From Eledone cirrhosa (lineage: Eukaryota), in NCBI GenBank assembly GCA_964016885.1, contig OZ024741.1, positions 109,802,001 through 109,866,000 on the forward strand: DNA of 64,000 bases, given 5' to 3'. Position numbers and translations under genes: made by a program. How positions within the stretch are numbered: the stretch's first letter is position 1; the number at the start of each line of letters is the position of its first letter. Of this stretch, positions 1-64,000 are shown piece after piece. A model generated the notes under the pieces. That model did not search any database. It saw only the letters and a program-made list of their open reading frames with translations, and was not told the origin of the DNA.

Positions 1-92
1 AGTTTTCAACTTGGGTGTTCAGCAACCATTTTCAAAAGGCTTGCTGAACACACAAGTTGAAAAATACTTGGTGCCGCGGTCGGGATTTTACA
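1..92. repeat. Decayed fold-back HHR element, same family as 36812-37030
   Basis: TTGAAAA-(G)GCTTGCTGAACACACAAG-GAAA on both strands as an imperfect palindrome; shares CGGTC..GATTTTACAT with 36812-36950. Confidence 0.5.
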
Positions 93-159
93 TATATATG
101 TATAAATATATATACACATATATATGTTTAAATATATATACACACACACATATATATAC

Positions 160-609
160 CGAGGATCCTCAAGGGTTAAATGAGATACTGAATGAACAGT
201 ACAAATGTGTTTTCACACCACCAATGAGGCACATGCAAATAACAAAGCCAGGGGAATTATTTGATGCCACAGCACCACACGGAGAAATGGCGACCATCAA
301 CCACATAGATACAACGAAGGAAGATGTAATATCAGCCATAGAAGAAATGAGAGCAAACTCAGCTGTTGGACCTGATGAATTCCCAGCAATCCCCTAAAAA
401 CATGCAAGCATGCTTTAGCAAAGCCGCTGAAGATCCTCTTCAAAAAGTATATGGCTAGCAGTAAACTAACCAGAGAGCTAAAAGAAGGCATAACATGCCC
501 TATCCATAACTGAGGAAGCTGAGCAGAGGCTAAATCTACAGACCGGTCTTCCTGACCTCATATATCACTAAGGTTATGGGACGAATCATCAGAAAGAAAC
601 TGATCGCAT
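160..609 (+). pseudogene. LINE ORF2 fragment (pre-RT/RT N-terminus), CR1-group-like, disrupted
   Basis: LNEQYKCVFT...SAVGPDEFPAI / LAKPL..LF / RPV.LTS..KVM motifs with frameshifts. Confidence 0.8.
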
Positions 610-887
610 TTGTTGCTGCCCCCCCCCACCTGCCCTTATTTACGCTTCGCCTCGTGCTGTGAGTTCATCGTGTATCTTGATCACCAGAATGTTCAGATGC
701 TTCTTAAAAACGTCTACATACACACCATGTATATCTCACAGATGTTTTGGCAGCCTATTAAAAAGCTGGTGTCCCTTAAACCCCAGGCTATTGTAGTACG
801 TGATTCTGATTCTTGAAGCGAGGGATGGTGTCCTGTTCGTAGGTTGGTTCTGAATTCAATGCCGAAGTTAGGATCTTCAATACCGAA
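610..887 (-). pseudogene. LINE ORF2 C-terminal fragment in the opposite orientation
   Basis: Minus strand reads NSLGFKGHQLFNRLPKHL*DIHG...FKKHLN, typical of CR1-like ORF2 ends. Confidence 0.65.
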
Positions 888-1039
888 GTAGAGTTTAAAT
901 ATTAATGTATTATGTGTAAATATTTAGTCTTGACTCTGGAGTTTCACCTGCGCAAGTGAAATTCCAGATGAACAGGACACTATTTAGCAATAATAAATGA
1001 CTATATGCGTGTATCTATAAATTAATTGCTCTGTGGTGA

Positions 1040-1092
1040 GTCTTGTTACTCTGGAGTTCCACCTGCGAACTCACTGGATCATCAAACAAGAC
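1040..1092 (-). ncRNA. Decayed type I HHR (snap-back sister copy at 927-978)
   Basis: Stem I GTCTTGT/ACAAGAC, TTGATGA, TCC..GGT, GGAA-CTCcaGAG-TA; the sister copy has GAAA. Confidence 0.5.
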
Positions 1093-1118
1093 ATACATGA
1101 TATGATATGATATGATAT

Positions 1119-1216
<98 letters not shown>

Positions 1217-1217
<1 letters not shown>

Positions 1218-2268
1218 TAGCCGCATTACCCACGCCTTGCTGCGTTTCACACATTTTTTTTTTTTTGTAAGAAAATGATGATTGATTTTAAATCAGTGAT
1301 ATAATGATGTATGGAGAAAATCTCTGCATTTCAATATTACTCAATGTAATATGTAATGCATGAAAAATTGGAAAACATTATTTTTTGTAATATATCAAAT
1401 CAAAATTATATTATTAAATCTTATTCTTATTTTGTTTCTTGTAAATAATTTTTTTCAAAATATCAATTCAAAACTTGATCATTTCATTTTTGTGTAAAGC
1501 ATTATTTTCAAATTAGAAATTTAAAGTTTAATTATTTATTTTTTAACATAATGAATACATGAAAATATATTTCATACTTTGTCCTAACGAAGAACTTCAG
1601 AGTAAACAATATTTTTTGTATTTCTTTGATTGGCTAAAATGTAGAGATTTATTGAAGTTCCAGTCCTTCAAACAGCCACATAAAACATGCCATGACTGAA
1701 ACATGGGTGTGTCAGATATATACCAATAGTTTTGAAAGTTTGACCTTGACTCTTATTGATGCTCATGGCAAAGCATGGCCTCACTGGGAACTGCAGCCTC
1801 TTAAATGTAAAAGGCAACTCGCTATCTCTTGGTATAAGTGGAATCCTGAGAATGAGAAGAGCTTGACCTTTGTAAGTCCCGAATATTATGGTTGCTTCAG
1901 TCAAGTTCTCGTGCAATCTTGTTCCATTTATTGGCCAACATTTTCTCTATAGGGGGTTTAACCCCCATTAGGGTGTCTTAATATTATTGAAATTTGCTGA
2001 AATTTTGTGAATAGGCATCATATCTTGTCATTTACCTATGGTTTAATTTTCATATAAATCGAAGGGAAAAAATTTTCAGCGGGAGTTTGTGTCCCGGGGA
2101 ACCCTTTGATTAAAATAAAATATACTTATCCAAGTACCCTGGGCAATGTAGTTTCAGAATATATATGGTTATGGGGATCTATCTCCAACACCATAGGAGT
2201 TCGTGAACAAACAAACAAACAAGCAGACAGGAACTACAACCATTAATATTTGTCTATTTGTTCACACT

Positions 2269-2290
<22 letters not shown>
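1217..2290 (-). mobile_element. Non-autonomous Helitron carrying a PIF1-type helicase fragment
   Basis: ORF 1668-1916 FKRLQFPVRPCFAMSINKSQGQT..FSHG; CTAG-T end at 1217 after a GC-rich subterminal segment; 5' end approximate. Confidence 0.85.
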
Positions 2291-2301
<11 letters not shown>

Positions 2302-2717
2302 GTAATTACGAAAAGGAAAAAAGATAAACGTGACAGGAAAACGACGTAGTACAATGAAAATATATATTAGTTAAAGACTTGATATAGGGGGAATAGAGAC
2401 TCAACCTACTGTCGTAACTCCATCAGGAAAAAGAATGCGAAATAAAAGAAGAAATAGAAAGATAGAGAAGAATGAAAAGATGAAGAAACGGAAATTGTTT
2501 GTTTCTCTTTGTGAGAAAGCACGCATGTGTGTAACTATCCATTCATATATATATATATATATAATCATTGCCTACACGTAGTCGTTCATCTTACTGATTA
2601 ACGTATGTGTGCACTCTGAGTTATAGGTTTGTATTTCTAAAGTACAGAACTTGTAATATCAGTGAGTGAGTAACGGACGGTCGGATTTGTACCGACTCTC
2701 TTCGACTAGCTTGGTAT

Positions 2718-2786
<69 letters not shown>

Positions 2787-2876
2787 TGCAGAGGTTATAT
2801 TTAATTTGTTGGGATTCAACAAGCTTCAACATTTTTATAACATATAAAGCACTCAACAGTTAAGTGGAGTAAATAC

Positions 2877-3343
<467 letters not shown>

Positions 3344-3681
3344 CTGGGCTGGGTATTTAAGTGTACTACTTTAAATAGAATCATATATTATCTGAATTTA
3401 ACGAAGTACCATTCCTAGTTTTCCTCCTCATCCACGAGTGTATATCTCCCTCTCTCTCTCTCTCTCTCACTATATATATATGTATATTGGTATATATATA
3501 TCAGAGCGAACATCACGGACGCTCTATCTCAAAATTATTTTTGAAAAGCATTAGAAATGCGCAACCGGTAAAACTTAAAACCAAAACTGAATACTAACTA
3601 ATACTATTACTAATTCTCACTTATTCCTAATTAAACTATTTTTCACTGTGAACAATTTGTCAGCATTTTCTATTCCGTTTA

Positions 3682-3718
<37 letters not shown>

Positions 3719-3727
3719 AAGTTTGTC

Positions 3728-3793
3728 CTCATCAGTGACCATCCAACCGTCGTAGGCATTTCGTCGCATTAAAGGCCATATACCTCAGGTTGG
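3728..3793 (-). ncRNA. Candidate non-circularly permuted HHR
   Basis: CCAACC-TGA-GGTAT-A-TGGCC-tttaatgcgac-GAA-ATGCC-tacGAc-GGTTGG-at-GGTCA-CTGATGA-G. Confidence 0.7.
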
Positions 3794-4349
3794 TGCGAGC
3801 AACGGCTAAAATAAAGTCGGTGGGACACGTAAATAAAGGGGACGCTAGGGTAAACAAACAAAATGGTTTAAGCAGCAGAAAGTGGTGAAGAAGGAAACAA
3901 GTCCCAGATTTCTATGAATATAAATTCGGTGGAATCGTGAACGAGAGAATAAAGACCATCAAACCTGGTTGAAATGTGAGCAAGGAAAGAATTTCGCACA
4001 GGTCTAATGGGAGGAAGAAGGGGTCTGGTCTGCGAATTCGGTAAACATAAGTTCTGTGAAGTCGCAGACGAGAGAGAGAGAGAAAAAAATTCATACCGGC
4101 TTGGCCAAGTGCCCGCGAGAAAAGGATTACGGACAGGTCAAACGGGAAGAAATGGGAGGAGGAGAGGTAGTGACAGAGAGTGAGTGAGTGAAAGGTGAGG
4201 AAGAGGCTAACAGAGAGAGAGACTGCTAGAAAGGGTAGAGACACAAAGAACGAAACAGACTGGTGGCAGCGGAGGAAAAAATATATGTGTAAATATGATA
4301 ATAATGGAGCTGCGGCGCTGCAAATGGGTTACATATGAAAAAGTTTGTC

Positions 4350-4415
4350 CTCATCAGCGGCCATCCAACCGTCGTAGGCATTTCGTCGCATTAAAGGCCA
4401 TATACCTCAGGTTGG
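4350..4415 (-). ncRNA. Candidate non-circularly permuted HHR
   Basis: As 3728-3793; stem I TGGCC/GGCCG. Confidence 0.7.
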
Positions 4416-4933
4416 TGCGAGCAACGGCTAAAAAAAAGTCGGTGGGGCACGTAAATAAAGGGGACGCTAGGGTAAACAAACAAAATGGTTTAAGCAGCAG
4501 AAAGTGATGAAGAAGGAAACAAGTCCCAGATTTCTATGAATATAAATTCGGTGGAATCGTGAACGAGAGAATAAAGACCATCAAACCTGGTTGAAATGTG
4601 AGCAAGGAAGGAATTTCGCACAGGTCTAACGGGAGGAAGAAGGGGTCTGGTCTGCGAATTCGGTAAACATAAGTTCTGTGAAGTCGCAGACGAGCAGACC
4701 AGACCCCTTCTTCCTCCCGTTAGACCTGTGCGAAATTCCTTCCTTGCTCACATTTCAACCATGTTTGATGGTCTTTATTCTCTCGTTCACGATTCCACCG
4801 AATTTATATTCATAGAAATCCGGGACTTGTTTCCTTTTTCATCACTTTCTGCTGCTTAAACCATTTTGTTTGTTTACCCTAGCGTCCCCTTTATTTACGT
4901 GTCCCACCGACTTTTTTTTAGCCGTTGCTCGCA

Positions 4934-4999
4934 CCAACCTGAGGTATATGGCCTTTAATGCGACGAAATGCCTACGACGGTTGGATGGCCACTGATGAG
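4934..4999 (+). ncRNA. Candidate non-circularly permuted HHR, predicted cleavage after 4948 (AUA)
   Basis: Stem III 4943-47/4968-72, stem I 4949-53/4987-91, GAA 4965-67, CTGATGA 4992-98, outer helix 4934-39/4979-84. Confidence 0.75.
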
Positions 5000-5124
5000 G
5001 CAAACTTTTTCATATGTAACCCATTTGCAGCGCCGCAGCTCCATTATTATCATATTTACATATATATATACATATATATATATACCAATATAAATATATA
5101 TTTGCATACATATATGTGTGTGTT

Positions 5125-5164
<40 letters not shown>

Positions 5165-5233
5165 TATATATAAACATATATATACATATAAAAGATATAT
5201 ATGAAACTATATATATGTGTTTGTGGGTGGGTG

Positions 5234-5268
<35 letters not shown>

Positions 5269-5594
5269 ATGTGCGTCTCGGTAAGTGTAGTGTTTCAGTT
5301 GAGCTTTCACTCTCTCTAACTCCCCATCCATCCGTCTTCACTTTAATACGGATTACGTTTAGATCAGGGTTGCACAACGGTAGAGGCTGGAAGTAATGTA
5401 TTAAGGATAGTGAGTGGGAGGGGGGGGGCTCTATGAACCTATGAGGGATGTTTTGTTTAGTTAGATGAAGGGTTGCATGAAATTGGTAATGGGATGAAAT
5501 AGATTTTGCGTGATGTACTAAACGTCAACCAGAGAACCCCAATAGCGCCACCACCTTTGGTGCCAGGGGTAATATTGATCTCAGTATCCTCTAT

Positions 5595-6070
5595 AGATCT
5601 TATTAACTGTCTTAGTAGAACTTATTGACATCCATAGTATATTTTATTTGAAGTCTTAGGAGAACTTATTGTCATAATAGTCGAATTTTCTGCCGATCTT
5701 ACGAGAACTTATTGACGACATTCAAAGCAGAATTTACTGGCGATCTTAAGAGAACTTATTGACAGTCATAGCAGAATTTACTGGCGATCTTAAGAGAACT
5801 TATTGGCGGTCATAGCAGAATTTTCTGGCGATCTTAAGAGAACTTATTGACAGTCATAGCAGAATTTACTGGCGATCTTAAGAGAACTTATAGGCGGTCA
5901 TAGAATGCATTGCCCGTCATAATAGGAATTACAGGCAATCTTGGAGGTTATTGACGGCCATAGAAGAATCTATTAAAGGCCATAGTAGAATTTACCATCG
6001 ATCTTATGGGAACTTATTGTCGGTCATAGTAGAATTTACCGGCGATCTTAGAACTTACTGACGGTCATAG
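5595..6070. repeat. 44-bp minisatellite with degenerate edges
   Basis: GCAGAATTTACTGGCGATCTTAAGAGAACTTATTGACAGTCATA at 5727, 5771, 5815. Confidence 0.9.
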
Positions 6071-6758
6071 AACATACACAAGCTAAAGGCGCGCAAAAAG
6101 ATAAAATAGTAAAGGACTAAAATTTATTTACCAAAATACTCAATTGTTGTCTTGGATTTGTTTCGAGTTTTTGAAAGTATTGTGACACTATATTAATATT
6201 AATTGATTGGAAGGCAAAAGAATGCGTGATAAAGAATTAACGCTTAATTCTTTATCGCGCATTGTGTGGCCTTCCAATTAATTAAAATTATCAGTTGTCG
6301 TTTTCCTTGTTGTCGTTTTTTCTTGTTGTTGTCTCTCGTATTACTGTTGTTGTTGCTTTTGTTGCTATTTTTGTTGTTGTTACTGTTGTTGTTGTTATCA
6401 TTATTATTGTCCCAAGTTTTCTGCGCAAGGCAGAGAACAGCGGAAATATAAAGGAATAACGAACTATTTTGCAATAATGTAATATTTTTCTGATTAAATT
6501 ATATAAATATATAAATATGTGTTTCTGTTTCTGTGTGTCTAGTTGGCATAAAGACAAGTCCCATTTCCTCTGCATTGTCTAAAATGGTTCTCCCACCAAA
6601 TAAATTTAGATCAATTCAAATTGGAAGAGTTCTCAGTTTTATTTGCTTCCCTGGAAATAATTGCTCCTTGAATTGCATGTATAATTTAAAATGTGAGTCA
6701 TTATTTGTATATATATATACATACACATATATATATGACATATATATATATATATGAC

Positions 6759-6810
<52 letters not shown>

Positions 6811-6811
6811 T

Positions 6812-6856
<45 letters not shown>

Positions 6857-6892
6857 TATATAATTATATTTATTATATATATATATATAATT

Positions 6893-7277
6893 ATTGTTTT
6901 AGAGTAGTGACAGTCTCACTTACTTTAATTTTCAGCAAACAGGGGAGATAAAGCTGACAGAGCTCTCTTTCGCACTTTTTGGTGCTTATCAAAGCTAACT
7001 ACTCCATCACCTGTTTGCTGAAAATGATGAACGTTTGATTCTTATAGAATTCTAGTAATAATCAGGAACTGATTATACAGAGCGGTTGCCGGTCAAGCAG
7101 AAATTGAAAATTAGAATTGGTGCTCTGAAATAGCGATATATATATGAATGTATATATAGTGTATTTTGCAATACACTGTATGCTTAATCAAAAGCATTTC
7201 GAAGACCTTACGCTATTGTTTTAGAGTAGTGACAGTCTCACTTACTTTAGTTTTCAGCAAACAGGGGAGATAAAGAT
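6893..7277 (-). mobile_element. Retrozyme-like 322-bp unit (1.2 copies) with a U3-A8 HHR at 6952-6996
   Basis: Direct repeat 6901/7223; AGCT-TTGATAA-GCAC..GTGC-GAAA-GAGAGCTCTG-TC-AGCT; 15-bp helix 6929-43/7010-24. Confidence 0.75.
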
Positions 7278-7287
7278 AATATAATAT

Positions 7288-7714
7288 AATCTGAGCTTTT
7301 CGATATTAATAATAACATTCGATTCGTTTGCAATTATGCAAACCAGCTTCATTTTTAAAGACATGTCAGTAGAATGAACCCTTCATTCTTGCTCTTGTGT
7401 TGGCATGTAAACAGAGCTGTAGGCACTAATGTTTCTGGGTATCATCCTTCATCAGTACAGCTCACTCTTCACCTGCCAACTGTCAGAGCTAGTGAAAATA
7501 TATGCTATTTTCTAAAATATACAGTGACTGATCGGCCAGTGCGCTGTACTGATGAAGGGTGATACCCAGAAACATTAGTGCCTAGAGTTCTGTTTACATG
7601 CCAACACAAGAGCAAGAATGAAATGTTCATTCTACTGACATGGCTTTAAAAATGAGGCTAGTTTGTATAATTGCGAACGAATCGAATGTTATTAATATTC
7701 GAAAAACTCAGATT
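7288..7714. mobile_element. Fold-back with an HHR-like motif in each arm (7414-7463 minus, 7543-7588 plus)
   Basis: ~175-bp inverted arms; GAGCTGTA-CTGATGA-AGGrTGATACCCA-GAAA-CATTAGTG-CC-TACAGCTC; C instead of U at 16.1. Confidence 0.7.
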
Positions 7715-7764
7715 ACACTTATGGTATTCAGCCATGTAGAGCGAAAATCTTTTTTTTATTATAT

Positions 7765-7843
<79 letters not shown>

Positions 7844-7891
7844 ATTAAAATTATGTTTTAAGTATAACTTAGTTATTCTCTCTCTCTCTCA

Positions 7892-7958
<67 letters not shown>

Positions 7959-7963
<5 letters not shown>

Positions 7964-8095
7964 GGTAAACAGAAATAACAACATAATCGGTACAGTATAT
8001 GGAAGGAATATATTAGGTTAATACAAGGACGATTTATTAAGCCTTCATTACGTTTATTGATTGGTGACGCGCATTTCGCTATTGATCAGCTCAAT
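7959..8095 (-). mobile_element. PLE 3' tail with partial HHR, truncated by a SINE
   Basis: 7959-8022 matches 53923-53986; GA-GCT..AGC-GAAA-TGCGCG-TC. Confidence 0.55.
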
Positions 8096-8579
8096 TCCCG
8101 CCGAGGTTAACTTTGCCTTTCATCCTTACGGGGTCAATAAAATAAAGTATCAGTAATGTACTGGGATAATTGCTGGCCTTGTGCCAAAAGAAGAAACAAT
8201 TATTATTACTATCAGTTGACAGCAAGAAAACAATCCCCACAACGTTGTTATGGTTTTATGGTTGGTGCTGTTGTTGTTGCTATCGTTGCTATTATTCTCG
8301 TTCTTGCTGCTGCTGGTGTTGCTGTTGTTGTTGTCGTTATTGTTCTTGATACTTCTATTGCTGTTGCTATACTTGCTGCTGATATTGTTGCTGTTGCTCC
8401 TGTTGTTCTGGCTGCTGATGATGCCGTTGTTGTTCTTGTAAAAATGTTCCGCTCCATCGCCCCAGTGACTTTCTTGGTCAGGTCAGTCTGTTTTATCAAA
8501 GTGACCATCTATAACTTGACTATCTAGTGGTCAGCAAAGAAACTGTTACAACTACTATTACTACTGATGATGATGATGA

Positions 8580-8772
8580 TAATTGTTTCTTCTTTTGGCA
8601 CAAGGCCAACAATTATCTCAGTGTATTACTGGTATTTTATTTTATCGACCCCGTAAAAATGAAAGGCAAAGTTAACCTCGGCGAGATTTGAACTCAGATC
8701 ATAAAGGGAAGTAACTCTGTGCTTCAAAGCATGGCGTCCGACCCTCTACCAATACTGCCAATCCACCGCCCT
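8580..8772 (-). mobile_element. tRNA-derived SINE (Nin/Deu-like core)
   Basis: GTTCAAATC B box, GCCTTTCAT..GGGGTCGATAAAATAAA.TACCAG core. Other copies ~8090-8210, 9445-9610, 13185-13380, 14075-14230, 15090-15187, 39520-39680, 39830-39970. Confidence 0.8.
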
Positions 8773-9006
8773 GATGATGATGATGATGATAATGATACTA
8801 CAACTATTATCACGTTGCTGTTGTTGTTTACCACTAGATCGGTTTTCAAAGAGAGATTTGGCAGCTATTTTTAACAGGTCGAACTAAATAACTCTCTAGC
8901 CACTATTGTTGTTGTTGTTGTTGTGGATCATTTGACCAGAGACTGACTGGAGACATAGCAGCCAGATAGATATGTAAGATATCATTGAATATTATACATA
9001 TGTATG

Positions 9007-9450
9007 TAGGACTAGAGACAGTAAAACAGCTAGACTGTACTTGGTCAGTGTATGACAGCTACCTTACATACACTGACCAAGTACAGTCTAGCTGTTTTAC
9101 TGTCTTTAGTCCTATATAGATTGAACAATTATATTAAACTATGGCCAGACAGTTATACTGTCGCTAATCGTATATACATTGACCAATTATAACTATAGCC
9201 AAACTGTGTTACAGTCTGTAGTCCCACATACACTGACCATTATAACTATGGACAGACAATGTTACTAACTCTAGTATACATACACTAACCAATAAACCCT
9301 AGCCAGACTATGTTACTGTATCTAGTCCTACATACACTAAGCAATTATAACTATGGCCAGGCTATGTTATACTCTCTAATCTGCAAACACTGGCCAATTA
9401 CACCTATAGTGTAACTCTGTCACTGTCTCTAGTCTTATATACACTCCATA
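9007..9450. repeat. ~53-bp degenerate minisatellite starting with an inverted unit
   Basis: CATACACTGACCAA..TAACTATGGCCAGAC units; hairpin 9007-9114. Confidence 0.8.
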
Positions 9451-9606
9451 AAATAAAGTACCAGTAAATTACTGGGGTCGCTATAATCGATTTTACATTT
9501 CCCACAAATTTTTGGCTGTGTGCCTTCCATCCTTACGGGATCGATAAAATAAGGTGCAAGTAATGTACTGGGTAATTGCTGGCCTTGTGCCAAAAGTATA
9601 AACAAT

Positions 9607-9660
<54 letters not shown>

Positions 9661-9944
9661 AGGAGGGAGAGAGAGAGAGAGAGATATTAACACCGATAAG
9701 CGATACAGTAGGATTTATGTCTAGCATTTATGTTTCATTGCCTTCTGTGTTTTTCTTCCTGTTTTGATATCACTATTCTTAATTATCAATCGTGAAAATC
9801 AACAGAGGAATATATCTTACTACGTTCACGACAAATTTTTATATATATATTTGTGTATATATATATGTGTGTGTGTGTGTGGGTGTGTGTGGGTGTGGGT
9901 GGGTGGGTGTGTGTGGGTGTGTGGGTGTGTGGGTGTGGGTGTGT

Positions 9945-10049
<105 letters not shown>

Positions 10050-10189
10050 TTTTTTAACTGAGAAGCTTCATCGTATATTTAACTGAAAAATAATCAAAAG
10101 TCTTGCCTATTGACAGTGTCAAAATTATCTTGAGGCGGTGGAGATAGATTGCTCACACCCTCTAAATACCTGGCTTTTGTACCACAAGG

Positions 10190-10385
10190 CACGCCCTGAC
10201 ATGGAACCCACAGGGAGAAAACCAAATGAGGAATGACTAGAAATAACTGTCATCATGATCTGGAGGCACAGACAAAGAAGTTGGAACATACTTGGGGACT
10301 GTTTTAGTGACTATCCCAGGACGACCATCATGGCTGGGGAAAACTTGTTGGTGGTCTGTGCTCCAGAGGCAACCCACAAGGCAAA
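10190..10385 (+). mobile_element. RTE-like LINE 3' remnant
   Basis: RHALTWNP.G...HTWG...LVGGLCS motif; similar piece at ~10570-10725. Confidence 0.55.
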
Positions 10386-11418
10386 GCTAAATAACTAACT
10401 AATCTAATTATATTGTGTAAACTGATTACCGGGGTATCTAAGAGAAGAAACTGAACCATAATAGATTATAATTCAACTAATCTAATAATGAAATTATTCA
10501 GAGTCAAGGGAAATGGATTGATCCCCCCACCAATTGCCTGCATCTGGTAGCACAAGGCAAGATCTGACCTGGAGACCACAGGGGATGAGGAAGTCCTAGA
10601 AATACCTGATACTGTAAGGTAGCGGTATAACCAGAAAGATTGGAACATTCCTAGGCACAGTTGGAGAAACTATCGGAGGACTGTGAAGGTTGGAGGAAAC
10701 TTGTCGCCGGCCTATTGTTGGTTTAGACAAGTGGGTGATTTCTAATAGTTATAATGCTAAACTGATAGTCTGTTATACTTTCTTTTTCATGAAAATTAAT
10801 ACGTATTTGATAAGTGTGATATTTTAATTAGTACAAAATGTAAGGGAACAAATTTTCCGTTTCAAATTTTCCTTAAGTCCGTTTTGAGTTTTGCTAAATT
10901 ACACTTTTCCCATTTTATTCTATTTCATGGGCAAATTGCAATGAATTATATTATAAATATTATTAAAACAGGGTCAAATTAACAAATTTTGGGGGAAGTA
11001 TTGGTGACGGGAGATGTTCTGCTGTGGATCCTAGAAAAGTAGTTTGCCGCCCACATGCGGCTCTCGAGCCGCGTGTTTGGATCGCTTGATCTAAACACTT
11101 TACTAAACACATTACTAAACACTTTTAATGTAGCATTAATATAAGGTTCTACATAATTTTGATGGGGATTCAGTTTTATCGAGGTGCTTTATAAGCTGAC
11201 ACGTTTCGGATGAGCTGTCATGTGTTCGCCTCTAAACTGGGTTAATCACCTCACAGCCTCGATTTCATATTAATTGCTACTGACACCAGCAGATATGAGC
11301 AGGTTTTGCTATACACACACATACACGCACCCATTGCCATTCGCACAGTCACACACTATAAACATATTCATTATTCATACACACATTCATAATACACACG
11401 TAGACACAGACACAAATG

Positions 11419-11543
<125 letters not shown>

Positions 11544-12232
11544 TTATGTCTGTATGTATATATGTATGTATATATATATATGTCAGGTCGCTCTTGAGTG
11601 CTACTAGTAACATGTAACCCAGTACAACCTGTCACATGATCGGGTCGTCGGCGACTATACCGGCAACCCCACCAAGCTTGCTTGGCGAGGAGGGTGATAT
11701 TTGGACACTCTGCAGGATGAAATACAAGACACGGCAAAAGACGGGGGAACTTAGCAGAGTGAACGGCTATCCAAATAGTACTTTTTTTTTCACCTGGGAG
11801 TGAAAGGCCCCCAGTTGTTGTCACAACACCTTTCTAGGAGAGGGAAACTCAGAAAAAATACCTGCGGCTTCGGAAGCATCCAATTATGTTGGCCAATTCT
11901 CTTTTTTGGGGTAATGTTCGATGCTCAGAGAGTGGGATTGGTCGAGTGCAAGGACATTCCCCACTTAAAAAACATTCAAAGCATAGGCATTGCTTTTTCA
12001 GGATATGTTACAGGGTTGTGTGACTGGCCGTACCCTCAAAGTGCACCAAACTCTATAATCCTCCAAACAATTGCAGTACTCTTAGCAGAGTTTGCAGCCA
12101 TCATATATGTATATATATATATATATATATAGTAATAATAATAAATTTGAAGACTAAAATCCAAAGAGGGCTCGATAAGGATAAATATATATCAAATATA
12201 TAAGAACCGTAGAGCAAATATTTATTAAAATA

Positions 12233-12308
12233 ACAGATTAAAGTTTAAGCAAAGAATCGCTGCTTTCACCCTTAACGGGATCTTCTGAAACTAACAAAGT
12301 CAATCTGT
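12233..12308 (-). ncRNA. Type I HHR variant, core CAGAAGA (U4A); identical core at 32140-32190
   Basis: AGTTT-CAGAAGA-TCCC..GGGT-GAA-AGCAG..TTGCT-T-AAACT plus distal ACAGATT/AATCTGT helix. Confidence 0.65.
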
Positions 12309-13809
12309 AAACGCAGAACTGGATATTTCAAAAAACGTTGCAACCGGAGGAAGACAGGAAGACGATACTTTGGTTCGTGGAAACGTTCGCTGGCAAAGAA
12401 CGGGAAAAAACGAAAAAAAGCCTCAGAATTTAATCAACAATGGTATCCCAAAACAAACCCCTGCTGTGAAAACATATTCTTCAGAAACAACATTTCCGAC
12501 CGTTCCTTCTAGGTCAAATAACTATTTAACCAGCATTGGAATTAGGGGGAGAGAATCAAACAATCAGATAGAATCAATACGCATAAACTAGTTATGCTAG
12601 CTGGATGTCTTGTACTGAATCCTTAGATTAGCTTGGCCATGGACGTGTAACGTCAAACATGCATCAGGCATATCACAGATTGAATAAGTGATTACACAAT
12701 AGGCGTCTGATGAGGTCGTATCTATTACATAACAGATACCATCGAACTATATATAACAGTAAACAAGTAATCAATAAACTGATGTCAGTTTCAGAAAAAC
12801 TCACTTTATTATAAAAACTTTTTACGAACCAGTTCCGTCTAATGGAGTCGTTGGGGCACCATTGTGACGTATGTCTTCGGCATTTTCTACCTGGGGGAAC
12901 CCATCTCCTCTTCTCGTCTAAAGAGAAAGGAAGTGATAGAGAGAAAGTGAGAAAGATATATAGAGGAAGAATCATTCTCAATGTTGGACATTGAAAGGAT
13001 GAAAGGCACTGTGACCATGGCACTGTGTCACGTTGAATCTTCCTTAGAATTGCGTTAAGGGTATTCATGTTCCTGGAATACCCAGCCACATGCACGTTAA
13101 TTTCATGAGCAGCCACGTTAATTTCATGATCGAACAATTGGTACACTCCTCGTCGAAACTGATGAAAGTTCATTTTATGTTAAAGCTGTGGTACAGTTTT
13201 GTGTAAGCTGGCTAACTTTGATGTGTTTCTACATTTTGCGTTCAAATCTCACCGGATCAACTTCGACTTTCATCCTTCCGAGGTCGATAAATAAAGTACC
13301 AGTAAAATACTGGTGTCAATATAATCGTCTTTCTCCTCCCCACTAATTGCTGGCCTCGTGCCTTAATTAAAAATCATTGTTTCAAATTGACGTTTCCTAC
13401 CGAAATACGAAGAAGACTAAGTGACTTTGACGTATTCCCTTTCTTATGTAACCAAGGTAACCAACATAAACGTGTCGCAGCAATAAAAAAGAGAAGGGAC
13501 GGCTCATGATTGATACTGTAGGGGCCACAGAGCTATTCAATGAACAGAGGTTAACACCTTAACCCAGGAACATAAGTAATTTGGTTAGATAGGGAAGATA
13601 TGTCAGAGTGTTACGAAGTGGGGATTAGAGTAGTGTCATAGTTAACGTACGATTAATCACAAGACCTGTGTGAGTATGTGTGCATTATAAATGTTATCTA
13701 CGTTTGTGTGTGTGTGTATGTATGTGTGTGCATTTGTGTAGTATAAATGCTTTGTGTGTGTGCTTGATCATGTACGTATGTATATGTATATGTCATATAT
13801 ACATATACA

Positions 13810-14060
13810 GTCAGAAGTGCGTGGGTTCAATTCCAATTCGTGGCATCTTTACTACACCATCTGGTTGACCCAAACCTCGTAAAAGAAACTAGGTAGACAG
13901 GAATTGTGTGGAATCCCGTCGGTGGTGGTTGGGACTGTATCTAGAATTCAAAGGCACCCACTTTGTCGCATATTGTGTCACATTGATTCTGCTTGAGAAT
14001 TACGTTAAAGATATACGTGTATGTGGAATACTCAACGGCATACAGGTTAGTTCAATGAGT
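13810..14060 (+). mobile_element. Second SINE-like family (also ~12975-13165 minus, ~63300-63625 plus)
   Basis: GGTTCAATTCC B box; shared TGTCAC..TGATTC...GAGAATTA.GTTAA.G body. Confidence 0.6.
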
Positions 14061-14464
14061 TGAGGGGGGGCGGGGGGGGTAGCAGAGTAGTTAAATCGTC
14101 GAATACGTGTGTAGCATTATATTTTTCTGCTTATTAACGTCCTGAGTTCAAATGCCACCGAGGTCAGTCAAATGTTCCTATCATCCATTCAGGGTCGATA
14201 AAATGAAATACCAGGCAATTGCTGTACCAGCAATTTTATAAGAACTGCAAAACACCTATTACCTTTAAAGATTTGTTTTAATTAATAAGTTAAGGTAGGA
14301 GAAAAGGTGGCACACATGACTTAGGTTTATTTTCATTGAACACATTGACATTAGCCAGTGAATGTGGATTCTGGTGAGTAACCCCACCATCACCATCCTT
14401 GAATATCTGACGCCACCTTCAAAATATTACTGAGCCTACTTGAATTTATTTCTAGAGAAATTTA

Positions 14465-14533
14465 TTTGCAGAGTTAAACAAGATTGCTTTCTGACCCACG
14501 GGGTCAGAAAGCAATCTTGTTTAACTCTGCAAA
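14465..14533. repeat. Near-perfect short palindrome resembling an HHR 3' half snapped back at stem II
   Basis: TGACCC-acg-GGGTCA-GAAA-GCAATCTTGT-TT. Confidence 0.6.
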
Positions 14534-15304
14534 ATTTATCTCGAGGGACTTACATTTATCTCTCAATGGGTCAACCTTCAGTTCTTGTTTAGTCGCAAGT
14601 TAACACTGATTGAGTAGGACTTTCATTAAAAAAAACGTTCCCGCAGTGAATACCCAGTTACTTTTTATTTTTATTTTTTTTATTTGATATCTTGGACTAG
14701 ATAGTCCAGTGTGTCCGCGTTCTTTCTAAATTATAGAGTGAGATTTAAGTAAATTCGGTAGCTTTTTGACAGAGGGCTGATAAAACAGAACACAACCTAC
14801 ATGACAAAGAGTTTGAAGGAGAGAGGAAGAAAGAAAAGAAAAAGGATAGTAGTGTGTATGTGTGTGGGTGTATGTATGTGTGTGTGAGAGAGAGCGAGAG
14901 TGAGAGAGAGTGTGTGTGTGTGTGTGTGTGTGTGGAGGATTTTTGACGTTTGCAATGTAACCCGTGATGTGTGACGTAAGGAAATTAATTAAATTATAAC
15001 GCCCGATCGGTTAGTAGGCTATGAATTATGAAGGTTTTGTCTCAGTTGGTAAGGGAGCGGTAAAAGATAATTGCGAAGAAGAGAAAGTGAGAGCCTTTCA
15101 TCCTTACGGGGTCGATAAAATAAAGTACCAGTAATGCACTGGTTAATTGCTGGCCTTGTGCCAAAAAGTAGAAACAATTATTATTATCCTTAATATTAGT
15201 ATTCTTTTTAATATGTACCATCACTGCATTACCGAGTATATCTCTGTGTGCCTCAGGTATGTGCAGTGTTGTTTTCTTTGTTGTTATTTCTATTGTATTG
15301 AGAG

Positions 15305-15530
15305 TACTAATATGTATGCAGTGCCTGGTAGTGCTATTTTCTGTATGCTGTACATATTTATAAGTCTTGGGGTTTGGTTATACATCTGTCTGTCTGTTTG
15401 TTTCTAGCATTCCCAGAGCTTCTACTATTATAGCGATTGTTTCTGTTTTCATAATATACATTTGGGTTATTTCTATCTCCAGATCTTTGTATCTGGGTAA
15501 TTTCTCAATTTCCTTGATAGATCTGAGTAG
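15305..15530 (-). pseudogene. RLE non-LTR retrotransposon C-terminus (R4/Dong-like)
   Basis: KEIEKLPRYKDLEIEI..IIVEALG..IQKIALPGTAYIL. Confidence 0.75.
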
Positions 15531-15675
15531 ATTATTATTAATCTTTTTTATTACTTAGAAAATGTAGAAAATCTCAAACGCACAAATTAACTGTAAACAC
15601 AATCGATTATTATAAATAATAGCTTAGAAAATCGATAAAAATACCCCTAAGTTCAGGAAAAAAAAAGCAGCCAGC

Positions 15676-15750
15676 AGCCGCTCAGAGAGTCGATCCCTGT
15701 ACCACTCAAATTCTGGATGAGCGCTCTGTACCATTGAGCTGAATGACCTG
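15676..15750 (-). pseudogene. tRNA-derived sequence followed by oligo-T
   Basis: CAGCTCAATGGTACAGAGC D arm, GGATCGACTC T loop, T run downstream; imperfect cloverleaf. Confidence 0.5.
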
Positions 15751-16094
15751 TTGTCATGTGGGGCAGAAAAATTTGTCTTGTTTTAAGGCTAAACCAAATG
15801 GCTTCCTTGAAAACATGTCGGTTTTTCTCGATCTCCGAACTTTAAGAGCAAAAATTGTGATTAAATAATAAATAGGACTCTCAATTTGTTTTGAAAAGAA
15901 GATGGGAGAGAGAGAATTTTTATCCGCAGAGAAGACAGCCGGCTGTCCACTGTGTGGAACAGCCAATGTCCAATTCAAAGTTCACATCAAAGTTCAACCA
16001 CGGCAGAAGATAACAACAATAATAACAATAACAACAAAACTTTCGCATCAATAGGAGCAAAAGCAGGAGAACTTTTTAGATAAAAGAACATGTT

Positions 16095-16310
16095 TAGGAC
16101 TTCTTCTTCTTCGGCTACTTAATCCTGGTAGGGTCATTGGGACTGAGTCTTCAGATACACCTTCCAGATAGTCCTATCATAAGCAAACGTCTTCAATTGA
16201 TCCGGCTGAATTCCCAAGCGAGACTAACCGAGCTTAAGAATGCTATCCAACCATCTTCATTGTGGTCTACCTCTAGTTCTGCTGCTGGGTGGCTTTAGTC
16301 ATGACACAAG
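16095..16310 (-). mobile_element. RTE-like LINE 3' end with (GAA)n tail
   Basis: RGRP..RWLD..LGIQPDQL; homologous to 17620-18000. Confidence 0.65.
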
Positions 16311-16456
16311 CGGCCAAATTAATCAAAAGAAAGAAGACATGAGTCTATGCAACCTTCCCTCCGAAATGTTAGTAGCAGGTACCAAAAAGAAAAGAAATTC
16401 TAGTCTATCGATGTGAGAGATAGAAGGTGAGGGAGTGAGAAAGGGGGGAAACGGGG

Positions 16457-16539
<83 letters not shown>

Positions 16540-17536
16540 AAATTTTGATAATTTTGGCCAGTATTGGCCCAGGCCCTGACTAACTTGGATGTGAGAAATG
16601 AGTTCGTGGTAGAGAACATGAAAGAGTAATGGGAATATATATAGATGAGTGAAGAGCTAGGTGAGTGTGCGAGTATGTTTGTTATGTTGTTAAATATGTT
16701 ATTACTGCCGTGTGAGGTGTATTGTGAGTAAGGTATATATATATATATATGTATATGTCTGTGTGTGCATGTGAGTGTGTGTTTGTGAGCAGATTGTCAT
16801 GTTGGTGTGCGTGTGTTAGTATTACTGTAGGAGGTGTATTGTAGGTGTAATGTGTATGTGTGTGTATGTGACTGCGTGTGTATATGTGTGTGTTGGTAGG
16901 CAGGTTGACATGCTGGTGTTGTCGCTTGTTATATGGTAAAGGACAAAAGAAAAATAGTAATTAAGAGAGGGGAAAGTGTATGAAAGAGAGGGTGTATGTG
17001 TATATACATGCATATACATATATACCCACACAAACACACGTTTATATATATATATATTTATATATATATGAGAGAGAGAGAAGGAAAAAGAGAGAGTATT
17101 GTATGTCTGCTATGTAAATAGGTCGTTTACTATAACATTAGTAGTAGTCAGGTTGTCGACGACGACAAGGCGGGAAGGGGCGGGACGGGGGTTCACATAT
17201 AACCCTCCACACCACCCACTGTCACTTGCCACAGAGAAGCAGCAATAGCAAGTGAGTGTCCTATCATTTGATGTGACCATCGTTGACCCCTTCATGTCTA
17301 ATCAAGCTCCTATAGTGGCAGAAATGTATGTTATGTCGTTCACATACAGCCATGAAACAAGGATTCAAGTTTTGTGTTTTTCCATGATTTTGTGGAAGAG
17401 TAGGAGGAGGGGGAGGAGAATACTTACACCAACACCATCATCGTCAGCACCACCATTACCACCAGCTCCACCAGCACCACCACTCTAACAACACCACATG
17501 CTATCTAAAAACATAACACCAACAGCATCACCTCAT

Positions 17537-17541
17537 GTCTT

Positions 17542-17572
<31 letters not shown>

Positions 17573-18000
17573 TTCTTCTTCTTCTTCTTCTTCTTCTTCT
17601 TCTTCTTCTTCTTCTTCTTCGCCCACTTATTCCTGAGAGGGTCGTGGGGGAAGAGTTCTCCAACACTCCTTCCAGTGGGCCCTGTCAGAAGCAACCGCCT
17701 CCAATTGATCTGATTGGATCCCCAAGCGTGACCAGCCAAGCTCATGGATGTTATCCAACTATCTTGCTCGGGGTCTAACCATGGGTCTCTTGCTGGTTGA
17801 TTTTGCCCTTCACATCTGTCCGGCGATTCTTTCCTGAGAAATTCTAACCACATGTCCATAGTATCGGAGCTGTGATCTCTGAATTTGATGAAATAGCGGC
17901 TCTACCTGGAGTGACTCTCTGATCTCCTAGTTACGCACTCTATCGAGTAACGTTACTCCAAAGACCATTCGGTGAATCCCATTTCAGCCGCTTGTATTCT
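17537..18000 (-). mobile_element. RTE-like LINE 3' end with long (GAA)n tail
   Basis: WYGHVVR...LGIQSDQLE..SDR; tail 17537-17620. Confidence 0.7.
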
Positions 18001-18639
18001 AAACACCACACCGTACCGTCCTTCATCTCATGTCTACATACATAATACTAACAACATCATCTACTGTGTATATACATCACAACACAGACATCACCTGCTA
18101 TTTACAAACATCACTGCAACAACAGTAACAACTTCACCTACTGGCTATAAACATCACATTTTCAATACCTACTGGCTCTAAACATCACTGTTTAGAGCCA
18201 CTAGGTATTGATTTAGAGCCCTATATCAATACCTACTCGCTATTTACAAATATCACTGCAACAACAACATCACCTGCCGGCTAGAAACCTCTCAACAGCA
18301 GCATTAACATCTACAAAGATCACAACACTAAAAACATCAGGTACTTCTACAATCACAACAGTAATTGTATCACCTGTTGTGTACCAACAAAACCACAACA
18401 ACAATAACAGCATCAACTGCTCTGTACCAACATCCCCACAACAACAGTAACAACATCACCTGCTGCGTGCCACAACCACAACTACATTAACATCATCACC
18501 CGCTGTGTGCCAACGGCACCACAACAATAGTAACAACATCACCTGCTGTCTACATACCTCACAACAGCAGCATTAATCACATCAACTAGGCTTACATACA
18601 TCACTATAACATCAACAGGTTATAGGACAACTGCGAAAC

Positions 18640-19990
18640 TACGAGAAATGGTGGAAGGAGAAAGCAGCGTTGGGACACAAACTGAAGAAAGGCAGAGCTG
18701 ACAAGTTGGTATTTCAGAGAGGCAATAATATTCCACAACGGTAAGGTGATCTGAATAGATGTGGCTTCGAACATCATCTAGCAGTAGTAAAAGGAGAGTT
18801 AATGGAGTGAACTGGGAAATTAGGAGTAGTGGAGAGGACAGTTGCTATAATGGAACATATTTTAGAAAGGATGGGAAAAGAAGACTCAATGAAAGGGGTC
18901 TTGCATATGAGTGCTTAAATAGACGGTGGTGGGGATGGTGTGATGCTTGTAGTATACTGATAGGGTTTGTTTTAGTTATAAGTAATGTGGTAGACGATGC
19001 AGCCTGGCTTAGGAAGAAAGATGATTGTGAACATATTAATGTAACCGAGTTAGATGTCGTATTAAAAGACATGAATCTGACCCTGAGAAGGGACTGCACA
19101 ATATTTAAATTGAGACTGATTCAGTTCGTGAACTTCGATTGGTTTCGTCCATGGTGACTGATGATAACTCGGTTCGAATTCTTTGAGGAGAAGAATTCAG
19201 TAAATGTACCGAAGGGTCAGGTGGTGTTGTTAGCTGAAGTAGATCTCAGTGACAGTTAAACTCAGGAAGTAAAGAGAACAAACGAAAGGGATTGAGGAGA
19301 CGATAATTAAGTGACATGTGGATATCTTTGTAAATTAATTGAACTGAAGGTAAAGAGTTTTTGCGCCCTCAAAGAAGAGGTAAGGCAGATGTTCTTAACA
19401 TGATGAGGAAGACATGTTTAAAAGTTCCAGAGGAATTAAACAAGGGTGCAGTTTGTTGTGTTGCTTAAGGGACCTGAAGGTAAAGAAATTGTATAGTATG
19501 CACCGAATTAGGGTCGATAGAACTATTTTTGGCCAGAAAAAGTTGACCCTGATGTCACGAAAGAGAGTGTTTGGAAGGTGATTAGGATTTGTGACAGGTG
19601 TCAGTTAATTGAATTGTCACTGGGTGTACATGAAACAAGAATTCGCATTGAGGACGACTAGAATGATCCATTGTGAGTAATTTGTACTAAATGAAATACT
19701 TTTTGGAGGGAGGCCTGGTGGACAACGGTACTGCGTTTTCTTCTGAATCGATGAAATTGTAGTTGGGTAGGCGGAATATCAAATAATTTCTATAGAGGTG
19801 ATATGGAATAGACAAAGCAATGACCGGAAGGTGGAATATCTCCCTTTGGGGTACAGTGATCTTGAATAGAATTGCATCTAGGTCGGGGCAAAGGAAGAAG
19901 ACGGTGCCTCAGAGAGCGGTGATGGGGCATGAGCGAACACAGCCAAGCACAGAGCAGAAATGCGTAGAGGAAGGGGAAGGACGATCCAAA
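18640..19990 (+). pseudogene. Decayed LTR-retrotransposon pol (RNase H + integrase), Gypsy-like
   Basis: WCDA..; DAAWLRKKDDCEHINVTELD; GVDRT..ARKVDP..CDRCQ; VDNGTAF. Confidence 0.7.
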
Positions 19991-22223
19991 GAAGAATCGT
20001 CAACATATATCAGCTTCTACCATTCTTACACGATCGAAATGTTGCCTCTATGCCTTATTTTATAAATAATTTCATGAGAGTTATTCTGATAAACTTCCCC
20101 TTTTGTTATCTGTTCTTCACGAGTTTAAACAAAGCACCAGATTGGCGGCTAGTTTTCATCTATTTACTGTAATTTCTTAAATGTAACTGCAAATTCTATT
20201 CTGATATATTCTTCTCTCATATATCTTACCTATGGATTTCTCTTCCAGCTGCTTGCTTTTCTTAACAATACAATTTTTTAAAATTCAAAGGAACATCAAT
20301 CGTCATCTCTTCTTGAATTATATTCTCTCTGCTTTGTCCTTTTCCCTTTTCAGTAACCCCTTGCATATTAGTGGCTTTGTTGCCTTGTTTGGAGTAAACA
20401 AATTTTTTAAAAACCCACACACACTCACACACAATGTACGCTGTACATCACAATGGGAGAACAGATGTAAATATTTCGGCTGGCGGGATATCGCCTCATA
20501 TTTTGGATGTCCGTACGCTCGTCAATTTATGAAATATGGTGGAGAAGACAAGACGAATATTGTGGCTCTAAAATTATTTAAAACAAAAATGCCTGAAACA
20601 CGTAAAGACATTCTCTTATGTTTTTATTTGTCCAGTTACAGTAACACAAAGTGTATTTACACTTCAAACTGTTAAAAACAAAGCTCATAATTTAAAAGCT
20701 ATTCATATATGAACATTAAATCTAAACTATAATAAAGGAAGGTCTGCGAGACTGCGTACGGTTTATTTTTTTTATCCCGTTAGTAAAATAAGTTGGATTA
20801 CTTTGAATAAATAATGAATGAATATTACATAATTTATATACTAAATTTCGTAAACAAAAATAATTTCGTAAAAATAAATAATTTAAAATTGACTTCTTTT
20901 CAAAGTTGTACTTCCGGTATATCGTTGCCACCACCACCACCACTTCAACTACCATATTTAAAAAGAGAGAGTGTGTGATGTCAACACTTCCGGTGGCGAT
21001 CACTTAAATAAACATACTAATTTTCTGTCACTAATTTTCTCCTAATGCAGTTTATATATAATATCGTCTTTTTTAATGTATCATGGATTACGTTACTGAT
21101 TACATAAGGCAGTGTAACAACGTCTTCGTTCAATTTCTGTTTATATTGTGAATTACGATTTTATTTGATGTATCATATCTACATGTATATATACTTGCGT
21201 ATAATATCAATATACACACTACACATGCTAGCAGAAAACCACCCGAAGGGTAGTTTTTCTGTTAGTTTATATTAAGTCTTCTAATACACTATGTGATATG
21301 AAAGACTTTAATTCTTTAATTAATTACGTTGCTAAGCGAATGCACGTCATGCAACTTAGAACGTCTATATCAGTTATGTACTGCATCATACATAACATAA
21401 ATAACGACTATGATAAGTTTCTTCTCTAGGTCGAATCATAGAGCTAGTTGTCTTCCGATGAAAGGATAGAAAGTCGGAAATTTGTTAAGGAATATCGTGT
21501 GTTATATTTTGAATGTGTGTATAGAGAGCATAACAGAAAAGGTATTTGTACCTCAGTATGTTCATGTGTACGATCGAAACACAAGATAGTCCCTTGTCAT
21601 CATTCGACCGCCGGCAGTCCTAGTGGTTTCAGTATTTAAGATTGATATCAGTAGCTCCAGTGCACATGGAAATGGAAAAAAGATAAGTATTGACGTACAT
21701 GTACGTCAATACTCATCTTTTTCCATTTCTTAGTGGGCTCTAAACCCCACTGTTAGGCTAACATTTCTTCAGTCAAAAAATACGGTGAAAGCTTCTATTT
21801 TTAATTTCAAACTCGCACGCTGTTTCAAAAACATGCTTACTTGTCATATATAAAAAGAGAGGCGTGGGGGGAGTAAGGATGGAAGCAAACGGAAGTATAT
21901 TTAAATCTTTTTTCTTCTTTAATCCGACAAAGTTATTATTGAAAAAAGGAGAAAAATATTTTTTTAAAAGGGGGTTTTATAAAATATATAAAAGATATTA
22001 CCGGTTTCGGTGTCATTCATCTTATCTAATATTAAAAGTTAAGAATTAAAAATTAAAAATTAAGAGTTGAAGGTCTGTTCATATGATGTATGCACACGAA
22101 AATTCATTGCATCGATAGGTTTTGCATAGAATTTTCCTGTGTATGAATATATATATATATACCATTTGCTTTCCTTCCCTCCTTCTTCCGTTTTCCCAAT
22201 AACTTACTCAGTTATTGAACGCC

Positions 22224-22290
22224 CTGGGCGGTAGATATCTTGTCTTTAAAGCGTAGAAATATCCGAGACCCCCAGTAGACAACTTATGAG
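22224..22290 (+). ncRNA. Permuted-HHR motif with mutated core (CTTATGA)
   Basis: GATAT-C-TTGTCT-ttaaagcgta-GAA-ATATC-cgaGAc-CCCCAG-t-AGACAA. Confidence 0.6.
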
Positions 22291-22334
22291 GAAAACTCCC
22301 CTCCCCCTTCTTGCTTTCTTCGTATTCCCATTGC

Positions 22335-22421
<87 letters not shown>

Positions 22422-23105
22422 GTGAGATAACACGATGTTAGCTTAACAACTGGGTGTGTGTATTTGGAGACTATCAACACTATCAACAGCAAGAACGCGT
22501 GCTCTATATATATACAGCTAATTCATTTATTATGATTCATACACACGGAAATTTTTTGCATCGATAGGTTTCATGATTTAAGAATTTTGCATAAAAGCAA
22601 GTTATGTTTATATTTGTTCGTCATCGTCCGTCCGACAAATGTTTGCTAAAATGGACGTACGAGATTTAGTAAAAAATATCGTGGGAAAATGTGCGGTGAA
22701 TTCTTCAACGCCAAAAGTGAGATATTTAGGTGTTTGCATTACAAAAAATTCTTACTGTTTTCGTGGAAATACGAACACCCGGACCTACCGTCTGCATAGC
22801 TAAACGTTCGAAACACAACTTTAAAATATTATACAATCAATCCGCCCGTCTTGTTACAATTAAAATATTATTACAACATAATAACAATATACACCTTTAT
22901 TCTAAAACACATTGTGTTAGTTCTACTGCTAATATATATCTACTTTCGCTCTCTCGATCCCTATATATATATATATATATATGGTCCGCGTTTATATATA
23001 TATATATGGCGCGCGTTTCGCCACAGATCAGCTCAAGGTTCGATCTGTATCGATCTAGCCCGACTCTGTAATCAACGGCTCATCGGACCCTTTTTTGGAG
23101 TAATG

Positions 23106-23199
<94 letters not shown>

Positions 23200-23342
23200 T
23201 GTATATATATATATATATAGTCCAGGCATATGATGAAATAGACATGTTAACATCTGAAATCGCTGGTAATGCAGAAATAATTCAAATTGTTGATATATAA
23301 ATTCTAAGGTTCCTCATTATGTGTTGTGTTGATCGTTGCTTT

Positions 23343-23403
<61 letters not shown>

Positions 23404-23407
<4 letters not shown>

Positions 23408-23731
23408 ACATGGCGTGCTGCGTGGTTGCAAATGGGTTACGACCAGGTCGAATGGTCTTTATTCTCTCTCGTCTACGATTTCACAGAACTTATGTTCATC
23501 GATTTCAGGGAGTTGACTCCTTTTTCCTCACTTTTCGTTGCATTACCATCTTTGATTGTTTACTGTCTCGCTCGTTCCCCCTATTTACGTGTCCCAACGA
23601 CTTTCTTTAGCCGTTGCTCGCACCAACCGGAGCTATATGGTCTTTAAAGCGATGAAATACCAATGAAGGTTGGAAGATCACTGATGAAGGACTAAATTTA
23701 TTCATATGTAACCCATTTGTAACCACGCAGC

Positions 23732-23733
<2 letters not shown>
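23404..23733 (+). mobile_element. Truncated permuted-HHR element; motif at 23623-23688; 3' tail inverted at the 5' end
   Basis: Stem I TGGTCTT/AAGATCA; GCTGCGTGGTTGCAAATGGGTTAC is inverted relative to the 3' end; homologous to 4760-5040. Confidence 0.75.
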
Positions 23734-23824
<91 letters not shown>

Positions 23825-24001
23825 CGTGCGCGCGCGCGCGCGCGTGTATGTGTATACATACATGCATGCACAAACACCGTCTGTTGTACTATTCTGATAT
23901 TCAAATCTGCTTTATACAACCAGCTTACTGCTTACTGTTTCTGTTGTCTCAAAATGACAGCCTAAAGACTAGTACCACCATCACTGCCGTCACCACCACC
24001 A

Positions 24002-24530
24002 AACACCACAAACACCACTACTGCCACCAGTAACATTACCACTATCACCACCATCATCATCACGACCGACACCACTACCACCAACACCGTCACCAACACC
24101 ACAAACACCACTACTGCCACCAGTAACATTACCACTATCACCACCATCATCATCACGACCGACACCACTACCACCAACACCGTCACCAACACCACAAACA
24201 CCACTACTGCCACCAGTAACATTACCACTATCACCACCATCATCATCACGACCGACACCACTACCACCAACACCGTCACCAACACCACAAACACCACTAC
24301 TGCCACCAGTAACATTACCACTATCACCACCATCATCATCACGACCGACACCACTACCACCAACACCGTCACCAACACCACAAACACCACTACTGCCACC
24401 AGTAACATTACCACTATCACCACCATCATCATCACGACCGACACCACTACCACCAACACCGTCACCAACACCACAAACACCACTACTGCCACCAGTAACA
24501 GTACCACACCATCATCATCATCACGACCGA
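24002..24530. repeat. 93-bp tandem repeat built from ACC-rich sequence, ~5.5 copies
   Basis: CAGTAACATT at 24028, 24121 and onward. Confidence 0.9.
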
Positions 24531-24761
24531 CACTACTACTACCACCACCACCACCACCATCATCATGACCAATACCACAACCCCCACCAACACCACAACT
24601 ACCACCAACTACCACCACTATCATCACCATTAACGCCACCACCAACAACACCATCACAATAACAATTACCACCACTACCAATACCACTAAAAACTACCAA
24701 TAGCACCACCACAAGCAGCTGCAACTGCAACAGCAGCCAAAGCAGCAGTGGTAAGAGAGAG

Positions 24762-24818
<57 letters not shown>

Positions 24819-25055
24819 CAGTGACTTGTACTAAGTGACAATATAAAACTCCCTTTGTTGCACCTATTGACCTGCAGTATGGAGCTGACATTGTGCAGCT
24901 CTGCTTTGTTGTCTCTCATTCAGGGAACTACTCAATCAATATGGCACAGACACACCGACTATATAGGGTTATATATATATATATGTGTATATATGTGTAT
25001 ATATATATATATATATATAAATATATATAAATGTCAATATAAATAAATAAATAAA

Positions 25056-25112
<57 letters not shown>

Positions 25113-25219
25113 GTCAATATAAATAAATACATATATATATTATATACATAGAGAGAGAGAGACATACACACACACACATATATGTACATATATATGTATT
25201 TATATATAAATATACATAT

Positions 25220-25254
<35 letters not shown>

Positions 25255-25691
25255 CATGTGTGTATGTGTGCGTGTGTGTATGTATATATATATATATGGT
25301 TGTGCTTGTGTGTATGTGTGTGTATGGGTGTGTGTGTACGTGTGTGTGTATCTGTGCAACAGGTACAAAAACTCTGCGGTCATCAGCCGTCGGAACTGTC
25401 GTACACAGCTCCGATCACTACCGACGTCACTGCTCGACCATTTGAGATCAGAGTGCCTAACATGGCAACCAAACATTGTCCTGCACATTTCACAAAGCAG
25501 AAAACAAAACAGAACTTATATGAAGTTACATGTTAAACGTAAAACATTTACGTCGAACAATATGTAACGATGAATTCAGTTAAACCTATGGAAATGTATA
25601 TAGTTGTTTCTACTTTTGGCACAAGGCCAACTATTACGCAGCGCATAATAGTTGGGTCGATAAAATAAAGTACCAGTAATGCACTCTCTAC

Positions 25692-26645
25692 CAGGCGGGC
25701 AATGCGATCAGTGGAACTTCCACTCTCGAGTTCTATAGAGGATTAGTGGTGGGCAAGTACGATGACGCACTCGGAGAAGCTTTGGGCCTCGACGAAGTCG
25801 AACTGACCAGTCTGTACCGGAGGACTTTCGAGCCGGGGACGATGGACAATTTCCAGAAATCCCTCGCTTGGCAGTGCTACCGGGGGGCACTGCCGGTTCG
25901 GGATAAACTCTACAGGCACGGAAGTGCTGTCAGACGGACCTGCCCAAGATGCGCACAGAACGACGAAACCGTTCTGCACGCACTTGTCCAATGTCCGTGC
26001 ATTACTGACTTGTGGAGTTATGTGGCACAGCTACTGTCGCATGTGGAACGAATCCGGCTATCGGCCGAGTCCATAGTGAAGATCGACCCACCGCCTTCCT
26101 TAGGTCAGGAAGAGCAGGAAATTTTCCTCTGTCTGGTGGCAGTTGCGAAAGAGGTTATATGGTGGACCAGGTTAAAAGGACTGAAGACAGACACTCTTCT
26201 CTTCGGCCAATCCCTCATCAACTTCTTCAAGTTTCACCTAGAAAGGAAGGTGAGGGTGGAGAGAGAAGTGCTGCCCCCCAGTACATTTTCTAAAAGGTGG
26301 GTGAATGTGGCGAGAATGGCTCGTGTGAATGGGCCTACTCTGGCCATGCGCCTATAGGCTAGCTAACTTGAGGAGAGGGGTGCTCTCCCTGGGTGCCCTA
26401 GAAGCGCAGGATGGTTCAGGATTGGTGGGGTACCCGAGTCACCCCAGAGTCGTCCACCCCCTATCGGGGAATTTATTTTGTTATATTTATGCATAGTTTA
26501 TTTTATATTTTTATATCTTCATTGTTAAATTAGTCTTGCCATTGTGCACTTTTACTCGACCTTATTGTAAACCCCCACTGCCCTTGTCTTTGTATTGTCA
26601 CTACATGTCGGCCCTTGTGGCTAATAAATGAAATCATTATTATTA
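25692..26645 (+). mobile_element. 5'-truncated L1/Tx1-group LINE; intact zf-RVT frame 25746-26357
   Basis: W..YRGALPVRDKL..CPRC..ETVLHALVQC; 3' UTR with AATAAA and (ATT)n; GC-rich compared with flanks. Confidence 0.85.
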
Positions 26646-26658
26646 TTGTTTATACATT

Positions 26659-26857
26659 GGGCGGTGGATTGGCAGTTTCGGTAGATGGTCGGACGCCATG
26701 CTTTGACGCATAGAGTTACGGCCCTTGCCATTCTTAGTTCAAATCTAGTCGAGGTTAACTTTTCCTTTCATCCTTATGGGGTCAATAAAATAAAGTACCA
26801 GTAATACACTGGGTAATTTCTGGACTTGTGCCAAAAGTAGAAACAATTATTATTATT
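26659..26857 (+). mobile_element. Full-length tRNA-SINE (also 53463-53637 minus, 54885-55065 minus, cluster 57668-58070 plus)
   Basis: GGCGGTGGATTGGCAG head, B box, core, GTGCCAAAAGTAGAAAC(ATT)n tail. Confidence 0.85.
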
Positions 26858-27378
26858 TATGCATATATATATATATGTGTGTGTGTGTATGTATGTATGT
26901 ATGTATGTATGTATGTATGTCAAAGGGCAAAGGAGCTCTTAAGAGTCAATGGCCATCCAAAATCGTCAGGAGAGATGACCCCTTAGCCTTTGTCAAGGCA
27001 GAATTCTAGGAGAAGGAATACTCTGATATAACACCTGCAACCCTGATGGTATCCAATGATGTTGACTTGTTCTTCTTTTTGGTAAATATCATCTTGGTTA
27101 ATAGAGTGGGACTGGCTTTGTGCAATGCCTTTGCTCACTATAAAAGCTTCACGGCACAGGCATTGCTTATATCTGGATATCTCTCTGCAATTGTCGTCAC
27201 ATGGTACCATGGGCCCAGCACTATGTGTCAATAATTGTCACAAGTATAGTGTTTGTACCAGTGTTTTCAAGTCGCTGGCTGGACTAAAAAGTCAAACTCG
27301 TTCAGCGCATCGGTAGGGGTTCTCCTACATGGATATAAAGTAGTGGCCGTACTCGAAAACGAGTTGGCAGCCACCATG

Positions 27379-27477
<99 letters not shown>

Positions 27478-27633
27478 TTAAGGATACTATTTATGGTTAT
27501 GTATATAATAAAACCTTTTATGGTTATATATTTTTTATACAAACCCCAAATAGTGAAAGATAGTCATTTATTACTATCTTATTACCAGTAAGATAAATAG
27601 ATCAATGTAATAACATCAGTTGTTTTACAGAGC

Positions 27634-27702
<69 letters not shown>

Positions 27703-27971
27703 AATATAAATTAGCGAAATCGTTTTCAGCTCAGAAATTAACGAAAATCAACGTCCGATATGTGTGGCAAGCGCTCGATGAATCATATGAATCAGAGCTA
27801 CAACATACGTTAAGGGCCAAACACACTGAGATGATGGTTAAACATATCATCCGCACAGCCAAAACAAAACGACCAAGTAATTCGGGTCAAACAATAAAAA
27901 TATATGTGTTGATACTTTCCCATATATGTATATATAGGAAAATGTTAAAGACACCGACGTCGGGGTCTTGA

Positions 27972-28013
<42 letters not shown>

Positions 28014-28724
28014 GTATATATATATATATATAAATATATATATATATGCACCAACAAAAGCACTAGCATCACATCATTAGACCAATCTTATATACATACA
28101 TAACCACACATACACACATTAATACATACTTACATACATATATGCATATGTGTGTGTCTGTATGTGTGAGAATGGTGGGGGTGGCCGTATGCAGATCCAC
28201 TAGACATATTGACGCGTTCATGTGTTTATAGCTGTCCTCCTTTTTAATAAATGGACATGTTGAGACACGGCTGGAGTTATTGTTGTTTCTGCTGTATTAT
28301 TGTGGTGGTGGTGGTGGTGGTCGTGATGGTGGTGGTGGTGTTGGTGGGGGTGGTGGTATTTTTGTTGTTGTTTGTGTCACAGGTGTCGTTGTTGTTGCTA
28401 GCGTTGTTAGTGACATAGATGATGTGTTCATCTAAATTGCTCATATATGTTTCAGTTGATCGTTACACTTAATCCTGATGATCATAAGCAATGCCTTATC
28501 GCGGATTTTGCTGCAGATGGCAACTTCTTTTCCCTTCTCTAAGAGTCTTCACACTATTTCATAGCATCTCCGGGCATGAACACTCACTCACATACACATA
28601 CAAACATATTTATGTGTGTGTGTATATATAAACACAAATATGTTGGCTGCATTTCGATTTTAAGAATTGCCACTATTTGATCCCCACCCACACATGTGTG
28701 ACACGATAAATAACCTTTTTAGAC

Positions 28725-29046
28725 AAGGGTCAGCCATGCACACGCAATACACGTGGAATATATTTATATCAAGTGATGTCAGTGCATGAAACTTTTTAAG
28801 TAAAGAAAGGCCTTGCACTAGAGCCTAAGGCACCCAAGTGAAATCTTTCTGATTTTTTTACCCCAACTTTTCAGTTTACGATCGAGGAAAACAACGTGTA
28901 CGAATTCTGAAGAAACAAATCAAAACAACCTGAGTTACCACCCTTTTTTTAATGTGGGCACGAATGTAAATTGGCGCTTGAAGCCCGCCTGATGATGAGC
29001 CATATCTCATGCGGCCCGCTTCTCGAAAAAGGTTGCCCATGCCTGC
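28725..29046. mobile_element. hAT-like non-autonomous element
   Basis: CAAGGGTCAGC..GCGGCCC..GGTTGCCCATGCCTG; flanks TTTTAGAC/CACTAGAC. Confidence 0.5.
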
Positions 29047-29821
29047 ACTAGACCAATCCTACTCTCTGACAGGTATCCAATAATAAGTCAACATCATTGA
29101 CTGCCATCGAGTCGCACATTTTATATCAGAGTTTTCCTTCTCCTAGAATGATGTGCTAACAAAGACCAGGGATCTGTCACACACGGTAAGCTAACCATGC
29201 ACTCCGGTACCAAACCGACTATTTTCAATCGCGCGCGCGTTTGAGTGTGAAGAGATTACACGGAGAAACACAAGAACACACGTTTCGTTGAGTGATCTCA
29301 ACTTATTCAACTTTTCGTTGAAACACTGTAAGTTGAATAATTTGAGTTCGCTCAAAGAATTATTGTCCTTGCGTTTCTCTGTGATATGTCTTCGTTGCAA
29401 TATTGAATTCAATAATATATTGAAATAACTATATATATATTTCTTTTCTTTCTAATAAAAGGTTGGGTTAGAGAATACACACTTGCTTTTTATCAAAAGT
29501 GATTTTTACCGTTCCTTTCTCTTCTCAATCTCTATTTCCTTTTTCATTTCTTATTATACCTACTGATAAAGGACTTATGTCCCAAACCTAATGACTCCTT
29601 TCCTACTACATCAAGCGTTAAGTTAATATATTTATTCATTGTGGTGTATTGTTTTCTTTATGTTTCCATTTACGTTTTGCATATTTAAAGAATGTTTCCA
29701 GTCCGGCCTTCTGAATACACCACTTTCACAATTGAAGGATATAATATTTATTATGTAACTGACACAGGCTTCGATTTCAAGTTACACAAATTCAACTAAC
29801 GGAAAAGGATTACTACTATAA

Positions 29822-29903
<82 letters not shown>

Positions 29904-30232
29904 TTTAAAAAGAACAGAAGGCCGCACTGGAAACGTCTTCAAAGCGAAATCACTATACGTATTTCAATGACTCACTTTGATCATCCTTTGATCATCATGA
30001 TGCAAGACTTAAGCAATTTTATCACCTGTTGATTGCACAATTAGTTATATAAGATAACAAGATTATGGCGAACACAGACAAAAGTGGATAGAAATAGTTT
30101 GGGTATGGCTGGCCAATTCTGTATAACGGCAAATCATTCCCGTTACGTTAACAACGAATTGGCGAACATCCTAGAACAAGGTCTATCCTCTGCTCTTTGT
30201 TTGTGTTGGCTGTAATCCTCTCTTATATAACT

Positions 30233-30460
30233 AACTTTGCAATCAACACTTGCATTATAATAGGAGGATCAAACTTTGCAATCAACACTTGCATCCTGAT
30301 CGGAGGATCAAACTTTGCAATCAACACTTGCATCCTGATCGGAGGATCAAACTTTGCAATCAACACTTGCATCATGATCGGAGCATCAAACTTTGCAATC
30401 AACACTTGCATCCTGATCGGAGGATCAAACTTTGCAATCAACACTTGCATCCTGATCGGA
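30233..30460. repeat. 39-bp minisatellite, ~5.8 copies
   Basis: AACTTTGCAATCAACACTTGCATCCTGATCGGAGGATCA. Confidence 0.95.
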
Positions 30461-30692
30461 TGATTAAACTGGGCCATTGAGTTTTCTCAAAATTAAAACT
30501 TTAAAGAATGTTTCCAGTCCGGCATTCTGTTGTTTTTAAATGAATATTTAAATTCGTTCCTGCACCAGCCACGGATAACCACATCTACGATGTATGACTT
30601 GCATGATGTTGAGGGCTTTTATTTATTGCATCATCGTTTACTAACCGGATTGACCTGTTCTACCTTTGGTAAAAGAAAAAACTTAAATGGTA

Positions 30693-30777
<85 letters not shown>

Positions 30778-30790
30778 GTATGTATATGTA

Positions 30791-31493
30791 TATAAGGAAC
30801 AAGGAGCTGTGTGGTTACTTGAAAAAGTGTATTTAGAAATGAAAGGAAAGCACAAACAAGGGACAGATCTTCTCGTCAGTTGTCTGCTGGGGGTCTCGGA
30901 CATTTCAACGCATTAAAGATAATATGTCTATCCCCAGAGAAAAAAGGCGCTGAAAACATACTGATAGGAGGGGGGCACAAGGAGCAGCACATGTATGTAA
31001 GTAACCGAGAGAGAGAGTGAGGGAGAGAGATAGAGAGATAGAGAGAGAGATAAGTCAAACCGGCGGCTGGACATAAGTCCGCGGCGTTATTGACAGCAAG
31101 ATATGGAGAGCGAAGAAAAACAAGTCTAACCTCGGCGGGAGTAGACAAAGAGAGGTAGAGACGAGAAGAAACGGAAGTAGTAAAGGAGCAGCGAGAAAGA
31201 GAGTATAAGTGAGTGGGAGAAGGAGAGAGAGCGAGAGAGGGGGAGCGAAAGGGAAAGAAAGAAAGGGAGAGGGAGGAAGGAAAAGAGTTAATAATAACAA
31301 GGGAGATGGAGAAAAAGAACAGGTCACAGCAAAAGATTAATACAAATTTATAAGGAACAAGGGGCTGTGTGGTTACTTGACACTGTATTTAGAAATAAAA
31401 GGAAAGCACAAACAAGGGACAGGTCCCCTCTTCAGTTGTCTACTGGGGGTCTCGGACACTTCAACGCATTAAAGACAATATGTCTATCCCCAG
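30791..31493 (-). mobile_element. 556-bp-unit element with permuted-HHR motifs at 30872-30937 and 31428-31493
   Basis: ~145-bp direct repeats; CTGGGG-ata-GACAT-A-TTrTCT-ttaatgcgtt-GAA-rTGTC-cgaGAc-CCCCAG-y-AGACAA-CTGAmGA. Confidence 0.8.
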
Positions 31494-31561
31494 TGCATCA
31501 ATAACTTTTGTAAGTTATTGGGGAAAGAAAAAAGGAGAGAGAAAATAAATTAAACAGAAGG

Positions 31562-31634
<73 letters not shown>

Positions 31635-31637
<3 letters not shown>

Positions 31638-32010
31638 GTATGTATAGTATATTTGGCAATATACCGTATCTTTAAGTAAAAACATTTTGAAGACCTTGCG
31701 CTATCATTTTAAAGTAGTGACTATGTCACTTACTTCATTTTTCGACAAAGGAAGTGAGAGAAGCTAACAGATTCTGTTTCACACTGTTGGTGTTCCTCAG
31801 AGCAACGTACAATTATAGAGGCTGGATTCTTATAGAATTCCAGTAATAATCAGGAACTGATTATACAGAGCGATTGCCGGTCCAGCAAACATTTAAAATT
31901 AGGGTTGGTGCTCTGAAATAGCGATATATACATGAATGTATGTATAGTATATTTGCCAATATATCGTATGTTTAATTAAAAACATTTTGAAGACCATGCG
32001 CTATCATTTT
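31635..32010 (-). mobile_element. Retrozyme-like 300-bp unit with canonical-core HHR at 31763-31803
   Basis: Direct repeat 31681/31981; GCT-CTGAGGA-ACAC..GTGT-GAA-ACAG..CTGT-T-AGC. Confidence 0.75.
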
Positions 32011-32045
32011 TCCACATATATATAAAAAGTGTAACACTACCAATC

Positions 32046-32128
<83 letters not shown>

Positions 32129-32519
32129 TAACAGATTAAAGTTTAAGCAAAGAATCGCTGCTTTCACCCTTAACGGGATCTTCTGAAACTAACAAAGTCA
32201 GTTGGAACATAGTTTACGCAACGATTAATTCTGTTCAAAAGCAGTATACTGTTCCCTATCTCAACCATTTTCTTTTTTCTTCTAAGGAAATTTATGTGGC
32301 CACATCCAGGCAACCCCAGCAAATGTTTAAAAACGTTCTGAATCAAATTTACTAAAAGTTAATTTGAAACATTCCTGAAACAACATGAAAAACAAAAGAA
32401 ATATTAGGTTTTCTTAATAAAGCACACAACTTCTATAAGAGAAACGCATTTTTGTTTACAACAATAATTTCTGTAGAATCAAAAACATAATGTGAACACT
32501 GAAAACTGAATATTGAACA

Positions 32520-32850
32520 TTATTTTTGCATAAGAGAGGATTTACTGGCAGTTGGGTATGTTTTACGGTTTTCGGTAACGATCTGTAAAACAAATTGTTT
32601 CTCAGTTTCATCTTTTATGAGAATGTTATTGTAATCCTGAATGAGTTTGACACCTCTTTCTGCTACATCATTCACAACAGCTATCTTCTCAAGTTTTTCA
32701 AGTCCACTTTTGTAACCAGGATCATCCTTCCACGTTAAAGGGTATTTGTCGAGGAAATCGGTGGTGATAGAAATCTCGTGAAGAAAGTTTTTGTACCAGG
32801 AGTTACAAAAGATAAAAACTTGATGTTTGTAAAGGAAGAAAAGTCATTTT
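32520..32850 (-). pseudogene. DNA transposase C-terminal remnant (hAT-related, tentative)
   Basis: FLDKYPLTWKDD..VVNDVAERGVKLIQDYN..KDETEKQFVLQIV..RK; frameshift near 32770. Confidence 0.65.
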
Positions 32851-33226
32851 GGTGAAGAATGTACCTCTTCAGTTGATTTTTTTCTTCTTCCTCTTCTTCA
32901 CCTTTGTCTGCTTCCAGCATAAGTTGAGCAATGTTTACCTTAACCTCTCATTGCTCTCCTTTTCTCATTGCTCACTCCTTTTATCCTTGCTCTCCTTCCT
33001 CTCCCTTTTTCATTACTGTCCTTGCTCTCATTTTCTCATCGCTCTCCTTGCTCACCTTTTATCTTTGCTCGTCCTTTCTCATTGCTCTCCTTTTCTCATT
33101 GCTCTCCTTTTCTCTTTGCTCTCCTTTTCTCCTTGCTCTCTCTTTCTCCTTGTATCTATTATATACAAATACAATGAGAAAGGGGGAAAAAGGAGAAATA
33201 TGAAAGCAAGGATAGTAAGGAGAGTT

Positions 33227-33288
<62 letters not shown>

Positions 33289-33292
<4 letters not shown>

Positions 33293-33462
33293 TGAGATTC
33301 TACAGGACTAGAACTGTTTCATTCATTAGAAATCATCAGGAATCTCTAATGAATGAAACAGTTCTAGTCCTGTAGAATCTCATCTATATTAAAACTGTTA
33401 TACTCTGCTATGTATTGAGTACCTTACTTACTGTGGTTACCTCCGATTCAACCCGGAATAAC
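33289..33462. mobile_element. Fold-back HHR element (HHR 33295-33345 minus); degenerate relatives at ~43200-43315, 55250-55432, 60520-60720
   Basis: AGATTC-CTGATGA-TTTC..GAAT-GAA-ACAG..CTGT-A-GAATCT. Confidence 0.8.
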
Positions 33463-33505
<43 letters not shown>

Positions 33506-33787
33506 TTAGAAAGTGACGATTTTTTTACAGAATGAAAAATAACCGAGGTGTCCTACACGAGTGAAAGTATAAAGAAAAAAAGATGAAATCGAAAATGCAA
33601 ATGGAGTCTTATTTTAAAAAATATATATATATTTATTTGGTTCCTTTACCGGTTTCGCAGTTCTTCTCCTTTTCAAAAGTAGAGTTCAGATGGAGGGTCT
33701 GTGGTTTTTCTGAAAAAGGAACCAAATAAATATATATATATTTTTTAAAATAAGACTCCAGTTGCATTTTCCATTTCATCTTTTTTT

Positions 33788-33833
<46 letters not shown>

Positions 33834-34108
33834 GTGAGGTTTTTTTTACAAAATGAAAAATAACTGAGGTGTCCAACACGAGTGAAAGTATAAAGAAAAA
33901 AAGATGAAATCGAAAATGCAAATGGAGTCTTATTTTTAAAAATATATATATATTTATTTGGTTCCTTTACCGGTTTCGCAGTTCTTCTCCTTTTCAAAAG
34001 TAGAGTTCAGATGGAGGGTCTGTGGTTTATCTGAAAAAGGAACCAAATAAATATATATATATTTTTTAAAATAAGACTCCAGTTGCATTTTCCATTTCAT
34101 CTTTTTTT

Positions 34109-34190
<82 letters not shown>

Positions 34191-34385
34191 GTGAGGTTTT
34201 TTTTACAAAATGAAAAATAACTGAGGTGTCCAACACGAGTGAAAGTATAAAGAAAAAAAGATGAAATCGAAAATGCAAATGGAGTCTTATTTTAAAAAAT
34301 ATATATATTTATTTGGTTGCTTTACCGGTTTCGCAGTTCTTCTGCTTTTCAAAAGTAGAGTTGAGATGGAGGGTCTGTGGTTTTT
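33506..34385 (-). mobile_element. Three (TA)n-separated copies of a U3-A8 mini-HHR element (HHRs 33644-33679, 33965-34000, 34320-34355)
   Basis: CTT-TTGAAAA-GCAG..CTGC-GAAA-CCGG-TA-AAG; the first two copies have an inverted tail. Confidence 0.75.
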
Positions 34386-34484
34386 CTCGCATCTAGTTGG
34401 TCTGTGAATGTTACTTGTTTTATATGGAAAAAGTGGCTCGAAATGCCAGGTTTTTCGAGAAGTAATTTGATTGGTTGGTCAATA

Positions 34485-34673
<189 letters not shown>

Positions 34674-35073
34674 TATATATGTGTATATATATACATATTA
34701 CTCAATGCTGAGTACTCATTTCTCACAGCTGTCAACCACAAATAGGTAATTTTCCGAAAGTTAAAAGTCCTCAGCTTTGCAAGTTGCCTTCCCTATTATA
34801 TTAAGTGTCACTTATCCTTCTAATACCAAGAATAAGTCTGATCAAGTTTCTAATTTAAGAGAAAATTATATAAGAGATGAAAAATATTTATCTGAAAAAA
34901 ATGACTTTCCAGGCGAAAATTTCAAAATTTCACTGTCGATGAGGGTCGTCTTATAGTTGTTCGCTTGAGCTAAAGTTCTGCATAGATTTGTTTTTTGTTA
35001 ATTAGAACAAGACAGGGTGGTGGGAGCTTAACCTTTAGTTGAAAAATAAGGGCCACCCTAATATATATATATA

Positions 35074-35112
<39 letters not shown>

Positions 35113-35189
35113 GCCAACAACACAGCTCGCCATTTTTCATTCATATATATATATATATATATATATATAAGTATATATATATAAATATC

Positions 35190-35295
<106 letters not shown>

Positions 35296-35340
35296 TATAT
35301 ATATAGAAGTATATATATATAAATATCTATATATATACAC

Positions 35341-35377
<37 letters not shown>

Positions 35378-35814
35378 CATATATACATATATATACATAT
35401 ATATATACATATATATAAATATATATATACATATACATATATATATATACATATGCATATATATATATATATACATATAGGAAAATATACATTTTCCTAT
35501 TACCCACTCTACTACCCTATGTATTGAGTACTCTGGTGCGTTATGGTCCATCTGGTTCCTTACCACACTTCCTATCTATCTATATATATATATACATATA
35601 TAGATAGATAGATAGATAGATATATGGAGGGTTCGGATCCCCGACAGCTGAGCTCCTGCCGTTTGGACAGCTAGAATCGAAGTGCATTCATTTGTAGCTG
35701 TTGAAACGGCAGGAGCTCAACTGTCCCGAATCCTTTATATTACCCATTCTACTACCCCAACTATCGAATACTCTGGTGAGTAATGGTCTAAATGGTTTTT
35801 AGTGCATCATTCTG

Positions 35815-35859
<45 letters not shown>

Positions 35860-35862
<3 letters not shown>

Positions 35863-36588
35863 AAAATATGGAAAAAATGAAACGAAATTTCATTTCTCAC
35901 TCTTAGTACGGCTGTTACTTAAATATAAGTGTGTATACGTACATACATATATGTATACAGACGTACAGTAGCATGTATATATATACATACATGCACACAC
36001 ATATATATATGTACGTATGGATTTACCGAACATTTATTATAATGTTCGGTTTGTTTGTAAACAAACAGCCTGAATTAAGCCGTACAGTGTTCGGCAACCA
36101 TCGTTGCCCTTTTGTTCAACACTGACAAAGGAACGATGAACTAGTTTCAAGCTTATTAACTATCGTCAGCACCGTATACTTTCCTGTCAGATGATTGAAC
36201 GTTTGAAATGATATACTTTCCTTATGCATATTAACGGCTGAGCAGCCTAATTTGCATATCGAGTGAGTCAGTCGGCCGGGCGCACAGAAAACGATAAATG
36301 GAAAAAAATGAAACGAAATTTCATTTCTCACTCTTAGTATACGATGCTGACGATAGTTAATAAGCTTGAAACTAGTTCATCGTTACTTTGTCAGTGTTGA
36401 ACAAAAGGGCAACGATGGTTGCCGAACACTGTACGGCTTAATTCGGGATGATTGTTTACAAAGAAACCGAACATTATAATAAATGTTCGGTAAACCCATA
36501 CGTACATATATATATGTGTGCATGTATGTATATATATATACATACTACTGTACGTCTGTATACATATATGTATGTACGTATACATACT

Positions 36589-36590
<2 letters not shown>
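35860..36590. mobile_element. ~431-bp unit plus inversion; canonical mini-HHRs at 36133-36175 (minus) and 36341-36383 (plus)
   Basis: ACGATG-CTGACGA-TAGTT.AGCTT-GAAA-CTAG-TT-CATCGT; direct repeat 35871/36302. Confidence 0.85.
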
Positions 36591-36620
<30 letters not shown>

Positions 36621-36641
36621 TATATGTATAAATATATATAT

Positions 36642-36795
<154 letters not shown>

Positions 36796-36811
36796 CGAGA
36801 GAGAAAGAGAG

Positions 36812-37030
36812 ATGTAAAATCGCGACCGTGGCGCCAAGCGGTTTCGGCTTGTGTGCTTAGGAAGCCTTTTACAAGGGGACTACACCTTTGAAAGGCTTGC
36901 TGAACACTCAAGCCGAAGACTCTAGGCGCCACGGTCCAGATTTTACATATTTTTAAACCCACTCTACATCTCCCCATATATCGTATTGAGCACTCACATG
37001 GTTAGTGACTCCTCGGTCTCAGCAGATTGT
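36812..37030 (+). mobile_element. Decayed fold-back HHR element with bulged-hairpin tail
   Basis: ~135-bp imperfect palindrome; stem II GGCTTG..CAAGCC; ACTCTAC..GTATTGAGCAC at 36961. Confidence 0.6.
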
Positions 37031-37191
37031 ATTTACACGTACACACACACACACATATATACACATACACACATACACACACACACACACACACACATAC
37101 ACGCACAGATATACACACATGCATACACACACACACACATACACGCACAGATATACACACACACACGCACACATACTCAGACACATATATA

Positions 37192-37247
<56 letters not shown>

Positions 37248-37379
37248 TAGATAGCAGATAAATAGATAGTCAGATACATACATACTTATATATACGTATG
37301 GGTGCATACATACACGTATCTGTATATATATATATATAATATATATATAATATATGTGTGTGCGTGTGTGTGTGTATGT

Positions 37380-37442
<63 letters not shown>

Positions 37443-37717
37443 TGCATAGAAATATACACGCATACATATATCTATACGAATGCATAAACATACACATAAA
37501 AGACAGAATAACAAATATGAAAGTACAATATTTAGTCATATTTGTAAAGTTGGTGAAGGGTGTGGATAGACAGAGAAAATCTTATCACGTAATGTAGGTG
37601 GCGCCATGTGTGTGTATTATTGTTTGGTCATCCAGTCCAGCAAACACGCCATTGTTGTGTACTAATATCAAATATTGATCAAAACTGTAATCATCAATAT
37701 TACTGTATATATATATG

Positions 37718-37796
<79 letters not shown>

Positions 37797-37819
37797 CTTT
37801 GTATGTATTTATGTACGCA

Positions 37820-37887
<68 letters not shown>

Positions 37888-40243
37888 TACTATACATATA
37901 TGTATAGAGATATATCATTTTATCCCGCTATCTATCACATTTTCTCTCTCTATTCCTCTCTCTCTCACCCCACCCCTCTCTCTCTCTCTCGCTCTCCCTC
38001 TCTCTCTCTATATATATACATATATATGTATGTACACATATACAAACATACACACGCATTCATGTACGCACATACACACACTATTTTACATCGTTTATAT
38101 ATAATGTATATAAATATTGTATGTATGAATTGCGATGCCTCTGGTGCCAAGCTGTATCAATCTTGTCCTTCCATTGGACAACATCGTTGGCGTGGAGAGG
38201 TGAACCTGTATGTATGGGTTACTGCTGGTCTCCCACAAACATACTTATCCCGGGTTGTGCACCATCGAGGAATTTTCTATGTCTTAAAATCCATCGTCTT
38301 TCGTGACCAAAATAGAACTATACTACTTAATATATATAGCACGACTTCAAAATGAAGAGACGGGTTGGTCAAGACGGGAGTTCTTTTGAGCAGAATGTGG
38401 TTGAACAAGAACAACATTATTGTAACTAGTGAACCAACAGAAGGAGACTAGATTTGCTTGAAATAGTAGTCAAATTCCCTCAAAACCAGATCTTATTGTC
38501 TTAAATGAGACAAAACAGTCCACGATATATAAGATTCATTCGGCGACTAACTAAGGTTTAGTTGCTGGTCAAGCTGTCAGGTCTCGTATCATTGGGGTGG
38601 CGATGTTATGACAGTATTCATTTTTTTCTCTCATTTTAAAAGTCATAATAAATCTGAAGTATCAGTAAAGAGACAGGATGATCATAGCTGAGATAACTTA
38701 GACGACAGACATGTCTACACGGTCAAAGATAATCTGTGGCTAAACAACAAAAATGACAACAACAACAGCGACGACATTAAAAACAACAACAATGACAACA
38801 ACGATGAAAATAACAACAACGACGGGGCAACAACAGCAACAACAACAACAGCGATAACATCAACAGCCATCGACAACGAGACAATAATGGCAACAACAAC
38901 GACAGCGACGACAACAACACCAATCAGCTTATACTTCGGTTAAAGATGGTCAACAAGATAAGAGACGGTGTTTTACTGTCCCATCCCACTAACATACTGA
39001 CCAGCCACTATGTGGAGGCGGTCAAGCGGAACATGTCTGAGTTGTGTGAGTGTTTGTGTGTGTGTTCTGACTGATAATATCAGCAGCAACGAGAGTCGAC
39101 GAACAAGCTGTAGTTATATGTTCGTCCAACCATTAGCAGCCAAAAACTACTAGCTTTAAAAAGCAAGATATTTTTGGATAATGTTAGAAATACATTGCAC
39201 ATTGGCATTTCTATATGACCACCCAATCAACTAGAAATAGCAGCCAAATCTGTCACAAATGACAGATTACTAGCATTAAAAAGCAGAATATTTTTGGAGG
39301 CTGTCATAAATACATAGCTCACTGCCTCAAACCACACTTTTTCCTTTCCTTCATTGAAACTATAATTCCTGGTGGAGTTGAAGGAATACCGTAGTGACAT
39401 ACATCGTTTCTTCAGCATTTCTTAAACCTGGCAGAGCCCATCTCTTCTATGGGTCTGAACATTTCTTCCATAGAAGGAAAGAGAATGATAGAGAGGAAGT
39501 GAGAAAGAGATATACAGGAAAAATTGCTCCCACTACAGGATTGGTACTCTATTTATCGACCGCAAAAACATGAAAGTTGACCTCGGCAGAATTTGAACTG
39601 AGAGTGCAGCGAGTCGGAACAAATACCACAAAACATTCTGTTCGATGTTCTAATGTTTTTTTCCAATTCGCCGCCTAAATCACACCATCTTTAAAAAGCA
39701 GGATGATTTTGGATAATGTTGTCTAAGATACATTGTTCACTGGTATTTCTATATGGTCACCCAACCAACTATAAATAGTACCCAAATCTCCCTGGAAGCA
39801 CATTCTACCAGCTTTTTAAAAAAGGTACATTCATCATTAATTTGCAGAGAATGCTTTGCGTTATTCGTTCCTGCTCTCTGCTCTCTGAGATCAAATCCTG
39901 CCGAGACTAACTTTGTCTTTTATCCATTCAAGGTCAATAAAAAGATTACCAGTCTAGTATAGGGTCGATTCTTCCTCTATATCCCTTTCACACTTCCTTC
40001 TCTGGAAGAAATCTGCTGAATTTAGACAAGGAGAGACGGGCTCCGCCAGATTTTAAAATATCATAAAAATTGCCGTATGGGGAGGAGGATTATATTGAGT
40101 GCAGTATTTTAGTGTAACTTTATTTTATAGAGCCCAGAAGGCTCAAAGGCAAGGTTGACTCCGATAGGATTTGAACCAAGAAGAAGAAGAAGAAGAAGAA
40201 GAAGAAGAAGAAGAAGAAGAAGAAGAAGAAGAAGAAGAAGAAG

Positions 40244-40295
<52 letters not shown>

Positions 40296-40928
40296 TCGAC
40301 GACCACGACCACGACGGTAAACAGGACGACGAGGCTTGAATACATATCAGTTTGAGAAGCTTCACAGTGAAACTGATATAAATAGTGACGTTTAAATCAT
40401 TGTTTGTGAAACACCAGTGTCTGATATAGGATGGATCTAGTTAAACGATCGCCATTTTAAATGGACTTGCTATTGTATTGATGTAATTACACTTTGTAGT
40501 GAGGTTAAACATTGTTCAAGATGTCAGTTTTGTTATTGTTGTTGTTGGTTGTAGGGGTGGCGGTGAAGGTGTTACTGCAGTTGTAGTCATTGTCGTTGTT
40601 GTTGTTATTGGCGTTACTATTATTGTTGTTTTTGTTATTGACGTTGTTATTATTGTTGTTGTTCTTGCAGCTGTTGCTGGTGTTATTGTTACTGTTTTTG
40701 TTGCTGTTGTTGTAGTAGCAATAATAGTCGTTGTTGTTGTTTCCTCGCTGTATTTGGTGTTGTTGGTTTTGTTGTTGTCAACATTAGATAAACATCTAGT
40801 GACTAGCAGATTCTCCTGAATATTTTACTGTTGTTATATTTTCAGAAAAGGTACGCCTATTAACTTGAAAAACTTTTGGATTAAGCGGTGTATGCATCTA
40901 AATTAGAAGAGTTGTATTATGTGTGTAT

Positions 40929-40996
<68 letters not shown>

Positions 40997-41447
40997 CGTT
41001 TCTGAATTTGTTTAGCAAGATTCTTTATCTGAAATCGTGTGTTGAAACCGGTATTGTTATACTTTGGGAGGGTCATGTTGCCAATAAGAAACACACGCAC
41101 CAGTTGCTTTCACTTCAATTTATTATAATAAATTTATAAATTTAGGAATTTATAAATTTCCGGTTGGTTGGTTGGTTCCACAACCAGATAGTTGTTTATA
41201 TATTGTCAAAGTTCTTTCGTCACACATTATGTGACCTCTTCAGTGACTGGGGATTCTTTTCTTTGATTTGTGCCTCTCCTTTGTTCTGTCCTACGCCATT
41301 TTGTTTCTGTGTGTGTGTTGTGTGCTCAGTCTGCGCATGCGCCACATCCGGGTGTCTGTGTGTGTTTATATTCGTTTATTTATTTGTTTATTTACATGTT
41401 ACCGGTTGGTTGTTTGTTCTATGTGCGTGTGTGTTTTCATTTTGTCC

Positions 41448-42130
41448 TTAATTGTAAGTTGTGATGTTGCTGTTCCACTCATATTTTCTATTTAATTTTG
41501 GTTGTAATTCTTTTATGTGTATTGCCTCTGTGATTTGTCTAAACATTGCGTCTTTTCTGTGTGTAGATTCTATTTTTATTTCTATGTTCTCTAATTTACC
41601 CTTATGTTCTATTTTAGCATGTTGGTAGAGTACAGATGATTCTTTACTATCTTGAAGGTCTCGCCAGTGTTCATTTATCCGTTCCCCTACACTACGAGCT
41701 GTCTCACCTATGTACACTATATTTTTGTCTCTACATTGTCCTTCAGTACATCTTATGCTATACACTACATTTCTAGTTTTACAGTTAATATGGGGGCTTA
41801 TTTTACAGGTTATACATTTCTATACAGGGGGGTCTTTGAAAGGGGTATGTCTTGCTAATAAGTCTTTTTACGGAGGTACCTGGTCTTTCTGCTATCTTAA
41901 TATTGAGTTTATGTTTATCTAAGGCCCTTCTAAATTTGTAAGCTAATTCACCTCTAGGGGTTGTATCGATGAACATTACACTCTGGTATTTATTGCTATC
42001 ATACCATGAGTTTATTCTATTAGCCTTGTTCCTAGTTCTTTCTATTCTATTCCAAAATTTGCTCCTATACAAAGGGCAGGTCCCATTTGTGTCATTATTT
42101 ACCATTTTTTCCCCATTTGGTTCTGGCTCC
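41448..42130 (-). pseudogene. PLE linker + Cys4 finger + GIY-YIG endonuclease, one frameshift near 41820
   Basis: PLYR..W..SVMFIDTTPRGEL..PPC / KCITC..NCKTRNVVYSIRC..YIGETARSVGERINEH..EAIHI..LN. Confidence 0.9.
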
Positions 42131-42789
42131 TCTATACACTCTGATTTTATCTCTCTGATTGTAACCAGAGAACTGCATACGGTGGATGAAGTGTTGTATG
42201 TGTCTCTCTAGTTCTTCGGGGTTGCACATGCGGGACACGTTTCTCATCACCCGTACCAAATCCGCAATCAGTATGTTGATTTTGGTATGGTCCGAAACAG
42301 CTGAGTTTCGGTGGATCAGATGTTTGGAAGTTATGGGTTTGGCATAATGGGAATGGAGGATTTGTTATTACCCACTCTACTACCCAAAGTATTGAGTACT
42401 TTGGTGCGTTATGGTCCACCTGGTTCCTTACCACATTTCCTTCGTTATATATATATTTAAAAATAGAATCTACACATAGAAAAGACGCAATGTTTAGACA
42501 AATTACAGAGGCAATAAACATAAAAGAATTACAACCAAAATTAAATAGAAAATATGAGTGGAACAGCAACATCACAACTTACAATTAAGGACAAAATGAA
42601 AACACACACGCACATAGAACAAACAACCAACCTGTAACATGTAAATAAACAAATAAATAAACGAATATAAACACACACAGACACCCGGATGTGGCGCATG
42701 CGCAGACTGAGCACACAACACACACACAGAAACAAAATGGCGTAGGACAGAAGAAAGGAGAGGCACAAAAACAAAGAAAAGTATCCCCA

Positions 42790-42832
42790 GTCACTGAAGA
42801 GGTCACATAATGTGTGACGAAAGAACTTTGAC
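42790..42832 (+). ncRNA. PLE mini-HHR (mirror copy 41205-41247 minus)
   Basis: GTCA-CTGAAGA-g-GTCACA..TGTGAC-GAAA-GAAC-TT-TGAC. Confidence 0.8.
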
Positions 42833-42987
42833 AATATATAAACAACCATCTGATTATGGAACCAACCAACCAACCGGAAATTTATAAATTCCTAAATTTA
42901 TAAATTTATTATAATAAATTGAAGTGAAAACAACTGGTGCGTGTGTTTCTTATTGGCAACATGACCCTTCCAAAGTATAACAATATA

Positions 42988-43028
<41 letters not shown>

Positions 43029-43072
43029 AAAGTAACGAAGATCGCTGGTATTAAGTCCACTTTCTTCGGCCA

Positions 43073-43119
<47 letters not shown>

Positions 43120-43332
43120 GTTTTGTGAAGAGGGGCCATAAAACAACAGTTAAACAGTGTATTCAATACATTAGTAGAAATGATGGCATATAATTTTATA
43201 TAGAAGTGACTTATAGAGGACTAGAACTGTTTCATTCGTATGAAATCATTAGGGCATTTCTAACAATTTCATACGAATGAAATAGTTATAGTCTTGTAGA
43301 AGTCATTGCTATATGAAATATATACATATATA

Positions 43333-43379
<47 letters not shown>

Positions 43380-43724
43380 ACATACACACACACACACACA
43401 CACACATACACACATACACACACACACACATATATATTTGTGTTATAAAATGTACAATAACTGGAGTTGCTTTTGCAACATTCCAATCAATAAATAATGG
43501 TGTAATTAGAATCAAGCACTCAACGTCATATGTGTCCTTCCAATTCCGATGTGGTGTTCCATGACGGAGTATACGAACAATAGGGAAACAAATGCGAAAG
43601 TTAGATTTCCATAATACCTTTTATTACCTACTTCACTGAAGCGTTATTACATAACGCTGCCTTCATCGAAATTATTAACACGACTTCCTCAGACAGCATC
43701 TTAGGTGATACATTTATTATGTAA

Positions 43725-44250
43725 CTAGCAGTAAAGCCCGGCGTTGCTCGGGGTCGCTCAGTAGCTGTGTTAAAGTTACAATGTTAAGTTTCTTTTTTGG
43801 CTTAAAAACTGTAGTGTCTACTGTGCAGACTTACATGTGGTGTTTTTGATTAATATTCCCTCAACCAACAATATGCCTTATGAAGTTAAGAAAACATAAC
43901 GATAACCCGAATGTTATAACAAAAGAGGATGTTGGGGATAAAAACTGCACTGGTTATTTATTAACAAAGATCGAAAATGTAAACACTGCAACGCAGAGAA
44001 AAACAACGTAAGACGCTCAATGTAAACAGAACAAAGGGAAATAACTGATAACTTACGCTCAAAAATCGATACATTATATTCGATTTCGTCACATAGGGTG
44101 GGTCAATTTGAAATTTTTTTTTCCGATGTCTTCGCTAGGGCTCAATGTACAAGTATAGCAATTTCGGTGCAATTCCGTGAGAGATTCTAAGAGGAGATGT
44201 GTGCCAAAAATCGATAGACAGACAGACAACCACAGTTTTATATATATAGA
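43725..44250 (-). mobile_element. Non-autonomous Helitron
   Basis: A|TC...CCGAGCAACGCCGGGC hairpin...CTAG|T. Confidence 0.85.
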
Positions 44251-44551
44251 TGTATTTTTAATGTAATACAGGCTTTGACAACAGGACGGACTTGTATTCG
44301 GTGTTACTGTTTTAAACGTCATCCCCCTTATGAAATATATATATTCCTGGTAAATGTATGAATGCCAAACGCAGAAAATAAATGTAACTACAGACGATTG
44401 CTATAAATAATAGCTTAGAAAATCGGGTAAAATACTCTTACCAACGGAAAACAGTGGCTAAAAGCCGCTAAGAAAAAGCTGTTACACTTATTTTCTGTTT
44501 GGATTTCTAAATTTTCTAAGAATTTCAAAACTACTCAACGCTCCAACAGCT

Positions 44552-44585
<34 letters not shown>

Positions 44586-45230
44586 ATGTAATATGTAATT
44601 TTTAAGGATTGACTACTAAATATAAATTCTATGTTAAGTTATATACTTTATACTCTTGATAATATATGACTTAATCTCCTCAATTGAACTATATAATGCC
44701 TTAGATGATGTGTTTTAATTACTATTGATTTTTTTTTCACTTTAAAGGCGTCGTTGTTTTATTTATTCTACACAACATAACTCCTTTGGACATTTTGAAT
44801 TTGTTTGTATTATGGCTGAATTGTATGGTCGAACTTATTGCCTTACACCTGTCTGTAATCCCATGCTATGATACACGTGCTTCTAAACTTTTTATTATGT
44901 TTTTTTTTAATGCTTAAATCCTTAAGCTTTATTTTGAAATGCGTGTTCCTTCTGTCTCCTATTACTAACCTTTTTAGCATTATTTTTGTCCACAACTATA
45001 TATGATATATGATTTTTACTGTACTTCATTTATCTGTAAGCATATGTATTTTATTTATTTATTTTTTTATTTTATTTTGTTGCATTTTATCTGCTCATAT
45101 TCTTCATGTTTTCCCCCTCAGTTACGTTATATAAGTATTAATGCTTGCACTTATCTAACTTCTCATAATATGCATCCTCCAAACGTTCTAGAAGAAAGGT
45201 TTTGCTCTTATATCTGTGTTTAACTTTTGT

Positions 45231-45283
45231 AATAATTCCGATGATTCCAGCCTTGTACTAGGATGAAACGATTGTTGGTTATT
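45231..45283 (+). ncRNA. Mini-HHR variant, core CCGATGA
   Basis: AATAATT-CCGATGA-TTCC..GGAT-GAAA-CGATTG-TT-GGTTATT. Confidence 0.6.
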
Positions 45284-45325
45284 AAATGTTTGAAAGTTTA
45301 AACGCTCTTTGGTTGTTATTTACAT

Positions 45326-45501
45326 TAACGCGAAGAAATACCTATGATTCCTAGCAGACAACTGACGATGGATATTACCCTCTTTCGCCCATAACTTTTA
45401 TTTTCATTATACTTAATTGCAACCACACAGCTCACCATTTTATTCATATAAGTTTCCTTGTTCCCTGTGACCCGTCTCTTTTCTCTCCCCTTGTTGCTAT
45501 C

Positions 45502-45533
<32 letters not shown>

Positions 45534-46008
45534 CTTCTCCCTCTTACTTTCGCTCACTCCCTCTGCTAGTCACCTTCTCTCGGCTAGCGTGCCACTATAA
45601 CTATCTCTTTCTCGCTTCCTCTTACTTTCACTCACTCCCTCTCTGCTAGTCACCCTCTCTCCGCTAGCTCACTTCCTCCCTCGTCCGCCACTGTAAGCAG
45701 TCTCTTCTCTCGCTCACACGGCTACAGTGAAGACGTGTCTTTTTTCTCTCGTAAAACTCGCCAGAACTTATGTTCGAAATGAGTTGTTGACTTGCTATTT
45801 TTCCTCTCTTAACGTTGCTTCACACTTCGTGTCTGTTTATATTTTTTTCTCTCTCTTCCCCCCTTTTTTTATCCCAATAAGTTATTTTAGTTATTGTTTG
45901 TCCTAGGCTGAGGTATCTTGTCTCTAACGCGAAGAAATACCTATGATTCCTAGCAGACAACTGGCGATGGATATTACCCTCTTTCGCCCGTAACGTTTAT
46001 TTTCATTA
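45326..46008 (+). mobile_element. 599-bp-unit permuted-HHR element (partial motif 45326-45369, full motif 45903-45968)
   Basis: CTAGGc-TGA-GGTAT-C-TTGTCT-ctaacgcgaa-GAA-ATACC-tatGAtt-CCTAG-c-AGACAA-CTGrCGA-T. Confidence 0.8.
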
Positions 46009-46024
46009 ACAATTATATATATAT

Positions 46025-46071
<47 letters not shown>

Positions 46072-46077
<6 letters not shown>

Positions 46078-49000
46078 ATAAATGCTCTGAAATAGCGATA
46101 TATATGTGAATATAGACATAGAATATTCGAAAATATTCTGTATGTTTATAATAAACATTTTGAAGACCTAATCGCTATAGAATAGAATACGTCACGTATT
46201 ACAATTAGATTCTCGATAAAAGCAAGGGAAGTAATCTACGCGTTTCATTCTTGTTAGAAATCTTCAGGACTACATATCCAGTGCTTTTATCGAGAATGAC
46301 ACAGCTAGAGACTTATAGAATACTTAGCTGTGTACAGGAACTGGTTTGAAAGAGCGGTTGCCGGTCCGGCAGAAATTAGAAATTGGAATAAATGCTCTGA
46401 AATAGCGATATATATGTGAATATAGACATAGAATATTCGAAAATATTCTGTATGTTTATAATAAACATTTTGAAGACCTAATCGCTATAGAATAGAATAC
46501 GTCACGTATTACAATTAGATTCTCGATAAAAGCAAGGGAAGTAATCTACGCGTTTCATTCTTGTTAGAAATCTTCAGGACTACATATCCAGTGCTTTTAT
46601 CGAGAATGACACAGCTAGAGACTTATAGAATACTTAGCTGTGTACAGGAACTGGTTTGAAAGAGCGGTTGCCGGTCCGGCAGAAATTAGAAATTGGAATA
46701 AATGCTCTGAAATAGCGATATATATGTGAATATAGACATAGAATATTCGAAAATATTCTGTATGTTTATAATAAACATTTTGAAGACCTAATCGCTATAG
46801 AATAGAATACGTCACGTATTACAATTAGATTCTCGATAAAAGCAAGGGAAGTAATCTACGCGTTTCATTCTTGTTAGAAATCTTCAGGACTACATATCCA
46901 GTGCTTTTATCGAGAATGACACAGCTAGAGACTTATAGAATACTTAGCTGTGTACAGGAACTGGTTTGAAAGAGCGGTTGCCGGTCCGGCAGAAATTAGA
47001 AATTGGAATAAATGCTCTGAAATAGCGATTAGGTCTTCAAAATGTTTATTATAAACATACAGAATATTTTCGAATATTCTATGTCTATATTCACATATAT
47101 ATCGCTATTTCAGAGCATTTATTCCAATTTCTAATTTCTGCCGGACCGGCAACCGCTCTTTCAAACCAGTTCCTGTACACAGCTAAGTATTCTATAAGTC
47201 TCTAGCTGTGTCATTCTCGATAAAAGCACTGGATATGTAGTCCTGAAGATTTCTAACAAGAATGAAACGCGTAGATTACTTCCCTTGCTTTTATCGAGAA
47301 TCTAATTGTAATACGTGACGTATTCTATTCTATAGCGATTAGGTCTTCAAAATGTTTATTATAAACATACAGAATATTTTCGAATATTCTATGTCTATAT
47401 TCACATATATATCGCTATTTCAGAGCATTTATTCCAATTTCTAATTTCTGCCGGACCGGCAACCGCTCTTTCAAACCAGTTCCTGTACACAGCTAAGTAT
47501 TCTATAAGTCTCTAGCTGTGTCATTCTCGATAAAAGCACTGGATATGTAGTCCTGAAGATTTCTAACAAGAATGAAACGCGTAGATTACTTCCCTTGCTT
47601 TTATCGAGAATCTAATTGTAATACGTGACGTATTCTATTCTATAGCGATTAGGTCTTCAAAATGTTTATTATAAACATACAGAATATTTTCGAATATTCT
47701 ATGTCTATATTCACATATATATCGCTATTTCAGAGCATTTATTCCAATTTCTAATTTCTGCCGGACCGGCAACCGCTCTTTCAAACCAGTTCCTGTACAC
47801 AGCTAAGTATTCTATAAGTCTCTAGCTGTGTCATTCTCGATAAAAGCACTGGATATGTAGTCCTGAAGATTTCTAACAAGAATGAAACGCGTAGATTACT
47901 TCCCTTGCTTTTATCGAGAATCTAATTGTAATACGTGACGTATTCTATTCTATAGCGATTAGGTCTTCAAAATGTTTATTATAAACATACAGAATATTTT
48001 CGAATATTCTATGTCTATATTCACATATATATCGCTATTTCAGAGCATTTATTCCAATTTCTAATTTCTGCCGGACCGGCAACCGCTCTTTCAAACCAGT
48101 TCCTGTACACAGCTAAGTATTCTATAAGTCTCTAGCTGTGTCATTCTCGATAAAAGCACTGGATATGTAGTCCTGAAGATTTCTAACAAGAATGAAACGC
48201 GTAGATTACTTCCCTTGCTTTTATCGAGAATCTAATTGTAATACGTGACGTATTCTATTCTATAGCGATTAGGTCTTCAAAATGTTTATTATAAACATAC
48301 AGAATATTTTCGAATATTCTATGTCTATATTCACATATATATCGCTATTTCAGAGCATTTATTCCAATTTCTAATTTCTGCCGGACCGGCAACCGCTCTT
48401 TCAAACCAGTTCCTGTACACAGCTAAGTATTCTATAAGTCTCTAGCTGTGTCATTCTCGATAAAAGCACTGGATATGTAGTCCTGAAGATTTCTAACAAG
48501 AATGAAACGCGTAGATTACTTCCCTTGCTTTTATCGAGAATCTAATTGTAATACGTGACGTATTCTATTCTATAGCGATTAGGTCTTCAAAATGTTTATT
48601 ATAAACATACAGAATATTTTCGAATATTCTATGTCTATATTCACATATATATCGCTATTTCAGAGCATTTATTCCAATTTCTAATTTCTGCCGGACCGGC
48701 AACCGCTCTTTCAAACCAGTTCCTGTACACAGCTAAGTATTCTATAAGTCTCTAGCTGTGTCATTCTCGATAAAAGCACTGGATATGTAGTCCTGAAGAT
48801 TTCTAACAAGAATGAAACGCGTAGATTACTTCCCTTGCTTTTATCGAGAATCTAATTGTAATACGTGACGTATTCTATTCTATAGCGATTAGGTCTTCAA
48901 AATGTTTATTATAAACATACAGAATATTTTCGAATATTCTATGTCTATATACACATATATATCGCTATTTCAGAGCATTTATTCCAATTTCTAATTTCTG

Positions 49001-49259
49001 CCGGACCGGCAACCGCTCTTTCAAACCAGTTCCTGTACACAGCTAAGTATTCTATAAGTCTCTAGCTGTGTCATTCTCGATAAAAGCACTGGATATGTAG
49101 TCCTGAAGATTTCTAACAAGAATGAAACGCGTAGATTACTTCCCTTGCTTTTATCGAGAATCTAATTGTAATACGTGACGTATTCTATTCTATAGCGATT
49201 AGGTCTTCAAAATGTTTATTATAAACATACAGAATATTTTCGAATATTCTATGTCTATA

Positions 49260-49263
<4 letters not shown>
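46072..49263. repeat. 310-bp retrozyme-like array: ~3.1 units minus then ~7.2 units plus, one HHR per unit
   Basis: Period 310 (46072, 46382, 46692, 47002); HHRs minus at 46231, 46541, 46851; plus at 47237 + 310n (n=0-6). Confidence 0.95.
47237..47279 (+). ncRNA. Minimal type I HHR with palindromic stem III; predicted cleavage after 47273 (GUA)
   Basis: GTAGTC-CTGAAGA-tTTCT.AGAAt-GAAA-CGCG-TA-GATTAC; distal 15-bp helix 47214-28/47286-300. Confidence 0.9.
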
Positions 49264-49302
<39 letters not shown>

Positions 49303-49306
<4 letters not shown>

Positions 49307-49478
49307 ATTAGATATCATTTGAGATATGGATTCCATGAACGATTTCTGGAATATTTACATCTCAAATGATATCTAATCTTTATATATATATATATATATA
49401 TATAAAGATTAGATATCATTTGAGATATGGATTCCATGAACGATTTCTGGAATATTTACATCTCAAATGATATCTAAT

Positions 49479-49483
<5 letters not shown>
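49303..49483. repeat. Two tandem ~80-bp hairpin units in (TA)n; related fragment at 50846-50905
   Basis: AAAGATTAGATATCATTTGAGAT...ATCTCAAATGATATCTAATCTTT twice. Confidence 0.85.
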
Positions 49484-49572
<89 letters not shown>

Positions 49573-49574
<2 letters not shown>

Positions 49575-50173
49575 AACATGAGAAGAAAGAAGAATACTGC
49601 GTGGTTGCACATGGGTTACATATGACAAAATTAGTCCTTCGTCAGTGATTTGCCGACCATCATTGATATTTCATCGCATTAAAAATCATATACCTCAGGT
49701 TGGTGCTAGCAATAACTAAAAAAAGCTATTGGGACCAGTAAATCGCGTAAAGCGAGGGGGACAAGTAAACAACATAGAAGGATAAAAGCAAACCAAAGAT
49801 AGGAAAATAAACAAGCAACATGGTTATCTGGTCAGCATAAACTGGGTGGATTTCATGAACGATCAAGATACAGACCGTCCGACGTGAGTGAGATGTGAGC
49901 AAGAAGAGACCCCACTACTAGCCAAACGGGAGGAAGTGAGAAGGGGAGACACAGAGAGTGAGTGAGTGGAAGTGCGAGGAAGAGGTCAGTCGAGAGAAAG
50001 TGTAACTGACAGAGGGGGCGAAAGAAGGTGAGAGCAACAGAGAGAACGGGGAAGCAGTAAGAGAGAAACAGACAAACGCAGCCGAGGTAAATATATATAA
50101 AAAACATGAGAAGAAAGAAGAATACTGCGTGGTTGCACATGGGTTACATATGATAAAATTAGTCCTTCGTCAG
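49573..50173 (-). mobile_element. 528-bp-unit permuted-HHR element; intact motif 49638-49703
   Basis: CCAACC-TGA-GGTAT-A-TGATTT-ttaatgcgat-GAA-ATATC-aatGAt-GGTCGG-c-AAATCA-CTGACGA-A; direct repeat 49573/50101. Confidence 0.8.
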
Positions 50174-50202
50174 AGCACCAATTCTAATATATATATATAT
50201 AT

Positions 50203-50828
50203 ATTAGAAATGTAAGCTATCGCCGTATTTTCACTAAAGAAATTAAAGAAATTATTTAGCCTGATAGTGGGGTTAAGAACCCTCGGAGAAATGGAAAAAA
50301 ATGAGTATTGACGTTCATGGGAATCGAACACACATCTGAGGTTATACAGACCACTGTGCTACCATTACACCAACACATCACCCGTCTTCTTCCATTCAAA
50401 TTAGAAGTTATAATCTTAGCAAGTGTAATGTCAAGTAAGAATATTTTCGAAACAGCGAACGAGTTTGAAATTAGAAATATAAGCTATCGCCGTATTTTCA
50501 CTAAAGAAATTAAAGAAATTATTTAGCCTGATAGTACACTTGCTATTTAGCCTGATAGTACATTTGACATTATACTTGCTAAGATTATAGCTTCTAATTT
50601 GAATGGAAGAAGACGGGTGAAGTGTTGGTATAATGGTAGCACAGTGGTCTGGATAACCGCAAATGTGGGTTCGACTCACATGTACGCCAATACTCATCTT
50701 TTTCCATTTCTCCGAGGGTTCTTAACCCCACTATCAGGCTAAATCATTTCTTTAATTTCTTTAGTGAAAATACAGTGATAGCTTATATTTCTAATTTCAA
50801 ACTCGCTCGCTGTTTCGAAAATATTCTT
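50203..50828. mobile_element. 267-bp unit, tandem then inverted, with an internal tRNA-like module; relative at ~21670-21835
   Basis: Period 50203/50470; TGGTATAATGGTAGC..GGTTCGACTC..TTTTT at ~50622-50703. Confidence 0.75.
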
Positions 50829-51144
50829 CCACACACATATATATATAAAGATTAGATATCATTTTAGATGTAAATATTCCAGAAATCGTTCATGGAATCC
50901 ATATACCTTTACATTTCTCATTCAAATTTTGAGGAATTAATCTTATGTTTCGCAACACTAAGCCATTTCGCACACGATGTCTCAGACCTTGTAGTCTCTG
51001 TGATATTTACATTTTAAACGGTATCAAATTTTGAATGCCATATTCAATACAGATGTTTGTTTCTTCTCATATATACACGAATGCGTCTCATCACATTCTT
51101 CGGAGACAACTAACCAAAGCATGGCACGTGGCCATTCGTTACAC

Positions 51145-51242
<98 letters not shown>

Positions 51243-51740
51243 ACACACACACACAAACACAGACACACACACACAGACACACACACACAGAACCACACAG
51301 AGACACAGACACAGACACACCAAAGATATATATATATATTCTTTTTTTTTTTGGTATATGTCAAAACTGATGCCAGAAAGAGGTTTCTAGCCCCCATAGA
51401 TACACACTCCCCCCCAAGACACAACAAATATCATCAGATCTTTAACTGTTACACGATCAAAATTGGATACTCCTGTACCAGGTACATGAAGTTACGCCTC
51501 CAGCATTAACAACAGAGCCTCAAATGCTCTTGTAAAAAAAAACTCTCGTCATCCCCACTGGATCAGCAATGCAACACAAACAACTACTTGGTATGACGAT
51601 GTGGAGGTATATATATATATATATATGTTTGTGTGTATGTATGTGTGTAAGAATATATAAATATATAATGTGTGTGTGTGTGTGCGTATGTGTGTATATA
51701 TGTATGCATGTATGTACAGTATATATAGGTATATATATAT

Positions 51741-52332
<592 letters not shown>

Positions 52333-52905
52333 TGTAGAGGGGGGGGGGAGAATGTGTCTATAGCGCTAAACCCGGAACGACCAGTAATCAAAGTAGTACT
52401 CGATGCATAATGAGATACAGAGTTAGTATATTTTGTAAGAAAATATTTATTCCTGAAGACGCTCGTCTGTGAAATCAAATGTAGAAACTGTAGGAGCTCA
52501 CGGTCGAATATCCTCCCCCGTCTCTTCTCTCTCTCTCTCCCTCTCCATGTGTATACATGTATATATATATATATACATACATATATATACATATATATAC
52601 ATATATATATAGATATATATATATATACACACACAGAGGAGTGGAAATGTAGTAGAATTAGTGCATCGAAGAAAAATATATTTTGGCATTTTTTCCGTAT
52701 CAGTTCGCCCCTGCCCAGCCACAGACTATCAGCCCCCACCATAATCCCCCCACCACCGCCACCACCTCAAACCCCACCCATTGTGCACTCTGTAGACTTT
52801 CGTTCTTAACTGGGGGTCGATATAAATCGACAAAAAACCATTTATGCCGGTGCCCCAGCATGGCTGCAAAATACAGTAAGTGGCACCAGTAAAAGAATAT
52901 ATAAG

Positions 52906-52951
<46 letters not shown>

Positions 52952-53218
52952 AGTGTGGTAGGAGGTTTGAAGTGTGTGAGAAGGACGGGGGAAGCAGGTG
53001 GGGCGAAAGTGAAGTGTTTATGGCGACGCGATATAGATATGTCTGTATGAAATTTGTGTGTATATATATATGCGTGTGTGTAATATATATGTATGTATAG
53101 CGAGAGATATAAAGTGTACACTCGTTGACATATCTTGGTGCCTCCTTTCTTGTTTACAACTGCTAACATTACACATATTTTATATACATAACTACCTTTC
53201 TCTCTCTCACTCTCTCTT

Positions 53219-53255
<37 letters not shown>

Positions 53256-53709
53256 GTGTGTGGGTTTTATATATATATATATATACATATATATATGTAT
53301 GTATATAAATAAATATATATATATATATATATATAACATATAATATATATATATATATATATATAACATATAATATGATATATATACATATGTATATATA
53401 TATTATATATATATATAACATATATATATATATATAATTATATATGATATATATATATAATATAATTGTTTCTACTTTTGACACAAGGCCAGCAATTACT
53501 GGTACTTTATATTATCGACCCCGTAAGGATGAAAGGCAAAGTTAACCTCGGCGGGATTTGAACTCAGATCGTAAAGGGACGTAACTACGCTGGAAAGCAT
53601 GTCTGACCCTCTACAGATACTGCCAATTCACCGCCCTCGTATGTAATAATATATATATATTTTATATATATATATTATATCAAATATATATATATACATA
53701 TATATCATG

Positions 53710-53857
<148 letters not shown>

Positions 53858-53921
53858 CATGATATATATGTATATATATATATTTGATATAATATATATA
53901 AAATATATATATATATATAAA

Positions 53922-54301
53922 TGTAAAAGGTAAACAGAAATAACAACACAATCGGTACAGTATATGGAAGGGATATATTAGGTTAACGCTTGATATACCA
54001 GGAAGAGGGTCTTAACGTTTCGGACGCGAGACCTTCATCAGAAGAAAGAATGATAGATTGAGGGGACGGGCGGGATGGAATTGGAAAAATGTCTTTAGAT
54101 AACAATAACAGGTCCATTCATGTTGACATCTCTTGCAAAACTGTTGGTGCTGGCGTTTTGTGTATGATTTATTTTTTAGAAAAGTGGATGATAGAGCGCC
54201 TCTACCTGAAAGGGGGGAAAAAAACGTTTTGTAAAAAGAGCTATGCTTGTGCGCGTGCGTAAGCATGTGTGTGTGTATGTGTGTGTGTGTGTGTGTGTGT
54301 T

Positions 54302-54357
<56 letters not shown>

Positions 54358-54808
54358 ACGTCCGTACGAAGCCTAGAAGAAAAGTGTGTGTATATGTGAG
54401 TAAAAGAGTGTGTGTGCATGTAAGTACGAAGCTACGAGCAAAAGTATGTTAATATAAGGGTGTGTATGTGTGTATACAGAGCAGTGAAGGAAATAGTGGT
54501 GTGAACATATATAGTCGGCATGTATTAGTTGTGAGAGAAGTTGTTAATAATCAAGAGAAAGCGAAAGGAATCTAGGGGTGTGATAATGGACGGGGTATTA
54601 GAGAAATTGGGGGGGGTGAGTTGAGGCCAAGAGGGGAATAAGACCCAAGGCGGTGAATCAGACTTTGTTCAGTCCTTGTGCCCGAGGCCTATGGTCCATG
54701 AAGTAAAAGTACACCCAGGACTGAAACATGTAGGGAAGAATGACCAGGAGAACAGAAATGACGGGCGACAGGAGTGTCCAAACCGAGTCGTAGGTCCCTC
54801 AAATGTTC
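53922..54808 (-). mobile_element. 5'-truncated PLE (Neptune-like GIY-YIG C-terminus) with mini-HHR at 54010-54045
   Basis: EHLRDL..TPVARHF..H..EQSLIHRLG..PLGLN (one stop) at ~54600-54808; TCTT-CTGATGA-aGG..CC-GAAA-CG-TT-AAGA; TA-rich flanks. Confidence 0.85.
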
Positions 54809-55090
54809 ATATATATACACATATATATATATATATATATATATGATATACAATATATAATATATGCCATATATAATATATATATAATTGTTTCCACTTT
54901 TGGCTCAAGGCCAGCAATTACCCAGTGTATTACTGGTACTTTATTTTATCGACCCCGTGAGGATGAAAGGCAAAGTTAACCTCGGCGGGATTTGAACTCA
55001 GAATGGCAAGGGCCGTAACTCTATGCGTCAAAGCATGGCGTCCGACCCTCTACCGATACTGCCAACAATATAGACAGACACACATACACA

Positions 55091-55182
<92 letters not shown>

Positions 55183-55513
55183 GATAGATAGATATATAGA
55201 TATATATGATATATAAAAATATACATACATGCAAATAAATATGTGTGTATCCTGGATTCAATCAAGGGTAACCACAGTAAGTAAGGTACTCAATACATAG
55301 TAGAGTTTATAATGTTTAATATAGAAATGGCTTCTACGGGACTAGAACAGTTTGGAAATCCCCAGGAATGCTGGTGATTTTCTTAGAATGAAACAGTTCT
55401 AGTCCTGTAGAAGTCATTTCTATATTAAACATTGAGCATATATATATATTATATATATTATATATATTATATATATAATATATATATATTATATATTATA
55501 TATATGTATTATC

Positions 55514-55587
<74 letters not shown>

Positions 55588-55763
55588 AAATATCACCCCG
55601 ACGGCAGAGCTCAAGCGATTTCAACGGTTTGAGCTCTGCCGTCGGGTTCATATTTTTTCCTATTACCCACTCTACTACCCTAAGTATTGAGTACTCTGGT
55701 GCGTTATGGTCCATCTGGTTCCTTACCACATTTCCTTCGTTATATATATATATATTGAGAGAG

Positions 55764-56168
55764 AGAGATTACAATAATCAAAGTTCAGTTTAAGTCATTT
55801 ATTTGCTTACAATTGTTTCCTCCAAACCGAGGTTTGGATTCTTCGGAGCAACTATTTACTGATCTATAACATACTTGACCTCCTTTTCAACCCAAGAGAC
55901 ATATAAAACATATGCGCATATTGATCAACAGTGGGGTGACATTCATCAAATGATATAGCATGATATAGCCATGCTATATCATTTGATGAATGTCACCCCA
56001 CTGTTGATCAATATGCGCATATGTTTTATATGTCTCTTGGGTTGAAAAGGAGGTCAAGTATGTTATAGATCAGTAAATAGTTGCTCCGAAGAATCCAAAC
56101 CTCGGTTTGGAGGAAACAATTGTAAGCAAATAAATGACTTAAACTGAACTTTGATTATTGTAATCTCT
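55764..56168. mobile_element. Apparently perfect fold-back (~199-bp arms, 7-nt spacer) with mini-HHRs at 55803-55851 (minus) and 56081-56129 (plus)
   Basis: TTGCT-CCGAAGA-aTCCAAAC.GTTTGGAg-GAAA-CAATTG-TA-AGCAA. Confidence 0.85.
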
Positions 56169-56171
56169 ATA

Positions 56172-56332
56172 TAACTGCTCTGTAAAACAACTGATGTTAT
56201 TACATTGAGCTATTTATCTTACTGGTAATAGGATAGTAATTAATGACTATCTTTCACTATTTAAGGTTTGTATAAATAATATATTACCATTAAAGGTTTT
56301 ATTACATACATAACCATAAATAGTATCCTTAA

Positions 56333-56336
<4 letters not shown>
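56172..56336 (-). repeat. TA-embedded dispersed repeat, inverted copy of 27476-27635
   Basis: Direct sequence match over ~160 bp. Confidence 0.8.
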
Positions 56337-56420
<84 letters not shown>

Positions 56421-57004
56421 GTATATATGTATATATCGAAATCTTCAGTAGATAAAATCAAATGGTGGAAATTGTCCCAACAGCGACAACAAAAACACTA
56501 ACGACATTCTTCCAAATGATTTGTTCCTGCGATTCTTCCTGCTTTAAACTGGTAGGGATATAAACAGATAACTGGTAGACAGATGGAGAGATGAGATAGC
56601 CGGTGATAGATGGGTATAGATTTATGAGATATTCATACACTCTCAGACACACACACACTAGCGCGCGCGCATTTATATATATATATACAAATGGAAGTTC
56701 AGCATAATCGAAGTTCTGGCCGCAGCTAAGCTAACGAATGCAATCGGAATGTGCAGTTAAGCACTCAATAACGTATTTAACCTTAGAGTAATAACATTAC
56801 GTTTAGACAGCTTTGAAAATTGAAGATTGCGACCGGTAAGCCAGTCGCAGGGACCAAAGCAACGAGAAAACTGACTCAGGATAATTTGACAAACCTGGAC
56901 CATCGCGTCGATATTAATCAATATCTCCGCTAGCTTTCTGTGAATCCGAAATCAACAAAATCCACTTGCGGGGCATGCAAGTTATTGGTTTTGGAAGATC
57001 GAAC

Positions 57005-57111
<107 letters not shown>

Positions 57112-58235
57112 CGTGTGTGTGTGTGTCTTTTCAAAGTAAGATGTAGCAGCATTCTCGAATAACTGTTTCCACCTATTCAAGACCCTTTTAAAGGACAAAA
57201 CTGCAGAAGCTGTGATATTTCGTTGTCCCAGATGGAGATGCAGATGGTACTCTGCTTGCTAAAACCCAACACCCACCGTCTAAATGTGAATTCAAAAAGA
57301 ACATGTCCTGACTTTCTCTCATGCATAAAAATAATATGACATCAGGTTTTATATTGACAAACGCTGGTGCAACACGAAGACCCCTTTTTAATATCTGAAG
57401 CAATTAAGCAATTATGCAAATAACATACAAAAACTACAAAATAAAGTACATGTCGTGTACTAGGCTCGACTAAATCATCAGTATCTTACACTTGTAAAGC
57501 CTTTTGGTAATATTACCCCTACCTATTTGAGAATTTTGTTTTCAATTTCTTAATTGTTATTTGTTTTCCTTCTTTACACGTTTGTTTTTCTGGAAATCCC
57601 CACTTTCCATGTTTATTGTATTGTCTTCAATGTTTGCACCTATAGTAACCAATGGAGACATTAGGTACGATAAAATAAAGTACCAGTAATACAATGGGAT
57701 AATTGCTGGCCTTGTGCCAAAAGTAGAAACAATTATTATTATTATTATCTTTCATCTTTGAAAGACAATAATAAGGTGGTGGATTGGCAGTATCGCTAGA
57801 GCGTCAGACACCATGTTTTGCAGCATAGAGTTCTGAGTTCAAATCCCACTGATGTTAACTTTGCCTTCCATCATTACGGGATAGACAAAATAAAGTACCA
57901 GTATTGCACTGGAGTAATAGCTGGACTTGTGCCAAAAGTAGAAACAATTATTATCTTTCATCCTTACGGTGTCGATAAAATAAAGTACCGGTAATGCACT
58001 GGTCGATTTAATCAACTTTTCCCTCCACTTCAAATTACTGGCCTTATGCCTAAAGTAGAAATAATTATTGTCATTAACTTTAGTTATTGTTGTGGACGGA
58101 CGGTCTTTTTTGCTCGCTCGCGAAAGTTTGTGTATTTACGTGTTTTAAGTAGTCTATTGAGCCCAAATATTCGGATTTAGTTGGGGTTTTTTAAGGAAAA
58201 TTTAGTACTCTATTCTGATAGAGTACCTAACTCAA

Positions 58236-58454
58236 CCCTTTAATGTTCAAACCGGCCAAAACCGGCCAGAATTCTATACCTCTTTCTGTTGAAACTGGCT
58301 GTATCTGGTCGCTCACACTGATGTTAAGGTATTGTTCTCAAAATAAAAACTTTCAAAATCTCATAGATTCGATATTATATGAGATCTTATGTGAGGTAAA
58401 GCCTTTACCATGACAATATAATAGTATACATAGAGTAATGTGAATGCTAAAGGG
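58236..58454. mobile_element. piggyBac-like MITE
   Basis: (TCAA)CCCTTTAATGTTC...GAATGCTAAAGGG(TTAA). Confidence 0.6.
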
Positions 58455-59290
58455 TTAAGAGTTTTATTGATAGATGTTGTACTTCACGTTCCTTTGAGCA
58501 CCTTTTTCAATATTGACGTAGTATAGATTCAAATGTAAACAGTTATCGTTGACGTAAGATTGTATATGAAATGACTCGAAGAGGTAAAAATATTTCTTGT
58601 AATTTTTATAAATTCTGATGAATCCAATCATTTGTACATATAGTTAATTAACTAATAATTAAATATATGTTTAGCAGAAAAATAATATTATGCCTACATG
58701 GCATAGTATTAATAAGAAAGAATATATGTTATTGTTGTTGTTTGTTATAGTGAGAAATGTAAGGTTTGTTAAGTGAGAGAGACGCAAAGTTAGCCATAAA
58801 GTGAATGTTTGTTGAAGTAGTTGTAGTTCATTGTAGGCTTTGTAGAAAATAATATGAGACTTTATAATATTTTACAAGCTTTATTTACAACCGACCACAA
58901 ATGTTAAGCTGGGTTGACAAGTCAAAGAAGAGAACAAACAAAATTAAAAGTTTTAAGGAGTAAAGAAAAAGCGCTGTGCTGGGCCAAAGGAGGCCGACAG
59001 GCCAAAGTGAAAATATCACCATTACATAATTGGGTGTTGACCTTTCAGAGTCTAAAGCAGCAAGAGGGAGATTTATGAATCGCCGCGGGAATTTTTCCCG
59101 TCTGGTTCGGAAGTCGAGATACATTCTCCTACGCTGATGGCGATTGGCTGAACTGAACCAAACAACGCACGGAGAATGTATCCATGAGCCCTCGGAATGT
59201 AGGTCACTACATATGTTTTATGGTGTGGAAGAAACGTGCGTTAATTAAAATATAAGATAATTAACAGTCTTTAGTCTTCTTTTCAATGCA

Positions 59291-59516
<226 letters not shown>

Positions 59517-60417
59517 TGGATCTAGGATATCGAAACTAGAAATAGGTAGTGGTATAACCACTATCTATTAGTCAATATATCGATTTATCATGGTCAAACA
59601 ACCATCTGAAACGATTGTAAAATAATGAACTAATTAATAACCTATCTTCGCCTTTTGTGTTATTTTCGTTATTCAATACACACACACTCACACATACATA
59701 ATACATGCATAGATACATACATATATGTATATACATATATATATGTATATAAATAAATATTTACATATACATATATACATATACGTATATATATATATAT
59801 ATTCCTTGAGTGCTTAAATTATTTGTGACTAATCCCGGTTTTTTTTATAAAAGCTGTGATAATATTGCTGTTTGCTGAACTCCTTTTGTAGAGTTTTTTT
59901 TCGTAATGTATTTGACTGTTATTTCTTGTAAACAAACATTCATTTTCATCCTGACGTCACTAGCCCCGTTTTTCCTCATGTGCGTTTTTCATAATCACGC
60001 ATGATGGTGAACTAGCCAGTTTTAGAATTCCCTTTTTGGCTTATAATTCTGTGGAAGCCCTGGTTATCTGTTGAGCTCTGCTGACGATTGAAATCCAACC
60101 GTGACCATCTCCACTGAAAGTTTTCATGAAATAGTCTTTAAGACTATACAGAGCATTTGATGTTTTTTCCAAATTGAAGGATGAGTATTTTAAACTTTAT
60201 TTTATCATGAGTTAAGGGTCTATTGATTTTTCCCTGGATTTCACTAAATTCTGTGGATGAATTTGTATCCTGATTCTCTTTTGAGATGAGTTTGAATTAT
60301 TTTTCCTACATCTTAAGTTAACTATTTCTCCCATCTTGACGATATAGTCGCATATATATTATAGAATACTGTTAGCTTCTCGCTAAAACAATTTCTATAC
60401 CTTTCATTTATACTTTC

Positions 60418-60469
<52 letters not shown>

Positions 60470-60719
60470 GGATATATATACGTATATATATATGCTACAT
60501 ACACACACACACACACACATAATGTTTAATAGAGAAATGGCTTCTACAGGACTAGAACTGTTTCATCATTCGAAGGAAACCATCGGCTTTCCTGAGGATT
60601 TCCTTCGAATCAAACAGTTCTAGTACTGTAGAAGGCATTTCTATATTAAACATTATATACTCTGCTATGTATTGAGTACCTTACTTACTGTGGTTACCCC
60701 CGATTGAATCCGGGTTACA

Positions 60720-60767
<48 letters not shown>

Positions 60768-60780
60768 AATATATATATAT

Positions 60781-61083
<303 letters not shown>

Positions 61084-61242
61084 ACGTTTGTGTGAGGGGG
61101 TATAGTGAAATCATTGAGGTCTCATACCATTCCGCCATACTTGCAGGCTTACTGGCTTTCAACGTCTGTACAGTACTCCTCTAATCTGGAGCCTTCCTTG
61201 TCTCCGTCTCCGAACAGTGACTACATCGTGCGTAAAAATATG

Positions 61243-61342
61243 CAGGGTGTCCCCCAAAAATGTATACACACTTTTATTACCTGTATAGGCAATATTTATT
61301 AAAAAGCTGTTGATGTGTGTATACATTTTTTGGGCTACCCTG
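61243..61342. mobile_element. Tc1/mariner-type MITE
   Basis: CAGGGTGTCCCCCAAAAATGTATACACA TIR and its reverse complement followed by TA. Confidence 0.7.
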
Positions 61343-61343
61343 T

Positions 61344-61382
<39 letters not shown>

Positions 61383-61666
61383 AAAAGGTATGACCCCGAC
61401 GGCAGAGCTCAAGCCATTTCGACGGCTATTTCTGGACTGAAATAGTCCAGAAATAGCCGTCGAAACAGCTTGAGCTCTGCCGTCGGGGTCATACCTTTTC
61501 CTATTACCCACTCTACTACCCTAAGTATTGAGTATTCTGGTGCGTTATGGTCCATCTGGGTCCTTACCACAATTCCTTCTTATATATATATTGTCTGTGT
61601 GTAAATGTGTGAGTGAATATTTATAATGTGTGAGTGAATATTTATAAACACATATAAAGATATATA

Positions 61667-61720
<54 letters not shown>

Positions 61721-62586
61721 CTATCTCTGTTTATCTCTCTGTGTGTGTAGATAGCAGCTGCTCCTATCCAGTCTATAGAATGTCCCCTAATTTAAAGACG
61801 CCTTTCCCCTTCCTCTCCCCTGATTATATAACACTGTTAAGGGGCTGGCTATTACCTCCTTCACCGCGTCCTTTTTTCACTCTTTTATCTCCTCCTCCTC
61901 CCCCTTTTCTGCCCTTTCCCTTCTTACCTCATTGCACCTTTCTCTCTATCTCCCACTCTCTCTCTCTCTCTCTCCCTATCTCTCTCTCTACTGGACTGTC
62001 CTCTCTTTCTCTCTATCTACATCACCCCCCCCCCCTCCCACTCGCTTTCTCTTCCATTTTATTCAATCTTTCACTCTTTCTACTCTTCTGTCTTATATCT
62101 CTCTGTTCCTCTTTCTTTATTTCTATCCCTCTCTCATTTTCCTTCTCTTTCTCCCCCTCCCCTCTCTTATTGTTATGCTACTCAACGCCTTTTACACCCC
62201 ACACAGAAGTCTACAACCACCATCACCGCCTTAACCAGCCTCAACGTCACTACGTCCACTGCCATCACCACCACAGCCACAGCCACCACCAGAGGCACCA
62301 CCATCACCGCCATCACCGTTACCAACATCACCATCACCAACAGACAATGTGGTCTATTGTTACAATATCGCTGTTCATTTTGGTCTTCGCTGTTGGTCAC
62401 CTCGTTCACTTGATGTCTGTAATTGTTATTGATTGTACACACATAAACACACACACAGGCAGACACACACACATGTATATATGAATGTATGTGTGTATAT
62501 ATATATATATTATTATTATTATTATTATATAATATATATATATGTGTGTGTGTGTGTGTGTCTATGTCGGTGTGTGTCTGTGTGTG

Positions 62587-62617
<31 letters not shown>

Positions 62618-62906
62618 TCTATATATATAAAAGCGAGGATATGTGTGTGTCTGTGGACAACTTTGGACAGCTAAGGCTTTTAAAATTCCCAACCGAATTT
62701 GACCAAATTTTCTGTGCACGTTGCACCTGTCGCTAAGGTGGTCACATCACAAGCATATTTCAAATCGACCCACATTGAGCAATAAAAAAACGATAGCAAA
62801 ATTATCTTCTATATATATAAAAGCGAGGATGCGTGTGTGTCTGTGGATAACTTTGTATATTCTTAGCATAATTTCAAACCCCGGGCAACGCCGGGTAAAT
62901 CTGCTA

Positions 62907-62907
<1 letters not shown>
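62618..62907 (+). mobile_element. Short Helitron with duplicated 5' end
   Basis: TCTATATATATAAAAGCGAGGAT at 62618 and 62808; CCCGGGCAACGCCGGG hairpin then CTAG|T. Confidence 0.85.
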
Positions 62908-62947
<40 letters not shown>

Positions 62948-63175
62948 AACGAGTAGGACCCCGACGGCTGAGCTCAAGCCGTTTCGAGGGGCTAATTCTG
63001 GACTAGTTCTGGCTAATTCTGGACTAATTCTGGCTAATTAGTCCAGAATTAGCCGTCGAAACGGCTTGAGCTCAGCCGTCGGGTCCTACTCGTTCCTATT
63101 ACCCACTCTACTACCCTAAGTATTGAGTACTTTGGTGCGTTATGGTCCATCTGGTTCCGTACCACATTTCCTTCG

Positions 63176-63230
<55 letters not shown>

Positions 63231-63649
63231 CACACAGAGAACTACACTCAAATAGATATATATCACAATATTACATATACACGTACATAGCAGTGTCAAT
63301 ACTGAATGGTTAAAAGGTTGGCTATGCAATCATTATGTCCAGGTTTAGGCCCCAAAGCGTAGACGCTTGAGGATGTGTCATATGTATTAGCTACGGGTCA
63401 AGCCATGCCTTATGATTGAAATTGGATTAACCAGAGCAGTTTGGAAGACCGTCAGATGGACTGGACCTATAATTCAAAGAGCCCACCTTGTCACACACTA
63501 TGTCATGCTGATTCATCCTGAGAATTATGTTTGAGGTACACGCGTCTGTGGAATCCAGAAACAAATTTCATGAGCAGACTGTAACGTTAATCGAACAACT
63601 GAAACACTCATCGTCGAATCCGAGGGTATTCCATCGATCGATCACTCTG

Positions 63650-63790
63650 AAGGATCAGCGTTTTGAAGCAATTCTTGACCAGCTTTGAAGTGCCCATACC
63701 ATTCAAAAACCTTTGTTCGACCAACAGTCGGACGAATCATTTCCAGGGTCTCAGTAACTCATTTACCGAGGTTAGTGTAAAGTTTGATGT
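63650..63790 (-). pseudogene. mariner transposase N-terminal HTH remnant
   Basis: IKLYTNLGK*VTETLEMI..GRTKVFEWYGHFKAG. Confidence 0.65.
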
Positions 63791-64000
63791 ACTTTGAAGA
63801 ATATGTCATCATAAATATCGCACACTCCACACTCCACACACTAGATGTATCACACACTACATACATCTACACTCTACATACAACACACCACGCACACACA
63901 CATTGAACACTGTCTCTCTCAGTTGCCTACGCATAAGAAATAATGTATTATGGGAACTGACAAACACATAGCGGCAATTCAAAAACAAAAACAAAAATAA

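Follow-up and report, generated by a model that had tools for sequence, protein, structure and literature searches.

Hammerhead ribozymes of types I-III are circular permutations of one order of their conserved blocks, and the opposite, non-circular order, in which the cleavage-site block is followed by GAAA and then by CUGAnGA (S-G-C), has been named type SGC (Eckert 2023, PMC10085705). According to the same source, type SGC is known from metatranscriptomes and type CSG from metagenomes, not from the genomes of known organisms. Type I hammerheads are carried by the non-LTR retrozymes, non-coding repeats of about 300 bp whose RNA circles have been demonstrated by experiment (Cervera and de la Pena 2020, PMC7229834) and for which lengths of 51-972 bp have since been given (Li et al. 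2026, bioRxiv 10.64898/2026.07.22.740005). Among the Penelope-type elements (PLEs), the Naiads are credited in the available text of Craig (2021, PMC8557442) with (TA)n targets and with only 'core' or 'half core' matches, but no canonical hammerhead. The insertion signature described there comprises partial tandems, inversions, a tail of 30-40 bp and a (TA)n bias, and the PLE tail has been explained by two internal start sites for the RT (Frangieh 2024, PMC11167929). In the literature covered, which includes few subscription journals, the terms type-SGC and type-CSG occur only in PMC10085705, and nothing closer was found for Naiad ribozymes.

Here we describe a non-coding unit of 622 bp and its relatives in the genome of Eledone cirrhosa. 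All coordinates refer to the window, which is the whole stretch of 64,000 nucleotides that was analyzed. The reading that we favor, with a probability of roughly 0.7, is that these units are passengers likely derived from the terminal repeat of a Naiad, with PLE-type ends and a predicted hammerhead of non-circular order. Among the four units named in the original prediction made for this DNA, only the one that begins near 3715 has two complete ribozyme motifs around one unit. Its features are as follows.

3711..4694, minus strand: partial tandem in direct orientation, made up of a 622-bp unit and some 355-360 bp of copy two (self-BLAST)
4694..5068, plus strand: inverted, 5'-truncated arm that reaches the long 3' end, including the tail
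3720..3829, minus strand: permuted hammerhead copy 1, predicted cleavage after 3779 (descriptor and covariance model)
4342..4451, minus strand: permuted hammerhead copy 2 (descriptor, alignments and covariance model)
4450-4422, minus strand: copy 2, 5' strand of the outer helix and hairpin P0
4420-4417, minus strand: copy 2, 5' strand of helix II
4415-4410 with 4370-4365, minus strand: copy 2, helix P
4406-4402 with 4380-4377, minus strand: copy 2, helix III
4401, minus strand: copy 2, H17, predicted cut
4400-4396 with 4362-4358, minus strand: copy 2, helix I
4389-4385, minus strand: copy 2, 3' strand of helix II
4384-4381, minus strand: copy 2, GAAA
4357-4351, minus strand: copy 2, CUGAUGA
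4898..5008, plus strand: third permuted hammerhead copy, within the inverted arm; cut predicted after 4948
3779..4400, minus strand: predicted 622-nt monomer RNA between both cleavage sites, pyrimidine-rich and without a long ORF, which would be released and might circularize
5017..5056, plus strand: PLE-type tail of about 40 nt that separates the short 3' end from the long one; an internal copy lies at 4332-4293 on the minus strand
3685..3714, no strand: (TA)15 tract at the short 3' end
5057..5216, no strand: TA-rich tract at the long 3' end

Self-BLAST places the direct repeat of 355 bp at 3715-4069 and 4337-4691 (98% identity, 7 mismatches), with a period of 622 bp. The tandem stops at the short 3' end, 25 nt past the start of CUGAUGA, and is 5'-truncated near 4694. 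To its left, the sequence at 3504-3684 (plus strand) matches loci L073 and L079 by eye and seems to be the 3'-terminal part of a Neptune-like family that carries a variant hammerhead of type I-like form, and the 622-bp unit appears by eye to have been inserted in the (TA)n tail of that family.

On the sense strand the motif reads helix III-UH-helix I, then GAAA-helix III, then helix I-CUGAnGA, which is the S-G-C order. A strict descriptor for this order matched four times in the window and never in 30 shuffles, and a covariance model found 10 clear motif copies plus one weak match (E 0.12). Base pairing was assessed in a gapless alignment of 61 distinct copies (A1, from which 7 of 68 rows were left out as 5'-truncated) and in an alignment of 21 family representatives (A2, from which 28 of 138 rows and then 6 of 27 cluster representatives were left out). 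In A1, 92.7% of the cells of helices I, II, III and P are paired, with double changes in 17 of 21 pairs, compared with 30-44% paired in slid controls; A2 yields 89.3% and 22 of 32 pairs. The outer helix and the upstream hairpin, paired at 78.6% and 90.5% in A2, both covary as well. The outer helix is the weakest of these elements (mean best helix 4.4 versus 3.7 when shuffled). As the alignment rows are related, the shuffle control does not amount to a probability. Since GAAA and CUGAnGA were required by the search patterns, their invariance in the alignments is circular, whereas the helices and UH were not forced. Specifically, U16.1 is invariant in all 61 rows, and H17 is a G in only one of them.

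Helix II departs from a simple hairpin. A full helix II downstream of CUGAnGA was considered and rejected, given that only 40.6% of cells are paired over four pairs and that, beyond the first pair, the three that would follow are largely missing. Helix II instead draws on two strands. Its first pair joins the nucleotide that follows CUGAnGA to the one that precedes GAAA, and the other four pairs are supplied by a strand located 10 nt upstream of helix III. The 10.1-11.1 pair is kept in 58 of the 61 rows of A1, as four pair types, and in 15 of the 21 representatives of A2. Between helices III and P, a 3-nt bulge is followed by GA facing GA (by eye; absent in one family), a loop that appears to resemble a kink-turn. 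Helix P, joined to helix III by this bulge, would return the chain to close helix I, and the modeled fold is pseudoknotted. Helices P and III form a local hairpin in the centroid folds of three of five copies, and single-sequence folding, a method that cannot model pseudoknots, is unremarkable (z of -1.6 to +1.2). Rfam, run on the window at the gathering threshold and on 3600-5150 by E-value, returned no ribozyme family, its matches being confined to artefacts of hairpins and TA tracts and a single tRNA-like repeat. The motif combines CUGAnGA, GAAA and UH with helices I-III, the core letters being those forced by the patterns, and as predicted from these features it is likely a working hammerhead.

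Genome-wide searches covered the 3.0-Gb assembly, whose contigs are of chromosome size. The checks proposed along with the original prediction include a census of copies across the genome and a search for an autonomous RT/GIY-YIG element that carries the motif. For the census, a core pattern in which GAAA, a GA and CUGAnGA stand at set distances matched 25,677 times, compared with 347 for a reversed control; a 21-mer of family A has 975 exact matches and its control 0, while families D and E have 868 and 1274 candidates, respectively. Aligned copies of family A are only 1.4% off the commonest letter, indicating that its burst is recent, and this low divergence bears out the recent event that had been proposed.

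A 171-base query produced 1882 candidates, of which 40 were scored, at 98-100% identity. In 28 loci other than the one described above, the 5' ends are freely variable, several copies extend past one unit, the flanks are unrelated and inverted arms occur in seven. All 32 terminal 3' ends listed for these loci fall either at +25 (5) or at +60 to +77 (27) from the start of CUGAUGA, the query for 3' ends having held part of the tail, which favors the long ends. These ends run into (TA)n in 29 of 32 cases and into a CA-containing microsatellite in the other 3. Two fixed 3' points about 40 nt apart mark a tail of the PLE type, in keeping with the 30-40 bp described for such tails, and the remaining parts of the PLE-type insertion pattern are also present, namely a pLTR-forming partial tandem, variable 5' truncation and a 5' inverted truncated copy. 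The bias toward (TA)n targets is present too, although it is also a Neptune trait and so is not diagnostic of derivation from Naiads. Rfam finds no tRNA, no ribozyme and no other family in the units, and they encode no ORF with an N-terminal GIY-YIG and RT, so they are not autonomous Naiads. We regard it as very likely that they are non-coding mobile elements of the non-autonomous PLE type.

The window holds further copies, listed below by family.

30791..31563, minus strand: family E unit, period 556, direct repeat 30795-30937 / 31353-31493
31419-31527 and 30863-30959, minus strand: family E motif copies, the former a GAAG variant and the latter missing the upstream hairpin
45326..46008, plus strand: family D unit, period 599, direct repeat 45326-45409 / 45925-46008
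45868-45977, plus strand: downstream family D motif, with CUGGCGA; the upstream motif is cut by 5' truncation
49573..50173, minus strand: family C unit, period 528, direct repeat 49573-49645 / 50101-50173
49629-49738, minus strand: complete family C motif; the upstream copy is cut by 5' truncation
23404..23733, plus strand: family B copy, newly recognized, with motif 23588-23697 and a 25-bp inverted tail piece at 23416-23440
22160..22340 (approximate bounds), plus strand: short E-like copy, newly recognized, with motif 22190-22299 and its core changed to CUUAUGA

Most of what had been claimed for the four units recognized earlier is reproduced. Their lengths of 622, 556, 599 and 528 are recovered from motif spacings and cuts and from self-BLAST, and in all four the terminal redundancy overlaps the motif. 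The sense-strand middles are indeed pyrimidine-rich (0.70-0.77, where 142 bins across the window have a median of 0.53 and a 90th percentile of 0.60), and the absence of an ORF holds, in that the longest ATG-started frames of 33-95 aa are treated as chance frames. Each unit also touches a (TA)n tract, as claimed, against a background of 14% of the window within 30 nt of one. Two details change. Inversions had been ascribed to two of the four units, and only that at 3715 has a self-inversion (4694-5068); the element that had been bounded at 30791-31493 reaches about 31563. A size class of 530-620 bp is too narrow for copies elsewhere, where 26 of 30 spacings are 445-706 bp and the remaining four are 890-2147 bp. 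Core changes are present at 3 of the 11 motif positions in the window.

Several other repeats were seen. At locus L194:1615-4380, five motif copies lie in tandem with spacings of 654-706 bp. The string AACCACRCAGC recurs, by eye, in the tails of families B, C, D and E and of the L182/L185 family, and could be an RT recognition site. In the window, a canonical PLE has left a remnant in the form of an inverted repeat at 41052-41585 and 42451-42985, which carries a minimal type I hammerhead of the ordinary kind (cores at 41243, minus strand, and 42794, plus strand). A satellite of 310 bp occupies 46072-49272, where two inverted blocks hold 3.1 and 7.3 copies of virtually the same sequence; diverged relatives lie at about 7041-7135 and 31851-32004. 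Finally, 50203-50828 and 21697-21847 belong to a repeat with a tRNA-like part (Rfam tRNA at 50309-50379) that is probably a tRNA-derived SINE.

The link to Naiads comes from the published consensus ends, of which we read the last 330-400 bases for 53 of 54 sequences (PMC8557442 supplement, File S5) by eye. Non-circularly permuted hammerheads were recognized in this way in 17 of the 53 ends. Eleven are S-G-C (Bfor, 3_Chem, Amil, Aacu, Anas, 2_Movir, Obim, Ovul, Esco, Ptep and Smim) and six, all of nematodes, are C-S-G (1-3_Nbra, Hcon, Hpol and Asuum). In four ostracod ends GAAA precedes CUGACGA and the cleavage site was not resolved by eye, and in the other 32 no hammerhead was seen by eye in the stretch displayed. 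By the same reading, Naiad_Obim and Naiad_Ovul share four features with the units: the hairpin upstream, a gap of 10 nt ahead of helix III, the bulge-GA loop, and a distance of 23 nt between GAAA and CUGAUGA. The nucleotide that follows the core appears not to pair with the one before GAAA in Bfor, 3_Chem, Amil, 2_Movir and Obim, where the upstream strand supplies the pair. Across ctenophore, cnidarian, nematode, arthropod and mollusc Naiads, CUGAnGA, GAAA and UH are kept by eye while the stems are unrelated. Two short motifs from the Octopus Naiads, searched for in the assembly, gave 0 matches and 1 match, the level of the control. To judge from the published ends, derivation of the units from the terminal repeat of a Naiad, a clade that the original prediction did not name, is probable, and their motif appears to be a ribozyme that has been overlooked in Naiads.

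Taken together, these readings incline us, with less assurance, to a broader proposal. The Naiad clade may use non-circularly permuted hammerheads across at least five animal phyla (SGC in a ctenophore, cnidarians, spiders and cephalopods, and CSG in nematodes), and the approximately 25,000 copies found here may be a family-rich class of passengers with circular RNA. Ribozymes of this kind would then be known for the first time from cellular genomes and with a biological role, and the split helix II and kink-turn topology could link CSG and SGC through circular permutation at a side helix. The 3' end of Naiad-1_Movir in that supplement looks like a twister ribozyme, and bivalve and hemichordate Naiads have a different conserved 3' motif, without the hammerhead core, that is a candidate for another ribozyme.

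The second check, the search for an autonomous RT/GIY-YIG element carrying the motif, found none in the assembly. A search for GIY-YIG scored 150 of 10,595 candidates, and the endonuclease lies at the end of the frame in all 60 loci that were read; that endonuclease, used as a profile, retrieved 150 proteins, and among nine examined for an N-terminal position none was a Naiad. Several of the GIY-YIG loci are Neptune-like by their CX2-5CxxC linker and end in (TA)n. Copies of this kind with stop-free frames reach 938, 844 and 1096 aa, their pLTRs carry ordinary minimal type I hammerheads (by eye), and one family has two ends about 40 nt apart (by eye). Copies of the motif in 4 of 20 Neptune-like loci look like separate insertions, and at the one locus checked, L067, the motif copy lies beyond the 3' end common to its family. 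No 3' sequence common to the units and the Neptune ends was seen when looked for by eye.

Naiads in this assembly are decayed. Three protein searches returned 80, 144 and 128 matches, all short or broken (the second and third scored 150 of 213 and 150 of 1272 candidates), and no intact Naiad was among them. The frames of the remnants are at most about 300 aa with many internal stops, and a codon pattern for the Naiad DKA motif has a single match in the assembly, in a decayed Naiad. Cephalopod Naiads have been described as remnants (Craig 2021, PMC8557442). Three homolog searches with the remnants found no relatives, Pfam gave nothing above its cut-off, and in the Atlas they fall in unnamed eukaryotic clusters, with a 15% HTH_animal lead. 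In the decayed family, a 3' motif that is S-G-C-like was seen at 8 of the 30 loci (L204, L214, L215, L217, L220, L222, L231 and L206). This motif, which has a U3-A8 core and a hairpin before GAAA, differs in build from that of the units and is not detected by their covariance model; it is similar in build to the published end of the spider Naiad_Ptep. A young composite repeat of 1.46 kb, 98-99% identical at three loci (L234:3801-5265, L235 and L236), includes a decayed Naiad RT fragment; it was considered as the autonomous partner and rejected, being a composite without the motif. The proposal that PLE enzymes may mobilize the units in trans draws on the insertion anatomy and on the published Naiad ends as read by eye; no motif-bearing autonomous element was found in the assembly. 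The origin of the units points to Naiads, and what drives them at present could be a Neptune or a Naiad missing from the assembly.

The 3' ends, truncation, inversion and (TA)n context together indicate Penelope-type insertion, and a mechanism can be proposed around it. A partial tandem would be transcribed, and each repeat would fold into a pseudoknotted hammerhead with its cleavage-site block, GAAA and CUGAnGA. Helix P, joined to helix III by the 3-nt bulge with G-A pairs, would bring the chain back so that helix I closes, and the upstream strand of helix II would be held by the outer helix and hairpin. Cuts after UH at two successive copies would release the 622-nt monomer, which could be ligated to a circle. 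A PLE protein with RT and GIY-YIG would then act in trans, nicking (TA)n DNA and starting reverse transcription at either of two internal sites about 40 nt apart; copying more than one unit would yield partial tandems and 5' inversions. The candidate enzyme would be a low-copy or unassembled Naiad, or a Neptune-like element with a long open frame. In other systems, cleavage by the hammerhead was not needed for insertion of an anole PLE in vitro (PMC11167929), and only one of nine Xenopus retrozyme dimers was cleaved (bioRxiv 2026.07.22.740005).

A circular intermediate in this scheme stands, in our estimate, at even odds. All three arms of the 3715 locus share one private base (3 of 47 letters, with the 29 other loci having the common base), which fits repeated copying of one unit, as from a circle. 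It is a single site, however, and the same pattern would be inherited from a parent locus that had arisen in this way. Apart from that private site, the minor alleles shared within loci (17 observed versus 12.9 expected) do not separate a circle from a linear multimer. Three of the four sequencing runs listed, consisting of contigs of unrecorded kind, gave deep coverage that does not bear on expression or circles. Viroid-like rods were also considered and set aside, the circular minimum-energy folds of the units being weakly paired (33-47%).

The strongest competitor to the favored reading differs from it only in the enzyme: Neptune-like PLEs, with a C-terminal endonuclease, would mobilize the units whatever the origin of the motif. 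We place this at slightly worse than an even chance. Its appeal lies in the long stop-free frames, the (TA)n ends and the family with ends about 40 nt apart, and in the contrast between Naiads that are all decayed and a family A that has diverged by only 1.4%. Set against this are the ordinary minimal type I hammerheads of the Neptune pLTRs themselves (by eye), the apparently separate insertions behind the motif copies in 4 of 20 loci, and the failure to see a common 3' sequence. Far less probable are ordinary solo LTRs, SINEs, satellites or segmental duplications, the first and last of which had been named in advance as what the copies might prove to be. Direct terminal redundancy and the five tandem copies at L194 could suggest them, but the end pattern of fixed 3' ends, variable 5' ends, inversions and unrelated flanks refutes this reading to the point where we give it almost no weight, and Rfam, which finds no tRNA or other family in the units, also speaks against it.

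The remaining alternatives concern the motif rather than the insertion. It is unlikely that the structure is simply a conserved signal to which the PLE enzyme binds, or a kink-turn module of C/D-like type, with cleavage lost or irrelevant, a linear multimer as template and no circles. The core changes at 3 of 11 window positions would suit such a signal, as would the insertion of the anole PLE in vitro without a need for cleavage (PMC11167929), but a binding signal would not readily account for the persistence, by eye, of CUGAnGA, GAAA and UH across five groups of Naiad hosts with unrelated stems, nor for the single G among 61 rows at H17. The bulge-GA loop, which appears to resemble a C/D kink-turn, would suit a binding signal as well. 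Somewhat less likely again is cleavage solely between copies, whereby blocks from neighboring repeats, such as S and C of one copy and G of the next, would come together as an unknotted hammerhead of the classical kind. Covariation is blind to pairing within versus between copies, partial tandems are common in the genome, and minimal PLE hammerheads act as dimers (PMC4209133). Nevertheless, helices P and III form a local hairpin in three of five centroid folds, the spacing is constant down to single bases, cleavage has been reported for SGC and CSG ribozymes as monomers (PMC10085705), and the copies in full-length Naiads are 3-4 kb apart.

If the motif cleaves, it would fill two gaps. One is that of the Naiads, which have no canonical hammerhead, and the other is that of permutation, as no SGC or CSG ribozyme has been placed in the genome of a known organism and non-circular permutations have had no model. 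Rfam and standard descriptors miss the motif, and censuses of retrozymes and ribozymes in invertebrate genomes are therefore probably far too low. The 622-nt unit would also offer a minimal non-coding PLE substrate for addressing the circular-template origin of partial tandems and the mobilization of passengers across clades.

Among known systems, the non-LTR retrozymes are like these units in being non-coding, in carrying one hammerhead-type motif per unit, in forming tandems, and in their proposed PLE origin and mobilization in trans. The units differ in having S-G-C rather than type I order, which a type I descriptor would miss, in their length of 445-706 bp, and in their explicit PLE tails and inversions. 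Of the retrozyme-like character suggested in the original prediction, the analysis supports non-coding mobile units with PLE insertion anatomy and a permuted hammerhead-type motif. The units seem to resemble retrozymes in their working, and because they lack a type I hammerhead we do not file them as such. With the type-SGC and type-CSG hammerheads they share the conserved core and pseudoknotted helices I-III, and with SGC the order of the blocks as well. In the published type SGC, however, helix II follows CUGAnGA, whereas in the units only its first pair does and the rest is upstream; the units also add the outer helix, hairpin P0 and helix P. MRC1 and similar Chlamys elements are likewise non-autonomous PLE derivatives with pLTRs and head-to-tail copies, but belong to green algae and use CA or C targets, and the available text reports no hammerhead in them (PMC8557442). 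Naiads share with the units the pLTR partial tandems, 5' inversions, tail of 30-40 bp and (TA)n targets (PMC8557442); they encode an N-terminal GIY-YIG and RT, whereas the units encode nothing.

Follow-up and report, generated by a model that had tools for sequence, protein, structure and literature searches.

A predicted four-strand hammerhead ribozyme with a split stem II on Naiad-type Penelope-like retroelements and short units of an animal genome

A Permuted Hammerhead Core at 4934

The window, i.e., the whole 64,000-nt stretch of Eledone cirrhosa DNA analysed here, contains a repeated motif, represented by the copy at 4934(+), which raises the question whether a hammerhead ribozyme can be assembled from strands in an unusual order, how these strands are connected and which genetic element carries them. 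Read from its sequence, the motif is a hammerhead core with all core bases, non-circularly permuted and pseudoknotted, in the block order S-G-C: the cleavage site is followed by GAAA and this by CUGANGA. The classical types I, II and III are not matched, as the order S-G-C stands in place of the circular C-G-S and the helices cross. The ten copies listed in the original prediction were all found at their places and on their strands.

In the 4934 copy, with all parts on the plus strand, the stem II 5' strand TCGCA (4929..4933) lies apart from CUGANGA and pairs with the linker at 4959-4963. It is followed by CCAACC (4934..4939), the 5' strand of an outer helix which bridges stems I and II and has its partner GGTTGG at 4979-4984. 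Block S (4943..4953) comprises the stem III 5' strand, U16.1 (4947), H17 (A4948) and a stem I strand, and block G (4954..4972) the linker, the stem II 3' strand, position 11.1 (C4964), the GAA core (4965-4967; GAA-A at 4965-4968), A15.1 and the stem III 3' strand. The last segment (4979..4999) holds the 3' strands of the outer helix and of stem I, the CUGAUGA core (4992-4998) and the next base. Stem III is formed by GGTAT (4943-4947) and ATGCC (4968-4972), stem I by TGGCC (4949-4953) and GGCCA (4987-4991). By analogy, the cut is predicted 3' of A4948, the position that had been proposed at the outset. The nested minimum-energy fold of this copy differs from the presumed active fold; the program used does not model pseudoknots. 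A hairpin located directly 5' of the ribozyme (4905..4927, +) has arms that co-vary between families, and its pattern gave 7,811 genome matches with a control of 0. Published Octopus Naiads, inspected by eye, show a similar hairpin ahead of the motif.

Stems I and II are in helical contact through the outer helix. A short linker between these stems had been expected to replace the usual loop contact; a role of this linker in bringing the stems together has already been proposed (Eckert et al., 2023, PMC10085705).

Genome-Wide Count and Covariation

The pattern linker-GAAA-CUGANGA had 16,993 exact matches in the genome (8,559 + 8,434) and its reversed control had none, while a variant pattern added 354 matches with a control of one. 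Together with the core order and the crossing helices, these counts bear out the claim of a non-circularly permuted, pseudoknotted hammerhead in animal repeats. For the covariation analysis an alignment (A1) was established from 114 distinct instances; 18 truncated or rearranged ones were removed and near-identical ones merged, which left 65 full-length rows. The rows are mutually related (effective number ~20) and were selected by the core pattern, so that invariance of the core within A1 is circular.

A model with five helices paired 84.3% of the cells in A1, compared with 35-43% for slid partners, and 304 two-sided changes were counted vs. 124 in shuffles. Compensatory change occurred at 20 of the 25 proposed pairs. 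Two-sided change affected all seven pairs of stem I and five of the six pairs each of stem III and the outer helix, the latter being paired in 90.7%; the covariation originally described for stems I and III was thus confirmed. U16.1 was present in 59 of 65 rows and H17 was not G in 64 of 65, neither being part of the search pattern. Position 17, said before to be always A or C, proved more variable (A 39, C 16, U 9, G 1). The spacing of the motif is constant within A1 (83-86 nt). RNAalifold, run unaided, recovered the outer helix as the sole helix because the program cannot draw pseudoknots.

Among 30 copies retrieved by the flanking upstream hairpin alone, 24 had an intact core, five carried a single core change and one stopped at the predicted cut; the core positions of these 30 copies were not clearly better preserved than their flanks. 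On the evidence of controls with reversed patterns, antisense strands, shuffles and slid partners, a chance origin of the motif was rejected. So was a canonical fold spanning tandem copies, whose strands would sit more than 1 kb from each other while the motif keeps a fixed local spacing.

A Probable Separate 5' Strand in Stem II

According to the aligned sequences, stem II is a helix of 5-6 bp whose 5' strand is separate and derives from upstream of the cleavage site, so that the backbone would be interrupted between A9 and G10.1. The register of linker 4959-4963 with 4929-4933 gave at least four of five pairs in 56 of 65 rows, compared with 0-35 rows for the other seven registers. The description of stem II as a single pair therefore has to be revised. 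Column pair 15-51 of this helix occurs in A1 as UA (33), GC (13) and AU (7); in this genome the stem II signal comes mostly from one swapping pair and ranks low in APC-corrected mutual information (248-1,265 of 3,182). A contiguous stem II after CUGANGA is absent, as 10.3-11.3 is paired in two of 65 rows. The pair 10.1-11.1, if formed with the base after CUGANGA, is present in 42 of 65 rows, and its rank in corrected mutual information, 1,967 of 3,182, does not sustain the covariation claimed for it. This A9/G10.1 break is a connectivity outside the published six-permutation model and appears to be new.

The dominant families here could instead be ordinary type SGC ribozymes with a stem II of one base pair, the upstream pairing being accessory or vestigial. 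Such ribozymes would explain the pair G4999-C4964 of the 4934 copy as well as the partners of base 11.1: of the 65 rows, 23 have it paired solely with the base that follows A9 and nine solely with the 5' strand (both 19, neither 14). They would leave unexplained the in-register pairing of linker and 5' strand in those 56 rows, with its three-way compensatory change, and the Naiad motifs introduced below, in which the base after A9 is able to pair with C11.1 in only one of 13 and unable in 12. We regard this alternative as unlikely and retain the split stem II.

With a split stem II, the dominant families here would have lost the G10.1-C11.1 pair of the 5' strand; the base after A9 possibly takes over its role, and these families may therefore be slower than the Naiad form. 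Hammerheads use the A9 phosphate and N7 of G10.1 for their metal site. Opening the backbone after A9 would leave both groups in place, in keeping with the invariant G of the 5' strand. In Penelope hammerheads, stem II is reported to carry an unpaired base at its 5' end (Cervera and de la Peña, PMC4209133), and rows of the published SGC alignment also show it (PMC10085705); this unpaired base is the opened position.

Copies in the Window and Their Host Insertions

The window consists of AT-rich animal DNA from an assembly of 3.0 Gb. Self-BLAST delimited a host insertion at 3708..5067, in which a ~620-bp non-coding unit lies in partial tandem within (TA)n. It carries minus-strand ribozymes at 4350-4420 and 3728-3798 (period 622) and an inverted, 5'-truncated unit at 4694-5067(+) with the 4934 copy. 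Two copies belong to other families: 22219..22290(+) has a changed G5 (CUUAUGA) and 23618..23688(+) an intact core with one stem III mismatch. The former had been called decayed, with a G/A mismatch at 10.1-11.1; this G/A is a family trait and not decay. A minus-strand tandem pair contributes a copy with decayed stem II strand in the downstream unit (30872..30942) and one with G at 15.1 in the upstream unit (31428..31498). Further copies are a 5'-truncated one without block S (45326..45369, +), one with changed A6 (CUGGCGA; 45898..45968, +) and one with intact core (49638..49708, -), upstream of which a partial unit starts at CUGACGA (near 50173).

Thirty close relatives either end ~75 nt past the ribozyme in (TA)n or continue into the next unit; they show variable 5' truncation and frequent inverted partners and have no ORF of their own. 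Many short units in the genome are 97-99% alike. Partial tandem pseudo-LTRs, an inverted 5' copy, 5' truncation, a fixed 3' end and a microsatellite target are features of Penelope-like elements, and the layout of the window units is that of a Penelope-like element in non-autonomous form. Non-LTR retrozymes are not matched, since the tandem units hold the permuted form and not a type I hammerhead. The window copies are non-coding Penelope-like units of ~620 bp, inserted in (TA)n and probably derived from Naiads.

Canonical hammerheads occur in the same window. At 46072-49272, 310-bp units are arrayed in tandem and include an inverted block; each unit carries a canonical minimal type I hammerhead with palindromic stem III, and the array reads as an ordinary retrozyme-like Penelope derivative. 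More canonical minimal type I hammerheads were found, mostly by eye, in inverted Penelope-like ends at 7455(-), 7549(+), 33339(-), 36169(-), 36347(+), 41243(-), 42794(+), 52086(+) and 54041(-). Both hammerhead wirings thus coexist in one window. A broken fragment from the 3' end of a canonical Penelope-like ORF, with a C-terminal GIY-YIG-like motif, lies inside an inverted repeat at 41448-42207(-). Another inverted repeat (50203-50828) contains tRNA-like genes for Tyr (50308-50380, -) and Ser (50618-50690, +), has a relative at 21697-21847 and may be a tRNA-bearing Penelope-type repeat.

Permuted Hammerheads Behind Naiad ORFs

Naiads target (TA)n and are said to lack canonical hammerheads; 18 Naiad families were flagged 'HHR_core' or 'HHR_half_core', with no structure proposed in the published description (Craig et al., 2021, PMC8557442). 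Starting from a relic in the genome, Naiad proteins led to 147 related metagenome loci, 80 of which were fetched. Matches extended up to the ORF end in 59 metagenome loci, and 47 of these had at least 230 nt beyond the ORF. A scanner open to all six block orders matched 15 of the 47 Naiad 3' regions, all in S-G-C order with split stem II, and gave 0 matches on the antisense strands and on five shuffles of the same regions. The 13 distinct motifs (e.g., L269:4290-4370) have a 5' strand forming five perfect Watson-Crick pairs, for which the background frequency is 0.3-3% per position scanned. G10.1-C11.1 is present in all 13 and pair types swap at 10.2-10.5; a 3' partner for stem II was found in none of the 13. 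In five of them, as in the window copy, 36 nt separate the stem II 5' strand from GAAA.

Motif carriers with a long enough ORF have an N-terminal GIY-YIG motif before RT (P0001, P0004 order included). The features of the Naiad clade (N-terminal GIY-YIG, CxC, DKA and RT in one element) are found in the metagenome carriers, while the window units are without ORF. The carriers are placed in three parts of the RT tree, one of them together with the Naiad relic of this genome (L072). No scanner match was obtained for 32 of the 47 Naiad 3' regions, although one of these, L334, does carry the motif, its stem I being weak. Within one large Naiad subclade no permuted hammerhead was seen in the 3' regions retrieved (L265, L266, L268, L274, L279, L282, L283, L286, L291, L297, L300, L318, L323, L324, L331, L343, L344). 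The Naiad ORFs of L269, L270, L272, L273 and L275 comprise 950-1,300 aa and extend ~350 aa beyond the end of the aligned query; in L275 this extension includes a GIY-YIG-like motif, and a second nuclease domain at the C terminus is possible for these five.

In 33 of the 54 published Naiad consensus sequences the last 300-600 nt were inspected by eye, and SGC or CSG hammerheads were recognised in 14 of these 33 ends. Eight show the split SGC architecture of the window (Obim, Ovul, Amil, 3_Chem, 2_Movir, Plae, Esco with an imperfect stem II and Bfor with a 2-bp stem I) and six, from nematode and spider, type CSG (three Nbra, Hpol, Hcon, Smim). At the 3' end of Naiad_Lpol, stems I and III follow the S-G-C order, and a long structured stretch is inserted between stem I and GAAA (by eye); this is possibly a further variant. 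The published bivalve ends CGi and Mmer show other GC-rich, conserved-looking structures, which could be a different self-cleaving RNA.

In this genome, five copies carry a linker like that of the published Octopus Naiad, and no ORF was found upstream of these five loci. Four Naiad-directed searches, two of which scored 150 of 4,569 and 150 of 3,602 candidates, gave only broken Naiad ORFs, in agreement with a remark of Craig et al. on cephalopods (PMC8557442), and no motif joined to a Naiad ORF was found among the candidates scored. The relic-like motifs seen by eye ~400 nt behind the Naiad remnants L072, L109 and L120 escaped an nhmmer search, and no match was obtained in the 80 Naiad contigs with a profile built from the copies of the genome. 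The tie between genome and Naiads is therefore one of architecture and not of primary sequence. On the basis of this architecture, the 36-nt spacing, the upstream hairpin and the five copies with the Octopus linker, descent of the genome's units from Naiads is very probable. A search for Naiad relatives among viral contigs gave none. The intact ORFs found in the genome are those of Penelope-like elements with C-terminal endonuclease, which have no SGC motif at their ends and are candidates for the present source of the enzyme mobilising the short units. L135-L141 form a young Penelope-like family with intact ORFs of 580-950 aa and no recognisable hammerhead just behind the ORF.

Proposed Mechanism and Alternatives

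It is likely that the motif is a hammerhead ribozyme of Naiad-type Penelope-like retroelements, present here on short non-autonomous derivatives, with a four-strand split fold and predicted cleavage. The RNA would fold as an ordinary three-helix hammerhead core with an additional helix bridging stems I and II, its four strands being ordered as stem II 5' strand plus bridge, S, G and C. The split form may be regarded as a new opening, between A9 and G10.1, of the ring published for SGC and CSG; at this place Penelope hammerheads are known to tolerate a bulged base. Following established hammerhead chemistry, cleavage should be Mg2+-dependent and proceed 3' of H17 (4948) by attack of the 2'-OH; monomer cleavage is expected because stem III has 4-5 bp, with no dimer required. 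Cleavage in each pseudo-LTR could trim read-through or tandem transcripts to unit-length templates, which would serve target-primed reverse transcription into (TA)n. The ~620-bp units would derive from Naiad 3' ends and now be copied in trans.

Copies starting at or up to 4 nt upstream of the predicted cut number 180, compared with 74 for the upstream control and 503 for the downstream control, the latter covering more families; both junction peaks are explained by TA microhomology with the (TA)n target. Anecdotally, the single cases L209 and L236 end or start exactly at the predicted cut site. Contigs from two of four sequencing runs were examined and contain the repeat, which speaks for its presence alone.

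A real fold whose active species is a strand-swapped tandem dimer, or depends on protein as in minimal Penelope hammerheads, appears somewhat less likely than even the one-pair stem II. Copies are frequently in tandem, for minimal Penelope hammerheads cleavage is weak and confined to multimers (PMC4209133), and four mutually crossing helices may thread with difficulty; yet stem III is a full helix of 4-5 bp that has no palindromic loop, the spacing in A1 is constant, and published SGC RNAs of similar topology cleave during transcription (PMC10085705). We consider it very unlikely that a catalytically dead, hammerhead-derived structure has been retained as a recognition or priming signal for reverse transcriptase. 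In favour of such a signal, many families miss G10.1-C11.1, the cut site does not stand out in the junction counts and the flanking hairpin is retained too; against it, divergent Naiads from several RT subclades preserve the complete core together with the UH rule and A15.1-U16.1.

Beyond this genome, we think it reasonably probable that non-circularly permuted hammerheads have their natural genomic home in the Naiads of different animal phyla, which would use at least two wirings, type CSG and a hitherto undescribed, self-cleaving four-strand form opened at A9/G10.1.

Implications

The supposed lack of canonical hammerheads in Naiads has been taken in print as an argument that hammerheads are perhaps no more than parasites of Penelope-like elements. 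Naiad-borne hammerheads would fill this gap concerning the spread of Naiads without canonical hammerheads. If the proposal is true, the view of hammerhead-free Naiads is overturned and a connectivity is added beyond the six-permutation model; it would also suggest that Penelope-like elements generally require a 3' self-cleaving RNA. Non-circular permutations, formerly known from unassigned metatranscriptome contigs, are now placed in animal chromosomes, with ~17,000 copies in a single genome. As one ring opened at different places, CSG and the split form would be natural intermediates for the rewiring of ribozymes in tandem repeats, and the split model predicts a hammerhead in which A9 and G10.1 are not covalently linked. 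Hammerhead and retrozyme censuses using type I-III descriptors have missed the permuted class.

Comparison with Known Systems

Standard models miss the permuted form, as had been foreseen: no hammerhead family was among the best 150 of 290 Rfam matches in the window, those listed being microsatellite noise and a tRNA, and the 20 Naiad loci searched gave no Rfam match. In the literature outside subscription journals we found no report placing SGC or CSG in animals or Naiads, and the motif form is absent from the consulted passages of bioRxiv 10.64898/2026.07.22.740005 (retrozymes, type I descriptors only), PMC13725137 and PMC10162972.

Canonical Penelope-like elements and non-LTR retrozymes carry minimal type I hammerheads (PMC4209133; bioRxiv 10.64898/2026.07.22.740005), which differ from the motif by their circular type I order, a tiny palindromic stem III and dimer dependence (PMC4209133). 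These hammerheads were found with type I descriptors, to which the permuted form is invisible. Naiads (PMC8557442) share partial tandems, inverted 5' copies and (TA)n targets with the window units but carry an ORF, which the latter lack.

Eckert et al. (2023, PMC10085705) defined six block orders, of which SGC and CSG cleave in vitro; their model assumes that CUGANGA is contiguous with stem II, and in their searches, which included RefSeq, neither type was found in genomes of known organisms. The topology of the motif had thus been reported before, as suspected originally. Type SGC (HRIMA-1 and a variant) and the motif share the S-G-C order, all core bases, a short linker of ~3 nt between stems I and II and a fourth helix bridging these stems. 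In published SGC, stem II and the bridging strand lie 3' of CUGANGA, directly joined to it in an unbroken block C, whereas the strand is at the 5' end in the window motif; published SGC comes from metatranscriptomes, while the window motif is chromosomal with thousands of copies. Type CSG has the same strand ring, of which the window form is a circular permutation. It is known from two metagenome sequences, for which the published account names no host, and unlike in the motif its stem II is contiguous with CUGANGA.

The original prediction sought novelty in the architecture and in an animal retroelement host. Both stand, although the host had been left unnamed, and it is in this host, Naiad-type Penelope-like elements, that most of the novelty lies. 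Hammerhead chemistry and the SGC block order were already known; the strand connectivity and the widespread animal host are apparently new.
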